Shown here one piece after another: positions 1 to 64,000 of a stretch of DNA of 64,000 bases. A program made the translations under genes and the position numbers. How positions within the stretch are numbered: the first letter of the stretch is position 1; each line of letters opens with the position of its first letter. The notes below the pieces were generated by a model. It did no database searches and was not told the origin of the DNA. It saw only the letters and a program-made list of their open reading frames with translations. The stretch comes from an uncultured Bacilli bacterium (GTDB lineage Bacteria; Bacillota_I; Bacilli_A; RF39; UBA660): the NCBI GenBank assembly GCA_934085585.1, contig CAKOHI010000007.1:5214-69213 (forward strand). Reading direction: 5' to 3'.

Positions 1-265
1 TATCTTTTTCAAGATTTTCAGATTCTAAAATTTTATTTATATCACTAACAATTTTTTCAATGGTTGCTAATCTATTTTTTTCTATTTCATCAATTTCATT
101 TGCAGTTTTATCTTTTATTATTTTTATATTATTAATCAGTTTATTAATGGATACTTTTTCGTCATTATTAAAATTACTTAAATTTAGATTTTCTAATCTA
201 TTTAAAAGTTCATCACTATTTATAAACCTATTTATATATTTATACATTAAGTCTACTAAATCCAT
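1..265 (-). CDS. hypothetical protein, 5' part only (gene continues beyond the left edge)
   Basis: An uninterrupted minus-strand frame runs from the ATG at 265-263 (MDLVDLMYKYINRFINSDELLNRLENL...) to position 1. The ATG lies 2 nt after the lepB stop (TAAttATG), which suggests coupling. It is absent from the ORF track because there is no in-window stop. No motif recognised. Confidence 0.4.
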   Translation of the reverse strand, partial: MDLVDLMYKYINRFINSDELLNRLENLNLSNFNNDEKVSINKLINNIKIIKDKTANEIDEIEKNRLATIEKIVSDINKILESENLEKD

Positions 266-267
266 AA

Positions 268-750
268 TTATACTGTACCTATTTTAGTAAAGGGAAATAA
301 TCTAAATATTATTTTTCCTTTTATTTCACTTTCTTTTATAGGTCCAAAGTATCTAGAATCTTTACTTATTAATCTATTATCTCCCAAAATAAAATATTCA
401 TCACTATCTAATGTAATTTTGTTATAGTCACTAGTTTCTCCATAAGCATATGTATCTTCAATGACTTTATCATTAATATAAATTTCACCATTTTTTATTG
501 CTACAGTATCACCAGGCATTCCTATTACTCTTTTAATTATTTTTTCATTATCTTTTTCTTCATGAAGAACAATTATATCATTTCTTTTGACATTTCCTAA
601 TTTATATAAAAGCAGGATATCACCATTTTTTAATGTTTGCTTCATGCTATCACCGTCAACTCGTACCGGGGTAATAATAAAAGTTCTTAATAAAACTACA
701 AAAATTATTATTAATACATATGGTACTAATTCCTTTATTACTTTTTTCAT
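268..750 (-). CDS. lepB: signal peptidase I (bacterial P-type)
   Basis: N-terminal TM helix. Ser box GDSMKQTL, KRVIGMPGD box and GDNRLISKDSR box. Adjacent to rplS. Confidence 0.9.
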   Translation of the reverse strand: MKKVIKELVPYVLIIIFVVLLRTFIITPVRVDGDSMKQTLKNGDILLLYKLGNVKRNDIIVLHEEKDNEKIIKRVIGMPGDTVAIKNGEIYINDKVIEDTYAYGETSDYNKITLDSDEYFILGDNRLISKDSRYFGPIKESEIKGKIIFRLFPFTKIGTV

Positions 751-761
751 AACTCTCCTTT

Positions 762-794
762 AAACGAAAGAAAGGAAAGAATTAACTTCTTTCC
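762..794 (-). terminator. putative intrinsic terminator/attenuator after rplS
   Basis: Hairpin GGAAAGAA-ttaac-TTCTTTCC (774-794) overlaps the rplS stop. On the minus strand it is followed by TTTCTTTCGTTT. Confidence 0.4.
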
Positions 795-1123
795 TTAACT
801 TTATATTCTTTACGCATTTTTTTGATAAAGTTAAGTTTTGCTCTACGAACTTTACCTTTTTTGATTACTACAATCTTGTCGATTGTTGGAGTATTAACTG
901 GGAATATTCTTTCTACACCAACAGTTCCGCTTTTCTTACGTACTGTAAATGTTTCTGAAACTCCACCACCTCTTTTAGCGATTACTAATCCTTCAAAAGA
1001 TTGGATTCTTTCCTTTTTTCCTTCTTTTACCCAAACATCAACTCTAACTGTGTCCCCAACTCTAAATTCTGGAACATCTTTGCGAATATGTTTTTCAGCA
1101 ATTTTGTCTACTAAATTTGCCAT
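782..1123 (-). CDS. rplS: 50S ribosomal protein L19
   Basis: The translation (MANLVDKIAEKHIRKDVPEFRVGDTVRVDVWVKEGKKERIQSFEGLVIAKRGGG...) is the canonical L19 sequence pattern. Strong SD (AAGGAGG) upstream. Confidence 0.95.
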   Translation of the reverse strand: MANLVDKIAEKHIRKDVPEFRVGDTVRVDVWVKEGKKERIQSFEGLVIAKRGGGVSETFTVRKKSGTVGVERIFPVNTPTIDKIVVIKKGKVRRAKLNFIKKMRKEYKVKERS

Positions 1124-1232
1124 CTTTTTACCTCCTTATTTTATTACCTATAATCATATAAAATATTTATAGCGGATTATATACCTTTTTTGGGTCAACA
1201 ATATATTATCATAAATTATCAAACTATGCAAG

Positions 1233-2285
1233 TTAAAATAGTCTAATTATATCTTTTATTGTTATATAAACCATTAATAGTAGTAGCAAGAAAAATCCAA
1301 CCATGTGACACGCATTTTCAAATTTTGCATTTATTGGTTTTCTTCTTATAGTTTCTACTAAAAGGAAGAATACTCTGCCTCCATCAAATGCGGGAAATGG
1401 TAATATATTAATAAATCCAACATTAATTGATAAGAATGCTGTTATATACATCATATAGTTAAGTCCTAGAGCTACTCCATCATCTATAACTTTATACATT
1501 CCTACTGGGCCTGATAATGCACTTGTTGAAATTTTACCTGTAAGAAGTCCTCCAACAGTTAACCACATAGATTCTACAATACTTTCAAATTTTTGGAAAG
1601 CGTATTTGATCGAACCAAAGAATCCAGTTAATTTATTATTTTCTACCTCAATACCAAATACTTGACGTTCATTACCATCGGCATCTTTTTCAACTTTAGG
1701 CACTACTTTATAAGTATCTTTACTGCCATCTTCATGCTTTACTTCAAATGTATAATAATCATTTTTATTTTTCATAACTAGTATTATTTGAGCTACATCC
1801 CAGGTAGTAACCTTATGATCATTAATAGCAATTATTGTATCTCCGGCTTTTATTCCAGCTTCAGCCATTGGATAGTTTTCTACAGCTTTTTTTACCACAG
1901 GTTTAAGGGTACTTCCGCCCCAGATTAAACTGCTTATAAATAAAAGAACTATGGCTAAAATAAAATTATTTACAACTCCGGCAACAAGAATAATTAATCT
2001 TTGCCACCAAGGTTTATTGCACATGTAATCTTCTTTTTTTATCTTTTCATCGGCATCTTCATAAACTTCACCAGCCATTGATACAAATCCTCCGATTGGA
2101 AATGCTCTTATATTATAATCAATTTTATCTTTACCTTTGTGAGTATGAATAATTGGTCCCATACCTATTGAAAACTCATAGATGTGTACTTTAAACTTTT
2201 TAGCCCAGATAAAATGTCCAAATTCATGAACTAAAATAATAATTCCTAAAATGAATATTAATATTAATAATGATATAATCCACAT
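1233..2285 (-). CDS. rseP: RIP metalloprotease RseP/RasP (site-2 protease)
   Basis: HEFGHF zinc motif in the first TM helix, a central PDZ-like segment (AGIKAGDTIIAINDHKV), and a C-terminal NILPFPAFDGG motif. Confidence 0.9.
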   Translation of the reverse strand: MWIISLLILIFILGIIILVHEFGHFIWAKKFKVHIYEFSIGMGPIIHTHKGKDKIDYNIRAFPIGGFVSMAGEVYEDADEKIKKEDYMCNKPWWQRLIILVAGVVNNFILAIVLLFISSLIWGGSTLKPVVKKAVENYPMAEAGIKAGDTIIAINDHKVTTWDVAQIILVMKNKNDYYTFEVKHEDGSKDTYKVVPKVEKDADGNERQVFGIEVENNKLTGFFGSIKYAFQKFESIVESMWLTVGGLLTGKISTSALSGPVGMYKVIDDGVALGLNYMMYITAFLSINVGFINILPFPAFDGGRVFFLLVETIRRKPINAKFENACHMVGFFLLLLLMVYITIKDIIRLF

Positions 2286-2295
2286 AGTATCCTCC

Positions 2296-3090
2296 CTAAA
2301 ACATTAATAAAAACATATATGCTATAAATACAAATATACTACTGTCAAGACGATCTAATATTCCTCCATGACCTGGCATTATATTTGAAAAATCTTTAAT
2401 TTCATTTTCTCTTTTTACTTTACTCATTATTAAGTCACCAATTTGACCTATAATAGATAGAATAATTGTTATAGCTATAATTTTAATGGTAATTTTCCCA
2501 AAAAACAATTTATAAATTATAGACCCAACTAAACTGCCACAAATTAAACCACCAATTGAACCTTCCCAAGTTTTATTTGGACTTATTTTAACACACATTT
2601 TATGTTTACCAAATTTAGATCCTATCAAATAAGCAAATATATCATTTATCATTGGTATTGCTAGTAGAAATATAAAAATATTTAGTCCACGTAATCTAAT
2701 AGTGTTAAAAGCATTAAATGCTAATCCTAAAAATATGGTTGCACCTAAAAGATAAATTGCATCCTTTGTATTATAAGTATTAGTATAAAATATAGTTGGT
2801 ATAATTAAAAATAATGTAATCATTGCTATAATTTGATATGAGAACCCATCATAAACTGATATATCATTATTACATATAATTAATGATAACATACATATTA
2901 ATCCCACTATTGACATTACAGTTGGTATTTTTCCATGAGATTTTGATAAATCTAATATTTCTTTATATCCTAATGCTGCTATTAAAGAAAGTCCTAATGT
3001 AAAATATATTCCCCCTAATAATATTAAAGGGACTACTATTATTAATGCTATAACAGCACTTATTATTCTTGTTTTCATTTTTTCCTCCAT
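2296..3090 (-). CDS. cdsA: phosphatidate cytidylyltransferase
   Basis: Polytopic membrane protein with the C-terminal CDS signature SKVKRENEIKDFSNIMPGHGGILDRLDS. Located upstream of rseP, as in many Firmicutes. Confidence 0.9.
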   Translation of the reverse strand: MEEKMKTRIISAVIALIIVVPLILLGGIYFTLGLSLIAALGYKEILDLSKSHGKIPTVMSIVGLICMLSLIICNNDISVYDGFSYQIIAMITLFLIIPTIFYTNTYNTKDAIYLLGATIFLGLAFNAFNTIRLRGLNIFIFLLAIPMINDIFAYLIGSKFGKHKMCVKISPNKTWEGSIGGLICGSLVGSIIYKLFFGKITIKIIAITIILSIIGQIGDLIMSKVKRENEIKDFSNIMPGHGGILDRLDSSIFVFIAYMFLLMF

Positions 3091-3129
3091 TATAAGTATA
3101 CTATGTTATATTAAATATTGCAAAACAAA

Positions 3130-3942
3130 TTACTCTAAATTGATGGAATAATAACTAACTTGATTAAATAATTCATTTAATTTTGTTGTTTTTGTAAAAA
3201 TTAAATATTTATTACCATAATTATTATATTCATTTAATTTAGCTTCATCTATTTTTATTACATTTTTATTACTATCATAATACTTTATTTTTACTGTTTT
3301 ATTAAAGTCTTTTCCACTAAAATATGCAGATATTACATAAATCTTGTCTTCTTCATCATTGGCAATGCGAATATTATTTATTAAATAACCACCACTTTTA
3401 TATTCATAATTTACATCTTTAATATCTTTAACTACTTCTTTATCTATAACTTCTTTTGCTTCATATTTATCTAACTTTTCATTTAAAACTATACTTAAAT
3501 AGATTTCATTATTTATATTTTGATATTTTATACCTTTTACATATAATTCATTATTTATGACTTTATTAATTGTTTCTTCATATTCATTTTCTTTATAGCC
3601 ATTTAATGTTTCAATAACTATTACGAGATTTTTAAATACATCTAATCCTTCTTTTGATGTATTTGTGAAAAGTTCTACATTGTCTAATTTATAAATGAAT
3701 TCTTGCTTGTTACATTGTATTTGTAAACCATTATCTTTAATATTTCCAGTACACTTATTATCATGCGCGTATTTAGTTATTAAAAATTTATTTAAAACAT
3801 CATTTAATTTAAAATCTGCATTGGGTATTTTTACTTCTTCGTTAATCTCTTTTTCTGTTTTATTTGAAATGTTATAAGCTATTACCCCGATAGTTATAGC
3901 AACTAATATAGCCAATATTATTACAATAATCTTTTTTTTCAT
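3130..3942 (-). CDS. membrane-anchored hypothetical protein, translationally coupled to the vWA pilin gene
   Basis: Single N-terminal TM helix (IIVIILAILVAITIGVIAY) followed by an about 240-aa extracytoplasmic region. There is a 4-nt start/stop overlap (3939-3942) with the upstream gene. No recognised motif. Confidence 0.6.
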   Translation of the reverse strand: MKKKIIVIILAILVAITIGVIAYNISNKTEKEINEEVKIPNADFKLNDVLNKFLITKYAHDNKCTGNIKDNGLQIQCNKQEFIYKLDNVELFTNTSKEGLDVFKNLVIVIETLNGYKENEYEETINKVINNELYVKGIKYQNINNEIYLSIVLNEKLDKYEAKEVIDKEVVKDIKDVNYEYKSGGYLINNIRIANDEEDKIYVISAYFSGKDFNKTVKIKYYDSNKNVIKIDEAKLNEYNNYGNKYLIFTKTTKLNELFNQVSYYSINLE

Positions 3943-5894
3943 TTTTGTTCTCCGTCATAGTAATATGCAAAACTAATTGTTTTTAAATTACCTTCTAATT
4001 TGTATTTATTATCTATTTTTTCTAAATCTAAATAATATATATTATTTTCATGTACTAAAATATCTGACATTTCATTTATATCTGTAAATGTATATGTTGT
4101 TTCATCATTAATTTTTAAACTAAATGGATTTTCGCTATCTACATAAAGATTCGGAAGTTCAATAAGTCCTTTTTTAGATGTTTCTTGAACTTGTTCCCTT
4201 ATTTCCTCTTGAATGTGTGAAAAAACTTCTCCCAAACTATCTAGTCCACTGGTTGAATTAAAATAACAACCTGGTGATGCAATATAAGTTAATGCTTTTG
4301 TATCCGCTCCATTTCCAATACCAATTGAATAACTAGTCTTTAAATTAGCTTTTACTATATTAGCATAGTTATTATTAAAGTCATCATTATCATATCCATC
4401 ACTTACAAAAATCATGTAATTATTATCTTGACCACGAAGGTGTTTTTCTATTATATTATTGGTTTTAATTAAAGCATTATTAAATGATGTTCCTCCATTT
4501 GTACCTGGGATGCCTCCAATTATACTTAATGCTTCGTCTTTATTAGTTCCTATTTCTAATAAAATATTGGCTACAGATTCAAATTCTATTATTGATACTG
4601 TTGATCCCACTTCAAATGACATGCTATTTACTAATTCTTTTGCTACTTGCTTTAAATTTTCAATAGCATTACCACTCATACTTCCTGAAACATCTAAAAC
4701 TAATATCATATTAATCTTATTAGCAATTATGGCATTTTTACTACCTTTATTAATCTTTTCAACATCTAAATTGACATCTATGATATCCCAGCTTGCAATT
4801 GCTTCATCGCTATCATTAAGATTATCAAATTCATAAATTGTACTTCCATCACTTTTTTTTACCCAATTTTTAAAAACATAGCCGTTTCTAGATGGTTTTG
4901 GTAATTCATGATTTGGATTTTCCTGAAGAAAATATACATCATTTATCGTTTCTGTTTTATTAGATTTTTCATTATAATTAAATGTTACTTTATTTATATT
5001 TATTTCTTCTTCATAAATATTATTTGCATTGTCTTTAATACATATTTTTTGCTTTCCTGAACTAGTTATTTTTAATTTATTTGTATTATAAGTTGCATTT
5101 TCACAACTATCTTTTGTTAGAGCATATCCTAAAATTCCTGATCCTGTTAAATCAGTTGCTTCAATATCAAGAGTTTGATTATTTTCAGTATTTATTTTTA
5201 TATCTTTACTTATCAATTTAGGTTTTTCTTTATCTATTTTTATGACTTTACTTATGTCATATGTTTTTTTAGAGGTTTTAATTAATGCACTATATATTGT
5301 ATTTAAAAGATAACTTGGATTTACCACGATTGATTTATTTGTACCACTTTCTTGAAGTTCATAAAGTCCATTTAGGCTAGTCCACTCTACTATACTAGTT
5401 TTTAATTCTTCATCACTTAATCCTTTTATAGTTAAAACTAAATTTTCATTATACCAACCGTCTTTACATGATTTATTATTACAAACAATTTCTACGGTAT
5501 CTTCTCTATTTTCATTATAACAAGTACCATCTTCATTTTCTTGTAATTTACCTAAAGAGGCTTTATATTCACCATCTTCTAAAATTACATGTATAATATA
5601 ACAATTTAATTTTTTATTTTTCTCTCTTGGGTCATAAATATTTTTATCATCATCCGGAGATATTGATCCGTTTTTAATCAAAAAATCTACGGATATATCA
5701 ATTGGATCCGTTTTACCAGTACTTTTGGCATATTCTTCAGCCTTGGTATAAATGTCACTTAAAATATTTTGATATTGTTTTTCTAATACATTTTTTCTAA
5801 CATTAGTAAAAATTCTTACCCCAACTGCAATTAAAATAGATAATATTACTATGCTTGCAATTAATTCTACAAGTGAAAAAGCATTTTTCTTCAT
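3939..5894 (-). CDS. modular prepilin-type protein with a von Willebrand factor A (MIDAS) domain
   Basis: The N-terminus MKKNA/FSLVELIASIVILSILIAVG is a class III (prepilin) signal with Glu at +5. A flg_new/Listeria-Bacteroides-type repeat is present (NGYVFKNWVKKSDGS). The vWA domain has the MIDAS motif DVSGSMSG, later GGTSFNNAL and IFVSDGYDND. Confidence 0.8.
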   Translation of the reverse strand: MKKNAFSLVELIASIVILSILIAVGVRIFTNVRKNVLEKQYQNILSDIYTKAEEYAKSTGKTDPIDISVDFLIKNGSISPDDDKNIYDPREKNKKLNCYIIHVILEDGEYKASLGKLQENEDGTCYNENREDTVEIVCNNKSCKDGWYNENLVLTIKGLSDEELKTSIVEWTSLNGLYELQESGTNKSIVVNPSYLLNTIYSALIKTSKKTYDISKVIKIDKEKPKLISKDIKINTENNQTLDIEATDLTGSGILGYALTKDSCENATYNTNKLKITSSGKQKICIKDNANNIYEEEININKVTFNYNEKSNKTETINDVYFLQENPNHELPKPSRNGYVFKNWVKKSDGSTIYEFDNLNDSDEAIASWDIIDVNLDVEKINKGSKNAIIANKINMILVLDVSGSMSGNAIENLKQVAKELVNSMSFEVGSTVSIIEFESVANILLEIGTNKDEALSIIGGIPGTNGGTSFNNALIKTNNIIEKHLRGQDNNYMIFVSDGYDNDDFNNNYANIVKANLKTSYSIGIGNGADTKALTYIASPGCYFNSTSGLDSLGEVFSHIQEEIREQVQETSKKGLIELPNLYVDSENPFSLKINDETTYTFTDINEMSDILVHENNIYYLDLEKIDNKYKLEGNLKTISFAYYYDGEQK

Positions 5895-5970
5895 TATTTA
5901 CTTCTCCTTTACTATAATAAATTATACCTAAAATAATTGTTATTGTAAATAATTTTGCATATTATTTAAC

Positions 5971-6348
5971 ATGAATGATATAGAAAAAAAGTTAAAGAGA
6001 CTTAAGAATGAGGATATAGTTTGGATTGTATATTTTTTTATCGTGGTGTTTGCTCTATATTCTAATAAACTTGATCGAGATTACCTTATAAAAAAAGATT
6101 ATGGAGCATATAAAAGAGAAAAATATATAAATATTGCCATTTTTTTTGTAGCTTTTTTTATTTATCTTTATTTTTTACTACTTTTAACTGAAGATTTGGG
6201 AAGTATGGAAAAGAATTTTAATGATCCAAATTATAGATCTACTTTTATTCAACTTATAGCTGCGATACTATTTTTGATCGGCGGGGCCATTTATTTAATT
6301 AATGAAATTACTAGAAAGGATGATGCCTTGGATGTTGGTTTAATTTAA
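5971..6348 (+). CDS. small integral membrane protein (3 predicted TM helices), hypothetical
   Basis: ORF with hydrophobic segments (IVWIVYFFIVVFALY, INIAIFFVAFFIYLYFLLLL, IQLIAAILFLIGGAIYLI). No recognised family. Confidence 0.5.
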   Translation: MNDIEKKLKRLKNEDIVWIVYFFIVVFALYSNKLDRDYLIKKDYGAYKREKYINIAIFFVAFFIYLYFLLLLTEDLGSMEKNFNDPNYRSTFIQLIAAILFLIGGAIYLINEITRKDDALDVGLI

Positions 6349-6372
6349 AAAAACTAGATTTGTAATAAGTAA

Positions 6373-7557
6373 TTATCTTATAAAATAACGATATGATTCA
6401 TGTAGTTTTAAATCAGTTTTTGTTACATTTGCTAATTGTGATACAGTTACTACTTGATAACCATTAGCATAAAGATATGGCAATAAGTTTTCTATAGCAT
6501 CTATGCTAGTTTTGTGAATATCATGGAATAATACAATATTTCCATCTTCAACTTTTTGTAAAACATAATTGGTAAGATACTCAACATTTCTATGACGCCA
6601 GTCTTCGGTATCAATATTCCATAAAATAAAACTTGCATCTAAACTTTCTTTAACCTTTTTAGTAATTATACCATACGGAGGTCTTATTAAATGGAATGTA
6701 TCATTAATTATACTTTTTAATATTTCATTTGATTCATTAAACTCATCTACTATTTGATCTAGTTTTTCTCTTTTAAAACTTTTGTGAGCATATGAATGAT
6801 ATCCTATTTCCATATTATTTTCATGAACTTTTAAAACTGTATCTTTATATAAATTTAAATTTTTCCCTAACATGAAAAATGTCGCATGAGCTTTATTATC
6901 ATTTAAAATGTCAACAAGTTTACTTGTATACTCACCAGGACCATCATCAAATGTCAAAGCTATTATCTTTTTATTTTCATCAATTTTATTCCCATCTTCA
7001 TTTTCATATGTTTTATCTAATTTTACTGTAAAATCTACATAATCTTTAATCTCATTATAATTTACATGCAAAGATAGTTCAAAATCTATCACCGGTTCTA
7101 TTTCATAATCATAATAATAGATAATTAATTCATTTTCTTTAACATAGTAGCTATTTGTTTTATCATTTTTACATAAGACATCTGCGATAAACTTGGGATA
7201 TTTTAAATATAATAATTCTCTTGTTTTACTCCAAAAATCTTCCAACTTTTCTGGTTTTATAATCGATGTAATATTTACTTCTTCACCAGTTTTAAAATTA
7301 AATAATTTAGATATATATCTATCATCTTCAAGACTTACAACATTTACAAATTTAGAATCTATATTTGTTTCTTCAACTAAATTATATAAGCTGTTTACAT
7401 AATCACTTATTAAACTACTTTTGTTAGATTCATCTGCACTTATTGTTGGCAAGGCAAAAGAAAAAGTTTTAAATGAAGAAGTTGCTACGAGTAAAATACT
7501 TATAGCAATAAAGAACACTATACCTTTTTTTAGTTTAAGTTTTCTTTTTCTCTTCAT
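6373..7557 (-). CDS. polysaccharide/peptidoglycan deacetylase (NodB domain, PdaC-like architecture)
   Basis: N-terminal TM/signal, a central domain, then NodB motifs: LTFDDGPG, GYHSYAH, LIRPPYG, IVLFHD. Confidence 0.8.
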   Translation of the reverse strand: MKRKRKLKLKKGIVFFIAISILLVATSSFKTFSFALPTISADESNKSSLISDYVNSLYNLVEETNIDSKFVNVVSLEDDRYISKLFNFKTGEEVNITSIIKPEKLEDFWSKTRELLYLKYPKFIADVLCKNDKTNSYYVKENELIIYYYDYEIEPVIDFELSLHVNYNEIKDYVDFTVKLDKTYENEDGNKIDENKKIIALTFDDGPGEYTSKLVDILNDNKAHATFFMLGKNLNLYKDTVLKVHENNMEIGYHSYAHKSFKREKLDQIVDEFNESNEILKSIINDTFHLIRPPYGIITKKVKESLDASFILWNIDTEDWRHRNVEYLTNYVLQKVEDGNIVLFHDIHKTSIDAIENLLPYLYANGYQVVTVSQLANVTKTDLKLHESYRYFIR

Positions 7558-7571
7558 TTAAAACATCCTTT

Positions 7572-8954
7572 TTATATATTTTTAATATTCTTTTTATTAA
7601 ATACTATAAATGATGTTATAATCATAATTAAGAAATATACTATACACACTATTATTGCATGAGTTAAGCTTGTACCATATGCACTTACACCACCAAATAA
7701 GTAAAGATTAAAATCCCAGTTTGTAGTTACAAAATATTTTAGAATTTCAATATTATAACTTAAAGCAAACATATTTATAATTGATGAACCAATTACACCT
7801 GCAAAAGTAATAACGATAGCTAATGCTGTGTTTCCAATAATTGTTGAGGCTGCAAAAGCTAAAGTAATTAACAATAATATTTGAGGTAATGTTGCAATTG
7901 TATTTATAATTATGTATTTAAATGAACTCATTACTTTTAATGATTTACTTGCTAAGTTATAAATTACAACATGATTTTGTAATGATGTAAATCCAAGGAA
8001 TAAGCCACCTATTACAAGTTGCATTAAATAAGCAATTATTATAAATAAAATGGTTAATAATACAACAGTTATGTATTTAGAAAGTAATATAGTACTTCTT
8101 TTATATGGAGTTATAAGTAAAGATTTAATTGTACCTTTATTATATTCTTCACTTACTATAGCTCCTGAAATCATAACACCAAATACAAGGATTAAGAACA
8201 TGTACTCACTATAAAAGTTAGTCATGATATATCTTAAATCACTTGCATCATTAGTATTCTCTTTTGTTTCTAAAATATACTTATTTGTATAATATCTTTT
8301 AACAGATTCTTCAAGATCTTTTTTTACTTCTTTATTGGTTTCGGTTTCATATTGTTTTATAGATGAAGCAGAATACTTTACATTATTAATAGCTTCATTT
8401 AGATAATCCGAACCATATTTAACATTTTCTTTTAGACGATATTCTAATAGTTCGATGCTAACTTTTGTAGTAAATATTTGGGCTTCTGTTTCTTTCTTTT
8501 CTTTATCTGTTGTTACAGATTTTAAATTTTCTTCAAAATACTTTAATCTTTCTTTTTCAGTCGTTAAGTCTTTATTTACAAAATATTGCCAGTTGTCATT
8601 TGCCAATGCTAATTTGGCATCATTATATTCTTTTTCTATTTCATCTGTTAAGGCATCATTATTTTTAGAATAATAATAATCACTTAAAGCATTATAAAAA
8701 TTATCTTTTGCATAATATTGCCAGGTTTCATTGTTGTATTTTTTGTAAAGATCATTCATTTCTTTATTTATGGCATTCTCGGTTGTATCCTCGGTTTCAG
8801 GATAATAATACTCATCTGAAGAAAAATACATATCTGATTCATGACCAATTAAGTATGATACCAAACCCATAAACAAAGCTGTTATAATTAAAACTATATA
8901 TGTTCCTTTTTTATGTAATATTTTAAATATTTCATTCTTTATTAGCTTTATCAT
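7572..8954 (-). CDS. ABC-2 type transporter permease with a large extracytoplasmic loop
   Basis: N-terminal TM helix, an about 220-aa charged loop, then 5 further TM helices. Overlaps the upstream ATPase gene by 23 nt. Confidence 0.7.
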   Translation of the reverse strand: MIKLIKNEIFKILHKKGTYIVLIITALFMGLVSYLIGHESDMYFSSDEYYYPETEDTTENAINKEMNDLYKKYNNETWQYYAKDNFYNALSDYYYSKNNDALTDEIEKEYNDAKLALANDNWQYFVNKDLTTEKERLKYFEENLKSVTTDKEKKETEAQIFTTKVSIELLEYRLKENVKYGSDYLNEAINNVKYSASSIKQYETETNKEVKKDLEESVKRYYTNKYILETKENTNDASDLRYIMTNFYSEYMFLILVFGVMISGAIVSEEYNKGTIKSLLITPYKRSTILLSKYITVVLLTILFIIIAYLMQLVIGGLFLGFTSLQNHVVIYNLASKSLKVMSSFKYIIINTIATLPQILLLITLAFAASTIIGNTALAIVITFAGVIGSSIINMFALSYNIEILKYFVTTNWDFNLYLFGGVSAYGTSLTHAIIVCIVYFLIMIITSFIVFNKKNIKNI

Positions 8955-9837
8955 TTTTCTTTCCTCCAGTCTTTTTTAGGAATGCTTCTTCAAGAGTTAA
9001 TTCTTGCATGTGAACCTCATATACATCAATATTTTTCTTTACTAATGTTTTTATTATACTTGCAATATCTTCTTTATCACCATTAAAACTAAATTTATCT
9101 TTAGTTACTTCATACATTCCTTCAATACTTAAATCTTTAGTATCACTTACACTAAATACATATTTATTGCCATTATTTTTAAATTCTTTTACTTCACTTT
9201 TTTCTATAATTGTTCCTTCATCTATAATTAATACTTTATTACAAAAACTTTCAAGTTCTGCTAAATTATGACTTGATATTAATATTCCCAGTCCTTCTTT
9301 AGCTAGCTTTTTTAAAAGAATTCTTAAATCTTTTATTCCTTCTGGATCTAATCCATTCGTAGGTTCATCTAATATTAAAATATTTGGATTATTAATTAAA
9401 GCTCGAGCTATTCCTAGTCTTTGACGCATACCTAAAGAATACTTGCTTACTTTATCATTAATTCTTTGTTCTAAATCAACAAGTTTTACTATTTCCATTA
9501 TTTTTTCATTAGTTATCCCTTTATACATGTTAGCTATTAATTTTAAATTTTGCCATCCAGTTAAATACATGTAAGTGTCGGGATTTTCTACGATTGCTCC
9601 GACATTACTTATGGCTTTTACAAAGTCCTTCTTGATATCATAACCATTAATGATTACTTTTCCTTCATCTATACTTTGAAGACCTAAAATTAATTTAATC
9701 GTGGTAGTTTTCCCACTTCCATTCGGACCAATGAAAGCAAGAATATCCCCCTCATCAATTTCAAATGATACATTTTTTAAAATTTGTTTCTTTCCAAAAC
9801 TTTTACATAAATTTTGGCACTCTAATAATTTTTTCAT
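8932..9837 (-). CDS. ABC transporter ATP-binding protein
   Basis: Walker A GPNGSGKTT, ABC signature YSLGMRQRL, Walker B ILILDEPTNGLD. Confidence 0.9.
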   Translation of the reverse strand: MKKLLECQNLCKSFGKKQILKNVSFEIDEGDILAFIGPNGSGKTTTIKLILGLQSIDEGKVIINGYDIKKDFVKAISNVGAIVENPDTYMYLTGWQNLKLIANMYKGITNEKIMEIVKLVDLEQRINDKVSKYSLGMRQRLGIARALINNPNILILDEPTNGLDPEGIKDLRILLKKLAKEGLGILISSHNLAELESFCNKVLIIDEGTIIEKSEVKEFKNNGNKYVFSVSDTKDLSIEGMYEVTKDKFSFNGDKEDIASIIKTLVKKNIDVYEVHMQELTLEEAFLKKTGGKKNDKANKE

Positions 9838-9914
9838 TTTCTTTTTCCTTTCAACTACATTATAACTTATTAAAAGAAGTATGCCTATATTTTTTACACA
9901 TACTTTACATAGAA

Positions 9915-10778
9915 TTATCTTTTAAATGTTTTAAAATAAATATCTTTTAATCTATCACTAGAAATATGAGTGTATATTCCTGTTGTTGAGAGATTAGCAT
10001 GTCCGAGTAATTCTTGAACAGTTTTTATATCTGCTCCATTGTTAAGCAAATGAGTAGCAAATGTGTGTCTTAAAGTGTGTGGTGTAACATGAGTCTTAAT
10101 AGATATATGCTTCATTATATCTTTAATTATCAATTCAACTTCACTTACACTTAATTTTTCTTGTTTTTTATTGGTAAATAAATAATCTTTTACTTCAACT
10201 TTTTTTAAATATTCTTCTAAATACTTACTTGCATAATCACCAAAGTATACAATTCTTTCTTTACTACCTTTTCCCATTATTCTAATTGTTTTATTATTAA
10301 AATCAATATCTTTTAATTTAACATTAATCATTTCACTAACTCTACATCCAGTTGAATAAAACATCTCTATTAATAATCTTCTTTGTAATCCTTCCGTACT
10401 CGTAATATCAATTGATTCTAGTAATTCTTCAATTTCATTATAATTTAAATAATTAGGTAATTTCTTTTCCAACTTGGGATTTTTAACATTATGAAATACA
10501 TTACTTTCTACCAACCCTTCATCTAATAAATAATTATAAAATGTTCTTAATGTACTTATTCTTCTTGAGATGGTACTATTTTTTAAATTACATGAATCTA
10601 AATACTTTAAATATCCTCTTACTTCATTATTATTTATTCGTAAATAATTTATTTTACTTTTTTTTATATATTCAAAAAAATCAGTTAAATCTAACTGATA
10701 ACTTTTTATAGTAAATTCTGAATAATTTAATTCATTTTTTAGAAAGAATAAAAATTTATCTACTTGTACCTCTTTCAT
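9915..10778 (-). CDS. tyrosine site-specific recombinase (XerC/XerD family)
   Basis: N-terminal SAM-like core-binding region. Catalytic motifs are present: GCRVSE (Arg I), HTLRHTFATHLL (His-x-x-Arg), LGHANLSTTGIYTH (His + Tyr). Confidence 0.85.
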   Translation of the reverse strand: MKEVQVDKFLFFLKNELNYSEFTIKSYQLDLTDFFEYIKKSKINYLRINNNEVRGYLKYLDSCNLKNSTISRRISTLRTFYNYLLDEGLVESNVFHNVKNPKLEKKLPNYLNYNEIEELLESIDITSTEGLQRRLLIEMFYSTGCRVSEMINVKLKDIDFNNKTIRIMGKGSKERIVYFGDYASKYLEEYLKKVEVKDYLFTNKKQEKLSVSEVELIIKDIMKHISIKTHVTPHTLRHTFATHLLNNGADIKTVQELLGHANLSTTGIYTHISSDRLKDIYFKTFKR

Positions 10779-11331
10779 CCATATTCCTTTCTGAAGTAAT
10801 TTTATTTAGTTTGCTATATTCACTTTCTAATTCTTCTATTCGTCTTCTTGCTGTAATAATATCATCCCTTAATCCAGGACGTTCATTAGAATAAGTTTTA
10901 CTATCTTTTAGTTTATTATTAGTAAACTCAATTTCATATTCTTGTTCAGCAATTTCTTTTCTAATTTTTAATAAATCATCTTCTATTAGAATTAGAATAT
11001 CTTCTTCTTTTAAAGGAACTATTAAAGCTATATCATCGTCAGTTAAATAAGTCGCTTCATTAGGATTTTTCCTTCGATATTCGTTAACTAAAACCATTTG
11101 ATATTCTTTTCTTTTTGCCTCTCCGATTCTTATAATAAGTGGGATATCTTCTTTATCATTTTTTTGATATTTTTCATATTCCATTAAAAATGGTATATCA
11201 TCATTATTTAAAGGAAACATTAATGACACTTCTTCATCTGTTAAACTCATAGTTTCTTCGGAATGATTTTTTCTGTATTCTTTAACTAGTAACCCTTGAT
11301 ATTCTTTCATTTTTTCATCATTCAAATTCAT
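10756..11331 (-). CDS. hypothetical cytoplasmic protein with an internal duplication and a coiled-coil tail
   Basis: Two about 45-aa repeats (EYQGLLVKEYRKNHSEETMSLTDEEVSLMFPLNNDDIPFLM and EYQMVLVNEYRRKNPNEATYLTDDDIALIVPLKEEDILILI). Overlaps the xerC/D-like start by 23 nt and starts 3 nt after the upstream gene. Confidence 0.6.
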   Translation of the reverse strand: MNLNDEKMKEYQGLLVKEYRKNHSEETMSLTDEEVSLMFPLNNDDIPFLMEYEKYQKNDKEDIPLIIRIGEAKRKEYQMVLVNEYRRKNPNEATYLTDDDIALIVPLKEEDILILIEDDLLKIRKEIAEQEYEIEFTNNKLKDSKTYSNERPGLRDDIITARRRIEELESEYSKLNKITSERNMDERGTSR

Positions 11332-11333
11332 AA

Positions 11334-11972
11334 TTACTCCGCTTTTTCTATTCTTATATATCCATTTAATTGTTTATCTAAATTTCCATCTTGGCTTTCA
11401 CTTAAATTAACATATGTTACTTCTGCATTCCATTTTTCTAATACTTCACTTTCGGTCTCTAGATGACGATTTTTAGTTATATAAAATGTCCCAATTTTAG
11501 TAGTTATATCAAATCCTGATATTATAACACCTTTATTATCTGTTACTGTTACATAATCTAATCCTTCGATTTCTTTAATTTCTTCTCCGGATGGACCAAT
11601 AACTTTAATTAGTAACTCTGGACTATTATTTGAAGTTGAATATGTTAAAGTATTTTCTTCAATATTTAATAAAACATTATAATCAATTGTAGTCTTTTGT
11701 GAACCTTGATCACGTCTTAAATAAGCACTTGCAAACGTTGTATCAGATAAGGAATCCATTCCTTCTTTAAAATTTTCAACCGTAGGATTAATAAAAATCG
11801 GATTACCTATATCAAAAGATATAAAGTTTAAGTTTGCTGTTTCAACATCAAGTCTAGGTGATACATTTGATACTTTAATTACTGTGAAAAATGCAAATGT
11901 TGCCCCGGTCACAAGTGTTGATAATGCCACTATATATAATGCTAATAAAATATTTCTTGTCTTTTTACTCAT
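11334..11972 (-). CDS. secreted TasA/camelysin-like protein with a SipW-type signal peptide (putative fibre subunit)
   Basis: The N-terminus ...ALYIVALSTLVTGATFAFFTVIK matches the G-(G/A)-T-(F/Y)-A-(F/Y)-F junction of SipW-dependent signal peptides. It is a paralogue of the N-terminal third of the 607-aa neighbour (shared ISGFDITTK, EKWN, SF-x-x-G-x-P). Confidence 0.55.
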   Translation of the reverse strand: MSKKTRNILLALYIVALSTLVTGATFAFFTVIKVSNVSPRLDVETANLNFISFDIGNPIFINPTVENFKEGMDSLSDTTFASAYLRRDQGSQKTTIDYNVLLNIEENTLTYSTSNNSPELLIKVIGPSGEEIKEIEGLDYVTVTDNKGVIISGFDITTKIGTFYITKNRHLETESEVLEKWNAEVTYVNLSESQDGNLDKQLNGYIRIEKAE

Positions 11973-12000
11973 TTATATCACCTTTTCTTTTTATTCATTT

Positions 12001-13824
12001 TTAATTTATAATTATTGGATCACTCATTGTACCAGTTCCAGAGGCATATGTTGTTGTTGATGTTAGTAAAAATGTTGGATAAATTAAAAATGGTTTACTT
12101 GTTTCTGTGCTACTTACTAACCAATCATGTATCCAATATACTACATCAGCGGAATACGGATTTCTTGTTATTGGCCAAATTATTGTTCCTCTATTCAGCC
12201 AATTATCGTCATATTTAAAACCTCCCATAGTTGTAGTCCAATATGTTGGTGCATCTGCAAAAGCAAAATCTGTTAGATACATTAGACCAACTTTTGCATT
12301 ATAATTTATTTCGTCTGTTGTTGATGTACTTCCTGGCTCTGGATTTACCACTTCATTTTGATATGCTACGGATGGTACTACATCTTTTATTTTTTTTGGC
12401 GTATTCCCTCCAACTTTCCATGTTGTTGTTGCTATTTTATTTGACCAGATTGTTCCTATATTATTTAAATAATTTGTATTTAAGTTTGTTTTATTTAATA
12501 AGCTTGTGCTCCATGTATTTGTAGCACTATCGGTTGCTTTATAATTCCAATAGTAACCACTTAAAGCTTCATTCCCTTGTTCTTTATATTCTGATCTTGT
12601 TGGCGTGATATTTCCATAATAATCACCATTTGTTCCTAATAAATCGGATGAAGCCGAATTGTATTTTACTAACTTTACCAAAGATTTATCATTAATACCA
12701 TGGTAATTTGAATTAAATACACCAATAATACGGTATAAGTTCTCCGTTGGGCATGGTGTTTTATCAGTTCCAAAACACACAAAGTTTTTAATATTATCTT
12801 TTGTGAGATAACCATCTTCAACGGCTTTTTCTAGTGCTTCATTATATGTTGAATATTTATTTTTTGGGGTTTCATATTGTAGTGTATAATAAAATGTACC
12901 ATTACAACCATTACCTACGGAACTTTCTTCTTCATCGCAGTAAAATTTTACTAAATCATCTGACATTTCTGTGGTATAATAATGTATAATATTTATACCC
13001 TTTTCTGTTGCTTTATTTGTTAATTGATAATCTCCTCCAGCATATCTATATGAATTATCTCCAGCTCCATTTTCTAAATTTGCATCATGATAATATAATG
13101 TATTATCCTTTCCATTCATAGCTATAATACATGAACTTAATGTTTGACCACTTGAACATACTGTTGCCACAGTTTCTTTTATTTTTTCTTTTTGTATTAT
13201 TAGTTTAGCAGTAAAATCTTTGCCGGCATTTTTAGATTGATCTAGATTGTAGTTTACAAAAGTTATTGTTACATTCCATTTTTCTTCTGTTTTAGGATTT
13301 GCTGAAATTTCTTTATTACTTAATAAAGGTATTAAACCATTTTTGGTTGTTATATCAAATCCTGATATTTTTGTTCCTTTATTATCGGTTACTTCTTTGT
13401 ATGTTAATCCATCAATTGATGTTAATGGCGTTCCACTGGCACTTGTTATTGTAAGAATCATTTCAGGTGTATTTTCATCTTGCGTATAAATAAATGAATT
13501 ATTTGAAATATTTAAATACATATAATAATGGTCTGTTGCAGTATTTGTTTTGTTGTTAGCAGAAAGTATAGCACCAGCAAAAGTTGATGCTGATAAGCTA
13601 TCTTGATCTTTGGCAAAGTTATCTTGATCAATTGTAAATGATAAAGGGTCACCGGTTTCAAAAGATAAAACATCCACAGTATATGTTTGGACTTTTACAT
13701 TAGCTGGAGAACCACTATCAGTTTTTGCTTGAAAATAGGCATATGTTGCCCCTATTAATAATAACATAAGGGTTAATGATGCTATAACACTTAAAACAAT
13801 TGCTTTATTTTTTGCCATATCCAA
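12001..13824 (-). CDS. large secreted protein: SipW-type signal peptide + fibre-subunit-like N-domain + Cys-containing C-terminal module (putative adhesin)
   Basis: N-terminus ...LMLLLIGATYAYFQAKTD. Residues about 30-215 are paralogous to ORF 11334-11972. The C-terminal about 390 aa are paralogous to the C-terminus of ORF 21637-22926 (VCFGTDKTPC...LYRIIGVF...KLVKY, VGLMYLTDFAFA, YPTFLLTS..YASGTGTMSDPIIIN). Confidence 0.6.
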   Translation of the reverse strand: MDMAKNKAIVLSVIASLTLMLLLIGATYAYFQAKTDSGSPANVKVQTYTVDVLSFETGDPLSFTIDQDNFAKDQDSLSASTFAGAILSANNKTNTATDHYYMYLNISNNSFIYTQDENTPEMILTITSASGTPLTSIDGLTYKEVTDNKGTKISGFDITTKNGLIPLLSNKEISANPKTEEKWNVTITFVNYNLDQSKNAGKDFTAKLIIQKEKIKETVATVCSSGQTLSSCIIAMNGKDNTLYYHDANLENGAGDNSYRYAGGDYQLTNKATEKGINIIHYYTTEMSDDLVKFYCDEEESSVGNGCNGTFYYTLQYETPKNKYSTYNEALEKAVEDGYLTKDNIKNFVCFGTDKTPCPTENLYRIIGVFNSNYHGINDKSLVKLVKYNSASSDLLGTNGDYYGNITPTRSEYKEQGNEALSGYYWNYKATDSATNTWSTSLLNKTNLNTNYLNNIGTIWSNKIATTTWKVGGNTPKKIKDVVPSVAYQNEVVNPEPGSTSTTDEINYNAKVGLMYLTDFAFADAPTYWTTTMGGFKYDDNWLNRGTIIWPITRNPYSADVVYWIHDWLVSSTETSKPFLIYPTFLLTSTTTYASGTGTMSDPIIIN

Positions 13825-13873
13825 TACTCCTTTTACTCTATATCTTTTATTATATAATATTTTGTTTTTTTAT

Positions 13874-14473
13874 TCAATTATTTTTTGTATTTTTAGAATA
13901 AAGACATCCACAATAATCTTGACGATATAAATTATATTCTTTTGAATACTCTATTGATTTTTTATATCCATCACCTTTTTTAAAATCACTAAATAAATAT
14001 TTTATATCATGTTTTTCCCCTAAAATTTTGCCTAAAATATTTATTTGTTTACTATTTTTATGAGGACTTACAGTTAAAGTTGTGCCAAAGTATTCAAAGT
14101 TTAGTTCACGAGCTTTTTTGGCAGTAAACTCAAGCCTTAATCTAAAACAAACCGGACATCTTGCTTTACCTTCATTTTCATATTCTAAACCTTTAGTCTT
14201 AATATGAAATGTTTCATTATCATAATCACAATCTAAAAATTTAATATTTTCATGTTTAAATTCTTTTATAAATCTAATTTGTTCATTTTTTCTTTTTAAA
14301 TACTCTTCCATTGGCTCTATATTGGGATTATAATATAAAACAGTTATATTAAAATATGGAGCTAAATATGAAAGAACTTGCGTAGAACAAGGACCACAAC
14401 AACTATGTAATAATAAATTTGGCTTATATGTTAATGATTTAATTAATTTATCTAATTCATTCTGATAATTCAT
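13874..14473 (-). CDS. queH: epoxyqueuosine reductase QueH (DUF208)
   Basis: LLLHSCCGPCS motif near the N-terminus, a further Cys cluster (CPVCFRLR ... YCGC), and typical size. Confidence 0.8.
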   Translation of the reverse strand: MNYQNELDKLIKSLTYKPNLLLHSCCGPCSTQVLSYLAPYFNITVLYYNPNIEPMEEYLKRKNEQIRFIKEFKHENIKFLDCDYDNETFHIKTKGLEYENEGKARCPVCFRLRLEFTAKKARELNFEYFGTTLTVSPHKNSKQINILGKILGEKHDIKYLFSDFKKGDGYKKSIEYSKEYNLYRQDYCGCLYSKNTKNN

Positions 14474-15206
14474 TTTGCTCTTCTTCTTTCTTTTTTAATA
14501 AGTCAAATGTTTGAAATACAATTCCATTATTACTTGATGAATCCAAATTTAATACTCCTTTTTCATTTTCATTTAATGTGGCATATATTTCTTCATATTT
14601 ATTTAAATTATCCATATTTGCTAAATTAATATAAACATAATTACCATCATTCATTTTAAGTAAAAATCTATTTTTATCTATAGTTTTTTCATTTTTTATA
14701 TCCGGAGCATACTCTATTTCACTTACCATTTTTAATATATTTATATCTACACTACTTAATTTTTTTATTAAATTTTCATATATATCATTTGGCGTATAAT
14801 TAATTAATGTAGGAATTCCTAATGAATTAGTTAAATTATCCATTGTTTCTTTATTTTCTAAAACGTATTTTTTTTCTAAAGAATTATAAAATAAAACATT
14901 TTGTTCGTCAACTTTAACTAATAAGTTTCCATTTAACTTTTTAGAAATCTTGACATCTTTAATTATTTTATTTTCTTTTATATTCTCTTTTATTTTTCTA
15001 GTATTTAAACTTAATATTTTATTATATGATTTTATATTGCTTATAGAAATTATTTCATTATCACTTACAATCTTATTTCCTTTTATTATAATATTTTTGA
15101 TAGGTAAATTAAAATAATAATAAAAGATCATTATAAATAAATATAATGTTAAAATTATAACAAAAAGACCTTTTTTATTTAATTTCTTTTTTACCTTTTT
15201 TTTCAT
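14457..15206 (-). CDS. divIB: cell division protein DivIB/FtsQ
   Basis: Basic N-terminus + TM helix, POTRA-like segment (IKNIIIKGNKIVSDNEIISISNIK). Located immediately downstream of murB-murG. Confidence 0.7.
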   Translation of the reverse strand: MKKKVKKKLNKKGLFVIILTLYLFIMIFYYYFNLPIKNIIIKGNKIVSDNEIISISNIKSYNKILSLNTRKIKENIKENKIIKDVKISKKLNGNLLVKVDEQNVLFYNSLEKKYVLENKETMDNLTNSLGIPTLINYTPNDIYENLIKKLSSVDINILKMVSEIEYAPDIKNEKTIDKNRFLLKMNDGNYVYINLANMDNLNKYEEIYATLNENEKGVLNLDSSSNNGIVFQTFDLLKKKEEEQNELSE

Positions 15207-15209
15207 ATG

Positions 15210-16067
15210 TCACCACTTTACTATTATTTGTTCTAATTCTAAATCGATATTTTTTTCTTTCTTAATTTCTTTTTTAATTAAGTCAATTAAATATATTATA
15301 TCACTACTTTTAGCATTATTTTCATTAATTATAAAATTTGCATGTTTATCACTTATTTTTGCTCCGCCCTTTTTTGTGCCTTTTAAGCCGCATTCATCTA
15401 TTAGTTTTCCGGCGGATGTTTTATCTGGATTTTTAAATACTGATCCTGCTGATGGATATTCTAAAGGTTGTGAATTTCTTCTTTTTTCTAAATTTATTTT
15501 TATATTATCCCATGATTCTTTTACATTTCCTTTTTCTAATTTGAAAACTGCCCCGATAATAATTTTATTACTATTTTTTAAAGAAGTGTTTCGATACTCA
15601 TATTTAATATTTTCTTTACTTATTAGTTTTGTATAACCATTATCTAATACTAAAACGCTTATTAGTTCATCAAATATACACTTATTATTAGCACCAGCAT
15701 TACCTATGATAGCACCTCCGATAGAACCAGGTATTCCATATAAATTATCAAAATTAACATAGCCATTATCTAATGTTTTTTTTATAAATTCATTTAATGA
15801 TAAGCCACTACCGGCATAAACAAAATTACCATCTATTTTAAATTCATTTAATTTATCTAGTTTTATAATTGCTCCGTCAAAATCTTCATCTGGAAGTATA
15901 ACATTTGATCCCCCACCTAAAATATAATATTTTGTATTATCTTTATGTAGTTTTTCAAGTAACTCTTTTAATTCTATTATATTATTAGGTTTATACAAGT
16001 ATTTAGCTATACCTCCGATGTGGTATGTATTATATTTTTTTAAATCAATGTTTTCTTCATATTTCAT
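15210..16067 (-). CDS. murB: UDP-N-acetylenolpyruvoylglucosamine reductase
   Basis: FAD-binding region (LGGGSNVILPD), C-terminal AGSVFKNP and GGAKISDKHANFIIN motifs. Confidence 0.9.
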   Translation of the reverse strand: MKYEENIDLKKYNTYHIGGIAKYLYKPNNIIELKELLEKLHKDNTKYYILGGGSNVILPDEDFDGAIIKLDKLNEFKIDGNFVYAGSGLSLNEFIKKTLDNGYVNFDNLYGIPGSIGGAIIGNAGANNKCIFDELISVLVLDNGYTKLISKENIKYEYRNTSLKNSNKIIIGAVFKLEKGNVKESWDNIKINLEKRRNSQPLEYPSAGSVFKNPDKTSAGKLIDECGLKGTKKGGAKISDKHANFIINENNAKSSDIIYLIDLIKKEIKKEKNIDLELEQIIVKW

Positions 16068-17146
16068 TTTATTATTTCCTTTATTTCTTCATAAATTATA
16101 GTTGATGATGCCTTGGTATTTAATTTTTCTAAATTATTTTTAAATTCTTTATAAAGTTCATCATTATATACTAATTCATTTATCATTACTTTTATAATAT
16201 TGGAATTTAAATTCTTTTCTTCGATTAATTCTGATACTTTCATATTAGCTAAATCTAGGGCATTATAATATTGATGATTATTTGCTACATATGGACTTGG
16301 TATTAAAATACTTGGTATTTTTAAAGCTAATAATTCTGATATAGTTGATGCTCCAGCTCGTGATATAACTAAATAAGCATCTTTCATTATACTTGGTAGA
16401 TTATCATAAAAGGGTACTACTTTAACATTTTTAGAAAATTTTGTATCTTTAATAAACTCATCATAAAGTTTTGTTCCTGTTATATAAAGAACACTATATG
16501 ATTCATTATCTATAGTACTTAAATAAGCTTTAAATTTATTATTTAAAGATTCACTTCCTAAAGATCCTGCGACAATAATTATTAATTTATCATTTGGCTT
16601 AAATCCTAATGTGGATTTAGATACTTTTTTTACTGTTAAGGCATTTTCACCACATGGATTTCCAGTATAAACTAATTTTTTGGCTTTTTTAAAATAATTT
16701 TTACTATTTTTAAATGATATTCCTACTAAATCTACAAACTTTGATAAATAAACATTTGATTTTCCCGGAATACTATTTTGTTCATGAATAAATGTTTTAA
16801 TATTAAGTTTTTTTGCAGCTTTAATTACTGGGTATGTTACATATCCTCCGCATCCAATTACTATATCTGGCTTAAATTCTTTCATTATTTTTAAGCATTT
16901 GTTCATAGATTTTTTTATTAAGGAAATATTTTTTATGTCTCTTAAAATATTAGTTTTACTAAAACCATATATTTCTAAATCTATATATTTTATTCCCATT
17001 TTTGGTACTATTTCTTTTTCCATTCTATTGTGGGTTCCAATATATATTACTTCTAAATCTTTTTCCATTTCTTGAAATTTTTTTATAATTGCTAAAGCTG
17101 GATATATGTGTCCTCCAGTTCCACCTGCAGAAACGATTATTTTCAT
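16064..17146 (-). CDS. murG: undecaprenyldiphospho-muramoylpentapeptide beta-N-acetylglucosaminyltransferase
   Basis: GGTGGHIYPALAI N-terminal motif and a GT28 C-terminal pattern (RAGASTISELLALKIPSILIPSPYVANNHQYYNA). Confidence 0.9.
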   Translation of the reverse strand: MKIIVSAGGTGGHIYPALAIIKKFQEMEKDLEVIYIGTHNRMEKEIVPKMGIKYIDLEIYGFSKTNILRDIKNISLIKKSMNKCLKIMKEFKPDIVIGCGGYVTYPVIKAAKKLNIKTFIHEQNSIPGKSNVYLSKFVDLVGISFKNSKNYFKKAKKLVYTGNPCGENALTVKKVSKSTLGFKPNDKLIIIVAGSLGSESLNNKFKAYLSTIDNESYSVLYITGTKLYDEFIKDTKFSKNVKVVPFYDNLPSIMKDAYLVISRAGASTISELLALKIPSILIPSPYVANNHQYYNALDLANMKVSELIEEKNLNSNIIKVMINELVYNDELYKEFKNNLEKLNTKASSTIIYEEIKEIIK

Positions 17147-17197
17147 AAATAAATCACCTTAATACAATTATACACTAAAAATTATAATTTTTATAAC

Positions 17198-17785
17198 TTA
17201 TTTTAACATTTTATAATCATCTATGATATATTTTACATCTTTTTTAATTTTAATTGTTCCATATATTATTACATCTATACCTCTTTTTTTAAAATTGGCT
17301 ACAATTATATCGTTTGCAACTATATCTAATAAACAAATAAAATCTAGATTGTAATCTGCATCACTATTTAAAACATAGTTTAAGACTCCATACTTATATT
17401 TACTATTTAAATTTTTTAATTCTTCAATAACTTTATTATTAAAAGACATTAAATAATAGTTATGATTATATTTATTTAGTAGTTTTAATAACTTTGTTTT
17501 GTTTATATCGTTTTCTTTAATTTCAAGTAATAATATTTTATCTGTTTTTATTTTTAATAAGTCTTCAAGTAAAGATATATCTTTCATTTCTTTATAATAA
17601 GTATTTCTTACTAAATTACCTTTATATAAAATATTGTGATAAATAATAAACTTATTATCACAAGTAGTTCTAATATCACATTCTATCCCAATATATTTGT
17701 TGCTTTCAAGTCCATTTTTTAACGCTTCATATGAATTATCTTTTATAGATTTATTCCAAAGTCCTCGATGTGCAATTAAATTCAT
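17198..17785 (-). CDS. glycerophosphodiester phosphodiesterase family protein
   Basis: IAHRGLW start motif and ECDIR motif typical of the GDPD fold. Short form of the family. Confidence 0.65.
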   Translation of the reverse strand: MNLIAHRGLWNKSIKDNSYEALKNGLESNKYIGIECDIRTTCDNKFIIYHNILYKGNLVRNTYYKEMKDISLLEDLLKIKTDKILLLEIKENDINKTKLLKLLNKYNHNYYLMSFNNKVIEELKNLNSKYKYGVLNYVLNSDADYNLDFICLLDIVANDIIVANFKKRGIDVIIYGTIKIKKDVKYIIDDYKMLK

Positions 17786-17824
17786 AAAAAAAACACCCTA
17801 GTAAAGTATACTAAAGTATTTTTA

Positions 17825-17914
17825 TTAAAATGCTACCATAACAGAAATATATATTAGTAATAAAATTACACTCACTAATGATATTTTTGTTATATTTAAT
17901 TTATTATCTTTCAT
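17825..17914 (-). CDS. possible 29-aa membrane peptide (MKDNKLNITKISLVSVILLLIYISVMVAF)
   Basis: Read by hand. ATG at 17914-17912 is preceded by GAGGAatat. One hydrophobic helix. Below the ORF-track length cut-off. No homology evidence. Confidence 0.3.
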   Translation of the reverse strand: MKDNKLNITKISLVSVILLLIYISVMVAF

Positions 17915-17986
17915 ATATTCCTCAATTCTTATTAATTTTATCAAAAATTGATATATATATCAAGATCCTTATTTATTTTTTGACAA

Positions 17987-18289
17987 TCATTTGTCAGATT
18001 CTTCAGTAATTTTTTCCCATTTAGCTTCAAGATTTATATTTTTCTTAATTGGGGTATTAAAATCGAATTTTTCACCATCTAAATACCAACCTAAAAATTT
18101 ATATTCACTACTTTCTGGTGTGGCAGGTTCTGTAATTTTTTCTCCGACTTTCACACTAATCGGTGCTATACCCGCTCCGATTTTAGCTGTAAATGAAACT
18201 GTTACTGTTCTAAAATACATAAAATATAAAATTACGCATAAGGCAATAACACTTCCAAATATAAGTATCAGACTTGTTTTATTTTTCAT
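17987..18289 (-). CDS. small membrane-anchored protein with one flg_new (Listeria-Bacteroides) repeat
   Basis: N-terminal TM helix. EYKFLGWYLDGEKFDFNTPI is the hallmark of the InlB B-repeat/flg_new repeat. Confidence 0.6.
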   Translation of the reverse strand: MKNKTSLILIFGSVIALCVILYFMYFRTVTVSFTAKIGAGIAPISVKVGEKITEPATPESSEYKFLGWYLDGEKFDFNTPIKKNINLEAKWEKITEESDK

Positions 18290-18291
18290 TT

Positions 18292-18702
18292 TTATCTTCC
18301 CTTTCCTATTTCTTCAGTTAATTCCATAACATGAACTTTCTTTAATTCTAATTCTAAAATATATAATTTTTTTAAATATTTTTCTAAAACATTTTTTTTC
18401 AAACCTTTTTCTTTTAATGATAAAAGATATTCTTTTATTCTTTCAATTTCTGTATATGCTGTTAAAACATCTCCGCTGGTTGTATCAGGATTTGACACAA
18501 AAGAAAAAATAATTTTTAGTAAGCGTTCATATTCTTTACTTATTTTATGTTCCCAGATTTCACTTAACATATCAGGATCTAATATCGTAATTTTTTTAAC
18601 TTCTTTATAACTTTTTTTGGGTGTAAAAGAATAACTAACTTTTTCTTGATATAATAAGATATCATTATCTTCTTTATTGTTTTTTAAAATGTAACTATTC
18701 AT
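18292..18702 (-). CDS. hypothetical protein
   Basis: ORF overlaps the trmD stop by 8 nt and ends 3 nt before the next gene. No motif recognised. Confidence 0.5.
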   Translation of the reverse strand: MNSYILKNNKEDNDILLYQEKVSYSFTPKKSYKEVKKITILDPDMLSEIWEHKISKEYERLLKIIFSFVSNPDTTSGDVLTAYTEIERIKEYLLSLKEKGLKKNVLEKYLKKLYILELELKKVHVMELTEEIGKGR

Positions 18703-19369
18703 TTTTTTCCTCCATTAAATCTGGTCTTAATTCTTTGGTCTTTTTTAACTTCTCTTGTTTTCTATATAAAGCAATTTTTTTATGATCACCTGATAATAGA
18801 ATTTCTGGAACCTTTAGTCCTCGATATTCTTGAGGCTTTGTATAGGTTGGATAATCTAACATGTTGTTATTAAATGATTCTTCTTCTAAAGACGAATCGG
18901 ATATTACTCCGGGTAATAATCTAGTTATAGAGTCAGTTATCGCCATAGCTGGTATTTCTCCGCCGGTTAAAATATAGTCGCCGATAGATATTACTTCATC
19001 AACTCTTGTTTTAATTCTTTCATCAAAACCTTCATAATGTCCACAGATTATTATTAAATGCTTGTAGTTAGTCAAACTTTTGGCTACACTTTGGTTATAT
19101 TTTATTCCTTCTGGACTTAATAAAATCACGTGGGCATCTTTGGTATCAATCTTATCAAGACACTCAAATATTGGTTCACATCTTAATATCATACCTGCTC
19201 CCCCACCATATGGGGTATCATCAACTTGCTTATTATTAAGTGGGGAATAATCTCTAAAATTTATAAGATTTATTTCTATTTGATTTTTTTTTATTGCTCT
19301 TTTTATAATTGATGTATTAATAAAACCCTCAAACATCTCTGGAAAAAGTGTAAGTATATCAATCTTCAT
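18695..19369 (-). CDS. trmD: tRNA (guanine37-N1)-methyltransferase
   Basis: MKIDILTLFPEMF start, YGGGAGM, GHYEGFDERI, SIGDYILTGGE motifs. Confidence 0.95.
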   Translation of the reverse strand: MKIDILTLFPEMFEGFINTSIIKRAIKKNQIEINLINFRDYSPLNNKQVDDTPYGGGAGMILRCEPIFECLDKIDTKDAHVILLSPEGIKYNQSVAKSLTNYKHLIIICGHYEGFDERIKTRVDEVISIGDYILTGGEIPAMAITDSITRLLPGVISDSSLEEESFNNNMLDYPTYTKPQEYRGLKVPEILLSGDHKKIALYRKQEKLKKTKELRPDLMEEKNE

Positions 19370-19380
19370 TTTTAACCTCC

Positions 19381-19869
19381 CTATATAATAAGATTCTTTG
19401 CTTCTTTGGTATATAATATTTTTTTATCTTTATCAAACTTTATTACATAATTTTCTATTAAAGGTAATAAAAATTCTTTATCTTTTTTTACTCTCAATAA
19501 AACATTGTGGCCATTTATTACTTCAACTACTTTTCCTAGATTGATTCCATCATCATCCAAGACAACGCTATTTATTAAATCTTTATATAAATATTCATCT
19601 TCAGTTAAATTTAAATCTAGTAATTTAATATAAATGTTATATCCAACGTATTTTAAAATATCATTTATGTTTTCTAAATTATCAATTTTTAATAAAATAT
19701 AATTTTTGTGATATCTTACACCACTGATGGTATGTTCAATATTATTAATAAGTATTTTATTATTTATTTTATATGCTTTGTCACAAAATTCAAAGTCACT
19801 TATGACTTTTAGTTCACCTTTTATCCCAAATGTACTTACTGTTTTACCTATATAAACCATTTCATTCAT
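19381..19869 (-). CDS. rimM: ribosome maturation factor RimM
   Basis: IGKTVSTFGIKGELKV motif and a PRC-barrel C-terminus. Start moved to the ATG at 19869 (GAGGttaatcATG), which is inside the longer track ORF. Confidence 0.8.
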   Translation of the reverse strand: MNEMVYIGKTVSTFGIKGELKVISDFEFCDKAYKINNKILINNIEHTISGVRYHKNYILLKIDNLENINDILKYVGYNIYIKLLDLNLTEDEYLYKDLINSVVLDDDGINLGKVVEVINGHNVLLRVKKDKEFLLPLIENYVIKFDKDKKILYTKEAKNLII

Positions 19870-20572
19870 GATTAACCTCATACATAATAATACTTGCACA
19901 TACCCCAGCATTTAATGATTCACAATCTGGATTCATTTTAATATTTATAAATTCATCACAGATTTTTTTAGTTTCTTCTTTCATTCCATTACCTTCATTT
20001 CCAATTACTATAGCAATATTTGCATTACTAATATTTCTTACATCGGTTCCTTTATTTACATCTGTGCCAATAATTTTGTATCCTAAATTTTTAAGAACAG
20101 GTAAAAATTCATTTAAATTTCTTCTTATAATATTTAGATTAAAAAGCATACCTTCGGTAGCACGCACTACCTTGGGATTATATAAATCAACAGAATCATC
20201 GCTTAAAACGATTGTATCAATATTAAATGCCACGCCACTTCTTATAATTGTTCCTAAATTTCCTGGATCTTGTAAATTATCAAGTATTAAAACATTACCA
20301 CTTATGGTATCTTCTGGTATAAAATTTATTACTGCTATATTATAACTAATAGATTTTTGATCACTTATTTTTTCCATAATTTCTTTAGTAACAAAATAAT
20401 CTGCATTGATATCTACACAACTTATTATATATTCTATTAAATTATTTTTTTTAGCTTCCTTTATTAAATGATCACCTTCGATGATAAATTTTCTTTCTTT
20501 ATCTCGTATTTTTTTGTTTTTTAAACTTACCCAGTATTTGACTAAATCGTTATGTACACTTGTTATTTTCAT
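19862..20572 (-). CDS. TrmH/SpoU-family RNA 2'-O-methyltransferase
   Basis: SpoU substrate-binding N-domain. Motifs LDNLQDPGNLGTIIRS, IVIGNEGNGM, SLNAGVCASI. Confidence 0.85.
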   Translation of the reverse strand: MKITSVHNDLVKYWVSLKNKKIRDKERKFIIEGDHLIKEAKKNNLIEYIISCVDINADYFVTKEIMEKISDQKSISYNIAVINFIPEDTISGNVLILDNLQDPGNLGTIIRSGVAFNIDTIVLSDDSVDLYNPKVVRATEGMLFNLNIIRRNLNEFLPVLKNLGYKIIGTDVNKGTDVRNISNANIAIVIGNEGNGMKEETKKICDEFINIKMNPDCESLNAGVCASIIMYEVNHE

Positions 20573-21204
20573 GCTTTTAACCTCTTTCTTGCTTCTTTAT
20601 AATTTGGATATGCAAGTCCTACTAAATGCCAAAAATTTTTACTATGATTTGCTTCAAAAAAATGACACATTTCATGAATTATTACATAATCTAGTAAGTC
20701 TATGTCCTTTTTTAAAAGCTCTGTATTTAAGGTAATCGTTTTCTTACTTGGATTACATACACCCCATCTAGTTAGCATACTTCTAAATTTTAAGGTAAAT
20801 TCTGGAAGATTTGAAAAACATTTTTTAGCAATTTCGACTTCACTTTTAAAAATTCTTTCAACCTCACTTTTATAAAAATTTTCTAAAGCTTTCATTGATG
20901 GTGCAAATACAGTATCATTATCAAATCTTATTTCTGTTTCTTCCTTTTTTATTTCTATAAAGTATTTTTTTCCAAGGTATAAAAACAGTTCATTATCGCG
21001 AGAATTCTCATAGGCTTTATCATACATTTTTAAAATACTATCTTCATTTTTGGCAATCATCTTTAAAATATTTTCTTGCCCTAAATATATTGGGCATGTT
21101 ACATGTATTTTTAAATCATCTTTTACTCTGAAATAAATATTTTTATTGTTTTTTCTTGTTAATATTACTTCTATTTCTTTACCATTACTTGCTTTGTATG
21201 TCAT
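20569..21204 (-). CDS. M48-like metal-dependent hydrolase (YgjP/DUF45 family)
   Basis: RWGVCNP...ITLN and IIHEMCHFFEANHSKNFW (HExxH + NHS..FW) motifs. Confidence 0.75.
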   Translation of the reverse strand: MTYKASNGKEIEVILTRKNNKNIYFRVKDDLKIHVTCPIYLGQENILKMIAKNEDSILKMYDKAYENSRDNELFLYLGKKYFIEIKKEETEIRFDNDTVFAPSMKALENFYKSEVERIFKSEVEIAKKCFSNLPEFTLKFRSMLTRWGVCNPSKKTITLNTELLKKDIDLLDYVIIHEMCHFFEANHSKNFWHLVGLAYPNYKEARKRLKA

Positions 21205-21568
21205 TTTTTAGTATATCCCTTATTTCTTCTAGAGTTTTTAATTCATCACTTTTGGTAGGTTTAGCTGGTTTTTCTTCCTTTTTATGTGTTACTTTGTTTA
21301 CTGCTTTTACCACTATAAATAAACAAAGAGCTACGATTAAAAAGTCTATTATACTTTGGATAAATGCGCCGTACATGATTTTTGTATCTTTAAATGTTAT
21401 AGAAAGATTAGAAAAATCTACTCCACCAACGATTAATCCTATTACGGGGGTAAATATATTATTAACTAAACTTGTTACTATTGATGAGAATGCTCCACCT
21501 ACTATAACACCAACTGCTAAATCTAAAACATTTCCTCTTGCTATAAATTTTTTAAATTCTTTTAACAT
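21185..21568 (-). CDS. mscL: large-conductance mechanosensitive channel
   Basis: MLKEFKKFIARGNVLDLAVGVIVGGAFSSIV is the canonical MscL N-terminus. Two TM helices, 127 aa. Confidence 0.95.
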   Translation of the reverse strand: MLKEFKKFIARGNVLDLAVGVIVGGAFSSIVTSLVNNIFTPVIGLIVGGVDFSNLSITFKDTKIMYGAFIQSIIDFLIVALCLFIVVKAVNKVTHKKEEKPAKPTKSDELKTLEEIRDILKNDIQSK

Positions 21569-21636
21569 ATTATCACTTCCTTATGGAATAATTATACAAA
21601 AAAAAGACAGATTAATCTATCCTTTTTTGAATATTT

Positions 21637-22926
21637 TTATGAGTTTTCAATAATATATGGATTTGTTTTTTTACCATTTCCTGATACATATTTCATATTT
21701 TCAGTTAAATAAAATACAGGTCTAGATGATAATGGATTAACACTAAAACGTATAGCATCAATTGTTCCTCCAATTGTAATTCCATTAGCATAATAATGCG
21801 AACACGCATAACAATACACTGATATTGTCCATTCATCTTGACTTACACTAGTATCGTTGTTACTTTGATGTAACCAAGAATTCAATAATGGATATGAATA
21901 GTCTCTCCATGCAGTTGTTTTTAATCCAATTTCTCCAAGGGAAAGTCCAATGTCAGAATCATACATCAAACCAATTAATCCTGGATAAGTACTTGCCTTC
22001 TTTTCTTTATTATAGGCATCTGTAAATGTACCACTATGACCTATAAAAGACTTATAATTCCAAGTTACAATCGCCGAATACCATGAAGTACTTGTTACAA
22101 AATATGGATACGTTGAGGTTTTTGTTAAATAATGGGATCCATTAATATTCCTTCTTATAGTGCTGGTTCCCCATGTGGCTTCACTATTTTTTGAATACCA
22201 TAGACTTGTATTTTTTAATTGTTTATATTTAATTAATTTTGTGTGATTAACACTTGATGAATCTTTGAATACTCCGATGATTCGATACATATAAACATCT
22301 TCATTTCCTAAGCAAGTGGTTTTATTTGTGGTACCAAAACATGCATAATTATCTGGAGCTTTTCCAATATATCTTAAACCATCACCACTTAAACTAGATT
22401 GCCAAACATCTCTTTTTAAAATGATATGTTCGTTTAGATTTTTCTCATCTACGATTGTAATTTTTTTAGATAAAACGTTTTTAGTATAAGGACTTATTGT
22501 ATTTATCTCTAATAAAACATCTGTTGAATCTGTAAATGTTTTACCATCCTTTTTAACAAAAGATATATTTAAATCTTTAGTATTTTTTTGTTTACCACTT
22601 ACAGTAATGGTAGTTTTTCCATCCGTAACTAAGGTATCATCTATAAGTAAATCAAATATATCAGAAGTTATACTTATTTCAAATGTAATGTCTAAATCTG
22701 TTTGATCATCAGTTATAAAATTATTTATTGAAACATTTGTTATTACACTTTGATTATCTTCAAGAACATATTTATCATATAAAACTGCACCATTAGCATA
22801 AAATTTATCACTAGTAATTTCTAATTTTTCTGAAACTCCATATTGATATTTACCTAAAGTATTGGATGCTTGCAACAATATTAATAAAAATATTGCAATT
22901 AATAAAAAATACTTTATTTTTTTCAT
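21637..22926 (-). CDS. secreted protein: fibre-subunit-like N-domain fused to the shared C-terminal module (putative tip adhesin of the SipW operon)
   Basis: Signal-like N-terminus (FLLIAIFLLILLQASNTLGKYQY). The C-terminal about 260 aa are paralogous to the C-terminus of ORF 12001-13824 (ACFGTTNKTTC..MYRIIGVF..KLIKY, IGLMYDSDIGLS, RPVFYLTENMKYVSGNGKKTNPYIIE). Last gene of the operon. Confidence 0.55.
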   Translation of the reverse strand: MKKIKYFLLIAIFLLILLQASNTLGKYQYGVSEKLEITSDKFYANGAVLYDKYVLEDNQSVITNVSINNFITDDQTDLDITFEISITSDIFDLLIDDTLVTDGKTTITVSGKQKNTKDLNISFVKKDGKTFTDSTDVLLEINTISPYTKNVLSKKITIVDEKNLNEHIILKRDVWQSSLSGDGLRYIGKAPDNYACFGTTNKTTCLGNEDVYMYRIIGVFKDSSSVNHTKLIKYKQLKNTSLWYSKNSEATWGTSTIRRNINGSHYLTKTSTYPYFVTSTSWYSAIVTWNYKSFIGHSGTFTDAYNKEKKASTYPGLIGLMYDSDIGLSLGEIGLKTTAWRDYSYPLLNSWLHQSNNDTSVSQDEWTISVYCYACSHYYANGITIGGTIDAIRFSVNPLSSRPVFYLTENMKYVSGNGKKTNPYIIENS

Positions 22927-22936
22927 TTTGCCTCCT

Positions 22937-23443
22937 TTATAGTTGTTCTATGTATGCATTAATCTTTATATAATCTGTTATATTTTGATATTCATATGAT
23001 GTATCTAATTCATTCCAAGAAATCTTTAAAACAAAGTCTTGGGTTTCTTTTATATCTTTATTTAATGTAAAATAATCTGTTTGATTGTTAGTTAATGGTA
23101 GTTCTGTTAATGTATCATTTTCTTTTTTATATAGTTTATATTCTAGTGGTAATTTATCATTTTCAAGGGAAATAGTTAAATAATATTTTAAGGTAATATC
23201 ATTAATTTCGTTATCATTAAAATTGGTAATGCTAAAATTTGTTTCAATTTCATTTGTTGGATTTATTTTATTTGCATTAGAAGATGTGACTAGATTAAAT
23301 ATTGGTTTGGCAATTTCAATTGAGCTTTCACTTTCATAGACACTTTTATAGCTTGCAAATGTATTATAACTGCAAAATATACTAATTAAAAGAATTAGTA
23401 TATTGGTAATTGCTATATTATCTATTTTTTTCATAATCGTCAC
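22937..23443 (-). CDS. small secreted TasA-like protein (putative minor fibre subunit)
   Basis: N-terminal hydrophobic helix ending CSYNTFASYKSVYESESSIEIAKP. It shares the Y-x(7-9)-S-x3-IAK(W/P) junction with ORF 24659-25228. The remainder is predicted to be all-beta. Confidence 0.45.
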   Translation of the reverse strand: MTIMKKIDNIAITNILILLISIFCSYNTFASYKSVYESESSIEIAKPIFNLVTSSNANKINPTNEIETNFSITNFNDNEINDITLKYYLTISLENDKLPLEYKLYKKENDTLTELPLTNNQTDYFTLNKDIKETQDFVLKISWNELDTSYEYQNITDYIKINAYIEQL

Positions 23444-23452
23444 TACCTTAAT

Positions 23453-23917
23453 TTATTTTCTTCTGCAATTTATGACTAGTGCTAGTAATATTAAAATTGT
23501 AACTATTTTATGTTTTAAAAATAAACCAATTATTCTTAATTTTAAAGTGTATTTTCCAATGATATCATCCTTTTTTATCGGAGTATCTTCAATATTATTG
23601 TTGTCTCCTTTAGTTACAATGTTATTTTCATTTAATTTTACAATTCGATGGGTTATGTATGAACTTTTTTCTTTATATGTAACAATATCTCCTTCTTTAT
23701 AGGTATTACTTTTTTTTACTAAAATATAGTCTCCTTTTTTCAATGTGCTTTCCATACTTTTTGATGCTACTTGAAATATATAGTATTTATTAAATATTGC
23801 AGGATTGCTTTTTTTAATTATTTTTTGATATGCAATAAATATTAAATAAATTACTAAAAATATTATTAAAACATATTTTATTACTTCTTTTAATTTTAAT
23901 AATTTTTCCTTATTCAT
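23453..23917 (-). CDS. sipW: signal peptidase I, ER/archaeal type (SipW-like)
   Basis: N-terminal TM helix. Ser box VASKSMESTL, His box YITHRIV, TKGDNNNIED box and a C-terminal TM helix. This is the SipW (Ser/His) pattern and differs from the P-type LepB at 268-750. Confidence 0.85.
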   Translation of the reverse strand: MNKEKLLKLKEVIKYVLIIFLVIYLIFIAYQKIIKKSNPAIFNKYYIFQVASKSMESTLKKGDYILVKKSNTYKEGDIVTYKEKSSYITHRIVKLNENNIVTKGDNNNIEDTPIKKDDIIGKYTLKLRIIGLFLKHKIVTILILLALVINCRRK

Positions 23918-24578
23918 AATATTCCTCAGCTGTTATATTAACATTTAAAGAATATTTGACATTATCTTCTTTGCCAATTTCAGTGTCGTTTTCACTTTCA
24001 AACCATTTCCATTCAAGGTAATAAGTATCACTTGTTAATTTATTTATCTTCTCATTTTCTAATATTAATTCTTCAGCGGTAACCCACTTTGTCTCATTGC
24101 CGATTAAATAATTTGTGTCATTTTTCAATCTGTATAACATATTAATGTTATAGGGATTTTCAGCATGAAATTTTATGTTATATGATAAATTATAATTAGT
24201 ACTATTTTTAACTATAAATTTGTATGTATTTGACGAATTTGGGGCAATAATACTTTTCATATTATATAAAGGATTGGCAAATACATTTATTTTTGTATCA
24301 CTTTGCCAAGTAAAATTATTGCTTTTTACAACAAACTTTCCAGTATCTTCATCAAATACTTGTTCTTCATTATTTTTATTGTTATCTTTATTATCTGGTT
24401 TACATGGTTTACACGTATTATCATTATCTTTATTGCAAGTACATTTAATTTCAAAAATATTTACATTATTATTGGGAAGATAAACTTCTTTTTGGTTTAG
24501 TTTATATAACAATAATATAATTATTATTAAAATAAATATAATTGTAAGATAAATAAATGATATATTTTTATTTTTCAT
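23910..24578 (-). CDS. membrane-anchored/secreted TasA-like protein with a Cys-rich linker (TapA-like accessory candidate)
   Basis: N-terminal TM helix, then the linker KCTCNKDNDNTCKPCKPDNKDNNKNN. The beta-rich domain carries IAPNSSNTYKFIVKNST, similar to MAPGSTASGEFTIDPTG in ORF 24659-25228. There is an 8-nt overlap with sipW. Confidence 0.45.
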   Translation of the reverse strand: MKNKNISFIYLTIIFILIIIILLLYKLNQKEVYLPNNNVNIFEIKCTCNKDNDNTCKPCKPDNKDNNKNNEEQVFDEDTGKFVVKSNNFTWQSDTKINVFANPLYNMKSIIAPNSSNTYKFIVKNSTNYNLSYNIKFHAENPYNINMLYRLKNDTNYLIGNETKWVTAEELILENEKINKLTSDTYYLEWKWFESENDTEIGKEDNVKYSLNVNITAEEYYE

Positions 24579-24634
24579 ATTTACCTCCGATTATTACTTT
24601 CAGTAAAAACTATAAATACTTTATAATCTTTATT

Positions 24635-24652
24635 GGAAGTAATAATACTTCC
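24635..24652. other. stem-loop between the first gene of the SipW operon and the rest
   Basis: GGAAGTA-ataa-TACTTCC lies 7 nt after the stop of ORF 24659-25228. There is no T-tract on the coding (minus) strand. A T-tract is present on the plus strand. Confidence 0.4.
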
Positions 24653-24658
24653 TATTTT

Positions 24659-25228
24659 TTAATCTATATGTTGTTTAACTGTGATATTTATTGGCAAATT
24701 AATTGTGCCTGCAGTTTTTCCTGTAGTTGTATCATTTTCATTATTAGTTTCATCGTTAGTCCATTCTACGGTTACTTTAACTGTAGTTAGTTTGTTAGCT
24801 AATGCATCATCTAATGAAATTGTACCAACATATTTTCCTTCACCATTTTTAGTTAAATCAACACCACCAACAGATAATGATTTAATAGCAATTTTGTTAT
24901 TAGTTATATTTGTTGTATCAATATTAACTTCATAATCTATTGCTACTTCAGAACCAGTTGGATCAATTGTAAATTCGCCACTTGCTGTACTTCCTGGAGC
25001 CATTTTTCCACTGGCAACATTAGTATTTTCATTGACGGTTAAAGTTAACTTTTGAGTAGAACTTAATTCGTTGCTGCCTTCTTTTACTGCTACTTGCCAT
25101 TTTGCTATTGTTACATCTGATGAGGTTTCGACTGTTGTTAAATATCTAGCATATGTATAAGTTCCTGCTGAAATAATTACCACTAAAACTAATAATGCTA
25201 ATAGAAAAACATAGTCTCTTTTTTTCAA
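24659..25228 (-). CDS. secreted TasA/camelysin-like protein (putative major fibre subunit)
   Basis: TTG start 5 nt after GAGGAGGAAG. The signal-like N-terminus LLALLVLVVIISAGTYTYARY is followed by SSDVTIAKW. The body is Thr/Asn/Val-rich and beta-like, with no Cys. First gene of the operon, behind the best promoter. Confidence 0.5.
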   Translation of the reverse strand: MKKRDYVFLLALLVLVVIISAGTYTYARYLTTVETSSDVTIAKWQVAVKEGSNELSSTQKLTLTVNENTNVASGKMAPGSTASGEFTIDPTGSEVAIDYEVNIDTTNITNNKIAIKSLSVGGVDLTKNGEGKYVGTISLDDALANKLTTVKVTVEWTNDETNNENDTTTGKTAGTINLPINITVKQHID

Positions 25229-25286
25229 AATACTTCCTCCTCTCTTGTTTATTTAGGGATTGTTTTGTTTGTCTTTTCTCTACCCT

Positions 25287-25323
25287 ATAATAGAATAATA
25301 TCATTTTTTGTCGAACAATGCAA
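25287..25323 (-). promoter_or_regulatory. putative sigma-A-type promoter of the SipW operon
   Basis: On the minus strand: TTGCAT (25323-25318), 17 nt, TGaTATTAT (extended -10, 25300-25295). An overlapping alternative is TTCGAC-17-TATTAT. It sits about 60-70 nt upstream of the TTG start. Confidence 0.45.
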
Positions 25324-25333
25324 TATTTGCACA

Positions 25334-25359
25334 ACAAAAAAATAGATGTTTAATCTATT
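25334..25359 (-). terminator. intrinsic terminator downstream of the Rpn-family gene
   Basis: Minus strand: AATAGAT-taaac-ATCTATT followed by TTTTTTTG. Confidence 0.6.
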
Positions 25360-25377
25360 TTCTTGAAGACAATTTTT

Positions 25378-26385
25378 TTATAATTCGTCTTTTAAGGCAT
25401 TAATTTCTTCGATAGATAATTTAGTAATTTCGCTAATATCTTCGACGGAAAAACTCTTCCTTAACATAGCTATTGCAGTTTCTTTGGTGTTTTCTAAACG
25501 GCCTTGTTCACGACCTTCAGTTAGTCCTTGCTCACGGCCTTCAGTTAGTCCTTGCTCACGGCCTTCAGTTAGTCCTTGCTCACGGCCTTCAGTTAGACCT
25601 TGTTCACGGCCTTCGGTTAGACCTTGTTCACGGCCTTCACTTAGCCCTTGCTCACGACCTTCAGCTAATGCTCTTTTTCTTTGTTCTTCTCTTGAATCTT
25701 CATCTTCTAATATTTCTCTGTTATAAAAAAGCAATTTATCAAATTCATCTGTTTGGGTATTTACTTCTCTGATTATCTTGGCCATAAACTCATCTCCATC
25801 ATATACTTCTTTCATCTTTTCTTTATCATTACATATAAGCAAATAAAGTAATTTCTCTAAAGACTCTTTGTCTTCCTTAACTATAGTATAATCTTTATCA
25901 AGAATTTTTGCAAGATTTATATCGTATATTTCAAACATTGGATGGATTTCTTCGTGTGATTCTATATCAAGTATCTTACTTATTACAACAAATCTCTTAT
26001 CTTTAGTTACACCATAAGTATTCAAGTTTATTTGGTACACTTTCTTATACTTATTAGTGTAATCTGAAGATTTTTTTGTTTGTCTTAAAACCAACTGACA
26101 AATATAATTATTATTTTTTCTTTCTATTTTACTTCCTTTTGAACTATTTATTTCAATATTAACTATTACTTCATCATTTTGTATTGCTAAATCTATTTCA
26201 CTATTAACAATGTTTTCATTAACACTTACAACGGGATGAATTAAAGTAAAAGTAAAATCTTCATATGAAAAGCCTAAAACCTTACAAACAATCATCGCCA
26301 GATAATCAAGTCCAGCATCCGTAGATGTCAAAATATTTTTGATAATTGAATCTCTCGAAGGCACTTCTTTTATCTTGAGAGTCAT
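25378..26385 (-). CDS. Rpn-family recombination-promoting nuclease / putative transposase (PD-(D/E)XK)
   Basis: The N-terminal two thirds have the Rpn/PDDEXK_2 pattern (IDLAIQNDEVIVNIEINSS ... NNYICQL ... VYQINLN). The C-terminus has E-G-x-x repeats followed by ...VEDISEITKLSIEEINAL, typical of Firmicutes Rpn proteins. Confidence 0.65.
   Translation of the reverse strand: MTLKIKEVPSRDSIIKNILTSTDAGLDYLAMIVCKVLGFSYEDFTFTLIHPVVSVNENIVNSEIDLAIQNDEVIVNIEINSSKGSKIERKNNNYICQLVLRQTKKSSDYTNKYKKVYQINLNTYGVTKDKRFVVISKILDIESHEEIHPMFEIYDINLAKILDKDYTIVKEDKESLEKLLYLLICNDKEKMKEVYDGDEFMAKIIREVNTQTDEFDKLLFYNREILEDEDSREEQRKRALAEGREQGLSEGREQGLTEGREQGLTEGREQGLTEGREQGLTEGREQGLTEGREQGRLENTKETAIAMLRKSFSVEDISEITKLSIEEINALKDEL
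25502..25669. repeat. 7 x 24-bp in-frame tandem repeat (encodes EGREQGL(T/S) x7) inside the Rpn-family gene
   Basis: Units counted directly: 25502, 25526, 25550, 25574, 25598, 25622, 25646. Units 2 and 3 are identical and the others differ by 1-4 nt. The block is locally much more GC-rich than its surroundings. Confidence 0.95.
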
Positions 26386-26513
26386 TTTTCCACCTCCTTT
26401 CTTGAATGTCTATTATACATGCAATTTTTTTTACTGCAACAAGTTCGACAAAACAAGTCAAAAGGTTACAAAGAACAATTACTAGATATACAATTGTATA
26501 CACATTTTTTACG

Positions 26514-26537
26514 CACAAAAAAACGACCATAAGGTCA
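26514..26537 (-). terminator. intrinsic terminator after the HD-domain gene
   Basis: Minus strand: GACC-ttat-GGTC followed by GTTTTTTTG. The stem is short. Confidence 0.4.
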
Positions 26538-26542
26538 TATAG

Positions 26543-27025
26543 TTATCTTTGAATAATCATAAAATTAAATATGAATAAAAATACTGCTCCGACTTTGGCT
26601 GGTAATTTATATTTAGCACATTCTTTTAATGCTACTATCTTATCTGCACAAGTTACTACCCAAGTTTCTTTATATTTTGGTATTCTTAACGTTGCGGGAA
26701 ACATATGATTATATATTATATCTTCTTGCATTTTATTAATATTAAATTCTCTTTTAGCATTTTTTAAGGCAGTATATGGGTGCTTTGTAAAACTACTTTC
26801 TTCGCTACTATGATAAAAATCATGTAATAAAGCAGCTCTAGTCGTATCTTTATAAGTTTTAATTTTAAACAATTTACATAAGTTGTATGTAAGATGGGCA
26901 ACATTTAAAGAATGGTCTAGTCTAGATATTCCATGATGATATTCGTATCTTAAAGATATAACTTCTTCATTCTTTAAAATATCCCTAATTATATTATCAA
27001 ATTCAACTTGTTTTTTTATTTTCAT
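26543..27025 (-). CDS. HD-domain phosphohydrolase
   Basis: H...RLDHSLNVAHL and LLHDFYH motifs (HD superfamily metal ligands). Confidence 0.7.
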   Translation of the reverse strand: MKIKKQVEFDNIIRDILKNEEVISLRYEYHHGISRLDHSLNVAHLTYNLCKLFKIKTYKDTTRAALLHDFYHSSEESSFTKHPYTALKNAKREFNINKMQEDIIYNHMFPATLRIPKYKETWVVTCADKIVALKECAKYKLPAKVGAVFLFIFNFMIIQR

Positions 27026-27081
27026 TATACATCACTTTAATTATTATATCATATCGAATGTAATATGTTTCATATTTTTTA

Positions 27082-27591
27082 TTATTTTACATCTTTTTCA
27101 TCAAGAATTTTTAATATTTTCTTTTGATTTGCTTGAAGTTCTTTCATTTGTTCATGTAATACTTCTAAAATAAGTTCACTTTTTAAATCTGTTTTATAAT
27201 CATTTAAACTTCTTAAACTATCTTTTTTAGCTGCTCTATTTTGACTCATCATAATAATCGGAGCTTGCAATGCTGCAATACAAGATAGTATTAAATTAAG
27301 TAAGATAAATGGATATGGATCGACGTTTACAATCATATAATAATTTATTATCATCCATATTATTAAAAAGGCACAAAAGAAAATAATAAATGTCCATGAG
27401 CCTGCAACTTCTGTTACTCTATCTGCAAGTCGATCTCCGAAAGTTCTTCTTTCATCTTCAACTTTGTCTGAATCTATTGCAGTGGGATTATCTAGTAACA
27501 TCTCAATAAGCTCATCTTCATCTGCAATATCAAAATCTCTATTTATTAATTGTTTAACTAATTTTTCTTTTCTACTATTCTTTTCCATCAT
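27082..27591 (-). CDS. DUF1003-family membrane protein
   Basis: FGDRLADRVTEVAGSWTFIIFF...WMIIN, two TM helices, then the QNRAAKKD motif and a coiled-coil tail. Confidence 0.7.
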   Translation of the reverse strand: MMEKNSRKEKLVKQLINRDFDIADEDELIEMLLDNPTAIDSDKVEDERRTFGDRLADRVTEVAGSWTFIIFFCAFLIIWMIINYYMIVNVDPYPFILLNLILSCIAALQAPIIMMSQNRAAKKDSLRSLNDYKTDLKSELILEVLHEQMKELQANQKKILKILDEKDVK

Positions 27592-28216
27592 TTAACCTCC
27601 ATCTATAATGTCCAAGTATTTTATTTTTAAATAAACCATCATATTCATATGTTTGATACATATGTTGATGTAATATATAATTTTGTCCATCCTTATTTAA
27701 TTTATCACTAACTATGGCAATGTGATCTTTATATACAACAATATCTCCAGGATTAAAATCACTATCATTTTCAAGGTTCATTGTATTTCTATCTAAATAT
27801 ACTTTTATATTTCTAACTCTTCTAAAATCTATATTTGCATCTCCGACATCTTCATCATATTCTTCTTTATTATTTTTTATATCTTCATCAATTAATGTCT
27901 TAAAATCATAACCAGCATTTTTTAGAGAATACCAAATTATATCAGTACATACTCTATATTCGTCAGTGGGATATCCTCCATCATAATATTTACTCTTATA
28001 TTTTGGTTTGGTACTAATAAAATCTTTAGCTCCCTTTAGTATATCCGTGTAATCATCTATTCCATCATTATCTTTATCTATATCACTTTTTATTATTTCA
28101 TCTAATTTAGTCTTTACGAATCTATCTTTTACATCTGTTTTAAAAAATGCTATTACAGCAAGAAGTAATATTAAAAATAAAACTAGCATATTTCCGAACC
28201 TTAAAAAAAACTTCAA
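27575..28216 (-). CDS. DUF1287-family protein
   Basis: YYDGGYP...VCTDIIWYSLKNAGYD, NIDFRRVRN, PGDIVVY..HIAIVSD, ILGHYRW. This pattern matches the DUF1287 family as I remember it. Confidence 0.7.
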   Translation of the reverse strand: MKFFLRFGNMLVLFLILLLAVIAFFKTDVKDRFVKTKLDEIIKSDIDKDNDGIDDYTDILKGAKDFISTKPKYKSKYYDGGYPTDEYRVCTDIIWYSLKNAGYDFKTLIDEDIKNNKEEYDEDVGDANIDFRRVRNIKVYLDRNTMNLENDSDFNPGDIVVYKDHIAIVSDKLNKDGQNYILHQHMYQTYEYDGLFKNKILGHYRWRLNDGKE

Positions 28217-28261
28217 ATTGTATCACCACTTTTATTATATCACTTTATATAATTATAGAAA

Positions 28262-28287
28262 AGAAAAAACTTCCAAACGGAAGTTTT
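28262..28287 (-). terminator. intrinsic terminator after the pilin-like gene
   Basis: AAAACTTCC-aaac-GGAAGTTTT, flanked by an A-run on one side and a T-run on the other (could act bidirectionally). Confidence 0.65.
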
Positions 28288-28297
28288 ATGAGCCTTA

Positions 28298-28816
28298 TTA
28301 TTTTGGCCACTCTTCTTTAGTAGTACAAGTAAATCTTGAATCGTTATCAATCTTATCCCCTGATTTAACATAGTCTTTAATATCTGTTGTTGCAATTTCG
28401 GATGATGTTTTAAAATCATCTCCTGCTCCAGCACTTATAACCATAAGTTTTTGGTTAGTCATTGAAACAACGTACAAATAATTTTGACCAGATTTTTTAA
28501 CTAAAATTTTACCTACATAATCTTTTTTACTTTTAAAGTCTCCGTTTGTCACTAATTCTTGAATCGTTAAACACACAACCTTATCATCTTCTGTTGGAAA
28601 TGTTTTATTGCCCGTTGCTGTTAATGCTGAATTCATTAAATAAGAAGAAGCTGCATTAATTGCTTCGTTTGCTTCCATTGTAAATACTTGTTTTCTAGCG
28701 TCGTTCATTCTTGGAACAACAGCCATTGAAGCCATTAAGATAACGATAGCTAAAACTACGATAACTGCTAGTAATTCGATTAAAGTAAAACCATTTGCAT
28801 TTTTTATATTTTTCAT
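28298..28816 (-). CDS. type IV pilin / pseudopilin (prepilin-type N-terminal methylation domain)
   Basis: MKNIKNANG/FTLIELLAVIVVLAIVILMA is the canonical G/FTLIE prepilin cleavage-methylation motif, followed by a 150-aa globular part. Strong SD. Confidence 0.85.
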   Translation of the reverse strand: MKNIKNANGFTLIELLAVIVVLAIVILMASMAVVPRMNDARKQVFTMEANEAINAASSYLMNSALTATGNKTFPTEDDKVVCLTIQELVTNGDFKSKKDYVGKILVKKSGQNYLYVVSMTNQKLMVISAGAGDDFKTSSEIATTDIKDYVKSGDKIDNDSRFTCTTKEEWPK

Positions 28817-28913
28817 TATTTATAGACACCTCTCTACTTTTAAATAATACTATAATTTGTGGTGTTAGTCAAGCATATCTAATTAACTTTTATTATATTA
28901 TTTACAAAATTTA

Positions 28914-29135
28914 TTACTTTAATACATTTAATACAGAACTTACTAAATCCATATTATCAATGATACTTTCTATTTTATCCGTAGCTCTTTCTTTGTACTT
29001 CTCTTTCATCTCTTGATTAAATCTTTTAAAATCTATTACTCCCCGATTTAAGTATTTAAAATAGTAGGAATTTTCTTTTAATAATTCATAACTTTTGGGA
29101 TTTTCTTTAAAAGCAATTTGTAAATAGCTTTCCAT
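28914..29135 (-). CDS. YlbE-like small protein
   Basis: 73 aa. The pattern ...ELLKENSYYFKYLNRGVIDFKRFNQEMKEKYKE... and the position directly after a ylbD-like gene mirror B. subtilis ylbD-ylbE. Confidence 0.5.
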   Translation of the reverse strand: MESYLQIAFKENPKSYELLKENSYYFKYLNRGVIDFKRFNQEMKEKYKERATDKIESIIDNMDLVSSVLNVLK

Positions 29136-29498
29136 TTAGTCCTCGAAAAATTTATTTAATGGGCGTGGTGAAACTGGTCCTTTAGCTAAATTATCTGTTA
29201 TATTCGGAGTAGGATTTTTCTTTGTTAAATCAGATACAAAATCTATAGCTTTTTGAGCTGTATTTATATGACTCTTTATGGAATCTACATTAACATTTTT
29301 AACCATATTTGTTATTTTGGAAATACTATCTTCTACCCCGTTTCGTTCGCTTAAAATATATTTATTCCATACTGATTCATCAGCACCATATAAATCATAT
29401 AATTCATAAAACTTTTGCCAAGTCATTTCACCATTTTGAACATACTTTATAAGTTCAGGTTTAGTTCTTACAAAATTTTTAAACTCTTCTTGTTTCAT
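29136..29498 (-). CDS. YlbD-like putative spore coat protein
   Basis: EEFKNFVRTKPELIKYVQNGEMTWQKFYELYDLYGADESVWNKY resembles the conserved N-terminus of YlbD. Confidence 0.6.
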   Translation of the reverse strand: MKQEEFKNFVRTKPELIKYVQNGEMTWQKFYELYDLYGADESVWNKYILSERNGVEDSISKITNMVKNVNVDSIKSHINTAQKAIDFVSDLTKKNPTPNITDNLAKGPVSPRPLNKFFED

Positions 29499-29588
29499 AA
29501 TATCACCAGTATAATTTTATGTTTCTATTGAAGATAAATGAACTATTTTTTGTCATTATATGAAGAATAATATTTATAGGGGATATTT

Positions 29589-29879
29589 ATGACTCAAGAA
29601 AAAATATTTACAGCTATAACTGAAGAAGAACTAGATAAAATATATAAAATGATATCTAAAATTGTTAAGTATTATAGATTGTTTAATAAATCTAAATATG
29701 CTGATGAAAATGGAAAAATTAGTCAAGAAAAACTTGCTGAATTATGTAATGTTTCAAGAAGTTTAATTGCTAATATTGAAAGTATAAAAGTAAAACAAAC
29801 TTTTTCTATTAGTGTTATTGCATCAATTAGTAAAATATTAAATGTGCCTTTTGAAAATTTTTTTAAAGAAATAAACTAA
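29589..29879 (+). CDS. XRE-family helix-turn-helix protein
   Basis: ISQEKLAELCNVSRSLIANIES is an HTH_3-type motif. Confidence 0.6.
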   Translation: MTQEKIFTAITEEELDKIYKMISKIVKYYRLFNKSKYADENGKISQEKLAELCNVSRSLIANIESIKVKQTFSISVIASISKILNVPFENFFKEIN

Positions 29880-29904
29880 AAAAAGTGGAATGCCCACTTT
29901 TTTA
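29878..29904. terminator. bidirectional intrinsic terminator between the HTH gene (+) and parC (-)
   Basis: AAAAAGTGG-aatgc-CCACTTTTTT, with an A-run on one side and a T-run on the other. Confidence 0.6.
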
Positions 29905-32391
29905 TATTTTGAAATCATCTATAAATGAATCAAATGATAATTGCTCTTCTTTTTTAGCTAGCTTTGGTTCTTCTTCCACAACGGGTTCTTCTATAGATTT
30001 TTTTGTTAAATCTATAAGATCCTTTTTTAAAGCAAATAAATCATAATTAAATTTAACTTGACTACCTGTTGATGATAAATCCATAATTGGTATATCACTA
30101 TTTTTAAGTTCATGAATATCTGTTTCCACTCTATAAAGATTTATATCTTTTGTTTCTGTAAGATATGAAAATAATATTTTATAATCTTTAGTTTTAGCTT
30201 TTTTAAATAGCATATTACCCTTTTTTGCTCTAGTTATCGGGGTTATATCTGATAACTTTAATCTTTTAATAGTTTTATAATTTGTATAAATATTTAAATA
30301 TTCTTGATTATTTATTGGACTTGCATAAATACAATAGTCATCTTTTAAATTTATACCTTTAACACCACTGGCTTTAGTGCCCACTACTGGAATTTCACTG
30401 GTATTAAATCTTAATGCAAATCCATTATTTGTAACTATTAATACTTCATCTTTAGCTATATCAGCATTAATTAACTCATCATTATCTTTTAATTTAATAG
30501 ATGTCATTGGTTTAGAATATCTTGTTACTTCAAAGTCTTTTAAAGCTACTTGTTTAACTAAACCATTTTTAGTAAATAAGACAACATTCTTATTCTTATC
30601 TTTAAGTATTAAACTAGCCACTATTTTTTCTTGTTCTTTAATCATTATTGTATTACTTATGTGTTTACCTAAATCACGCCATTTAACTTCTGGTAAAATA
30701 TGAACTGGAACAAACAAATAATTTCCTAAATTAGTAAATAGTAATAAAGAATTTTTGGTTGAAGCTAGGAACCTACCTGTTACAAAATCGCCAGGTTTAA
30801 GAGTTGTTTCATCTTCAGTTGTTTTAAAACTTTTTTGACTTACTCTTTTTACATAACCATCATTTGTTACCACTACTACTACTTTTTCATCAGGTATCAT
30901 TTCTTTAACATCTACTTTTAAATCAACTATTTCATCTCTAATTTCTGTTTTACGAGCAACTGCATAGTTTTTCTTAATTTCACGTAATTCTGATTTCATA
31001 ACATTTTTTAATTTATTTTCATCTTTTAATATTTCATTACATTCTTCAATTAGTTTGGCTAATTTTTCACATTCTTCTTTTAATACGATAATATCAGTAT
31101 TTGTTAATCTATAAAGTTGTAATGTTACAATTGCTTCTGCTTGTTCTTCAGTAAATTCATATTTATTTACTAAATTTACTTTGGCATCACTTTTATTTTT
31201 ACTAGCACGTATTAATGTTATTACTTCATCTAATATTGATATAGCTTTTATTAAACCTGTTGCAATATTATAATTTTTTGTATAATACGCTAAATCAAAT
31301 TCTGTTCTTTTAGTTATAACTTCTTTTTGATGAGCTATGTAAGCATCTAATATTTCTAGAATTCCTAAAGTCTTCGGAGTTCTATTTACTATAGCTACAC
31401 AGTTATAATTATAAGATATTTGTAAATCAGTATTTTTTAATAAAAACTTCATTATAACATCTTTATTAGCATTTGGTTTTAAATCAATTGCTATTCTTAT
31501 ACCTGTTCTATCTGTTTCATCACGAACTTCTGAAATGCCTTCGATCTTTTTATCAATTCTCAAAGCTTCGATTTTAGCAACACAGGCTTGTTTATTAATT
31601 TCAAAAGGAATTTCTGTTATGATTATTTGTTCTTTTCCTTTTTCTTTTACAAATTCATATTTGGCTTGCACTATTACTTTGCCACGACCAGTTTTAAAAG
31701 CATCAATAATGCCTTGTTTACCGAATGCTATACCACCGGTTGGAAAATCTGGTCCTTTAACTATTTCTAAAATTGTATCTAAATAACAATTTGGTGAATC
31801 TATTCTTTTGATAGTAGCATCAATTATTTCTCCGAGATTATGAGGAGGGATGTTTGTTGCATATCCGGCTGAAATACCACTTGTTCCATTTACAAGTAAA
31901 TTGGGAAATTTAGCTGGCAAGACAGTTGGCTCTAAAAATCTATCATCAAAGTTTGGGGCCCAAGCTACGGTTGATTTATCTAAATCTTTTAAAAGCTCGC
32001 CACTTATTTTAGATAGTCTTGCTTCAGTATAACGGTATGCTGCAGGTCCATCACCATCCATAGAACCATTATTACCATGGATATCTACGAGAATATGATT
32101 TTGTTTCCACCATTGACTCATTCGAACCATTGCATCATAAACTGATGAATCTCCATGAGGATGGAATTTACCTAGAACATCTCCGACGGTTGCTGCACAT
32201 TTTATATATCCTTTTTCTGAAGTATTTCCAGCTTTATACATTGCATAAAGAATTCTTCTTTGAACTGGTTTTAACCCATCTCTAACATCAGGTATAGCTC
32301 TATCTTGAATAATTTCTTTGGCATATGCTGCAAATCTTAAAGACATTATCTCTTCTAAACTATAATCTTCTATTTTTTTTATTACGTCCAT
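29902..32391 (-). CDS. parC: DNA topoisomerase IV subunit A
   Basis: RAIPDVRDGLKPVQRRILY, GKFHPHGDSSVYDAMVRMSQWWK (ParC-like SQ.WK rather than the GyrA AQDF), catalytic AAYRYTEARL. I saw no GyrA-box (QRRGGKG). Directly downstream of parE. Confidence 0.8.
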   Translation of the reverse strand: MDVIKKIEDYSLEEIMSLRFAAYAKEIIQDRAIPDVRDGLKPVQRRILYAMYKAGNTSEKGYIKCAATVGDVLGKFHPHGDSSVYDAMVRMSQWWKQNHILVDIHGNNGSMDGDGPAAYRYTEARLSKISGELLKDLDKSTVAWAPNFDDRFLEPTVLPAKFPNLLVNGTSGISAGYATNIPPHNLGEIIDATIKRIDSPNCYLDTILEIVKGPDFPTGGIAFGKQGIIDAFKTGRGKVIVQAKYEFVKEKGKEQIIITEIPFEINKQACVAKIEALRIDKKIEGISEVRDETDRTGIRIAIDLKPNANKDVIMKFLLKNTDLQISYNYNCVAIVNRTPKTLGILEILDAYIAHQKEVITKRTEFDLAYYTKNYNIATGLIKAISILDEVITLIRASKNKSDAKVNLVNKYEFTEEQAEAIVTLQLYRLTNTDIIVLKEECEKLAKLIEECNEILKDENKLKNVMKSELREIKKNYAVARKTEIRDEIVDLKVDVKEMIPDEKVVVVVTNDGYVKRVSQKSFKTTEDETTLKPGDFVTGRFLASTKNSLLLFTNLGNYLFVPVHILPEVKWRDLGKHISNTIMIKEQEKIVASLILKDKNKNVVLFTKNGLVKQVALKDFEVTRYSKPMTSIKLKDNDELINADIAKDEVLIVTNNGFALRFNTSEIPVVGTKASGVKGINLKDDYCIYASPINNQEYLNIYTNYKTIKRLKLSDITPITRAKKGNMLFKKAKTKDYKILFSYLTETKDINLYRVETDIHELKNSDIPIMDLSSTGSQVKFNYDLFALKKDLIDLTKKSIEEPVVEEEPKLAKKEEQLSFDSFIDDFKI

Positions 32392-32400
32392 TTAAACCAC

Positions 32401-34320
32401 CTATTCCGCTCTATAACTATCTTCGAGAGTAAATTCAACATTTTCATTTATCCACTCTTTACGAGGTTCAACTTTATCTCCCATTAAAACTTGAACTCTT
32501 TTTTCTGCTAGGGCTGCATCTGTAATTCTTACTCTAATTAAGCTACGAGTTTCTGGGTCCATTGTTGTTTCCCAAAGTTGATCAGGGTTCATTTCTCCTA
32601 AACCTTTGTATCTTTGAATACTATATTTTCCCGTATTATTTAACTTAATTTCATTTAATTCATCATCACTATAAGCATAAAATCTTTTTTTACCATAATC
32701 TAGCTTATATAGTGGTGGCATGGCAATGTAAAGCTTTCCATTTTCAATTAAGCCACGCATGTATCTATAGAAAAATGTAAGTAGTAAGATTTGAATGTGG
32801 GCTCCATCAACATCGGCATCTGTCATGATTATTACTTTATCATAATTAGATTCTGTGGCATCAAATTCTTGACCAATACCTGCACCAATAGTGTGTATTA
32901 ATGTGTTTATTTCTTCATTTTTAATTAACTCATCTAAAGATGCTTTTTCACTATTTATAACTTTACCTTTTAAAGGTAATATTGCTTGGAACTTTCTATC
33001 TCTACCACTTTTAGCTGATCCACCGGCTGAATCTCCTTCGACAATAAATAATTCGTTTATTTTAGGATTTTTACTTTGAGCCGGAGCAAGTTTCATTGAT
33101 AAATTTTTTTCGATTTTATTTTTATTTTTACCATTTCTTGCATCTTCTCTAGCTTTTCTAGCTGCTTCACGTGCTACTTTACTTTTCATCGCTTTATCCA
33201 ATATCGTTGATGCAACTTCTTTATTTTCTTCAAGGAAGAATTTTAAAGATTCATATGTAATACTTTCTGTTACACTTCTAGCTTCTGGGGTACCAAGTTT
33301 TCCTTTTGTTTGCCCTTCAAATTGTAGTAATTCTTCTGGTATTTTTAAACTTATAACTGCTGATAAACCTTCACGAACATCTGATCCATCTAATGAACCA
33401 TCTTTGGATTTAAAAATATTGTTATTTTTTGCATAATCATTAAATGCTTTAGTAATACCAGTTTTAAAACCTACTTCATGAGTTCCTCCATCAGAAGTTT
33501 TAACGTTATTTACAAATGATAAAATATTTTCATTATATGTATCTGTATATTGCATTGCCACATCTACTTCAATTTTACTTTTTGTATTACCGAAATTAAT
33601 TACTTTATGTAAAGTGTTTTTACCTTCATTCATGTATTTGATAAAACTAGTTAAACCATTTTCATAATGGAATTTTGCTTGATGACCGTCTTCTTCATCG
33701 ATAACCTCGATAGTAAGCCCACTTAATAAAAAGGCTGATTCTTGCATTCTTTCACAAATTGTTGTATATGAAAAATTACAATTTTTAAATATTGTATCAT
33801 CTGGCAAAAATTTTACAATTGTTCCAGTTTTATTACTTTTTCCAACAGTATGAAGTGGAGTTTTAACATGTCCCCCATTTTCAAATTCAATTGATGAAAT
33901 AAGGCCATCACGATAAATAACTACTTGCATTTCTTTTGATAAGGCATTAACTACACTAGCACCAACACCATGAAGACCTCCGGAAACTTTATAACCCGCT
34001 TCAGTAAATTTACCACCGGCATGAAGTATTGTATAAATAACTTCCGGTGTACTTTTTCCAGATGCATGCATTCCAATTGGAACTCCACGGCCATTGTCCG
34101 CTACTGTTATACTTTTATCTTTATTTATAATTACTTTAATATAATTACCATATCCATTTATTACTTCATCTATTGCATTATCTACAATTTCCCAGACTAA
34201 ATGGTGCATACCTCTTTTATCAGTTGATCCAATATACATCCCTGGTCTTTTTCGAACTGCTTCTAGACCTTCAAGAATTTTAATCGATGACTCATCATAA
34301 TTTGCCATATTCCTTATCAC
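32401..34320 (-). CDS. parE: DNA topoisomerase IV subunit B
   Basis: GHKL ATPase N-terminus (LEGLEAVRKRPGMYIGST, HHLVWEIVDNAIDE), Toprim EGDSAGG and PL(K/R)GK motifs. Paired with parC. The start is uncertain (GTG at 34320 or ATG at 34308). Confidence 0.8.
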   Translation of the reverse strand: MIRNMANYDESSIKILEGLEAVRKRPGMYIGSTDKRGMHHLVWEIVDNAIDEVINGYGNYIKVIINKDKSITVADNGRGVPIGMHASGKSTPEVIYTILHAGGKFTEAGYKVSGGLHGVGASVVNALSKEMQVVIYRDGLISSIEFENGGHVKTPLHTVGKSNKTGTIVKFLPDDTIFKNCNFSYTTICERMQESAFLLSGLTIEVIDEEDGHQAKFHYENGLTSFIKYMNEGKNTLHKVINFGNTKSKIEVDVAMQYTDTYNENILSFVNNVKTSDGGTHEVGFKTGITKAFNDYAKNNNIFKSKDGSLDGSDVREGLSAVISLKIPEELLQFEGQTKGKLGTPEARSVTESITYESLKFFLEENKEVASTILDKAMKSKVAREAARKAREDARNGKNKNKIEKNLSMKLAPAQSKNPKINELFIVEGDSAGGSAKSGRDRKFQAILPLKGKVINSEKASLDELIKNEEINTLIHTIGAGIGQEFDATESNYDKVIIMTDADVDGAHIQILLLTFFYRYMRGLIENGKLYIAMPPLYKLDYGKKRFYAYSDDELNEIKLNNTGKYSIQRYKGLGEMNPDQLWETTMDPETRSLIRVRITDAALAEKRVQVLMGDKVEPRKEWINENVEFTLEDSYRAE

Positions 34321-34462
34321 TTCCTAGACCATTATAACAAGAAAGATGAAAAAAAATCAACTTTAAACTTGATTTTAACCGCAATTTAAGAAAAAAGTTT
34401 AGATTTTTCTGCAATCTAAACTTAATCTTTTTAAATTATAATATGTGTTTTTTTGAAATATT

Positions 34463-35053
34463 TTAATTCTTTGGATGTTTCCTTGTTAATTTCATCACTT
34501 TTACTTTGCCTAAATCTACATTTAAAACTTCACTAGTATTTTTAGTAAAACTAGACTCAACACGATAATTTTTTGTATCTGATTCAACCTTATATTTTGC
34601 TTTTTCTTTTAAATTTACTAATTTATATATTAATTGCAATCTTTCTTCTTCTAAAGATTTTATACTTGAATTTAATTTCTTATTTTCCTTATATCTGCCA
34701 ATTCTGGTACCACATATTGCAGTAGTTATTGCTTTAAAAACTGCATAAAATCCTGTTAACAAATAAATCAATAATTGTGTTGATACAACAGGAAATATTG
34801 CTATAGCTAGCATAATTAAACCAACAATAATTACAAGATTACAAAGTTCACCATTTATTGTCCTTTCTTTATTATCAATTAATTTTTCTTTAGCAGCTAT
34901 TAATTCTTGATTTAAATTTTCTAACTCATTTTCTTTTAATAAAATATCTTGAAATTCGCAATTGGTTTCACTTTTTGTAACAACTTTAATTTCACCATTT
35001 TCATCACTAACTATTCCATAATTATCGTTAATCTGACTTAAATATTCATTCAT
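34463..35053 (-). CDS. hypothetical membrane protein with flanking coiled-coil segments
   Basis: Two central TM helices (LVIIVGLIMLAIAIFPVV, LLIYLLTGFYAVFKAI). Two hairpin + T-run structures follow it at about 34350-34420. Confidence 0.5.
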   Translation of the reverse strand: MNEYLSQINDNYGIVSDENGEIKVVTKSETNCEFQDILLKENELENLNQELIAAKEKLIDNKERTINGELCNLVIIVGLIMLAIAIFPVVSTQLLIYLLTGFYAVFKAITTAICGTRIGRYKENKKLNSSIKSLEEERLQLIYKLVNLKEKAKYKVESDTKNYRVESSFTKNTSEVLNVDLGKVKVMKLTRKHPKN

Positions 35054-35139
35054 TGTAAACCTCCATATAAATTATATTAGCACAAGAATTACTATTGTCA
35101 AGTTTTATACGTCCCAATAAAAAAGGACTTTTTCAGCCC

Positions 35140-36417
35140 TTAATTCTTCATTGATTTAAATACTCTATTCCATACCTTATCTGTTGAATAGTTTAAGATA
35201 CCATTTTTATATACTTTTAATCCTTTTTTAAGAAGAATGTAAATAAATAAAACCATTATAATTATTGATATAAATATTTCAAATACTGATATTTCTCCGA
35301 TTATATATAAAGTTGGAGTTAAGAATGCTGATAAGAATGGAATGTAAGATAGTACATGTATTAAAGTTGAACCACTAAACATTGATGCAGTAATTGATAA
35401 GTAATAACCCACAACCGAGATAAGCATTACTGGTGATTGTAATTGATTAAAATCTTCAATATTTACTGTCATTGATGCAAGTATTCCTGATAAAATTGAA
35501 TAAGCAAAGAATGATAAAAGCATTAATATTAAAGTTGTTGGTACAAGGATTAATAATTTATCTGTTAAAATTGATAAATCTAAATTTCCAATAATTGAAC
35601 TTATAAAGTTTAATGCTGATGTACCAGTAACTAATTTATTTACTAATAGGCCTAATCCTGCAAAAACTATTAATAATAATCCTTGTGTTATTACAAAAAT
35701 GTTACTAGCTAATACTTTTGAAAATAAATGTATTTTAGGACTAACATTTGATATTATAATTTCCATACTTCTTGTAGTTTTTTCTTCACATATTTCTCCG
35801 CCGACCATTTGAACTAGAAATACCACTAGCATAAAAAACGGTAAAATTATTGTTGGGAATACACTAGTCATAACTATATTCATATTTTCATCAATGCTTG
35901 CTTCATCATTTAATATTGTTCTATCAATTTTAGCTGGAGCTGAAATATTGGCAAGTATTTCAGGATTCATGTTTGTTTTTATCATACCAAGGGTAGCTTT
36001 TGATGTATTTATTGCACTAGTTATTTCTTGATATATTCCATTGTCAATTGTGTTATTGCTAATTATTTCACTAGTTAAATATTCTGTATTATTTTCATTT
36101 AAAACTACTATAATTTCTGAATCTTTTAAATCTTTTTCTAATTCATCTTTTGTTTTTGAAGTTTGTTCAATCTTTATTAAATTATCTTCATCTAAAGAAT
36201 TTAGAGTTACTTCAAAATAATTATATGTATTTGAATTATCTATTACATAAACTGTTAAGTTATCAGAAAAATCTCCGCCGAAGAATTTCACTATCGAGTT
36301 AATATTTATTATACCTATTATTGCTAGTGCTAATATAATATTAGTTACTAAAAACCATTTTGAACCTATTTTTTTCTTTAAACTAACACGAGTTAAATAC
36401 CAAAATTTCTTATTCAT
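35140..36417 (-). CDS. ABC-2 type transporter permease (NatB-like architecture)
   Basis: N-terminal TM helix, a large loop, 5 C-terminal TM helices. Start set at the ATG at 36417 (GGAGGtaaaaATG), which overlaps the stop of the ATPase gene. Confidence 0.7.
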   Translation of the reverse strand: MNKKFWYLTRVSLKKKIGSKWFLVTNIILALAIIGIININSIVKFFGGDFSDNLTVYVIDNSNTYNYFEVTLNSLDEDNLIKIEQTSKTKDELEKDLKDSEIIVVLNENNTEYLTSEIISNNTIDNGIYQEITSAINTSKATLGMIKTNMNPEILANISAPAKIDRTILNDEASIDENMNIVMTSVFPTIILPFFMLVVFLVQMVGGEICEEKTTRSMEIIISNVSPKIHLFSKVLASNIFVITQGLLLIVFAGLGLLVNKLVTGTSALNFISSIIGNLDLSILTDKLLILVPTTLILMLLSFFAYSILSGILASMTVNIEDFNQLQSPVMLISVVGYYLSITASMFSGSTLIHVLSYIPFLSAFLTPTLYIIGEISVFEIFISIIIMVLFIYILLKKGLKVYKNGILNYSTDKVWNRVFKSMKN

Positions 36418-37306
36418 TTTTACCTCCAACATAATGGATAAATATTTCATTTAATGGGGCATCTGCTACAACATATTTAGAAATATTTGTATTTTTAATA
36501 CTATCAAATACTTTTGGGGCAACTTCTATATTTTCGATATGAACAACTATTTCATTGGCTTTTTCTTCAATACTTGTTACACCTTTTATTTTAGAAATAT
36601 CATTTACTTTGATGTTTTCTCCCTTTATTAAAATGTTTTTCTTGGCATAATTTTCTTTTATTTCATCAAGGCTTCCATTTAATATAGCTTTGCCGTGAAC
36701 TAGTATTATTAATTGTTCACAAAAGTCTTCGATATATTCCATTTGATGTGATGAAAATATGATAGAGCATCCCTTTTTTTGTAACTCTTTAACAGCATTT
36801 TTTAATAAACCAACATTTATTGGGTCAAGTCCTGTGAATGGTTCATCTAATATAAGTAGTTTTGGTTCATTTATAACGGCAGATATAAATTGAATCTTTT
36901 GTTGATTTCCTTTGGATAGTTCTTTTATCTTTTTAAATTTATATTCTGTTATTCCAAATTTTTCTAGCCAATAATCTAACTTTTTATCAATGTCTTTTTC
37001 ATCCATGCCTTTTAAAACACCATAATACTCAATCATTTCTTTAACAGTTAGTTTGGTAAGTAGACTTCTTTCTTCAGTAACAAAACCTATCTTATCAGTT
37101 TCTTTGTAATCAATTTTCTTTCCATTTAAAGTAATTTTTCCTTTGTCTGGTTCAAGTAATCCCATTATCATTCTAAATGTTGTAGTTTTACCTGCACCAT
37201 TTTCACCAAGTAGGCCAAAGATTTCTCCATCTTTAACAGTAAAAGATAAGTCATCTACCGCTACTAGGCTTCCATATGTTTTTCTTACATTTTCTAATTT
37301 TAACAT
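36410..37306 (-). CDS. ABC transporter ATP-binding protein (NatA-like)
   Basis: Walker A GENGAGKTT, signature LSKGNQQKI, Walker B LLILDEPFTGLD. Start set at the ATG at 37306 (GAGGttaatATG). Confidence 0.9.
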   Translation of the reverse strand: MLKLENVRKTYGSLVAVDDLSFTVKDGEIFGLLGENGAGKTTTFRMIMGLLEPDKGKITLNGKKIDYKETDKIGFVTEERSLLTKLTVKEMIEYYGVLKGMDEKDIDKKLDYWLEKFGITEYKFKKIKELSKGNQQKIQFISAVINEPKLLILDEPFTGLDPINVGLLKNAVKELQKKGCSIIFSSHQMEYIEDFCEQLIILVHGKAILNGSLDEIKENYAKKNILIKGENIKVNDISKIKGVTSIEEKANEIVVHIENIEVAPKVFDSIKNTNISKYVVADAPLNEIFIHYVGGKNE

Positions 37307-37685
37307 ATTAACCTCATTTCTTAACAACATTATATTACAAAATGTCCTAGAAAAAAAGAAAATTTAAAAAAATCTAGAGTTTTTATCTAGACTATATCAA
37401 CAATAAGAATTATTTTAATGTGTTCGTGTTAAAAGTCACACATTTGCACGTCGATATATGATATGTTATGTCAAATTTAATTACAACTAAAAATAAATAT
37501 GTTTAATAGCATATCGTTATCCATAAAGTGGTAGTGCCTACTTTCATTTTGGTTGATCTCTATACCTGGTTATTTTTAATCAGGGGGAGAAAGGGCAAGG
37601 TGACAGTTATGAAAGAAGAGAAATATAATGGACTCTTTTAGTAATTATAATCTTATTATTAGTTATTATTTTAAAATTTATATAG

Positions 37686-37764
37686 GAAAAAGACACTAAC
37701 CATACCGGTGTAGTGTCACAAAACAATGTAGGCATTACCCACTTTTGGGTAACCTTACATTGTT
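37686..37764 (-). other. two adjacent strong hairpins in a 570-bp non-coding gap (possible tandem terminators or a structured RNA)
   Basis: Hairpin 1 is GACACTA-12 nt-TAGTGTC (37692-37717), followed on the minus strand by TTTTTCC. Hairpin 2 is about 43 nt (37722-37764): AACAATGTAGG...TTACCCA-cttt-TGGGTAA...CCTTACATTGTT. Confidence 0.35.
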
Positions 37765-37879
37765 ATTATACACAAAAATTTATATAAATATCAATACAAT
37801 TCAATATAAATAAATTTTCTTTGGTAAGTTTCGTATTCATAGCAACACTTTTTAACAAAATTAGAACCTGCTTTTTTCA

Positions 37880-37904
37880 TTAAAAAAAGAGGTTTCCCTC
37901 TTTT
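37880..37904 (-). terminator. intrinsic terminator after the yjcZ-like genes
   Basis: Minus strand: AAGAGG-gaaa-CCTCTT followed by TTTTTAATG, starting at the stop codon. Confidence 0.6.
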
Positions 37905-38025
37905 AATAGAATGCTCCACCCCAGATTATAGCAAGTAAGATGAATAGTATTAAAACTATAAACGCATAACTAGCTGTAAAATTGTTTCCTCCGGTGTTGT
38001 CGCAGTCTTTTTTACAACAACTCAT
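37903..38025 (-). CDS. YjcZ-like tiny sporulation membrane protein (40 aa)
   Basis: Translated by hand: MSCCKKDCDNTGGNNFTASYAFIVLILFILLAIIWGGAFY. SD AAGGAGG 8 nt upstream. The (F/A)(A/I)-I-V/L-L-FILL-II-(G)-(A)-(F/Y) tail is the hallmark of the YjcZ tiny-TM family. Too short for the ORF track. Confidence 0.7.
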   Translation of the reverse strand: MSCCKKDCDNTGGNNFTASYAFIVLILFILLAIIWGGAFY

Positions 38026-38055
38026 TGTTTAAACCTCCTTAATATATTAAAAAAC

Positions 38056-38142
38056 TTAAATAAATGCCCCTACTATGATGATTAAAAGAATGAATAATAC
38101 TAAAATTATAGCAGCTCCAAGGCCATTTCCACAGTGATTCAT
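38056..38142 (-). CDS. YjcZ-like tiny sporulation membrane protein (28 aa)
   Basis: Translated by hand: MNHCGNGLGAAIILVLFILLIIIVGAFI. SD AAAGGAGGAAAG upstream. Paralogue of the neighbouring gene. Confidence 0.7.
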   Translation of the reverse strand: MNHCGNGLGAAIILVLFILLIIIVGAFI

Positions 38143-38277
38143 AAAACTTTCCTCCTTTATTTTGTCTTTTCACTAGTATTTTATGGTATATTTTTTATTG
38201 TGTGAGGGCAAAAAATACTTAAAAACGTTGTAAATTAGGAAAATAATTGTTATAATGTCTACATAAGGAGAGATAAT

Positions 38278-39312
38278 ATGAAGAAAAAATTAGTTGCGTT
38301 ATGTGCAATTATGCTACTTGCAAGTGGCTGTGGCAAGGTACCAAAATTAAGCAATGGAGATGAAGCTATCGTAAGTTTTAAAGATGGAGAAAAAATTAGT
38401 GTAAATGATTTTTATAGTAAATTAAAAGATGAAATGGGTCTTAATACTTTAATTACTATGGTTGACACATATATTTGTGAAACTGAATTTAAAGATTATA
38501 AAGAAACTGCATCAAAAAATGCTCAAGCTTATGTAGATGCTTTTATAGAACAATATGGTGGTAAAGATAAATTTCTTGAAGCATTACAAAGTCAAACAAA
38601 TTATCAAACAATTGATGCCTATCAAAATTATTTATATTTAGCTAATTTACAAAGTCATGCAATTGAAGAATATGCAAAAACACAAATAACTGATAAAGAA
38701 ATTGAAAACTATTATAATAATGAAGCTATTGGTGATATGGAAATTAATCATATTTTAATAACTGCAGATGTAAAAGATGATGCTAAAGATGATGAAAAGA
38801 AAGCAGCAGAAGAAGCAGCTAAAAAAACTGTTAATGAAATTATTGAAAAATTAAATACTGCTAAAAAGAATAAAGAAGATATTACTGAGGCATTTACAAA
38901 ACTTGCAAAAGAATATTCAAAAGATGAATCTACTAAAGATAAAGGTGGATCATTAGGTAAAATCAATTTTGGAGATTTAGATAGTAAATATGATGAATTA
39001 TTAAATACTGCTAAAAAACTTAAAGATGGAGAATATTCTACAAGTGTTATAACTACTGAACTAGGATATCATGTTATATTAAAAGTTAAAACATATGAAA
39101 AAGATACTTTAGAAAATCTAAAAGATAAAATAGTAAAAAAATTAGCAGATAAATATATTTCTGATAATCAAGATAGTATTGGACTTACAGCTTTACAACA
39201 TTATCGTAAAGAATATAATATGGAAATTGAAGATGATGAAATAAAGAAACAATATTCTAATTATATTCAAAATGCTTTAGCTAGTATTGCTAGTTCAAAA
39301 ACAACAAAATAA
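38278..39312 (+). CDS. prsA: foldase lipoprotein PrsA (parvulin-type peptidyl-prolyl isomerase)
   Basis: Lipobox LLASGC, SurA-like N-domain, parvulin domain (INHILI..., DESTKDKGGSLGKINFGDL, TELGYHVILK). Confidence 0.85.
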   Translation: MKKKLVALCAIMLLASGCGKVPKLSNGDEAIVSFKDGEKISVNDFYSKLKDEMGLNTLITMVDTYICETEFKDYKETASKNAQAYVDAFIEQYGGKDKFLEALQSQTNYQTIDAYQNYLYLANLQSHAIEEYAKTQITDKEIENYYNNEAIGDMEINHILITADVKDDAKDDEKKAAEEAAKKTVNEIIEKLNTAKKNKEDITEAFTKLAKEYSKDESTKDKGGSLGKINFGDLDSKYDELLNTAKKLKDGEYSTSVITTELGYHVILKVKTYEKDTLENLKDKIVKKLADKYISDNQDSIGLTALQHYRKEYNMEIEDDEIKKQYSNYIQNALASIASSKTTK

Positions 39313-39335
39313 AAAGCACATGAACGTGCTTTTTT
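39311..39335. terminator. bidirectional intrinsic terminator between prsA (+) and the cotY/Z-like gene (-)
   Basis: AAAAAGCAC-atgaac-GTGCTTTTTT. Confidence 0.65.
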
Positions 39336-39345
39336 CATTTAGTCT

Positions 39346-39786
39346 TTAGCAAAGACAATCTACATATGTATCTGATAGACATCTAATGCAACATAAGCAG
39401 TCGCAATCCATTGTAAAGAATACATTCGTAGCTACATATGGATAAACGCTAGTTTCATCAGTGTTATCTGCAAGAACTCTAAATGTACAGCAATTGCCTT
39501 CAATTTTTTCTACCCTAAATACATTAGAACATGTAGCAGAAGATCCTGTGCATGTTGCTGTGGAATCTTTAGTTATTGGCATACTCCATGGAGTTCCATT
39601 ACCGCAACAAGTATAAAGCATTACAGGTCTAGTATTACATATTAAGCAATTAGTTCCTCCGCCTAAAACTGGTCTATCGCAAGTTTGTAAACAATTATCT
39701 GGACACGCATTTTCTTGTAATACTAAAATAACACATAGTATTTCATTTATGCAGTTTCCTTCTGATGATTTACTTTCTCTATTCAT
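39346..39786 (-). CDS. CotY/CotZ-family cysteine-rich spore coat/crust (exosporium-type) protein
   Basis: More than 20 Cys residues. The pattern NC..EIL..I...QE..CP..C...C..P.LG......NTRP..LY, then FRVEKIEGNCCTFRVL, and the C-terminal MDCDCLCCIRCLSD parallels B. subtilis CotZ/CotY (FFRVE..., VDLDCFCAINCL). Confidence 0.75.
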   Translation of the reverse strand: MNRESKSSEGNCINEILCVILVLQENACPDNCLQTCDRPVLGGGTNCLICNTRPVMLYTCCGNGTPWSMPITKDSTATCTGSSATCSNVFRVEKIEGNCCTFRVLADNTDETSVYPYVATNVFFTMDCDCLCCIRCLSDTYVDCLC

Positions 39787-39893
39787 AAACTTTCACCCTT
39801 TCATGTACTTTCATTATTAATTTATGAAAATATTTAAATTTAGTGTATGCTTTTTACTTTTACTTTTTTAAAAATTGGTGTATAATTAATTAG

Positions 39894-40220
39894 GTGATTA
39901 TTTTGAAAACATATATTGAATATATTATTATAGCTTTTGTTTTAGTAATTATTTCATTAGTTATTGTGAAATTATCTAAAAGAGATTTTAAGGTTGAAGC
40001 AAATAAACTCATTACATATCTTGGAGGAAAAGATAATATTATTAATGCAGAATGTAATATGTCAAGGCTTAAAGTAATATTAAAAGATGTTACACTTGCT
40101 AATAAAGATGGAATACAAAAGCTTGGTGCTAAGGGGATAGTAGAAATTGATAATCAATTAAAAATTATATTTGATAAAAATGCAAAACAATTAAAAAAGT
40201 ATATCGAAGAAATTCTCTAG
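39894..40220 (+). CDS. membrane-anchored protein with a PTS EIIB(Glc)-like domain
   Basis: GTG start, one TM helix, then LGGKDNIINAECNMSRLKVILKD, which resembles the LGG..NI....HC.TRLR motif of EIIB(Glc) domains. No EIIC or EIIA gene is adjacent. Confidence 0.5.
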   Translation: MIILKTYIEYIIIAFVLVIISLVIVKLSKRDFKVEANKLITYLGGKDNIINAECNMSRLKVILKDVTLANKDGIQKLGAKGIVEIDNQLKIIFDKNAKQLKKYIEEIL

Positions 40221-40232
40221 GATATACTTTTT

Positions 40233-40523
40233 TTAAATCTTCTCAATATCAAGAACATCTGTTATTTTTATTAACTTGTTATCTATGGTGAGTAAATTAA
40301 TATTTGTTTTACCAACTATTTCTTCTTCATGTATCCCATCATTCATAGTTATTCTTACCCTACTTTTATAAACATGATTTAGTGAACCAAATATTTCATT
40401 AATTTTTTTATTTATATCTTTTGGATTGTAAGTTTTAATCTCTCTATCACTGCGATATAAATCTTGATAATTATTTAATTTTTTGGTAATGGGACTAGCA
40501 AATACATTGGGTAATTTGTTCAT
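40233..40523 (-). CDS. hypothetical 96-aa protein
   Basis: Start moved to the ATG at 40523 (GAGGTGtagatATG). The longer track ORF has a hydrophobic junk N-terminus that overlaps the divergent promoter region. There is a weak, unverified resemblance to YolD-like small proteins. Confidence 0.5.
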   Translation of the reverse strand: MNKLPNVFASPITKKLNNYQDLYRSDREIKTYNPKDINKKINEIFGSLNHVYKSRVRITMNDGIHEEEIVGKTNINLLTIDNKLIKITDVLDIEKI

Positions 40524-40580
40524 ATCTACACCTCTAGTATATTTTATGATAAATACAAAAAAAATGCACATATTATAAAT

Positions 40581-41687
40581 ATGAAGAAAATATTGAGCAA
40601 CAAACTACTATTTTTTATTCCACTCTTAATAATTATGATTATTAGTTTTTTAGATATGTATAATGCTAAATATTTAAGTAGTTTATATAATAATAATCTA
40701 ATTAAACAAATTCTTTGGTATGTAATGGGATTTCTTATATTTTTTGTTTTTAAAAGTATCAATAGTAAAACTATTTTTAAGTATGCTAATATACTATATA
40801 TTATTTCTATATTACTTCTTATATATGTTTTGTTATTTGGAAAAGTTATTAATGGTGCAAAAGCATGGATAACTATAAAAAGTATTTCATTTCAACCTAG
40901 TGAACTTGCTAAATTAAGTTTGGCAATTATTTTAAGTAAAATGGCAAATTCTTTTACAAGTACTGGTATTAATAGTGAACTTTTATTTATAATTAAAGTT
41001 GGAATATTAACAATTATTCCTTCTTTGCTTGTTTTTTTAGAGCCAGATACTGGTGCTATAATATTCTTTTTGTTAATTGCTTTATCTATACTTTTTTTTA
41101 GTGATATACATAAATTTTGGTTTATTATTCTTTTTGTGATTTTAGGTTTATTTTGTGCATCTTTCATTCTTCTTTATTTATTTAATAGAGATTTACTTAT
41201 TAATTTAATTGGAACTAGTTTCTTTTATAGAGTGGAAAGATTAGTTACATTTAAAACTATGAGTAGTTATCAATTAGAAAATGCTTTAGTGGCAATGGGT
41301 TCTGCAAGTTTGTTTGGAACAGGACTGGGAAAAGTTTCAATTTATATACCTGAAGCTCCGACTGATTTTGTCTTTGCTTTTAGTATAAGTAACTTTGGAT
41401 ATATAACCGGTTATTTGATTTTAATATCATTTTTATTAATTGATTTTTATTTAATATATAAAGTAGTTCACATGAAAAAAAACACTATAAAATATTTTTT
41501 AATATCTTTTACAAGTATTTTTATCTTTGGACAAATAATTAATATTGGCATGAATCTTGGTTTAGTTCCCATTATTGGGATTCCTCTTCCATTTTTAAGT
41601 TATGGTGGTTCAACATTAATTATCTATTTTATTTTTTTAAGTATCATTTTTAATGCTCAAGAAAAACCATATGTAAATATGGCTTAA
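40581..41687 (+). CDS. SEDS-family peptidoglycan glycosyltransferase (FtsW/RodA/SpoVE)
   Basis: 10-TM protein with FQPSELAKL, EPDTG, PEAPTDFVFA and PLPFLSYGGS motifs. The paralogue cannot be assigned. The coat-gene neighbourhood makes SpoVE possible. Confidence 0.85.
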   Translation: MKKILSNKLLFFIPLLIIMIISFLDMYNAKYLSSLYNNNLIKQILWYVMGFLIFFVFKSINSKTIFKYANILYIISILLLIYVLLFGKVINGAKAWITIKSISFQPSELAKLSLAIILSKMANSFTSTGINSELLFIIKVGILTIIPSLLVFLEPDTGAIIFFLLIALSILFFSDIHKFWFIILFVILGLFCASFILLYLFNRDLLINLIGTSFFYRVERLVTFKTMSSYQLENALVAMGSASLFGTGLGKVSIYIPEAPTDFVFAFSISNFGYITGYLILISFLLIDFYLIYKVVHMKKNTIKYFLISFTSIFIFGQIINIGMNLGLVPIIGIPLPFLSYGGSTLIIYFIFLSIIFNAQEKPYVNMA

Positions 41688-41917
41688 TAATAGTAAACTC
41701 TAGGTATTGGTTGATAATAACTATATGAACTATTATAATATGGCATTCCAGGGCTGTACATAGCTCCAGGGTTTTGTGGATATCCTCCGATTCCAGGTGC
41801 TACATTATAAATAGGTCTTGGTCTAGTTAAACCAACTGCTGCACCTCCTGCTAGCCCCCCTAACAAAAACGGCACAACAAAACCGCGGTTTGTATTTTGA
41901 TAATAATTTGGATACAT
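41684..41917 (-). CDS. Tyr/Pro/Gly-rich small protein (putative spore coat/crust component)
   Basis: MYPNYYQNTNRGFVVPFLLGGLAGGAAVGL...PGMPYYNSSYSYYQPIPRVYYY. Start set at the ATG at 41917 behind GGAGAG. The composition is typical of coat proteins. Its stop overlaps that of the convergent SEDS gene. Confidence 0.45.
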   Translation of the reverse strand: MYPNYYQNTNRGFVVPFLLGGLAGGAAVGLTRPRPIYNVAPGIGGYPQNPGAMYSPGMPYYNSSYSYYQPIPRVYYY

Positions 41918-41961
41918 AGACTCTCCTTTCATAAGTAATTTATGAAAAGTATGCTAATTAA

Positions 41962-42216
41962 CTAATTACTTTTACCCAAATATATTTTTTTTGATTTTCT
42001 TAATAATCCTAAACAAGTTTTACTGTTAATTTTACCTATTGCATTATCCACTAATTCCATATATTCTTTGTCAGTAAAAATATTAACGTCTTCAATTCTT
42101 GTTATAGTCATTTCTTTATTATCTAATATAAGGAATTCATATACTATTTCTAAAGATATTTTTTCTTGCATTTGTTTTTTAGCTAATGCGTGACTTAAAT
42201 TTAAATATTCTTCCAT
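41962..42216 (-). CDS. hypothetical 84-aa protein
   Basis: ORF only. Divergent from the XRE-type regulator at 42324. Confidence 0.4.
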   Translation of the reverse strand: MEEYLNLSHALAKKQMQEKISLEIVYEFLILDNKEMTITRIEDVNIFTDKEYMELVDNAIGKINSKTCLGLLRKSKKIYLGKSN

Positions 42217-42323
42217 ATTACCAACTCTCTTTCTTAAAATTATAGCAAATATTTTCGTATTTGTCTGTAATTTTCGGTATATTTAGTAAATTAATGGGAA
42301 AATTAAACTGGTGAGCAAAATTA

Positions 42324-42773
42324 ATGGAAAATGACAGATTATTTGAGTTGAGAGAATATAATAATCTAACTCAAAAGTTTGTTGGGGAAATCATAGGAGT
42401 TCGTCAACAAACTTATGCTGAATGGGAAAAAGGAAAAAAGATTATACCTTTGAAACACCTTGTTACCTTGGCAAAATATTATAATGTTAGTATGGATTAT
42501 TTAACTGGATTATCCAATAGAAAAGATCATTTTTATAAAGATGTATTATTGGATAAAGATAAAATTGGCAAAAGAATTGTTTATATTAGAACAATTAATA
42601 ATATTAAGCAAAAAGATTTGGCTCTTTTTTTAAACACTTCTCCATCAACCCTATGGGCTTATGAAAAAGGAGTAACATTAATTCTTACTGCATTTTTATA
42701 TCAAATAGCCAAGAAATATAAAATCTCAATCGATTGGTTAATCGGAGCTAGTCCTAATATGAAAAGGATTTAG
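42324..42773 (+). CDS. XRE-family regulator with two tandem HTH domains
   Basis: Two HTH_3-like units (LTQKFVGEIIGVRQQTYAEWEKG and IKQKDLALFLNTSPSTLWAYEKG). Each is followed by a ...Y.(I/V)S(M/I)D(Y/W)L.G motif. Confidence 0.7.
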   Translation: MENDRLFELREYNNLTQKFVGEIIGVRQQTYAEWEKGKKIIPLKHLVTLAKYYNVSMDYLTGLSNRKDHFYKDVLLDKDKIGKRIVYIRTINNIKQKDLALFLNTSPSTLWAYEKGVTLILTAFLYQIAKKYKISIDWLIGASPNMKRI

Positions 42774-42855
42774 CTCTTTTTTTCAAATATTGCCACCTTC
42801 ATTTACTTGCATAGTTCCTACCTTCCTTAATATGATTATAACAAATTTTTTTAAA

Positions 42856-42883
42856 GAAAAAAAGGACTTTTTTAAATTAGTCC
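42856..42883 (-). terminator. intrinsic terminator of tyrS
   Basis: Minus strand: GGACT-aatttaaaaa-AGTCC followed by TTTTTTTC. The 5' arm overlaps the stop codon. Confidence 0.5.
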
Positions 42884-44113
42884 CATAAAATAATTCTTTT
42901 TGCCTTTTTTAATTAGTAACACTTTACCATCAATAGCATCTTTTGATGTAATATTTTTTTCTAAATCTGTAATTTTTTCATTGTTAATACTTATTGCACC
43001 TGATGAGATCATTTCTCGTCCTTCTCTTTTACTTGAAACAATCTTGTTATCAACTAAAATATCTAATAATAAAGTATTTTCTTTTAGATTAAATCTTGGT
43101 ACATCCTTAATGCTTTCTATTATTTCATGTGCAGTTAATTCCCAGATTTTATCTGAAAATAGTGATTCAGAAATATGAAGAGCTTTTTTGTATTCATCTT
43201 CACCATGTAAGAATGTAATTATTTCTTTGGCAAGGGCTTTTTGAGCTTTTCTTTCTTCTGGGTGTTCCTTTAGACTTACTTCAAGTTCTTCAATTTCTTC
43301 TTTAGTTAAGAATGTTAATTTCTTTAAGTATTCTATTACTTTATCATCTTCGGCATTAATGAAATATTGGTATAACTCGTATGAACTTGTCTTATTTATA
43401 TCAAGCCATAATGCTTCACCAGATTCACTTTTACCAAACTTTGAACCATCACTTCTGGTAACTAATGGCACCGTAAATCCATAACATTTAACATCTGCAC
43501 CATGAACTTTTCTTATAAGTTCAAGTCCTGATGTAATATTGCCCCATTGATCTTGTCCTCCGACTTGCATTGTTACCCCGTGTTCTTCGTATAACTTTAA
43601 AAAGTCTATTGATTGAAGTAACATATATGAAAATTCTGTGTATGTAATACCAATATCTAATCTTCTTTTTACAGTGTCTTTAGCTAACATATAGTTTACA
43701 TTAAAGAACTTACCAAAGTCACGAAGATAGTCTATTGCTTTCATCTCACATAACCAATCAGCATTATTAACTATTTCAATTTTACCACCTAAGATGGTAC
43801 TAATTTGGTCTTGAATACATTTAATGTTGTGAGCTACAGCTTCTTTGCTAATCATTGGTCTTTCAACATTTGGCTTTGGATCTCCGATTAATCCAGTACC
43901 GCCACCAGCAATTATTATCGGAGTATGTCCTCCTTCCATTAATCTTTTTGATGTAGCTATTACTGTACAATAATGTCCAATATGTAGTGAATCTCCAGTT
44001 GGGTCAACACCTATATAAAATTTTAAGCCTCCGTTATTAATGGCTTCTTCAACATCCGGACTAGTTATGTCATTTACAAGTCCTCTCCATTTTAATTCTT
44101 CAAATAATGTCAT
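42872..44113 (-). CDS. tyrS: tyrosine--tRNA ligase
   Basis: HIGH motif (DSLHIGH), KMSKS variant KFGKSE, and a C-terminal S4-like domain. Start set at MTLFEELKWRG (ATG at 44113 behind AGGGAGGAA). The longer track ORF runs into the leader. Confidence 0.95.
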   Translation of the reverse strand: MTLFEELKWRGLVNDITSPDVEEAINNGGLKFYIGVDPTGDSLHIGHYCTVIATSKRLMEGGHTPIIIAGGGTGLIGDPKPNVERPMISKEAVAHNIKCIQDQISTILGGKIEIVNNADWLCEMKAIDYLRDFGKFFNVNYMLAKDTVKRRLDIGITYTEFSYMLLQSIDFLKLYEEHGVTMQVGGQDQWGNITSGLELIRKVHGADVKCYGFTVPLVTRSDGSKFGKSESGEALWLDINKTSSYELYQYFINAEDDKVIEYLKKLTFLTKEEIEELEVSLKEHPEERKAQKALAKEIITFLHGEDEYKKALHISESLFSDKIWELTAHEIIESIKDVPRFNLKENTLLLDILVDNKIVSSKREGREMISSGAISINNEKITDLEKNITSKDAIDGKVLLIKKGKKNYFMGLI

Positions 44114-44116
44114 AAA

Positions 44117-44285
44117 ATTTCCTCCCTTTAAATAAAAAAAGAATGGTACACAAGGAGTGCTTTTGCACGGTACCATCCTTTTATTTAACTTAATTTATCT
44201 TAACGCGATTTAACGATTCAGCTCCAGAGTCGTAAATTCCTTCACCACTGATTGGGTCAATTATAGCACTTTAAATTTTTTAATG
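44117..44285 (-). promoter_or_regulatory. T-box leader (tRNA-Tyr sensing) upstream of tyrS
   Basis: The minus strand contains AAGGAUGGUACCGUGC (T-box consensus ..GGGUGGUACCGCG). It is followed by a terminator-like helix and a T-run just before the SD. A UAC (Tyr) triplet sits in GGAAUUUACGAC in the expected specifier region. Confidence 0.7.
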
Positions 44286-44290
44286 CAAGC

Positions 44291-44938
44291 TTATTTTAAC
44301 AAATTTTCAAAATATTTGTTCATTTTTATTTCAAAATTCATTAATTTATTATTAACTGGATGATTAAATTCTAGTTTGTAGGCTTGCAAACAAAGTAAAT
44401 GATTACTTTTTGGGCCATATTTTTTATCTCCGATGATGGGATGATTAATATTAGCAAGTTGTACTCTAATTTGATTTTTTCTTCCTGTTTTAATATTAAT
44501 ATTTAATAAGCTATATTTATTATTATATTCTAATACCTCATAATCCGTTATTGCTAGTTTTCCTTTTTTCTTATCTTTAGTTATAATTACATCATGAGTT
44601 TTTGTTTCATATAAGTAATTTTCTAAATGTCCAGCGATTTTTATAGTTCCTTTTACTACAGCATAATAATCTCTTTTGACATTCATCCAATTGGCTTGAA
44701 ATTTCTTTTTAATTAATTCACTTTTGGCAAAAATAATTAACCCACTTGTGTCTTTATCTAGTCTATGCACTATAAAAACTTTATTCCGAGGATTTTGTTT
44801 TTTTAAATACTCTCTTACATCATCATATAAATTTCTACCCATTTTATTATCTCTTTTAATAGTTAAAATTCCACTTGGCTTATTTATAATAATAAAATAT
44901 TTGTCTTCATAAATTATTTCTAATTTTTTCTTTTTCAT
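44291..44938 (-). CDS. RluA-family pseudouridine synthase
   Basis: HRLDKDTSGLIIFAK catalytic-Asp motif and the GRKNQIRVQL motif. There is no S4 domain (short form). Confidence 0.85.
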   Translation of the reverse strand: MKKKKLEIIYEDKYFIIINKPSGILTIKRDNKMGRNLYDDVREYLKKQNPRNKVFIVHRLDKDTSGLIIFAKSELIKKKFQANWMNVKRDYYAVVKGTIKIAGHLENYLYETKTHDVIITKDKKKGKLAITDYEVLEYNNKYSLLNINIKTGRKNQIRVQLANINHPIIGDKKYGPKSNHLLCLQAYKLEFNHPVNNKLMNFEIKMNKYFENLLK

Positions 44939-44993
44939 AAGAACTCCATAAATTTATACAAAAAAACCCATTACTGGGCTTTTAATTTCCTTT

Positions 44994-45070
44994 TGGTGGA
45001 GAATGTGGGACTCGAACCCGCGACCCCCACGGTGCAAGCGTGGTGCTCTAGCCAACTGAGCTAATTCCCC
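44994..45070 (-). tRNA. tRNA-Ala (anticodon UGC), CCA encoded
   Basis: Reverse complement: GGGGAAUUAGCUCAGUUGGCUAGAGCACCACGCUUGCACCGUGGGGGUCGCGGGUUCGAGUCCCACAUUCUCCACCA (77 nt). It folds as a cloverleaf with the G3:U70 Ala identity pair and the anticodon loop CUUGCAC. Confidence 0.9.
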
Positions 45071-45112
45071 AGGAACAAGAATATCTTATCATACTTTGAT
45101 AAAATAATCAAG

Positions 45113-45322
45113 TTATTTTTGTGGTTCTTCAACAATTTTTATTAATCCTGCTTCAACTTCTTCTAATGCACGGCCTAAACTCTTCTTATTTTGATATTCA
45201 CTTTCTTTCATTTGATAGTGATTATTTTCAAGCATTTGCTTACTTCTTATTGAAGCTACATGAACTAATTTGTACTTTGAATCTACTATATTAAGTAGCT
45301 TATCTATTGATGGATATAACAT
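45113..45322 (-). CDS. rpoZ: DNA-directed RNA polymerase subunit omega
   Basis: MLYPSIDKLL...SKYKLVHVASIRSKQM is the RpoZ N-terminal pattern. 69 aa. Confidence 0.85.
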   Translation of the reverse strand: MLYPSIDKLLNIVDSKYKLVHVASIRSKQMLENNHYQMKESEYQNKKSLGRALEEVEAGLIKIVEEPQK

Positions 45323-45417
45323 AATTCCACTCCCTTTTCATTACTTATGATACTCATTATATTTAATTAATTCAACAAAAATTTAAAAATTTGACATAAA
45401 TTTGACATTTTTTAATT

Positions 45418-45783
45418 TCATGTTAATACTTTTGCAATTATTTTATTGTCTTCATTTGTAACTTTTACTTTAACATCATTTAAATTTTTATCTTCATTTC
45501 TTGGATCTTTTACGACATTGTTATCACCACTTACAATGGCATTCGCTTTTGCTAGGTCATCTACGGTTAAATAAATAGTCTTGTCTTTTTCAAATAAATT
45601 TTCATTTAATTTAGCATACAACACTGCATTATTTTCAATTGTTTCAATTTTTTGCTTATACATTTCTTCTTCATAATTAAATCCAAAATCTTTAGAGACA
45701 ATCCATGTTGCTGCAAAATAACCTATACTAAAGACTGCTAATACAACTACTAATTCTATTACTGTATATCCATTTTTCTTCAT
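45418..45783 (-). CDS. prepilin-type N-terminal cleavage/methylation domain protein (minor pilin/pseudopilin-like)
   Basis: MKKNG/YTVIELVVVLAVFSIGYFAATW has Gly at -1 and Glu at +5. The body is small (about 95 aa). There is a 4-nt overlap with the upstream gene. Confidence 0.75.
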   Translation of the reverse strand: MKKNGYTVIELVVVLAVFSIGYFAATWIVSKDFGFNYEEEMYKQKIETIENNAVLYAKLNENLFEKDKTIYLTVDDLAKANAIVSGDNNVVKDPRNEDKNLNDVKVKVTNEDNKIIAKVLT

Positions 45784-46742
45784 TTATTAACCTCCATTTT
45801 AGTATATCCACGATATTCCCACAAAGGAAATTCATCTCTTATTTTTGCTATTTCTAATAACATCTTATTTTTTAATTTATCACCTTTAAATTCAAATAAA
45901 CTTGTTATTGTCTCTTCTAAATTTTTATAGGCAATTTCTTCTTCATTTAAAGAATTATATAAATATGGAATTACTATATTTTTATCTATAAAATCAATAT
46001 CTTTATTTTTAAATACATAATAATTTTTTAACATTTTAATTAATTTTTTATAAGCCTTTATACTATGATGATATGTGTTTTTCCCCATTTCTACATATTC
46101 TTTATTAGTAAACCCTTTATACTTATCATCTTTATAATAATTATTAATTCTTTTTTTGTTACTTAATTTTTTACTTTTAATCATCGTATTATTTATATCA
46201 TATTCTCTTTTATAGTAATATTCAAGTTTTGGATATATTAGTTCTTTATTTTCTATTCCACTTATTATAAAATCAACATACTTTTTACTCACTACGCCAT
46301 ATGCTATTATAATTCCATCCATTAAATTATAAATTCGATCCCACTTTTTTACATAATTGGCAATACTTTTACTTTTAAATACTTTTTTAAATGACATATT
46401 ACTTGCTACTTCTAAATTATCTTTTTGCCAAAAAATATGTTTTTCTATTAAATAATTTACTAAATTCTTATTCTCATTTAAACTTTTTGTATCATTATTT
46501 TTTAATATTTTCTTTAATGTTTCATAATCTTTTAAGTCTAATGATGAAATAATATATTCTAAATATAGATTAATGTTTGGTAAAAATTTTTCTATTAATA
46601 ATTCTTTCTTTAAATTTTTAGATTCTATTTTTTCAGAACCATATATATCACATAACTTATTGTAATCTTCTATTATCTTGATTAATTCTTCTTTTTTTAA
46701 TTTATTTAAATATTCTTTAAAATCAACACCGATTTCAATCAT
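45780..46742 (-). CDS. hypothetical cytoplasmic protein translationally coupled to a pilin-like gene
   Basis: Start set at the ATG at 46742 (GGAGTGataacATG). Lys/Tyr/Asn-rich, no TM segment, no motif recognised. Confidence 0.5.
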   Translation of the reverse strand: MIEIGVDFKEYLNKLKKEELIKIIEDYNKLCDIYGSEKIESKNLKKELLIEKFLPNINLYLEYIISSLDLKDYETLKKILKNNDTKSLNENKNLVNYLIEKHIFWQKDNLEVASNMSFKKVFKSKSIANYVKKWDRIYNLMDGIIIAYGVVSKKYVDFIISGIENKELIYPKLEYYYKREYDINNTMIKSKKLSNKKRINNYYKDDKYKGFTNKEYVEMGKNTYHHSIKAYKKLIKMLKNYYVFKNKDIDFIDKNIVIPYLYNSLNEEEIAYKNLEETITSLFEFKGDKLKNKMLLEIAKIRDEFPLWEYRGYTKMEVNK

Positions 46743-46831
46743 GTTATCACTCCATAAACATTTTATCAAATTTCTGATAATTTTTCTATGGTAATTATGT
46801 GAAAAGTTGAAATTTATTATATTTTGTATTT

Positions 46832-47293
46832 TTAGATATCAAAGTAATAAACATTTTCAGGTAAGTTTAATTGTTTATATATTTTATTTTTAATATATTT
46901 TCCACCAATATGTTTATAAAATTCGTTAGATGGATTTTCTTTTAAACATGATACAAGCATTTTATCAAAACCCATTTCTTTTAAATTTTTAATGGATTCT
47001 TCTACAAGTTTTTTGCCAAAACCATAATGGTGATATTTTTTTATAATGTATAGAGCAAATATTTCCCCACAATTATCAAATTCTAAATCTTCAGTTTTTC
47101 CATAGTTTGTGAATCCTACGACTTGATTATTTATTTCTAAAACAAGGGTACTATAATCTTTTGTAGCGAATTTTTCTTTGGCATCTTCACCTCTTTTTAA
47201 TTCATTTGTTTTTACTTCTTCTAAAAAACAATCAGACATAATACCTTTATAAGTTTCATTCCATGCTATTGTTATTACATGAGAGACTCCCAT
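46832..47293 (-). CDS. GNAT-family N-acetyltransferase
   Basis: Acetyl-CoA motif A region: YIIKKYHHYGFGKKLVEESI (R/Q-x-x-G-x-G/A-like). Confidence 0.7.
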   Translation of the reverse strand: MGVSHVITIAWNETYKGIMSDCFLEEVKTNELKRGEDAKEKFATKDYSTLVLEINNQVVGFTNYGKTEDLEFDNCGEIFALYIIKKYHHYGFGKKLVEESIKNLKEMGFDKMLVSCLKENPSNEFYKHIGGKYIKNKIYKQLNLPENVYYFDI

Positions 47294-47314
47294 ACAATCT
47301 TCTTTTTTTCTTTT

Positions 47315-47980
47315 CTAATTGTGTATTTCATTAAAATATACCTCCTTAATCCATAATATATCTTCGATTGATTTATCTATATTAAATCTACCATTTCCAA
47401 TCGGATAATAAACTGGAAAACAAGAATACTTTTTATTATTTATTTCTTTGATGTATTTTTTCTTACGGCTTGTACTTACAGAAATTTTTTCGTCTAAAAA
47501 TATAGAACTAACTTGATTACCAAAAAGTATTATTATTTTAGGATTAACTAACTCAATTTCTTTTTCTATTAAAGATAAATACTCTTTAAATACTTTGTCT
47601 GATAATGGTCTTGCATCCGCTTGAGTACATTTGCCTAGATTGGTTATAAAGATTTTATTTTTTTCAATAGTTTTATAAACTTTCTTGGCAAATTCAGGGG
47701 TCCATTCACTCCCTTTTTTGCTTTTTATTTCACGATATAACTCTTCGTCAATAATTCTTATTGCCATGAATAAATCCCAGATATTTTTAGTCCCTATCCA
47801 AGGGCTTCTTGGGCCTTTCCATGATTTATCAGCCGCAATATTTCTAGCTGTTGGATTCATAAACATAAAACAAATATCAGGATTTTTTTCACATCCCCCG
47901 AAATAAATTGGTTCAAGATTTGGATCTCCATAGACATTTTGCATCTTTTTATATTCTTTTTTTATATTATCTAAATTCAT
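47315..47980 (-). CDS. uracil-DNA glycosylase superfamily protein (family 4/5-like)
   Basis: ICFMFMNPTA... (motif A-like), FITNLGKCT, ILFGNQVS and a C-terminal YYPIGNGRF. Start set at the ATG at 47980 behind AAAGGTGAAG. Confidence 0.55.
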   Translation of the reverse strand: MNLDNIKKEYKKMQNVYGDPNLEPIYFGGCEKNPDICFMFMNPTARNIAADKSWKGPRSPWIGTKNIWDLFMAIRIIDEELYREIKSKKGSEWTPEFAKKVYKTIEKNKIFITNLGKCTQADARPLSDKVFKEYLSLIEKEIELVNPKIIILFGNQVSSIFLDEKISVSTSRKKKYIKEINNKKYSCFPVYYPIGNGRFNIDKSIEDILWIKEVYFNEIHN

Positions 47981-48023
47981 CTTCTTCACCTTTAAAGAAA
48001 AAACAACACTTTTAATGTTGCTT

Positions 48024-48476
48024 TTAATTTGACACAATTTTTTCTTTTACTAGCTTGCTAACTAGAGACATATCAGCATTTTTACCTACAAGTAATTCAT
48101 TTACTTTTTTCATGACAAGTCCCATATCTTTCATACTTGATGGTTTTACTTCATTAATAGCTTCATCTACTATATTAGTAATTTCTTCTTCACTCATTTC
48201 TTCAGGTAAATAAGCATCTAAAATTGCTATTTCTTTTTCAAGCGATTCTACTAATTCAGTTTTGTCATATTTTTTGTATTCTTCTAATGAATCTTTACGT
48301 AGCTTTACTTGTTTTTTTAAAACTGCTGCTATTTCATTATCATCTAATTCATGTTTTTTAGCAATTTGTTCAAGTTGCAAAGCACTTTTAAGCATTCTTA
48401 ATACTGATAGTTTAAAAGTATCTTTTTCTTTCATTGCATTTTTTAAATCTTCATTAATTTTTTCGTACATAATCAA
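48024..48476 (-). CDS. yqeY: GatB/YqeY domain protein
   Basis: INEDLKNAMKEKDTFKLSVLRMLKSAL... is the YqeY pattern. Directly downstream of rpsU, as in B. subtilis. Confidence 0.85.
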   Translation of the reverse strand: MIMYEKINEDLKNAMKEKDTFKLSVLRMLKSALQLEQIAKKHELDDNEIAAVLKKQVKLRKDSLEEYKKYDKTELVESLEKEIAILDAYLPEEMSEEEITNIVDEAINEVKPSSMKDMGLVMKKVNELLVGKNADMSLVSKLVKEKIVSN

Positions 48477-48673
48477 TCTCTATTCTTTCTGTTTTTCTTA
48501 TGTGAATTTTTAATTCCTTCTTTAATTTCGTTTCTTCTTTTTACGCCTGGTTTTTCATAGTGTTTTCTTTTTTTGATTTCAGAAGGGACTCCACTTCTTG
48601 CAACTTTTGCTTTAAACTTCTTTAATGCTAAATCAACATTCCCGTTTTGCACAACTACTTTTGTCAAATTCAT
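48473..48673 (-). CDS. rpsU: 30S ribosomal protein S21
   Basis: ...VVVQNGNVDLALKKFKAKVARSGVPSEIKKRKHYEKPGVKRR... is the canonical S21 pattern. Confidence 0.9.
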   Translation of the reverse strand: MNLTKVVVQNGNVDLALKKFKAKVARSGVPSEIKKRKHYEKPGVKRRNEIKEGIKNSHKKNRKNRD

Positions 48674-48783
48674 TCCCTCCCTTCTCGTTTTTCAATACAT
48701 ATTATAACATTAGATAAAGGCATTATCAACATTTTTTGCGAATAAAATGATGTTTTTAGTAATAATTTTGCTTACGCTGTACC

Positions 48784-48805
48784 TAAAAAGGGGTATCCCT
48801 TTTTA
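48784..48805 (-). terminator. intrinsic terminator of the bacteriocin operon
   Basis: Minus strand: AAAGGG-atac-CCCTTT followed by TTTAGG, 4 nt after the peptide gene stop. Confidence 0.5.
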
Positions 48806-48808
48806 AAT

Positions 48809-48961
48809 TTAACACATTTTTTTTGAAAAAGCACGTCTAATTGCAGAACCAATTTCATAACCAATATCATAAATTGTTTGAAATACTCTAGCTATAGCAT
48901 TATATAGTGCTGCAGATGTGCCACCTACAATTTTATTTAATTCATTTTTATCTAAATTCAT
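48809..48961 (-). CDS. double-glycine-leader bacteriocin prepeptide B (50 aa)
   Basis: Translated by hand: MNLDKNELNKIVGG/TSAALYNAIARVFQTIYDIGYEIGSAIRRAFSKKMC. SD GGAGGAaaaATG. The leader has the L-x2-x-EL-x2-I-x-GG consensus. The mature part is amphipathic with a GxxxG motif (GYEIG). Confidence 0.8.
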   Translation of the reverse strand: MNLDKNELNKIVGGTSAALYNAIARVFQTIYDIGYEIGSAIRRAFSKKMC

Positions 48962-48970
48962 TTTTCCTCC

Positions 48971-49108
48971 TTATCCATTACATTTTTTTGGATTTACAAA
49001 TCCTGCGACTACTCCGGCCAGGAAGGTGGCTATACCACTAAAAATATACCAAAGATTTTTTCCTCCTCCCGTGATATCATTTAATTTTTTATCTGTTAAA
49101 ACTTCCAT
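48971..49108 (-). CDS. double-glycine-leader bacteriocin prepeptide A (45 aa)
   Basis: Translated by hand: MEVLTDKKLNDITGG/GKNLWYIFSGIATFLAGVVAGFVNPKKCNG. SD AGGAGGtgtatATG. The mature part is hydrophobic with GxxxG-type motifs (GIATFLAG, AGVVAG). Confidence 0.8.
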   Translation of the reverse strand: MEVLTDKKLNDITGGGKNLWYIFSGIATFLAGVVAGFVNPKKCNG

Positions 49109-49117
49109 ATACACCTC

Positions 49118-49519
49118 CTAAAATAAAAGTTTTTTTACCTTTTTAATAACTTTTTCTTTATTATATAAAATTATTATTTTAAATACTTGGTTTTCTCTTA
49201 GGGTACTATTTATTTTTAAAGATATTTCTTGATAATTAGTTAAAGTATCTTTATCTACTGAAAATGTCCCAACTTTATCTAATGTTGTTTTGTATTTTTT
49301 GCTCCCTATAACTACATATTTCATGGTGTTAATTGTATCAGGGGTATTAACATCTAATCTAGTAATTAGTAATCCATTTTCAATATAGCCATAGGTTTCT
49401 TTTGTATCATAAAGCTCTAAATTTAAAACATATATAACAGTACTTATAATAAATAAAATTATAAATATTAATCCCAATTTAACTTTATACTTTATATTTA
49501 ATAAATCTAAATATGACAT
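49118..49519 (-). CDS. 133-aa single-pass membrane protein (candidate miniature export accessory or immunity protein)
   Basis: N-terminal TM helix (LGLIFIILFIISTVIYVL) + an about 95-aa beta-rich domain. Overlaps the ABC gene stop by 13 nt and ends 10 nt before prepeptide A. Confidence 0.5.
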   Translation of the reverse strand: MSYLDLLNIKYKVKLGLIFIILFIISTVIYVLNLELYDTKETYGYIENGLLITRLDVNTPDTINTMKYVVIGSKKYKTTLDKVGTFSVDKDTLTNYQEISLKINSTLRENQVFKIIILYNKEKVIKKVKKLLF

Positions 49520-51552
49520 AATTTATCTCCGAAGGTTATGATATTATCAAATATTTTAGGATACATCTTATGGGATATATAAATAATTGTTTTATCTTTA
49601 TATAATCGTCTTATATTTTTTATTATATTTAATTCAAGCTTTCGATCTACTTCACTTAAAGCCTCATCAAGGATTAGGATATTAAACTTATTTAAAAGTG
49701 CTCGAGCCAAAATAATTCTTTGTTTTTCTCCACCAGACAAATTATTTTCATCAGGACTTATATAAGTTTCATACCTTAAAGGTCTTTTTTTTACAATTTC
49801 ATCTATCTTACATAAATAGCATATATATTGAAATTCTGTTTCTGATATATTCTTTTTTAGAGTAATATTTTCTCTGATGGTTCCCGAAAAAATATTTTCT
49901 TCTTGATTTATATATACTATATTATTTCTAATAGTTTCAATATTAATATCTTTTAAATCAATTGCTCCGAGTAAAATATTACCTTCATAGTCATCAATAT
50001 ATTTATTTAAAATATTACATATCGTAGATTTACCACATCCAGATGGACCTTTAAAAAGAATAAAATCTCCTTCATTAATGGTTAAACTAAAATCTTTAAT
50101 AATGTTTTCTAACTTATTATAAGAATAAGTTAAATGTTTGATCTTTAAATCATATCCAAATAACTCTTCTTTTTGACCTAGAGATTCTGCTTCTAAACTT
50201 AAAAAATCATTTATTTTAGATATGTTTGCTTTCATATAATTATATTTAGGAAAATTATCCACTATATTCTTTAAGGGATTTATAAATAATCCTAAAATTG
50301 TATTAAATGTAAATAGATTTATTAGTTCTAATTTGCCCTTATAAAGAAGATATAATCCATAAGTATTTATTATAAAAAATCCTATTTCATATATAATATT
50401 TTTTAATGTTTTTTCTTTATTTAAAAAGATTCCAAATAAATAAGTATCATATAAATAGTTAGTTAGGTTATATTCTATCTTTTTTAATGCTGTGGTAACT
50501 ATATTTAAATTTTTTATACTACTAATCATTTTTACATCTTCAATTAAGTTATTATTAAATGTTGCTTCATAGGTAATATTCTGATAAGCTTTTTCATATA
50601 TTTTTTTACTAAATAAAAGCCCTACTAAAAAATATAATATAATCATTAGAAAAAGTATTAAAAATAAATTTTTACTTATTTTTATAAGTAAAGGTATAGT
50701 TATTAAAACTAGAACTAAATCTAAAATAGATGTAAATATTTCTGTTAAAATATCTTTTATATTGCTTAAATCATTTACTCTAGATACTATTTCTCCAACA
50801 TTTCTAGTTTTAAAAATATTTAAAGGGAGATTATATAGATGAATTAAAAAGTCACTGTTCACTAAACAATCAATATTTTTATTTAAATGATTTTCTAAAT
50901 ATGACTTATAATATGTTAATATTATTTTTAGAAATGTAAATATTAAAAATAGTAATGCTATTATTTTCAAAGTCTTATAAGAATAACCTTTTGATATTGA
51001 AGAAAATAATATTTGAAAATAATATCCTAGCAATAGACTTAAAAGTATGAGTATAAAACTTACAAAAGTTATAATTTTTAATAATGAGTTCTCATTTTTT
51101 ATGATTCTTGCAAATATTTTAAATAGTGTTACCTCATTTTTTAAAACTATAATCTTTCGTTTTGGATAAAACAATAATACTACATTACTCCATTCACTCA
51201 TGAATTCTTCAACCTTTTTTACCACCTTTCCTTTCGCTGGATCCATTAATGTTATTTTGTCTTTAGCGATTTTTTCAATTACAACATAATGACTATATCC
51301 TTTTTTTAGATTCATGTGTGCTATTGCTGGAAATTGCTTAATATCATAAACACTATAAAGTTTTACCCCTTGGGAATCAAAGCCGTATTTTTCTGCCGCT
51401 AAAACTAAATTTAGAGCAGTAGTTCCTTCATTAGATGTATTAGCATCTAATCTTATTTTTTCTAAAGAAATACTACCTTTATAATGCTTAATTATAGATA
51501 ATAAACAACAGGCTCCACAATCTTTTTCATCTCTTTGTCTAATAATTTTCAT
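49507..51552 (-). CDS. bacteriocin-processing ABC transporter with an N-terminal C39 peptidase domain
   Basis: The C39 catalytic region is QRDEKDCGACCLLSIIKHYKG, with a later HYVVI (His). There are 6 TM helices. The NBD has GPSGCGKST, LSGGEKQRI and ILILDEALSEVD. Confidence 0.9.
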   Translation of the reverse strand: MKIIRQRDEKDCGACCLLSIIKHYKGSISLEKIRLDANTSNEGTTALNLVLAAEKYGFDSQGVKLYSVYDIKQFPAIAHMNLKKGYSHYVVIEKIAKDKITLMDPAKGKVVKKVEEFMSEWSNVVLLFYPKRKIIVLKNEVTLFKIFARIIKNENSLLKIITFVSFILILLSLLLGYYFQILFSSISKGYSYKTLKIIALLFLIFTFLKIILTYYKSYLENHLNKNIDCLVNSDFLIHLYNLPLNIFKTRNVGEIVSRVNDLSNIKDILTEIFTSILDLVLVLITIPLLIKISKNLFLILFLMIILYFLVGLLFSKKIYEKAYQNITYEATFNNNLIEDVKMISSIKNLNIVTTALKKIEYNLTNYLYDTYLFGIFLNKEKTLKNIIYEIGFFIINTYGLYLLYKGKLELINLFTFNTILGLFINPLKNIVDNFPKYNYMKANISKINDFLSLEAESLGQKEELFGYDLKIKHLTYSYNKLENIIKDFSLTINEGDFILFKGPSGCGKSTICNILNKYIDDYEGNILLGAIDLKDINIETIRNNIVYINQEENIFSGTIRENITLKKNISETEFQYICYLCKIDEIVKKRPLRYETYISPDENNLSGGEKQRIILARALLNKFNILILDEALSEVDRKLELNIIKNIRRLYKDKTIIYISHKMYPKIFDNIITFGDKLCHI

Positions 51553-51567
51553 TCTATTTCTCCCTTC

Positions 51568-51595
51568 ATAATATATATTTCCTAATTGAGGTCAA
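51568..51595 (-). promoter_or_regulatory. putative sigma-A-type promoter of the bacteriocin operon
   Basis: Minus strand: TTGACC (51595-51590), 16 nt, TATTAT (51573-51568). It lies downstream of the upstream gene's terminator. Confidence 0.45.
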
Positions 51596-51640
51596 TTTTT
51601 GCGTTTTTTATATAACTTTTTTTACAAATTTTTTTGGCAA

Positions 51641-51665
51641 TAAAAAAATCCCGAAAATACGGGAA
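51641..51665 (-). terminator. intrinsic terminator after ORF 51670-52068
   Basis: Minus strand: TCCCG-tatttt-CGGGA followed by TTTTTTTATTG. Confidence 0.65.
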
Positions 51666-51669
51666 ATTA

Positions 51670-52068
51670 TCACTTAACTTTTTTCTTATGAAATAAAAGC
51701 CAGTATGTGAATAGAATGACAAGCACTACGACAGAAATAATGACAACAGGAACATATTCTGGCATTTTTTCTACGGCCTCTTCCCTCGGAGTAATTTCTA
51801 CTTCATGAAAAACATTTTTGGTTTCGTTTTTGTAAACTTCTAGCGTATACATATTTTTTTCATTTTCATGAGTCACTTCAATAAACACATAATTTAATCC
51901 TCCGATTAGATTTTCATTATTTAATATTTTTATTGTATCTTTTTCATCAATTTTATATTTAATATCTAAAAAATTTACATCAGATTCTATTTCTATGGTA
52001 TAAGTATTTACATATTTATCAAATTTTAAAGACATATTACCATTTAATACTTCTAAATCTAAAAGCAC
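51670..52068 (-). CDS. tail-anchored protein with a cadherin-like beta-sandwich-type N-domain
   Basis: LEVLNGNMSLKFDKYVNTYTIEIESDVNFLDIKYKIDEKDTIKI...GLNYVFIEVTHENEKNMYTLEVY fits the L.v..G.L.P.F......Y.v.v pattern of the cadherin-like beta-sandwich domain. C-terminal TM helix + KKKVK. No signal peptide. Confidence 0.45.
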   Translation of the reverse strand: MLLDLEVLNGNMSLKFDKYVNTYTIEIESDVNFLDIKYKIDEKDTIKILNNENLIGGLNYVFIEVTHENEKNMYTLEVYKNETKNVFHEVEITPREEAVEKMPEYVPVVIISVVVLVILFTYWLLFHKKKVK

Positions 52069-52103
52069 ATTACTTCACCCTTTTATAGTGTATCCAAAAA
52101 TAT

Positions 52104-53183
52104 TTAAATTATTTTTAAAAGTATTTCATTTGAAACATAAATATATATTGGATTTATAAATATATACCCTTTTTTCTTAATTAATTCCTTATTTTTTAAA
52201 AGAGGTTTTAGTTTATAAGCTTCTTCGATATCTATTTTAAACTTATCTTTAAAATGTTTGATATTAATTCCATCTAACTTTCTTAATCCGAGCATTATCT
52301 CATAATCCATTTTTTCTTTATCACCAACAATTTCTTTATCTTTTACCCAGTTACCTAATAAATAATCTTTTAAATTTTTGGTATTCGTATACCTAATATT
52401 ATCTATATATCCACTAGCACCAAGACCAAAACCATAGTATTCTTCATTATTCCAATATACTAAATTATGAATGCTTTCAAATCCTGGTATGGCAAAATTA
52501 CTTATTTCATAATGATGTGAACAACTTAAACGTTCCTTGATATATTTATACATTTCATAGTCAAGTTCTTCTTCTATTTCACTTACACCATTTACATAGG
52601 CTTTAGTGTGATTTTCTAATATTAAACTATATGTACTTATATGAGTTGGTTTAAGTTTTAAAAATAAATCAAGATCCTTTTTTAACGTTTTTAAAGTTTC
52701 CCCAGGTATGGCATACATTAAATCTAAATTAATATTATTAAAACCTAATGTTCTACATAATTCTATTTTTTTCTTGGCATCTAAAAATTCTACAGATCTT
52801 TCCATAAACTTCAATTTTTCTTTATCAAATGATTCTATTCCGATACTTAATCTATTTACACCATAACTTTTTAATAAAAGTAATAATTCTTCATTTATAT
52901 CTTCAATATTACATTCAAAGGTAAATTCAATTAAATTATTTTTGTTAACTTTATCTAACATTTTTAGTAAACTTTTTATTTCATTTAAACTTAAAGCACT
53001 CGGAGTTCCTCCGCCGATATAAATAGTTTTTATTTCTTCCCCCATGTACCTATCATTAATTTCATTTTTTAAAGCTTTTAAGTACGCATAAGCCCACTTT
53101 TCATTATATAGAAATTTACAAAAGTCACAATAAGAACAAATACTTTTACAAAATGGAATATGTATATAAATTGAACTAGCCAT
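52104..53183 (-). CDS. hemW: radical SAM heme chaperone HemW (HemN-like, oxygen-independent coproporphyrinogen oxidase family)
   Basis: SIYIHIPFCKSICSYCDF (CxxxCxxC), GGGTPS, HemN C-terminal domain. Downstream of lepA, as is usual. Confidence 0.85.
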   Translation of the reverse strand: MASSIYIHIPFCKSICSYCDFCKFLYNEKWAYAYLKALKNEINDRYMGEEIKTIYIGGGTPSALSLNEIKSLLKMLDKVNKNNLIEFTFECNIEDINEELLLLLKSYGVNRLSIGIESFDKEKLKFMERSVEFLDAKKKIELCRTLGFNNINLDLMYAIPGETLKTLKKDLDLFLKLKPTHISTYSLILENHTKAYVNGVSEIEEELDYEMYKYIKERLSCSHHYEISNFAIPGFESIHNLVYWNNEEYYGFGLGASGYIDNIRYTNTKNLKDYLLGNWVKDKEIVGDKEKMDYEIMLGLRKLDGINIKHFKDKFKIDIEEAYKLKPLLKNKELIKKKGYIFINPIYIYVSNEILLKII

Positions 53184-53238
53184 TATCTTGTATTCTCCGA
53201 ACTATTTATTTTGAAATTTAATACCTTTTTAGTATTCA

Positions 53239-53811
53239 CTAACTTCTGCCTCCTTTTTTATGAGAGTCAAATTTATCTTTAAGGGCATTATATTGAGATA
53301 CTAACACGGGATATTTTATAGCTAACTCATTAACTTTATTATCATAACTACCATGATACATATGAAAAATTAATTCCATTTGACTAACGCTTAACGAATG
53401 TTTTAATTGATATTTTAATAAAGCTAAAGTATCTTCTTCAGTCATTTTATAATTATAATTTATTTTTCTATTAGCAAGACGGGTTGCATCATTATCCTTA
53501 AATATATCAAGAATTGTTTGATATCTAGTTATGTCTTTCTTTTTATAAGCATCCACTAAAGAATTAAAGAAATTTATAAAATTTTCTTTTGCTTCTTCTT
53601 GAACGTTCATTCCTAATCTAAATAATCTATCTAGTGAATCTTGCTTATAATTATTTTTATAAATAAGTTCATAATATAAGTTTTTTTCATCAAATCCTAA
53701 TACTTCACTTAATGTTTCTAATCTTAAACCAAATGTTAAAGCTGATTCAACTATAAATTTTGTTCTTCTTTCTTTATTTGGGAACATTATAAATAAATAC
53801 TTTATTTCCAT
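53239..53811 (-). CDS. hypothetical protein, paralogue of the C-terminal domain of ORF 53813-54844
   Basis: Start set at the ATG at 53811 (AAAGGAAGGAAAATGTAAaATG, 1 nt after the upstream stop). Shared with the neighbour: FP.(E/K)E(K/R)R..FI......FGLRL, LKYQLK, P.LVS.(F/Y).(S/A)L.D(F/K)(Y/F).S..KG(R/G)(K/R). Confidence 0.6.
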   Translation of the reverse strand: MEIKYLFIMFPNKERRTKFIVESALTFGLRLETLSEVLGFDEKNLYYELIYKNNYKQDSLDRLFRLGMNVQEEAKENFINFFNSLVDAYKKKDITRYQTILDIFKDNDATRLANRKINYNYKMTEEDTLALLKYQLKHSLSVSQMELIFHMYHGSYDNKVNELAIKYPVLVSQYNALKDKFDSHKKGGRS

Positions 53812-53812
53812 T

Positions 53813-54844
53813 TTACATTTTCCTTCCTTTGTTATTGCTATTATAAAAATCACTTAAAGAGTCAAAATATGAAACAAGTCTTGGAATTTTATCCTTTAAA
53901 TTTCTAACTCTATCGGCATATGTTTTATGTTTTATAGAAAATTTTTCAGATATATAAGTTGTTGAATACAAATATTTTAGTTGGTATTTTAAAATCAATA
54001 TTATTTGTTCATCAGTTAAGTGACCATTTACTTTATCAAGACGACATTTTATAGCTTTATCTTCTAAATCCATTAAAACTTGAAAAATATATTTTCTAGG
54101 TTTATTTTTTACAGTCCAGACAAGTCTACTAAAATAGTATACAAAATTGCTCATTGCTTCTTCTTCGGAAATTAAACTGTGATTAAACACTCTCATGAGT
54201 GGTTCATATAAATCTTTGCTATTTTCTAAAACTAATTTTTTGGCTGTTTCTTCATCTGTTTGTAATATTTTTGCAACACACGGTAGTCTTAATCCAAATG
54301 TGAAAATACACTTTCTTATAAAAATCATTCTTTTTTCTTCAGAAGGAAAAAATTTAGTTAAATATTCACTTATGTGTGATTCTTTCACAAATTCATCTTT
54401 CATAACATAAGATTGCCCTTTTCTCGAGCTATGTTTTCTTAATGTTTCTAGTGATCTTCTAACCATATCATCTGTTATAATCTCCGGAGCTGTTTTGTTT
54501 AAATCTCTTAAACGGTTTGTTATATCGCGATAAACTGTATTTTCTGTTATTGACATTATGGCTGCAATTTCTGGAACAGATTTGTTATTTAAAACTAATA
54601 ATTTGTATTCTTCAATTATCCTTCTTCTAACACCCTCATCTTCAATAGTTTTTTCTGTATTTTCTTCAACTTTTTCTAATACTTTATAGTACTTTTCTAG
54701 ATCAATTTTTCTTAATCTTTCAGTAATGTTAGTTCTTACAGTTACATGTGATTGTCCCACTTCTTTAGCTATTTGTCTATAAGACATACCGCTTAAATAC
54801 ATATCTGCTTGGTTTATAATAAATTGCTTTTCTTCTTCACTCAT
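53813..54844 (-). CDS. protein with two SpoIIID-like HTH units + an uncharacterised C-terminal domain
   Basis: HTH unit 1: YLSGMSYRQIAKEVGQSHVTVRTNITERLRKIDLEKY. HTH unit 2: NKSVPEIAAIMSITENTVYRDITNRLRDLNKTAPE. Both resemble the SpoIIID motif (..IAKEFGVSKSTVHKDLTERLPEIN..). Start overlaps the lepA stop by 1 nt. Confidence 0.6.
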   Translation of the reverse strand: MSEEEKQFIINQADMYLSGMSYRQIAKEVGQSHVTVRTNITERLRKIDLEKYYKVLEKVEENTEKTIEDEGVRRRIIEEYKLLVLNNKSVPEIAAIMSITENTVYRDITNRLRDLNKTAPEIITDDMVRRSLETLRKHSSRKGQSYVMKDEFVKESHISEYLTKFFPSEEKRMIFIRKCIFTFGLRLPCVAKILQTDEETAKKLVLENSKDLYEPLMRVFNHSLISEEEAMSNFVYYFSRLVWTVKNKPRKYIFQVLMDLEDKAIKCRLDKVNGHLTDEQIILILKYQLKYLYSTTYISEKFSIKHKTYADRVRNLKDKIPRLVSYFDSLSDFYNSNNKGRKM

Positions 54845-56637
54845 TATTCATCACCTAAAACTGCCAAGAAAGCTTCTTGAGGAACTTCAACTGTTCCAAC
54901 CATTTTCATTCTTTTCTTTCCTTCCTTTTGTTTTTCTAATAATTTTCTTTTTCTAGAAACATCTCCGCCATAGCATTTTGCTAATACATTTTTCTTTAAT
55001 GCACTAATATTTTCTCTAGCTATTATTTTAGAGCCAATACTTGCCTGAATTGGAATTTGAAACATTTGTCTTGGAATTAGTTCACGTAATTTTTTTACTA
55101 TTGCTCTTCCTTTGGGATAGGCAAAATCTTTGTGTATAATAACACTTAGGGCATCAACAATTTCTCCATTAAGTAGTATATCCATTTTAACTAAACTACT
55201 TTCCTTATATCCACATAATTCATAATCAAATGAAGCATAACCTTTCGTAGTACTTTTTAGTCTATCATAAAAATCATATACTATTTCTGATAAAGGAATT
55301 TCATAGTGAACATCTATTCTAGTAGCATCAATGTAATCTACACTTTTATAAATGCCTCGTTTATTTTGACACAATTCCATTATTGCTCCGATATATTCAG
55401 ATGGTGCTATAATATTTGTATATATATAAGGTTCTTTTATAAAGTTTATTTTAGTTTTTTCTGGCATTTTAGATGGAGCATCCACATTTACAATAGAGCC
55501 GTCTGTTAGAGTTACTTCATAAACTACGCTTGGACTGGTAGCAATAATACCTATATTAAATTCTCTTTCAATACGAGTTATAATAACATCCATATGAAGA
55601 AGACCAAGAAAACCAATACGAAAACCAAATCCTAGGGCTTCACTTGTTTCTGGTTCAAAGGACAATGCAGCATCATTTAATTTTAATTTTATTAATGCTT
55701 CTTTTAATTCTTCATATCTATTTGGTTCAGTTGGAAATATACCGGAAAAAACCATTGGTTTCATTTTTTTATAACCCTTGATTGGTTCGGTTGCTTCACG
55801 ACCTACGACCGTGATTGTATCCCCGACTGATACGGTACTTATATCTTTAATTGATGCGGCAATATATCCTACTTCTCCGCTTTTAAGTTCATTATATTTT
55901 TCTTCTTTCGGAGTATGTACACCCAACTCTACGACCTCAAATGTGCTATTTGTCGCCATCATTTTTATTGTATCCCCAATTTTTATCTTACCATCTACTA
56001 ACTTAACTAGTAAAACAACACCACGATAAGGATCAAAGTATGAATCAAATATTAAAGCTCTTGTTGGTTTATCTACATTTATTTTAGGTTCGGGTATTTT
56101 TTCAATTACAGCATCTAAAATATCTTGGACTCCTTCACCAGTTTTAGCACTACATAAAATTATATCGTTTTCATTAAAACCTAATACGTCCATAAGTTCT
56201 TTCTTAACTCTTGGAATATCAGCATTTGGTAAATCTATTTTATTAATAACTGGTATAATCGTCAAATCTTGTTCCATAGCAAGATATAGGTTAGCTAATG
56301 TTTGAGCTTCAATACCTTGAGCAGCATCCACAACTAAAATAGCACCTTCACAAGCTGCTAGACTTCTTGATACTTCATAAGAAAAGTCGACATGACCTGG
56401 GGTATCAATTAAATTAATAACATAATCTTCATCTTTATATTTATAGTTTAATTTTACAGCATTTAATTTAATCGTTATTCCTCTTTCACGTTCAAGATCC
56501 ATATTATCTAAAATTTGGTCTTTCATTTCTCTTTTGGAAACAGCACCGGTAAGTTCTAAAAGTCTATCTGCTAATGTACTTTTTCCATGATCTATATGAG
56601 CTATTATTGAAAAATTTCTAATATTTTCTTTTTTCAT
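54844..56637 (-). CDS. lepA: translation elongation factor 4 (LepA)
   Basis: [33 protein letters not shown], and the LepA-specific C-terminus (...[38 protein letters not shown]). Confidence 0.97.
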
Positions 56638-56683
56638 CTTTTTTCACCCCTTTAATTGTACCAAAAAAACATATAAAAGTCAT

Positions 56684-56710
56684 TAAAAAAGTTGGATTCT
56701 ATGCCAACTT
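56684..56710 (-). terminator. intrinsic terminator upstream of lepA (apparently orphaned from spoIIP-yqxA by the Rpn insertion)
   Basis: Minus strand: AAGTTGG-catagaat-CCAACTT followed by TTTTAATG. No minus-strand gene ends near it. Confidence 0.5.
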
Positions 56711-56925
56711 GTAGTCTTTGTATTCTAATTTAAAACCTAAAAAAAATAAGATAGTCTAGATTTTTTAGATTTCAAATTTTTCAAAAAATTTGTCTTTTAC
56801 TTTTCCCTAGAAATGGAATGAAATGATGCAAATATCCCGATTTATATCGATTTTTGACGGATGATTTTTCTTGCAATGTTAGCTATTTGTGCTTTAAGAT
56901 ATAAACTTATCGAAGGAGGATTTTT

Positions 56926-57843
56926 ATGTCAAATAAATTAATAGAAAAAGAAAAAACAAAAGAAGTCTTTTATGGATTTAATTATGATAAGATGTTTAAA
57001 GCAATATTCGTGGGATTTAATGAAGACAGAACTCACTTACTTTGTGAACTTTTAAGTGAATGTTTAGATATCAAAATTGATCGAATAATTAAATTTATTC
57101 CAGTAGAATTAAGTGCTAGGCAAAAAAATGAAAGAAGCAAAAGACTTGATTTGCTCGTAGAGTCTCAAGGAAGAAAAATAAATCTTGAACTTAATTCATC
57201 ATATAGTGAGATTACCAAGGTAAGAAATATAAACTTTTATTTTTCATTCTGTAGTCAAAAGACATTAGTAAGTGAAGCATATGATACTGTTTCAGAGTTT
57301 ATTCATATTTCATTAAACTACAAAGTAAAATCTAGTGATCCATTAATAACATGTTACACATTTTATGATAAGAATTATAAAAAGGAATTGGATAATCGTT
57401 TCAAATATTATGAAGTCAACGTTGAAAAGTTTGCTAAACTTTGGTATGATAAAGATATGAAAAGTGCTAGAGAAAAGCCACTTTTAACAATGCTAGGAAT
57501 AAAGAATAAGGAAGATTTAGAAAAGTATTGTAGTGAGATAAATAACTCTAGTGTTAAGGAGAGTGTTGATAAATTGAAAAGATTAAATAAAGATGATGTA
57601 TTCATATATGATATTACTCCGGAAGAAGAGGAAAAGTACATTAAAAATACCGAAAGGAATATTGCAAAAAGAGAAGGATTAAAAGAAGGTCTTGAAAAAG
57701 GATTAGCTGAAGGACTTAAATCTGGTAAAATAGAAGCTCAACGTGAGATGACTATAAACTTATTAAAAGAAAACATTCCAATAAAAAAGATTGTGGCTGT
57801 AACAGGATTAAGTGAAGAAGAAATAAAAAAATATAGATATTAG
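56926..57843 (+). CDS. Rpn-family recombination-promoting nuclease / putative transposase (PD-(D/E)XK)
   Basis: FNYDKMFKAIF..., RLDLLVESQGRKINLELNSS (D...E.K-type nuclease core), FIHISLN. C-terminal EGLKEGLEKGLAEGLKSG repeats + IVAVTGLSEEEIKKY. Plus strand, in a minus-strand block. Confidence 0.7.
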   Translation: MSNKLIEKEKTKEVFYGFNYDKMFKAIFVGFNEDRTHLLCELLSECLDIKIDRIIKFIPVELSARQKNERSKRLDLLVESQGRKINLELNSSYSEITKVRNINFYFSFCSQKTLVSEAYDTVSEFIHISLNYKVKSSDPLITCYTFYDKNYKKELDNRFKYYEVNVEKFAKLWYDKDMKSAREKPLLTMLGIKNKEDLEKYCSEINNSSVKESVDKLKRLNKDDVFIYDITPEEEEKYIKNTERNIAKREGLKEGLEKGLAEGLKSGKIEAQREMTINLLKENIPIKKIVAVTGLSEEEIKKYRY

Positions 57844-57976
57844 TAAATAAATTTAAACGTAATTGTGTAGTGTATTTTTAATATCAAATTTAAATTAGTA
57901 TGCTAATTTATGTATAGAATTTGTTAAAGACATGAAAAGCGATAGAAAAAAACACTTTTAACAATATAGTTTATTA

Positions 57977-58300
57977 TTAAAAAAATAAAACTTTTATAGC
58001 ATCCCAAGCCCCACTAAAACCTTCGGTAAAAATTTTAGTTACTGCTTCACTTATTTTTTCACCTGATTCTGTAAATTTATTGCTGTAATCAACATTATTA
58101 TTTGATATATATGTATTAACATCGACATTTTTTCCTTCTAAAACATCTTGTTCAAACTTTTTTATAGCTTCATCAGTTAACGCAACTTTATTACTTAATT
58201 TTGTTTCATAAAAACCACTGACACTTGATATGTATAATCCCATAAATATAATAAAAGATGTACTTAAAAATTTTTTAAACCAATTATTCTTTTTTTTCAT
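57977..58300 (-). CDS. yqxA: YqxA-like small membrane protein (DUF3679)
   Basis: N-terminal TM helix + about 75 aa. Overlaps the spoIIP stop by 17 nt. Its position after spoIIP matches B. subtilis spoIIP-yqxA. Confidence 0.55.
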   Translation of the reverse strand: MKKKNNWFKKFLSTSFIIFMGLYISSVSGFYETKLSNKVALTDEAIKKFEQDVLEGKNVDVNTYISNNNVDYSNKFTESGEKISEAVTKIFTEGFSGAWDAIKVLFF

Positions 58301-59231
58301 TTTCTAAATACTCATAAATGACTTTAGCCACTATTTTTAGAGTATTGTTCACCTCCTCTATGTAATTATATTGACCACCTACTTCTATAAGTATTGTATT
58401 TTGATTAAAATCTTGATTATATTTGCCATTAACCCCGGGGCCTTTTTTTTCTAATACTCCACGACTTAATGAAGGATTTATTTCTTTTACTTTTTCATTA
58501 AGGTGCTTTGCTAAAGCTAAATTTTTTTCGTAATTATCATGCTCAAGCCCTACTACAAACAAAATTTTTGCATATTTTTTACCTTCTATTTCTAGAACTG
58601 TTCGTTCATATGAGGCTGCATCACGATGTAAATCTATAAAGAAATTTAAACTAGGATTTTCTTTATAAGCATTTTCCATTAAAATTCTACTTGCTTTATA
58701 ACTGTATCCATATTTCCAACCATTAGTATTTAATACATCTACGATGCTATTTTCTTCAACAATAGATGATATTCCTAAATCTTGTAAATACTCTTTTAAG
58801 ATATGACTCGCAATGAACACAGTATTATTTATATTAAAACTTTCTAAAAAATTACTGTTGTAGCCTTCTGTTTGATGAGTATTAAAAATATATACTAATG
58901 GTTCTTTATTAGTTGTTTTATCATTGTTTTCTTCATTTTTTATAACTGGTGTAACAATATCTACATTTGTACCGGTATTTATTTTTTCAATTCCAAAAGA
59001 ATATTTTAATAAAAATTCTGTTGATGAAAGTCGTTTTAAATCATTTAAATCATAATTACTAAATGAATCTTTTACTAAATAACCTAGATATGTATTATTA
59101 TCCATTTCTATATCAATTTTATCGTATAATAATTTAAATGTTACTATAAAAGATATAATTATTAAAATAATTACTAATATTAGTTTTAAAATTTGACTTT
59201 TTAATCCATTTCTTAATTTTAATCTAGACAT
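58284..59231 (-). CDS. spoIIP: stage II sporulation protein P
   Basis: TM anchor. VYIFNTHQTEGY (family motif IYHTH..E.Y), FIDLHRDA, ILFVVG..., ILIEVGG. Start set at the ATG at 59231 behind AAAGGGTGAG. Confidence 0.85.
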   Translation of the reverse strand: MSRLKLRNGLKSQILKLILVIILIIISFIVTFKLLYDKIDIEMDNNTYLGYLVKDSFSNYDLNDLKRLSSTEFLLKYSFGIEKINTGTNVDIVTPVIKNEENNDKTTNKEPLVYIFNTHQTEGYNSNFLESFNINNTVFIASHILKEYLQDLGISSIVEENSIVDVLNTNGWKYGYSYKASRILMENAYKENPSLNFFIDLHRDAASYERTVLEIEGKKYAKILFVVGLEHDNYEKNLALAKHLNEKVKEINPSLSRGVLEKKGPGVNGKYNQDFNQNTILIEVGGQYNYIEEVNNTLKIVAKVIYEYLENEKKE

Positions 59232-59337
59232 TTTCTCACCCTTTAATACATTATATACTATTAACTGCATATAATTTGTCGAAAGGAATACTTTAAATTA
59301 AAAAAATTTTAGTTTATAATATTTATAGGTGATTCAT

Positions 59338-60411
59338 ATGGATAATTTAGTAAAATATGTAAAAGAGAATAAAAATAAAACTTTTAAAGACTATCCGTTT
59401 AATGAAATTGATGCCGCGATATATTCAATTTTACCATACATTAATTTTATGGGAATTATAAATGATAAAATAACTATTAAAGATGCTTATGAAAAAACAA
59501 GGAATCGTTTTTTATTAAAGTATCAAGATAAATTTTTAGAAAAGAATAAAGAGTTATTTAAAGAAATGGCTAGTTCAATTAGATTTAAAGATAATATTAT
59601 TACTAATTATAAAAAACTTGTTAATCATGAAACACAATTTGCAGCGATTGCAATTAAAGTTCCTGGACATTTTAAATATATTGCTTTTGAAGGAACTGAT
59701 GATGAACTAGTGGGTTGGGAAGAAAATTTTAAAATGTCTTATATGTACCCGATTCCTGCTCAAGAACATGCCATTAATTTTTTAAAGAAAAATATTAAAT
59801 TTGATGATTTTGTTGTTTATGTCGGAGGGCATTCTAAAGGTGGTAATCTGGCAATTAGTGCAGTAATGGAACAAAATATTTTAAAGAAATATCAAATTGA
59901 TTATATATTCAATTTTGATGGGCCTGGTTTTTTAACAGAAATTATAAATTTGAAGAAGTTAAAAAGTGTCTCTAAAAAAATTAAAAACTATTATCCCGAA
60001 GAAAGTGTCGTAGGAATGATATTTGATTCACTCGGAGATAAATTTATAGTTAAAAGTAATGCTCATCAAGTGTTTCAACATAATATTCATACATGGAAAT
60101 GGAATAATAATAAATTTATAAACTGTCAATTATCAAATTATTCAAAAGACTTTCATCTAAAAATTGAAAATATCTTAAAGAAGTTTTCTAAAGAGGAACG
60201 AAAAAGATTTGTAAATTTATTTTTTAACCTTTTATATAATGCTGGTTTTGTTTTAAAAAGTGAAATTAATAAAGTTAATCTAATAAGAATGAAAAATATT
60301 TTAAAAGAAACAACTAGTCTTACAAATGAAGATAGAAAACTGATGCTAGAAATGTTTAAAGCTTTAATAAAACATGATAATAAAGATGAAGATAATAATG
60401 ATTTAAAATAA
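59338..60411 (+). CDS. DUF2974/Mbeg1-like alpha/beta hydrolase (lipase-like)
   Basis: FEGTDDELVGWEENF and the nucleophile elbow GGHSKGGNLA. Start set at the ATG at 59338 behind AGGTGA. Confidence 0.65.
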   Translation: MDNLVKYVKENKNKTFKDYPFNEIDAAIYSILPYINFMGIINDKITIKDAYEKTRNRFLLKYQDKFLEKNKELFKEMASSIRFKDNIITNYKKLVNHETQFAAIAIKVPGHFKYIAFEGTDDELVGWEENFKMSYMYPIPAQEHAINFLKKNIKFDDFVVYVGGHSKGGNLAISAVMEQNILKKYQIDYIFNFDGPGFLTEIINLKKLKSVSKKIKNYYPEESVVGMIFDSLGDKFIVKSNAHQVFQHNIHTWKWNNNKFINCQLSNYSKDFHLKIENILKKFSKEERKRFVNLFFNLLYNAGFVLKSEINKVNLIRMKNILKETTSLTNEDRKLMLEMFKALIKHDNKDEDNNDLK

Positions 60412-60504
60412 AATTTTAGCTTTTTAAGATAATTATGCTAAAATTACTTGCTAAATGCTTAATTTTTTGTTAAAATTAATAAGAAACAAGGAAGGAGCTG
60501 GATT

Positions 60505-60768
60505 ATGCCAAATATTAAAAGTTCAAAAAAAGCTGTTAAAGTAATTGCTAAAAAAACAGAAAATAATCATGAACTAAAGATGCGTGTTCAAAACCTTATT
60601 AAGAACTGCGAAAAAGCTATTGCTGCTGCAAATAAAGAAGAAGCAGATAAATTAATTAAAGATATTCAAAAATATACAGATAAAGCAGTTAGCAAAGGTT
60701 TAATTAAGAAAAATACTGCTGATAGAGAAAAATCTAGATTGACACAAAAAGTTAAAAATATGAAGTAA
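60505..60768 (+). CDS. rpsT: 30S ribosomal protein S20
   Basis: MPNIKSSKKAVKVIAKKTENNHELKMRVQNLIK... is the S20 pattern. SD GGAAGGAG. Confidence 0.9.
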   Translation: MPNIKSSKKAVKVIAKKTENNHELKMRVQNLIKNCEKAIAAANKEEADKLIKDIQKYTDKAVSKGLIKKNTADREKSRLTQKVKNMK

Positions 60769-60819
60769 CAATTGTTTACTTTATTTTTTTTTGATATTAT
60801 ATATGTAAGGTGGTGCAAC

Positions 60820-61767
60820 ATGAAGAAGGCTTTAATACCAGTTTTATCAATTATTATTCTATCTTTAACTTTGTATTTTATTAATCCCATTACAGATAAA
60901 CTTGCTAGTGTTTTTGAAAACGAGCCTAAATTAGTAATTAAAAAAGCTAATGAATTTACAAAAAATGGAAATTATTTATTTGTCCAAAAAACTGATAATT
61001 TTACTCCCTACTCATATCAAGATTTATTAAATATTTTTTATTCAGTCATAGATAATGGTTGGAATGAATTTACGTTTTATTGTCCTAAAGAATATACTAA
61101 ATGTTTAGCTGATGTTTCAAAAATAAGTGGTGATGAATTAATACTTACACATTTAAATAATTACTCTCACCCTTTTAATAGTTTTACGAATGTTAAAACA
61201 AGTATTTCTGATTCTGGGGAAATAACCTTTAAAGTTTTTTATTTATATGATCAAAAGGAAATAAATGATATTAATACAAAAGTTAATGGTATAATTAATT
61301 CTGTTATAAAAGATAATATGGATGATACACAAAAAATTAAGGCTATTCATGATTATATTATTGATAATGCTAAATATGATGTAGAAAGAAATTTAACAGG
61401 CAATAGTAATTATAAATCTTATAATGCTTATGGGCCTTTGTTTCAAGGATTTGCAACATGTAATGGCTATACCGATTTAATGGCAATATTTTTAACTAAA
61501 ATGGGATTTGATAATTATAAGATTGCCACTACTCCGGATGAAATAAGTTATTCAGCAACTGGGCATATTTGGAATGCTGTAAATGTTGATGGTAAATGGT
61601 TACATTTAGATCTTACTTGGGATGATCCGGTTAGTAATGATAGTAAAGATTATTTATTTCATACTTATTTTTTGAAAACCACAGAAGAAATAAAAGATGC
61701 TGATAAAGGCGATACAGTTATTGAAGAACATAATTTTAATAGTCTTTATTATTTGGAATTTAATTAA
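60820..61767 (+). CDS. transglutaminase-like cysteine protease domain protein, membrane-anchored
   Basis: Start set at MKKALIPVLSIIILSL (ATG at 60820 behind AAGGTGGTG). The Cys-His-Asp core is FATCNGYTDLMAIFL, TGHIWNAV, LHLDLTWDD. Confidence 0.75.
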   Translation: MKKALIPVLSIIILSLTLYFINPITDKLASVFENEPKLVIKKANEFTKNGNYLFVQKTDNFTPYSYQDLLNIFYSVIDNGWNEFTFYCPKEYTKCLADVSKISGDELILTHLNNYSHPFNSFTNVKTSISDSGEITFKVFYLYDQKEINDINTKVNGIINSVIKDNMDDTQKIKAIHDYIIDNAKYDVERNLTGNSNYKSYNAYGPLFQGFATCNGYTDLMAIFLTKMGFDNYKIATTPDEISYSATGHIWNAVNVDGKWLHLDLTWDDPVSNDSKDYLFHTYFLKTTEEIKDADKGDTVIEEHNFNSLYYLEFN

Positions 61768-61798
61768 ACTAAAAAGGATAGCTAATTTGCTATCTATT

Positions 61799-62160
61799 TT
61801 AATTTATCCTTATCGGTTCGTTCATGGTCCCTACCCCTGATACATACATAATTGAAGAATCAAGAAAGAAGGAAGGTCTTACTCCATACATGTAGTTATC
61901 CATAGCACTAGCGATACTACCATCATTGAAAACCCCAAACGCTTTAGAATCGGCTGAATTACGAGAAATTGTCCATTCCCAGCAACCCCCATATAACCAA
62001 TTTTCTCCTTTAGCATATCCATAACCTTTTGTAATATCACTTTCATTTTTACCAACCAACTTCCATGCACTTGGGTTCCTGTATATTGTGACAAAACATA
62101 TTCAGCTAAGGTCATTGAAGGAACTACATAAATATCAAAATAAACATAACATTTATCTGA
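61799..62160 (-). pseudogene. decayed 3' remnant of a third copy of the adhesin C-terminal module
   Basis: The last 86 codons (..GENWLYGGCWEWTISRNS...YGVRPSFFLDSSIMYVSGVGTMNEPIRIN) align with the C-termini of ORFs 21637-22926 and 12001-13824. Upstream similarity (..VVPSMTLAEYVLS..) continues in another frame (track ORF 61879-62115). There is no signal peptide or N-domain. The 5' boundary is approximate. Confidence 0.6.
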
Positions 62161-62206
62161 TATATTACCTGAAAATATTGTGATACGATTTTTACGTGGT
62201 GAAGAT

Positions 62207-62431
62207 ATGAAAATACTTTGTAATAAATATAATACTAAAGAAATTATTAAGTTTATGAGAGATTGTACTGAAAAAACGCAAGCTGAATTTGCTAATGATT
62301 TAAATAAAAAAAGAGGCTGGACAGCTAAACTTGAAGGCGGAGAAACAAATATAGCATTAAAAGACTTCTTAACTTTAGCTAAAATTAATAATATTGATAT
62401 AATTATAGTTAGTAAAAATGAAAAAATCTAG
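62207..62431 (+). CDS. small XRE-like HTH protein
   Basis: TEKTQAEFANDLNKKRGWTAKLEGG is an HTH-like segment. Start set at the ATG at 62207 behind GGTGAAG. Confidence 0.5.
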   Translation: MKILCNKYNTKEIIKFMRDCTEKTQAEFANDLNKKRGWTAKLEGGETNIALKDFLTLAKINNIDIIIVSKNEKI

Positions 62432-62451
62432 TATTTTGTTACTAGATTTTA

Positions 62452-63678
62452 TTATGGAATTACATTAAATACTGTTGGAATTCCTCTGGTTTTATGGCTT
62501 CCCGTTGAATCTATTGGGTCATTAATCATTGTGCCTTCAACTACCATAGCTGATGAAGTACCTCCATCTAAATTTGCAGCATTTATAGCACCATATCTTT
62601 GCATTATATTTACTAAATCAACCATAGTTGCACCTTTGGTTCGAGATACATTAGAATCAACTACTAAAAATAAAACTATACCATCTTTTCGTTGCCCAAT
62701 TGCAGTTCTAGCAGCTATTCCCCATCCACCATTACCTTTTGTAAATGATGGTACTCCGTTTACTATCAAAAATGGGGCCATTGTAACAGCGTCTCTAACT
62801 CCAGCCTCAAGAGCTTTTTCTCCATCAATATCGTGCATTAACACTAAAGTATTATCTTTATTAAAGCCAATTATTCCGTATGTTGAATTTAAAGCTAATT
62901 TTTCATCTGTTATAATTTTTCCATTTGATATTGTTACTCCGACTGGACGTTCTCCTTTTGTATTGTGACCAGGATCTAAAAATCCTCCACCATTTATGGT
63001 TAGAACCGATCCTTGTTCTTTAGCCATATCATAAACATATTGACCACTCCTACCTAACCATTTAGAGTATCCAACCTTGATTTTACTAGCATCATAAACT
63101 ACACCCAGATAGGCTTTTGCACCATTGACATCTAAATTAATAACTTTATATAAGACGCCCTCTTCTCTTTCAAGTATTTCTCTTTCATATTCATTGGCAT
63201 AATTTATTGTTTCAGTATGATCTATTAAAGAAGGATCTGTTTGTCTTCCACCATCATCAATATAGTTATTGCCCAATACTTTATTTATTTCTTCATCATT
63301 ATAAAACCATTTACAATAATGTTGATGATTCATCGTTGCCATGGCAGTTGTAATTAGCCAATTTTTAAAGTTTTCTACTGGTCCATATAATAGAATTAAA
63401 AATGTTATGCACCCCATTACATAAAGACTTACTAAACTTGAAAATATCCATGTAATTTTTTTAGCATAGCCTTTTCTCTTTTTATTTTTTATTAATAGAA
63501 AAATACCACAAAATAAAGAAATAACACTTACAATAATTAAACCTAATGAAATATTTTTAAAAACATTATTTACTAATAATGATGAGTTAATTCCTATTAT
63601 ATAAAAAACTAAAAATGTTAATAAAATAAATAAACTTATCCAAATTATTATTATGCTTTTTTGTTTTTGATTTTTCAT
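62452..63678 (-). CDS. phosphodiester glycosidase family protein (DUF2233/NAGPA-like), membrane-anchored
   Basis: 3 N-terminal TM helices. The C-terminal domain has INGGGF, TAIGQRKDG and NLDGGTSSAMVVEG motifs, typical of this family. Confidence 0.7.
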   Translation of the reverse strand: MKNQKQKSIIIIWISLFILLTFLVFYIIGINSSLLVNNVFKNISLGLIIVSVISLFCGIFLLIKNKKRKGYAKKITWIFSSLVSLYVMGCITFLILLYGPVENFKNWLITTAMATMNHQHYCKWFYNDEEINKVLGNNYIDDGGRQTDPSLIDHTETINYANEYEREILEREEGVLYKVINLDVNGAKAYLGVVYDASKIKVGYSKWLGRSGQYVYDMAKEQGSVLTINGGGFLDPGHNTKGERPVGVTISNGKIITDEKLALNSTYGIIGFNKDNTLVLMHDIDGEKALEAGVRDAVTMAPFLIVNGVPSFTKGNGGWGIAARTAIGQRKDGIVLFLVVDSNVSRTKGATMVDLVNIMQRYGAINAANLDGGTSSAMVVEGTMINDPIDSTGSHKTRGIPTVFNVIP

Positions 63679-63709
63679 ATTACCACCTTTATATTTATAT
63701 CATAATATA

Positions 63710-64000
63710 TTATTTATGACAAGATAAAATATAACTTTCTACATCTTTTATAGTGTTATTAAAGTTATTAAAATCAACATCAAACCATTTTATAGTCATT
63801 TTATTATTAAACCAAGTATATTGTCTTTTAGCATAATGTCTACTGTTCTTTTTTATTTCTTCAATTGCTTTTTCTAGTGTAATATTATTTTCTAAATAAC
63901 TTATTATTTCTTTATACCCTATAGCTCTTTTCAAAATTAAACTATTCGGATATTTTTTATATAAGTTTTTTACTTCGTCTATTAAGCCTTGTTCTATCAT
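63710..64000 (-). CDS. miaA: tRNA dimethylallyltransferase, C-terminal part (gene continues beyond the right edge)
   Basis: ...GLIDEVKNLY...AIGYKEIISYL....LEKAIEEIKKNSRHYAKRQYTWFNN is the conserved MiaA C-terminal region. The M at 64000 is internal. Confidence 0.8.
   Translation of the reverse strand: MIEQGLIDEVKNLYKKYPNSLILKRAIGYKEIISYLENNITLEKAIEEIKKNSRHYAKRQYTWFNNKMTIKWFDVDFNNFNNTIKDVESYILSCHK

Follow-up and report, generated by a model that had tools for sequence, protein, structure and literature searches.

A dedicated SipW-type signal peptidase, encoded in one operon with its own secreted substrates, most likely serves a membrane-anchored, sortase-independent fibre of the TasA/BsaA kind in this uncultured gut bacterium of the Bacilli, a reading that we favour with moderate confidence. 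The four secreted proteins of the operon appear to be very remotely related to TasA, a biofilm-fibre protein. The operon lies within the 64,000-nucleotide stretch of DNA analysed here, which we refer to as the window, and its features are as follows (with the evidence for each in brackets).

25287-25323, minus strand: promoter-like site, TTGCAT-17-TATTAT (25323-25295), overlapping TCGACA-16-TATTAT (25314-25287)
24659-25228, minus strand: gene 1, 189 aa, predicted major (shaft) subunit (family profile, AF2 model, motif statistics)
24602-24652, minus strand: two conserved stem-loops in tandem, within the 80 nt that separate gene 1 from gene 2
23910-24578, minus strand: gene 2, 222 aa, predicted uncleaved membrane anchor (hhalign, class motif counts)
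23453-23917, minus strand: gene 3, 154 aa, SipW-type (archaeal/ER-type) signal peptidase I (TIGR02228, PF00717)
22937-23443, minus strand: gene 4, 168 aa from GTG or 165 aa, predicted minor subunit (hhalign)
22435-22926, minus strand: gene 5, N-terminal part, residues 1 to ~164 (motif, in-register orthologue alignment)
21637-22434, minus strand: gene 5, C-terminal module, residues ~165-429 (homologue set, domain scans)
21597-21628, minus strand: terminator-like hairpin with an A-run on one side and a U-run on the other, at the operon 3' end after gene 5

The operon, its peptidase and its neighbourhood

When the ORF coordinates were re-read, the five co-directional minus-strand genes (21637-25228) were as the initial annotation had described them, and both the 8-nt overlap of the 222-aa and peptidase genes (ATGAATAA, 23910-23917) and the intergenic gaps of ~10 nt proved real, as did all of the quoted motifs (AGTYTYARY, NTFASYKS, NTLGKYQY, S-x3-IAK(W/P), (M/I)AP(G/N)S and KCTCNKDNDNTCKPCKPD). 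The 189-aa ORF has a TTG start preceded by GAGAGGAGGA; for gene 4, the ATG at 23434 is the more likely start than the GTG, and gives a 165-aa protein opening MKKIDN. The upstream site had been called a good promoter, and its hexamers are present, but their rarity is not borne out, as a scan yielded 41 promoter-like matches against 34.9 +/- 5.8 expected by chance in DNA of 25% G+C.

The spacer behind gene 1 can fold into a double hairpin (MFE -17.4 kcal/mol, z -3.96). It has equivalents in relatives whose proteins are 73% identical (z -3.56) or 52% identical (z -5.89), and of the 21 pairs in the five-sequence consensus, 2 show compensatory changes. It is a possible attenuator, processing site or stabiliser, through which the ratio of the major subunit to the other proteins might be set. 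The terminator-like hairpin (MFE -15.1 kcal/mol, z -3.98) was missed by a pattern scan because its stem has few G-C pairs.

The middle gene specifies an ER/archaeal-type signal peptidase, as had been proposed: its product exceeds the cut-off of TIGR02228 (archaeal-type signal peptidase I; 93.7 bits vs 51.85), matches PF00717 at 5.2e-11, and carries residues S54 (SKSM), H90 (THRIV) and D105 (GDNN) together with N- and C-terminal hydrophobic segments; the equivalog model for Bacillus SipW gives it 61 bits (cut-off 190). The ORF at 268-750 encodes a signal peptidase I of the bacterial type (148.8 bits on TIGR02227, cut-off 47), and the two scores agree with the earlier distinction between an ordinary peptidase and a dedicated second, SipW-type enzyme in the operon.

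The neighbourhood of this gene is conserved in relatives, as had been anticipated. A SipW-type gene lies at most 6 kb from a 189-aa-family gene in 50 of the 58 genomes that carry the family, and the five-gene module is retained at 95%, 73% and 52% identity in differing flanking contexts. All four classes of structural protein occur together at 17 loci, a 222-aa-class paralogue directly follows the major gene at 19, and the peptidase is fused to a 165-aa-class protein in 3 genomes. All organisms with the module are uncultured. Such synteny and fusions contradict the idea of a coincidental neighbourhood, namely a general second housekeeping peptidase beside unrelated membrane proteins with uncleaved anchors, which we regard as highly improbable. 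It is in keeping with the chance frequency of promoter-like matches and with the fact that none of the four proteins belongs to a curated family, but translational coupling (through the overlap and the short gaps), paralogy among three of the four proteins and a TasA signal motif at the identical residue number (see below) all speak against it.

Beside the window operon lie mscL, an rRNA methyltransferase gene and pheST, all of a housekeeping kind. B. subtilis TasA/CotN and SipW also act in spores. The PDB entry 5OF1 labels TasA 'spore coat-associated protein N', and one distant relative of the gene 5 C-terminal module has sporulation genes resembling yunB and yutH in its vicinity, as might be expected if the proteins were placed at the spore surface or formed spore appendages instead of fibres on vegetative cells. 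Against such a location, which we consider unlikely, are the housekeeping character of the neighbours and the absence of sporulation genes beside the operon in the window and at loci L001, L010, L012 and L015.

Signals, N-terminal extensions and body domains

The common N-terminus that had been attributed to all four structural proteins is found in part: each begins with a basic stretch and a hydrophobic helix, but the aromatic junction is not present in the 222-aa protein. In the other three, a T-aromatic-(A/G)-x-(Y/F) motif occupies residues 23-29, where TasA is cut (T25-W-A|A-F; mature TasA begins at A28 in PDB 8AUR). The motif starts at T25 in the 189-aa protein (T25-Y-A27|R28-Y, signal peptide 1-27) and the 165-aa protein (T25-F-A|S-Y), likewise in TasA and CalY, and reads T23-L-G|K-Y in the 429-aa protein (ORF 21637-22926, minus strand). 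Behind the hydrophobic core, 243 of 265 members of the 189-aa family have it, compared with 11 of 265 when the N-termini are shuffled. A full-length hhalign comparison of this family with TasA gave 48% (P 1.8e-4), and the score collapsed without the signal peptides; it is therefore the signals themselves that are alike. From these sequences, three SipW substrates are predicted (the 189-, 165- and 429-aa proteins) in place of the four that the initial annotation had counted, since the 222-aa protein is without the cleavage motif and looks uncleaved; the motif was found in 0 of the 18 members of its class.

The mature N-termini of the three predicted substrates are in register and lead into an extension of ~25 residues, with [R/K/S]-Y at +1/+2, Lys at +16 and then W, P or F at +17. 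This extension is conserved in gene 1 (residues 28-52, ..VTIAKW44..) and is kept in register in the 165-aa (..IEIAKP..) and 429-aa (..ITSDKF..) proteins, and the W lies exactly 16 residues past the predicted cut in 240 of the 243 motif-bearing members of the 189-aa family. Residues 25-52 of the 189-aa protein are among its most conserved, yet they are unplaced in the AF2 monomer (pLDDT <50). Residues 28-38 of C. perfringens BsaA are similarly disordered in the monomer and become a donor strand in multimer models (PMC11580942).

The body of the 189-aa protein (53-189) is a beta-sandwich with GK(M/I)APG and W-x-N-x-E-x-N-N-x-x-D-T motifs (AF2 model pLDDT 73.1), and its family is both large (1,687 cluster representatives at E<=1e-3) and unannotated. 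The earlier suspicion of an unannotated family holds for all four neighbours of the peptidase, as none matched a Pfam or NCBIfam model. One body domain is common to the 189-, 222- and 165-aa proteins (profile-profile probability 93-95%): in hhalign comparisons, the 222-aa C-domain matched the 189-aa-family body at 95.4% (P 1.7e-8, shuffled maximum 16.5), the 165-aa class matched the 189-aa family at 95.1% (P 3e-8), with a body of the same superfamily, and the 165-aa and 222-aa classes matched each other at 93.3%. A local jackhmmer search recovered 143 of 1,067 ORFs, module proteins only. C-terminal LPXTG sorting signals were not seen in the 189-, 222-, 165- and 429-aa proteins, the LPLTN of the 165-aa protein being internal.

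The 222-aa protein consists of an N-terminal transmembrane helix, an NVNIFEIKC motif, the Cys-rich linker (KCTCNKDNDNTCKPCKPD) and the C-terminal body; 12 of the 18 class members have at least two linker Cys residues. The class looks like an uncleaved membrane anchor that shares its body with gene 1. The 429-aa protein had been described as a subunit-like N-domain joined to a Cys module. The second part of this description stands, in that the C-terminal module is independent and Cys-containing (invariant C196 and C205, with ..RPVFYL.. near the end), but the N-domain had no detectable homology to the other three bodies in any comparison run. Among 73 homologues of the C-terminal module, mostly of 500-750 aa and often with a canonical SipW-type signal, there were no precomputed Pfam domains; DUF6273 gave weak matches in 3 of 59 aligned members, and no match was found among PDB sequences. 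The module is found also in proteins without an adjoining SipW gene, and relatives of the 429-aa protein exceed the TIGR04088 cut-off. We consider it an independent, widely distributed domain and a candidate adhesin or ligand-binding tip.

Distance from TasA

The curated models for TasA, BsaA and the SipW signal were reached by none of the window proteins. PF12389 and TIGR04088, which the initial annotation had put forward as a check, had no match to them at E<=1, and TIGR04090 matched none of them and 1 of 78 family members. The mature 189-aa family aligned with TasA at background level (hhalign score 15.3 in one comparison, no better than shuffled sequences, and P 0.036 in another). No window protein earns the label "TasA-like" directly; a weak, though reproducible, link to TasA runs indirectly, through the 165-aa class alone. 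This class aligned with mature TasA/CalY at P 2.8e-4 and a score of 32.5 (maximum of 100 shuffles, 16.0), collinearly over 134 columns and with an hhalign probability of 41%; 5 of 10 of its relatives had sub-threshold body matches to PF12389 (11.5-17.3 bits), and the best matches of a mature-TasA HMM over the 1,067 ORFs were all module proteins. A TasA-like jelly-roll had been expected from Foldseek, which for the better model returned nothing at E<=1e-3. TasA appeared at ranks 10, 25 and 39 (TM ~0.3), one of many generic beta-sandwiches that included PliG, sortase-pilin domains, carbohydrate-binding modules and viral jelly rolls, and the body is shorter (~137 aa vs ~210 in TasA).

A predicted fibre and its known counterparts

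The probable product of the operon is a SipW-dependent donor-strand fibre with anchor, shaft, minor subunit and tip adhesin, the polymerisation being conjectural. All four structural proteins would be inserted by Sec through their N-terminal hydrophobic segments, and the peptidase (S54/H90/D105) would cut the 189-, 165- and 429-aa proteins at T-aromatic-(A/G)|x-(Y/F), the motif itself being present in each. Cutting would free the ~25-residue extension, which might enter the beta-sandwich body of a neighbouring molecule as a donor strand. The 222-aa protein would remain in the membrane on its Cys-rich stalk and could act as proximal acceptor, or anchor; the 189-aa protein would be the repeating shaft subunit and the 165-aa protein a minor one. 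With its donor-type N-terminus and separate C-terminal module, the 429-aa protein might end the fibre as tip adhesin. The paired hairpins behind gene 1 may shift production in favour of the shaft subunit over the other proteins. The roles first proposed fit a 222-aa protein that lacks the motif but shares the body and a 429-aa protein with an independent C-module.

The same enzyme could instead mature a secreted or tethered set of coat, matrix or adhesin proteins that form no fibre, an alternative that we judge possible but distinctly less probable. The linkage of proteins to peptidase (50 of 58 genomes, the motif and the fusions) fits it equally well, the fold search gives generic beta-sandwiches only, BsaB and BsaC of C. 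perfringens form no long polymers (PMC11580942), and proteins with the C-terminal module also occur singly, with SipW-type signals and no neighbouring subunits. Independent monomers would nevertheless hardly be expected to preserve an in-register extension of fixed length, unplaced in the monomer model, in three lineages and in three substrate classes that otherwise diverge. The conserved uncleaved paralogue after the major gene at 19 loci suggests assembly, and the characterised members of the TasA superfamily in the papers cited here all polymerise by strand donation.

The window operon resembles B. subtilis tapA-sipW-tasA and B. cereus sipW-tasA-calY in having a dedicated ER/archaeal-type signal peptidase inside it, and shares with them substrates with T-aromatic-A|x-F/Y at residues 25-29 and beta-sandwich subunits without LPXTG, accompanied by an accessory or anchoring partner. 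The weak, collinear similarity of the 165-aa class to mature TasA/CalY takes in an LKPGD strand and, C-terminally, a YQG..Q strand. Unlike the members of that system, the window proteins fall below PF12389, TIGR04088 and TIGR04087; their N-terminal extension is longer than that of TasA, with an AKW signature peculiar to it; the candidate anchor is not TapA-type but a subunit paralogue with an uncleaved transmembrane helix; and a minor subunit and an adhesin fusion are added.

The initial annotation held the operon to be richer than described modules, a view overtaken by sipW-bsaA-bsaB-bsaC (PMC11580942) and the multi-subunit tafi (PMC11821415). In the C. perfringens operon, SipW is accompanied by two TasA-like proteins and by a VWA protein of large size (PMC11580942). 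It shares with the window operon a SipW, two paralogous small Ig-/TasA-like proteins and a large adhesin-type protein. The signal likewise comprises residues 1-27 in BsaA, its N-terminal segment is also disordered in monomer models and a proposed donor strand, and attachment of the polymer (predicted for the window) is to the membrane and not to peptidoglycan. Near the window operon, at 28298-28816, is a gene for a type IV pilin; in C. perfringens, the pilin PilA3 is required for BsaC secretion (PMC11580942). Unlike in BsaC, the module of the large protein is faintly DUF6273-like, not VWA, and stands behind a donor-type N-terminus; the N-E-K isopeptide triad was not identified in the window proteins, and an uncleaved anchor paralogue is present in the operon.

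Archaeal members of the TasA superfamily (AbpA bundling pili, Saci_0406 threads, CanA cannulae, AbpX and haloarchaeal tafi) are chaperone-free donor-strand polymers of small beta-rich subunits (PMC9245690, PMC11821415, PMC12337348, 10.64898/2026.01.04.697558). Predicted tip/adhesin proteins and membrane anchors are common at tafi loci, and abpX loci encode signal peptidase I and accessory proteins (10.64898/2026.01.04.697558). The Asn/Asp-rich loop (WTNDETNNENDT) appears similar to calcium-binding loops. The window module is bacterial and predicted to be Sec-dependent, unlike tafi (Tat), and structures of AbpA, Saci_0406, CanA, AbpX and tafi were absent from the top 50 Foldseek hits. The logic of shaft, minor and tip subunits is also that of sortase-assembled Gram-positive pili, to whose LrpA and EbpB pilin domains Foldseek gave hits (probability 0.84-0.96), but the annotated operon neighbours include no sortase gene, the four proteins are without C-terminal LPXTG and the peptidase is of a different kind.

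The gene set recurs in dozens of uncultured bacteria from gut and rumen, and therefore probably represents another form of a known type of surface fibre.

Linkage of the gene family to a SipW-type peptidase

The strongest result of this analysis is the genetic linkage between the relatives of the 189-aa protein, which we refer to as the 189-aa family, and a signal peptidase of the SipW type. The comparison of sipW neighbourhoods proposed in the initial annotation placed a SipW-type ORF no more than 6 kb from a 189-aa-family gene in 50 of 58 genome loci, drawn from different species; short contigs, or fused copies found in one MAG, account for most of the other eight. The 58 loci were drawn with two peptide patterns from 12 closer sequences (the 74-sequence alignment had no stretch conserved enough), and they therefore sample one part of the family. 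The genes and elements in the window that bear on this linkage are the following.

Genes and elements in and near the operon
21637-25228, minus strand: five close-packed ORFs, read by translation, for proteins of 189, 222, 154, 168 and 429 aa (genes 1 to 5)
24602-24652, minus strand: double hairpin between genes 1 and 2, with counterparts at L001:8565-8657 and L016:6505-6590 in related genomes
25378-26385, minus strand: gene of the Rpn-family nuclease or transposase-like kind (52.1 bits on TIGR01784) that contains the 8-aa unit LTEGREQG in about eight tandem copies
28298-28816, minus strand: pilin gene, GspG-like and of the prepilin type (GFxxxE), some 3 kb upstream of the operon

The nearest relative of the locus, 95% identical and with the same flanks, is found in a MAG of an uncultured Bacilli member that was sampled from a Hadza gut. 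The same five genes stand between different flanks in a relative at 73% identity, and in one at 52% the set comprises seven genes, among them two peptidases and an additional paralogue. Seventeen loci combine all four classes (189-like, 222-like, 165-like and peptidase). In three genomes (L036:5606-6733, L039:6530-7672 and L040:6545-7675) the peptidase is fused to a protein of the 165-aa class in a single gene for 375-380 aa, in which the 165-class part retains its own hydrophobic segment, a cleavage-like motif and the LKPGD strand; such fusions argue that the peptidase and the 165-class protein act together.

The middle gene of the operon does encode, as had been proposed for it, an archaeal/ER-type signal peptidase I: it reaches 93.7 bits with TIGR02228, whose cut-off is 51.85, and PF00717 matches at 5.2e-11. 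Read from the sequence and aligned with its relatives, the 154-aa protein has hydrophobic segments at both ends, S54 in SKSM, H90 in THRIV and D105 in GDNN, which by analogy with SipW would be a catalytic Ser/His(/Asp) set and not Ser/Lys. Its score of 61.4 bits falls below the cut-off of 190 for the Bacillus SipW equivalog NF046067, and on sequence grounds it is an enzyme of the same type as Bacillus SipW and not an orthologue. The ordinary bacterial-type signal peptidase I was also correctly placed, at ORF 268-750 (TIGR02227, 148.8 bits); with this separate enzyme in the genome, the operon's peptidase is a second, dedicated one. Two or three S24/S26-like paralogues per locus are common among the relatives (L010:6457-7011, L012:6464-6994, L014:793-1419 and many of L016-L072), and some of them appear by eye to be without the SxSM serine box and may be inactive accessory or chaperone-like proteins.

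The 8-nt overlap, the gaps of about 10 nt, the strong Shine-Dalgarno sequence and the TTG start described for the operon were all found in the sequence, and the start of the 168-aa ORF is more likely the ATG at 23434, which gives a protein of 165 aa. The hexamers of the reported promoter exist, but in a window of about 25% G+C such promoter-like hexamers are no rarer than chance (41 found versus 34.9 +/- 5.8 expected). The 3' end of the operon is marked by a hairpin and U-run (z -3.98), and its immediate neighbours are unrelated genes: mscL, an rRNA methyltransferase gene, the Rpn-family gene and an HD-domain gene. The relative L015, in which the gene order is otherwise the same, lacks the Rpn-family gene that here stands immediately upstream of the operon's promoter region, a difference suggestive of a recent insertion. 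The double hairpin after gene 1 matches no Rfam family at gathering score; it is kept in sequence and structure in relatives down to 52% protein identity, with nucleotide conservation above that of the flanking coding regions (GGAAG..CUUCC, AAAGAUUAUA..), and it may tune the stoichiometry of the gene products.

A natural loss variant of the operon was also seen. Three samples (L005, L006 and L007) have the same locus as L001, with 98.6-99.2% identity, from which 2,835 bp (L001 8252-11086) have been cleanly deleted; gene 1 is thereby joined in frame to gene 5 at a 13-bp microhomology, yielding a 264-aa chimera (P0010), and the peptidase and the proposed anchor and minor subunit are lost.

A large family outside the existing models

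The initial annotation had guessed that the four structural proteins belong to an unannotated family, and indeed searches of Pfam, NCBIfam, PHROGs and PDB sequences came back empty for all four, with nothing useful from PDB sequences whether single proteins or profiles were used. With the 189-aa protein as query, a word-indexed search yielded no more than ten close relatives; an exhaustive search with a profile gave 1,687 cluster representatives at E<=1e-3, and at E<=1e-10 there were 616 (clusters at 50% identity). Most members are 185-220 aa long, some being fused to longer C-termini. They reside almost wholly in MAGs of uncultured gut and rumen Bacilli and Clostridia, a few of which are labelled Tenericutes or Mollicutes, and the only informative source name among the matches was "hypothetical protein" (in MAGs labelled Bacilli, Erysipelotrichaceae and Clostridia). 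A tblastn search of plasmids with the 189-aa protein gave no match, and no description of the family was found in the literature.

None of 78 diverse members of the 189-aa family fell in a Pfam or NCBIfam family. The BsaA model TIGR04090 had no match among the window proteins and matched one of the 78 relatives at 2.3e-6; ten likely candidates for that family member were scanned and none matched. The model for SipW-dependent signal peptides, TIGR04088 (cut-off 19 bits), likewise had no match among the window proteins and matched one of the 78 at 0.003, and two relatives of the 429-aa protein pass it (P0026 at 22.1 bits and P0033 at 20.6 bits).

Several other identities were considered. The four proteins have no C-terminal LPXTG-hydrophobic-basic tail of the kind that would mark sortase-dependent pilins (the LPLTN of the 165-aa protein is internal), and none of them matches the type IV prepilin model TIGR02532 (G|F-x-x-x-E). 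The JGI name of one relative, which follows the wording of TIGR04088, raised the possibility of RiPP precursors, but these are proteins of 165-429 aa with folded domains and that reading was dropped. A phage fibre was dropped as well, as no PHROG matched and the context is chromosomal.

Signal peptides, structural classes and possible likeness to TasA

The TasA sequence agrees exactly with PDB 8AUR over residues 28-261, and mature TasA therefore begins at A28, within T25-W-A|A-F; in CalY/TasA homologues encoded on plasmids of the B. cereus group the motif reads T25-Y-A-Y-F. At the corresponding position the 189-aa protein has T25-Y-A-R-Y, the 165-aa protein T25-F-A-S-Y and the 429-aa protein T23-L-G-K-Y. 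A signal junction had been reported in all four ORFs; it stands for these three proteins, but the 222-aa protein is without the motif. Within the 189-aa family, 243 of 265 members have [TS][YFWL][AGS]x[FY] after the hydrophobic core, versus 11 of 265 shuffled N-termini. Cleavage is predicted from sequence after A27 in the 189- and 165-aa proteins and after G25 in the 429-aa protein. Past the predicted cut, the three proteins and their 73% and 52% orthologues align gap-free through a common extension, with [R/K/S]-Y at +1/+2 and Lys at +16, then W, P, F or M at +17; in the 189-aa family, 240 of 243 members have a W exactly 16 residues past this cut.

The 222-aa class differs in this region. The cleavage motif occurs in 0 of its 18 members (from 18 loci), all of which have a basic N-terminus and a transmembrane helix, followed in nearly all by a (T)GNVDIF(D/E)I-type motif and in 12 by a Cys-rich linker. 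All carry the body domain that is shared with the 189-aa family, and the gene usually comes directly after that for the proposed major subunit. The class thus looks like an anchor and is predicted to remain uncleaved.

Signal peptides complicate the comparison with TasA. The full-length 189-aa family aligned with TasA/CalY in hhalign at 48% (P 1.8e-4), and we rejected this match as evidence about the body of the protein: with the signals removed the score was 15.3, within a column-shuffled range reaching 18.8, so that the likeness lies in the signal peptide. Matches of the TasA/camelysin model PF12389 to relatives of the 429-aa protein were rejected on the same question, as they cover only the signal peptide (residues 10-39).

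Profile-profile comparisons of the structural classes were accordingly made without signal peptides.

Relations among structural classes
222-aa C-domain versus 189-aa family: 95.4%, P 1.7e-8 (shuffled maximum score 16.5)
165-aa class versus 189-aa family: 95.1%, P 3e-8
165-aa class versus 222-aa class: 93.3%, P 2.7e-7

Of the 1,067 ORFs in the loci, a local jackhmmer search begun with the mature 165-aa protein picked out 143, every one a component of the module (93 189-like, 22 165-like, 20 222-like, three peptidase fusions and five neighbouring ORFs). For the N-domain of the 429-aa protein these comparisons showed no relation to the 189-, 222- and 165-aa classes, to TasA or to the N-domains of the 500-aa relatives.

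A direct match to PF12389 (gathering score 22.5 bits), which the initial annotation had looked to as a check, did not materialise for any of the four window proteins at E<=1, nor for any of 78 relatives of the 189-aa protein. Five of ten relatives in the 165-aa class have body matches to this model that are sub-threshold, at 11.5-17.3 bits versus 22.5. The mature 189-aa family compared with TasA gave P 0.036-0.12, which is background. A metagenome scan supplied 45 TasA/CalY representatives for a profile of the mature region, to which the 165-aa class aligned at 40.9% (P 2.8e-4, score 32.5), collinear over 134 columns, with a maximum of 16.0 among 100 column-shuffled controls. The top matches of the mature-TasA HMM among the 1,067 ORFs were all module proteins, mostly of the 165-aa class, the reciprocal search agreed, and several matches consist of two collinear segments, the LKPGD strand and a C-terminal YQG..Q strand. 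The link to TasA is thus one of sub-threshold scores judged by empirical controls, and from the signal in the 165-aa class a remote membership of the TasA superfamily appears probable; the 189- and 222-aa proteins connect to TasA solely through that class.

An AF2 model of the 189-aa protein from 74 sequences (pLDDT 73.1) is a seven-strand beta-sandwich; an earlier model from a 6-sequence alignment (pLDDT 59.6) was too poor to use. With the better model Foldseek found nothing at E<=1e-3, its matches being generic beta-sandwiches; on the TasA-like fold that had been expected, it ranked the TasA structures 5of2, 8aur and 5of1 at 10, 25 and 39 (E 0.025-0.053, TM ~0.3). Two loops of the 189-aa family, at residues 66-80 and 156-170 of the 189-aa protein, are near-invariant (N-x-N-V-x-x-G-K-(I/M)-A-P-G and W-x-N-x-E-x-N-N-x-x-D-T). 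Both contain many Asn, Asp, Glu and Lys residues and might make up a calcium site (compare CanA and AbpX) or, alternatively, an isopeptide triad (compare N35/E56/K74 of BsaA).

Residues ~165-429 of the 429-aa protein, its C-terminal module, form a domain in their own right with 73 homologues, mostly proteins of 500-750 aa; the module is present twice in the 746-aa relative P0020 (L008:8001-10241). Many of these homologues, including ~500-aa proteins such as P0023 (L009:8001-9572), start with a canonical GGTYAYFS signal, and they are not necessarily encoded beside a SipW gene. No gene with a signal-peptidase Pfam match was found within 8 kb of P0020 or P0023, so another peptidase elsewhere in those genomes must process them. 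DUF6273 is weakly matched in three of 59 members, which is a lead only.

A proposed pilus and its implications

The AF2 monomer leaves the conserved segment 25-52 of the 189-aa protein unplaced, at a pLDDT of less than 50. Residues 28-38 of BsaA are similarly disordered in monomer models and become a donor strand in multimer models, and mutation of the predicted isopeptide residues N35 and K74 abolished BsaA oligomers (PMC11580942); strand donation also polymerises TasA and its archaeal relatives (PMC9674648, PMC9245690). The unplaced segment, its counterpart in BsaA and strand donation in the TasA superfamily led us to propose an order of assembly. Cleavage by the SipW-type peptidase would free the donor extension on the 189-, 165- and 429-aa proteins; the uncleaved 222-aa protein would offer the first acceptor body at the membrane; the 189-aa protein would form the shaft; and the 429-aa protein, with its adhesin module, would cap the fibre. 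The donor strand itself is predicted to be the N-terminal extension up to W44 of the 189-aa protein.

A more far-reaching reading goes beyond this order of assembly, and we consider it less probable than even: the operon might specify an undescribed, ordered, heteropolymeric pilus of the TasA superfamily, common in uncultured low-G+C gut and rumen Bacillota, in which an uncleaved anchor paralogue only accepts strands, the shaft is homopolymeric, the terminators donate strands and carry bodies of other kinds, a new adhesin module among them, and SipW cleavage acts as the donor-strand switch. If true, this would be a counterpart of tip-shaft-anchor pili that is free of chaperone, usher and sortase.

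The operon logic resembles that of tapA-sipW-tasA. The likeness to sipW-bsaA-bsaB-bsaC is especially close, since that system combines SipW, two small paralogues and a large adhesin-type protein in a membrane-attached polymer (PMC11580942). The pilin gene at 28298-28816 may be compared with C. perfringens, in which BsaC from the analogous sipW operon needs the type IV pilin PilA3 for its secretion (PMC11580942). Haloarchaea are already known to have TasA-superfamily fibres of several subunits, with candidate tips and anchors (PMC11821415, PMC12337348, 10.64898/2026.01.04.697558). What is new, as read from the sequences, is a large family without a model, a conserved anchor paralogue predicted to be uncleaved, an extension in fixed register that is common to unlike bodies and a candidate adhesin fusion; the system's confinement to uncultured Bacillota of the gut and rumen is new as well.

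The family represents a large blind spot of annotation, with at least 1,687 clusters that have no Pfam or NCBIfam model and that are SipW-linked in nearly every genome examined. In practical terms the analysis yields seed alignments for three new family models, and the natural peptidase-substrate fusions can guide experiments. If the proteins do form fibres, then a new candidate adhesin domain would be defined, donor-strand assembly of the TasA type would extend to an architecture of anchor, shaft and tip, and for a little-known section of the gut microbiota the fibres would be a principal route to attaching to surfaces or building a matrix.
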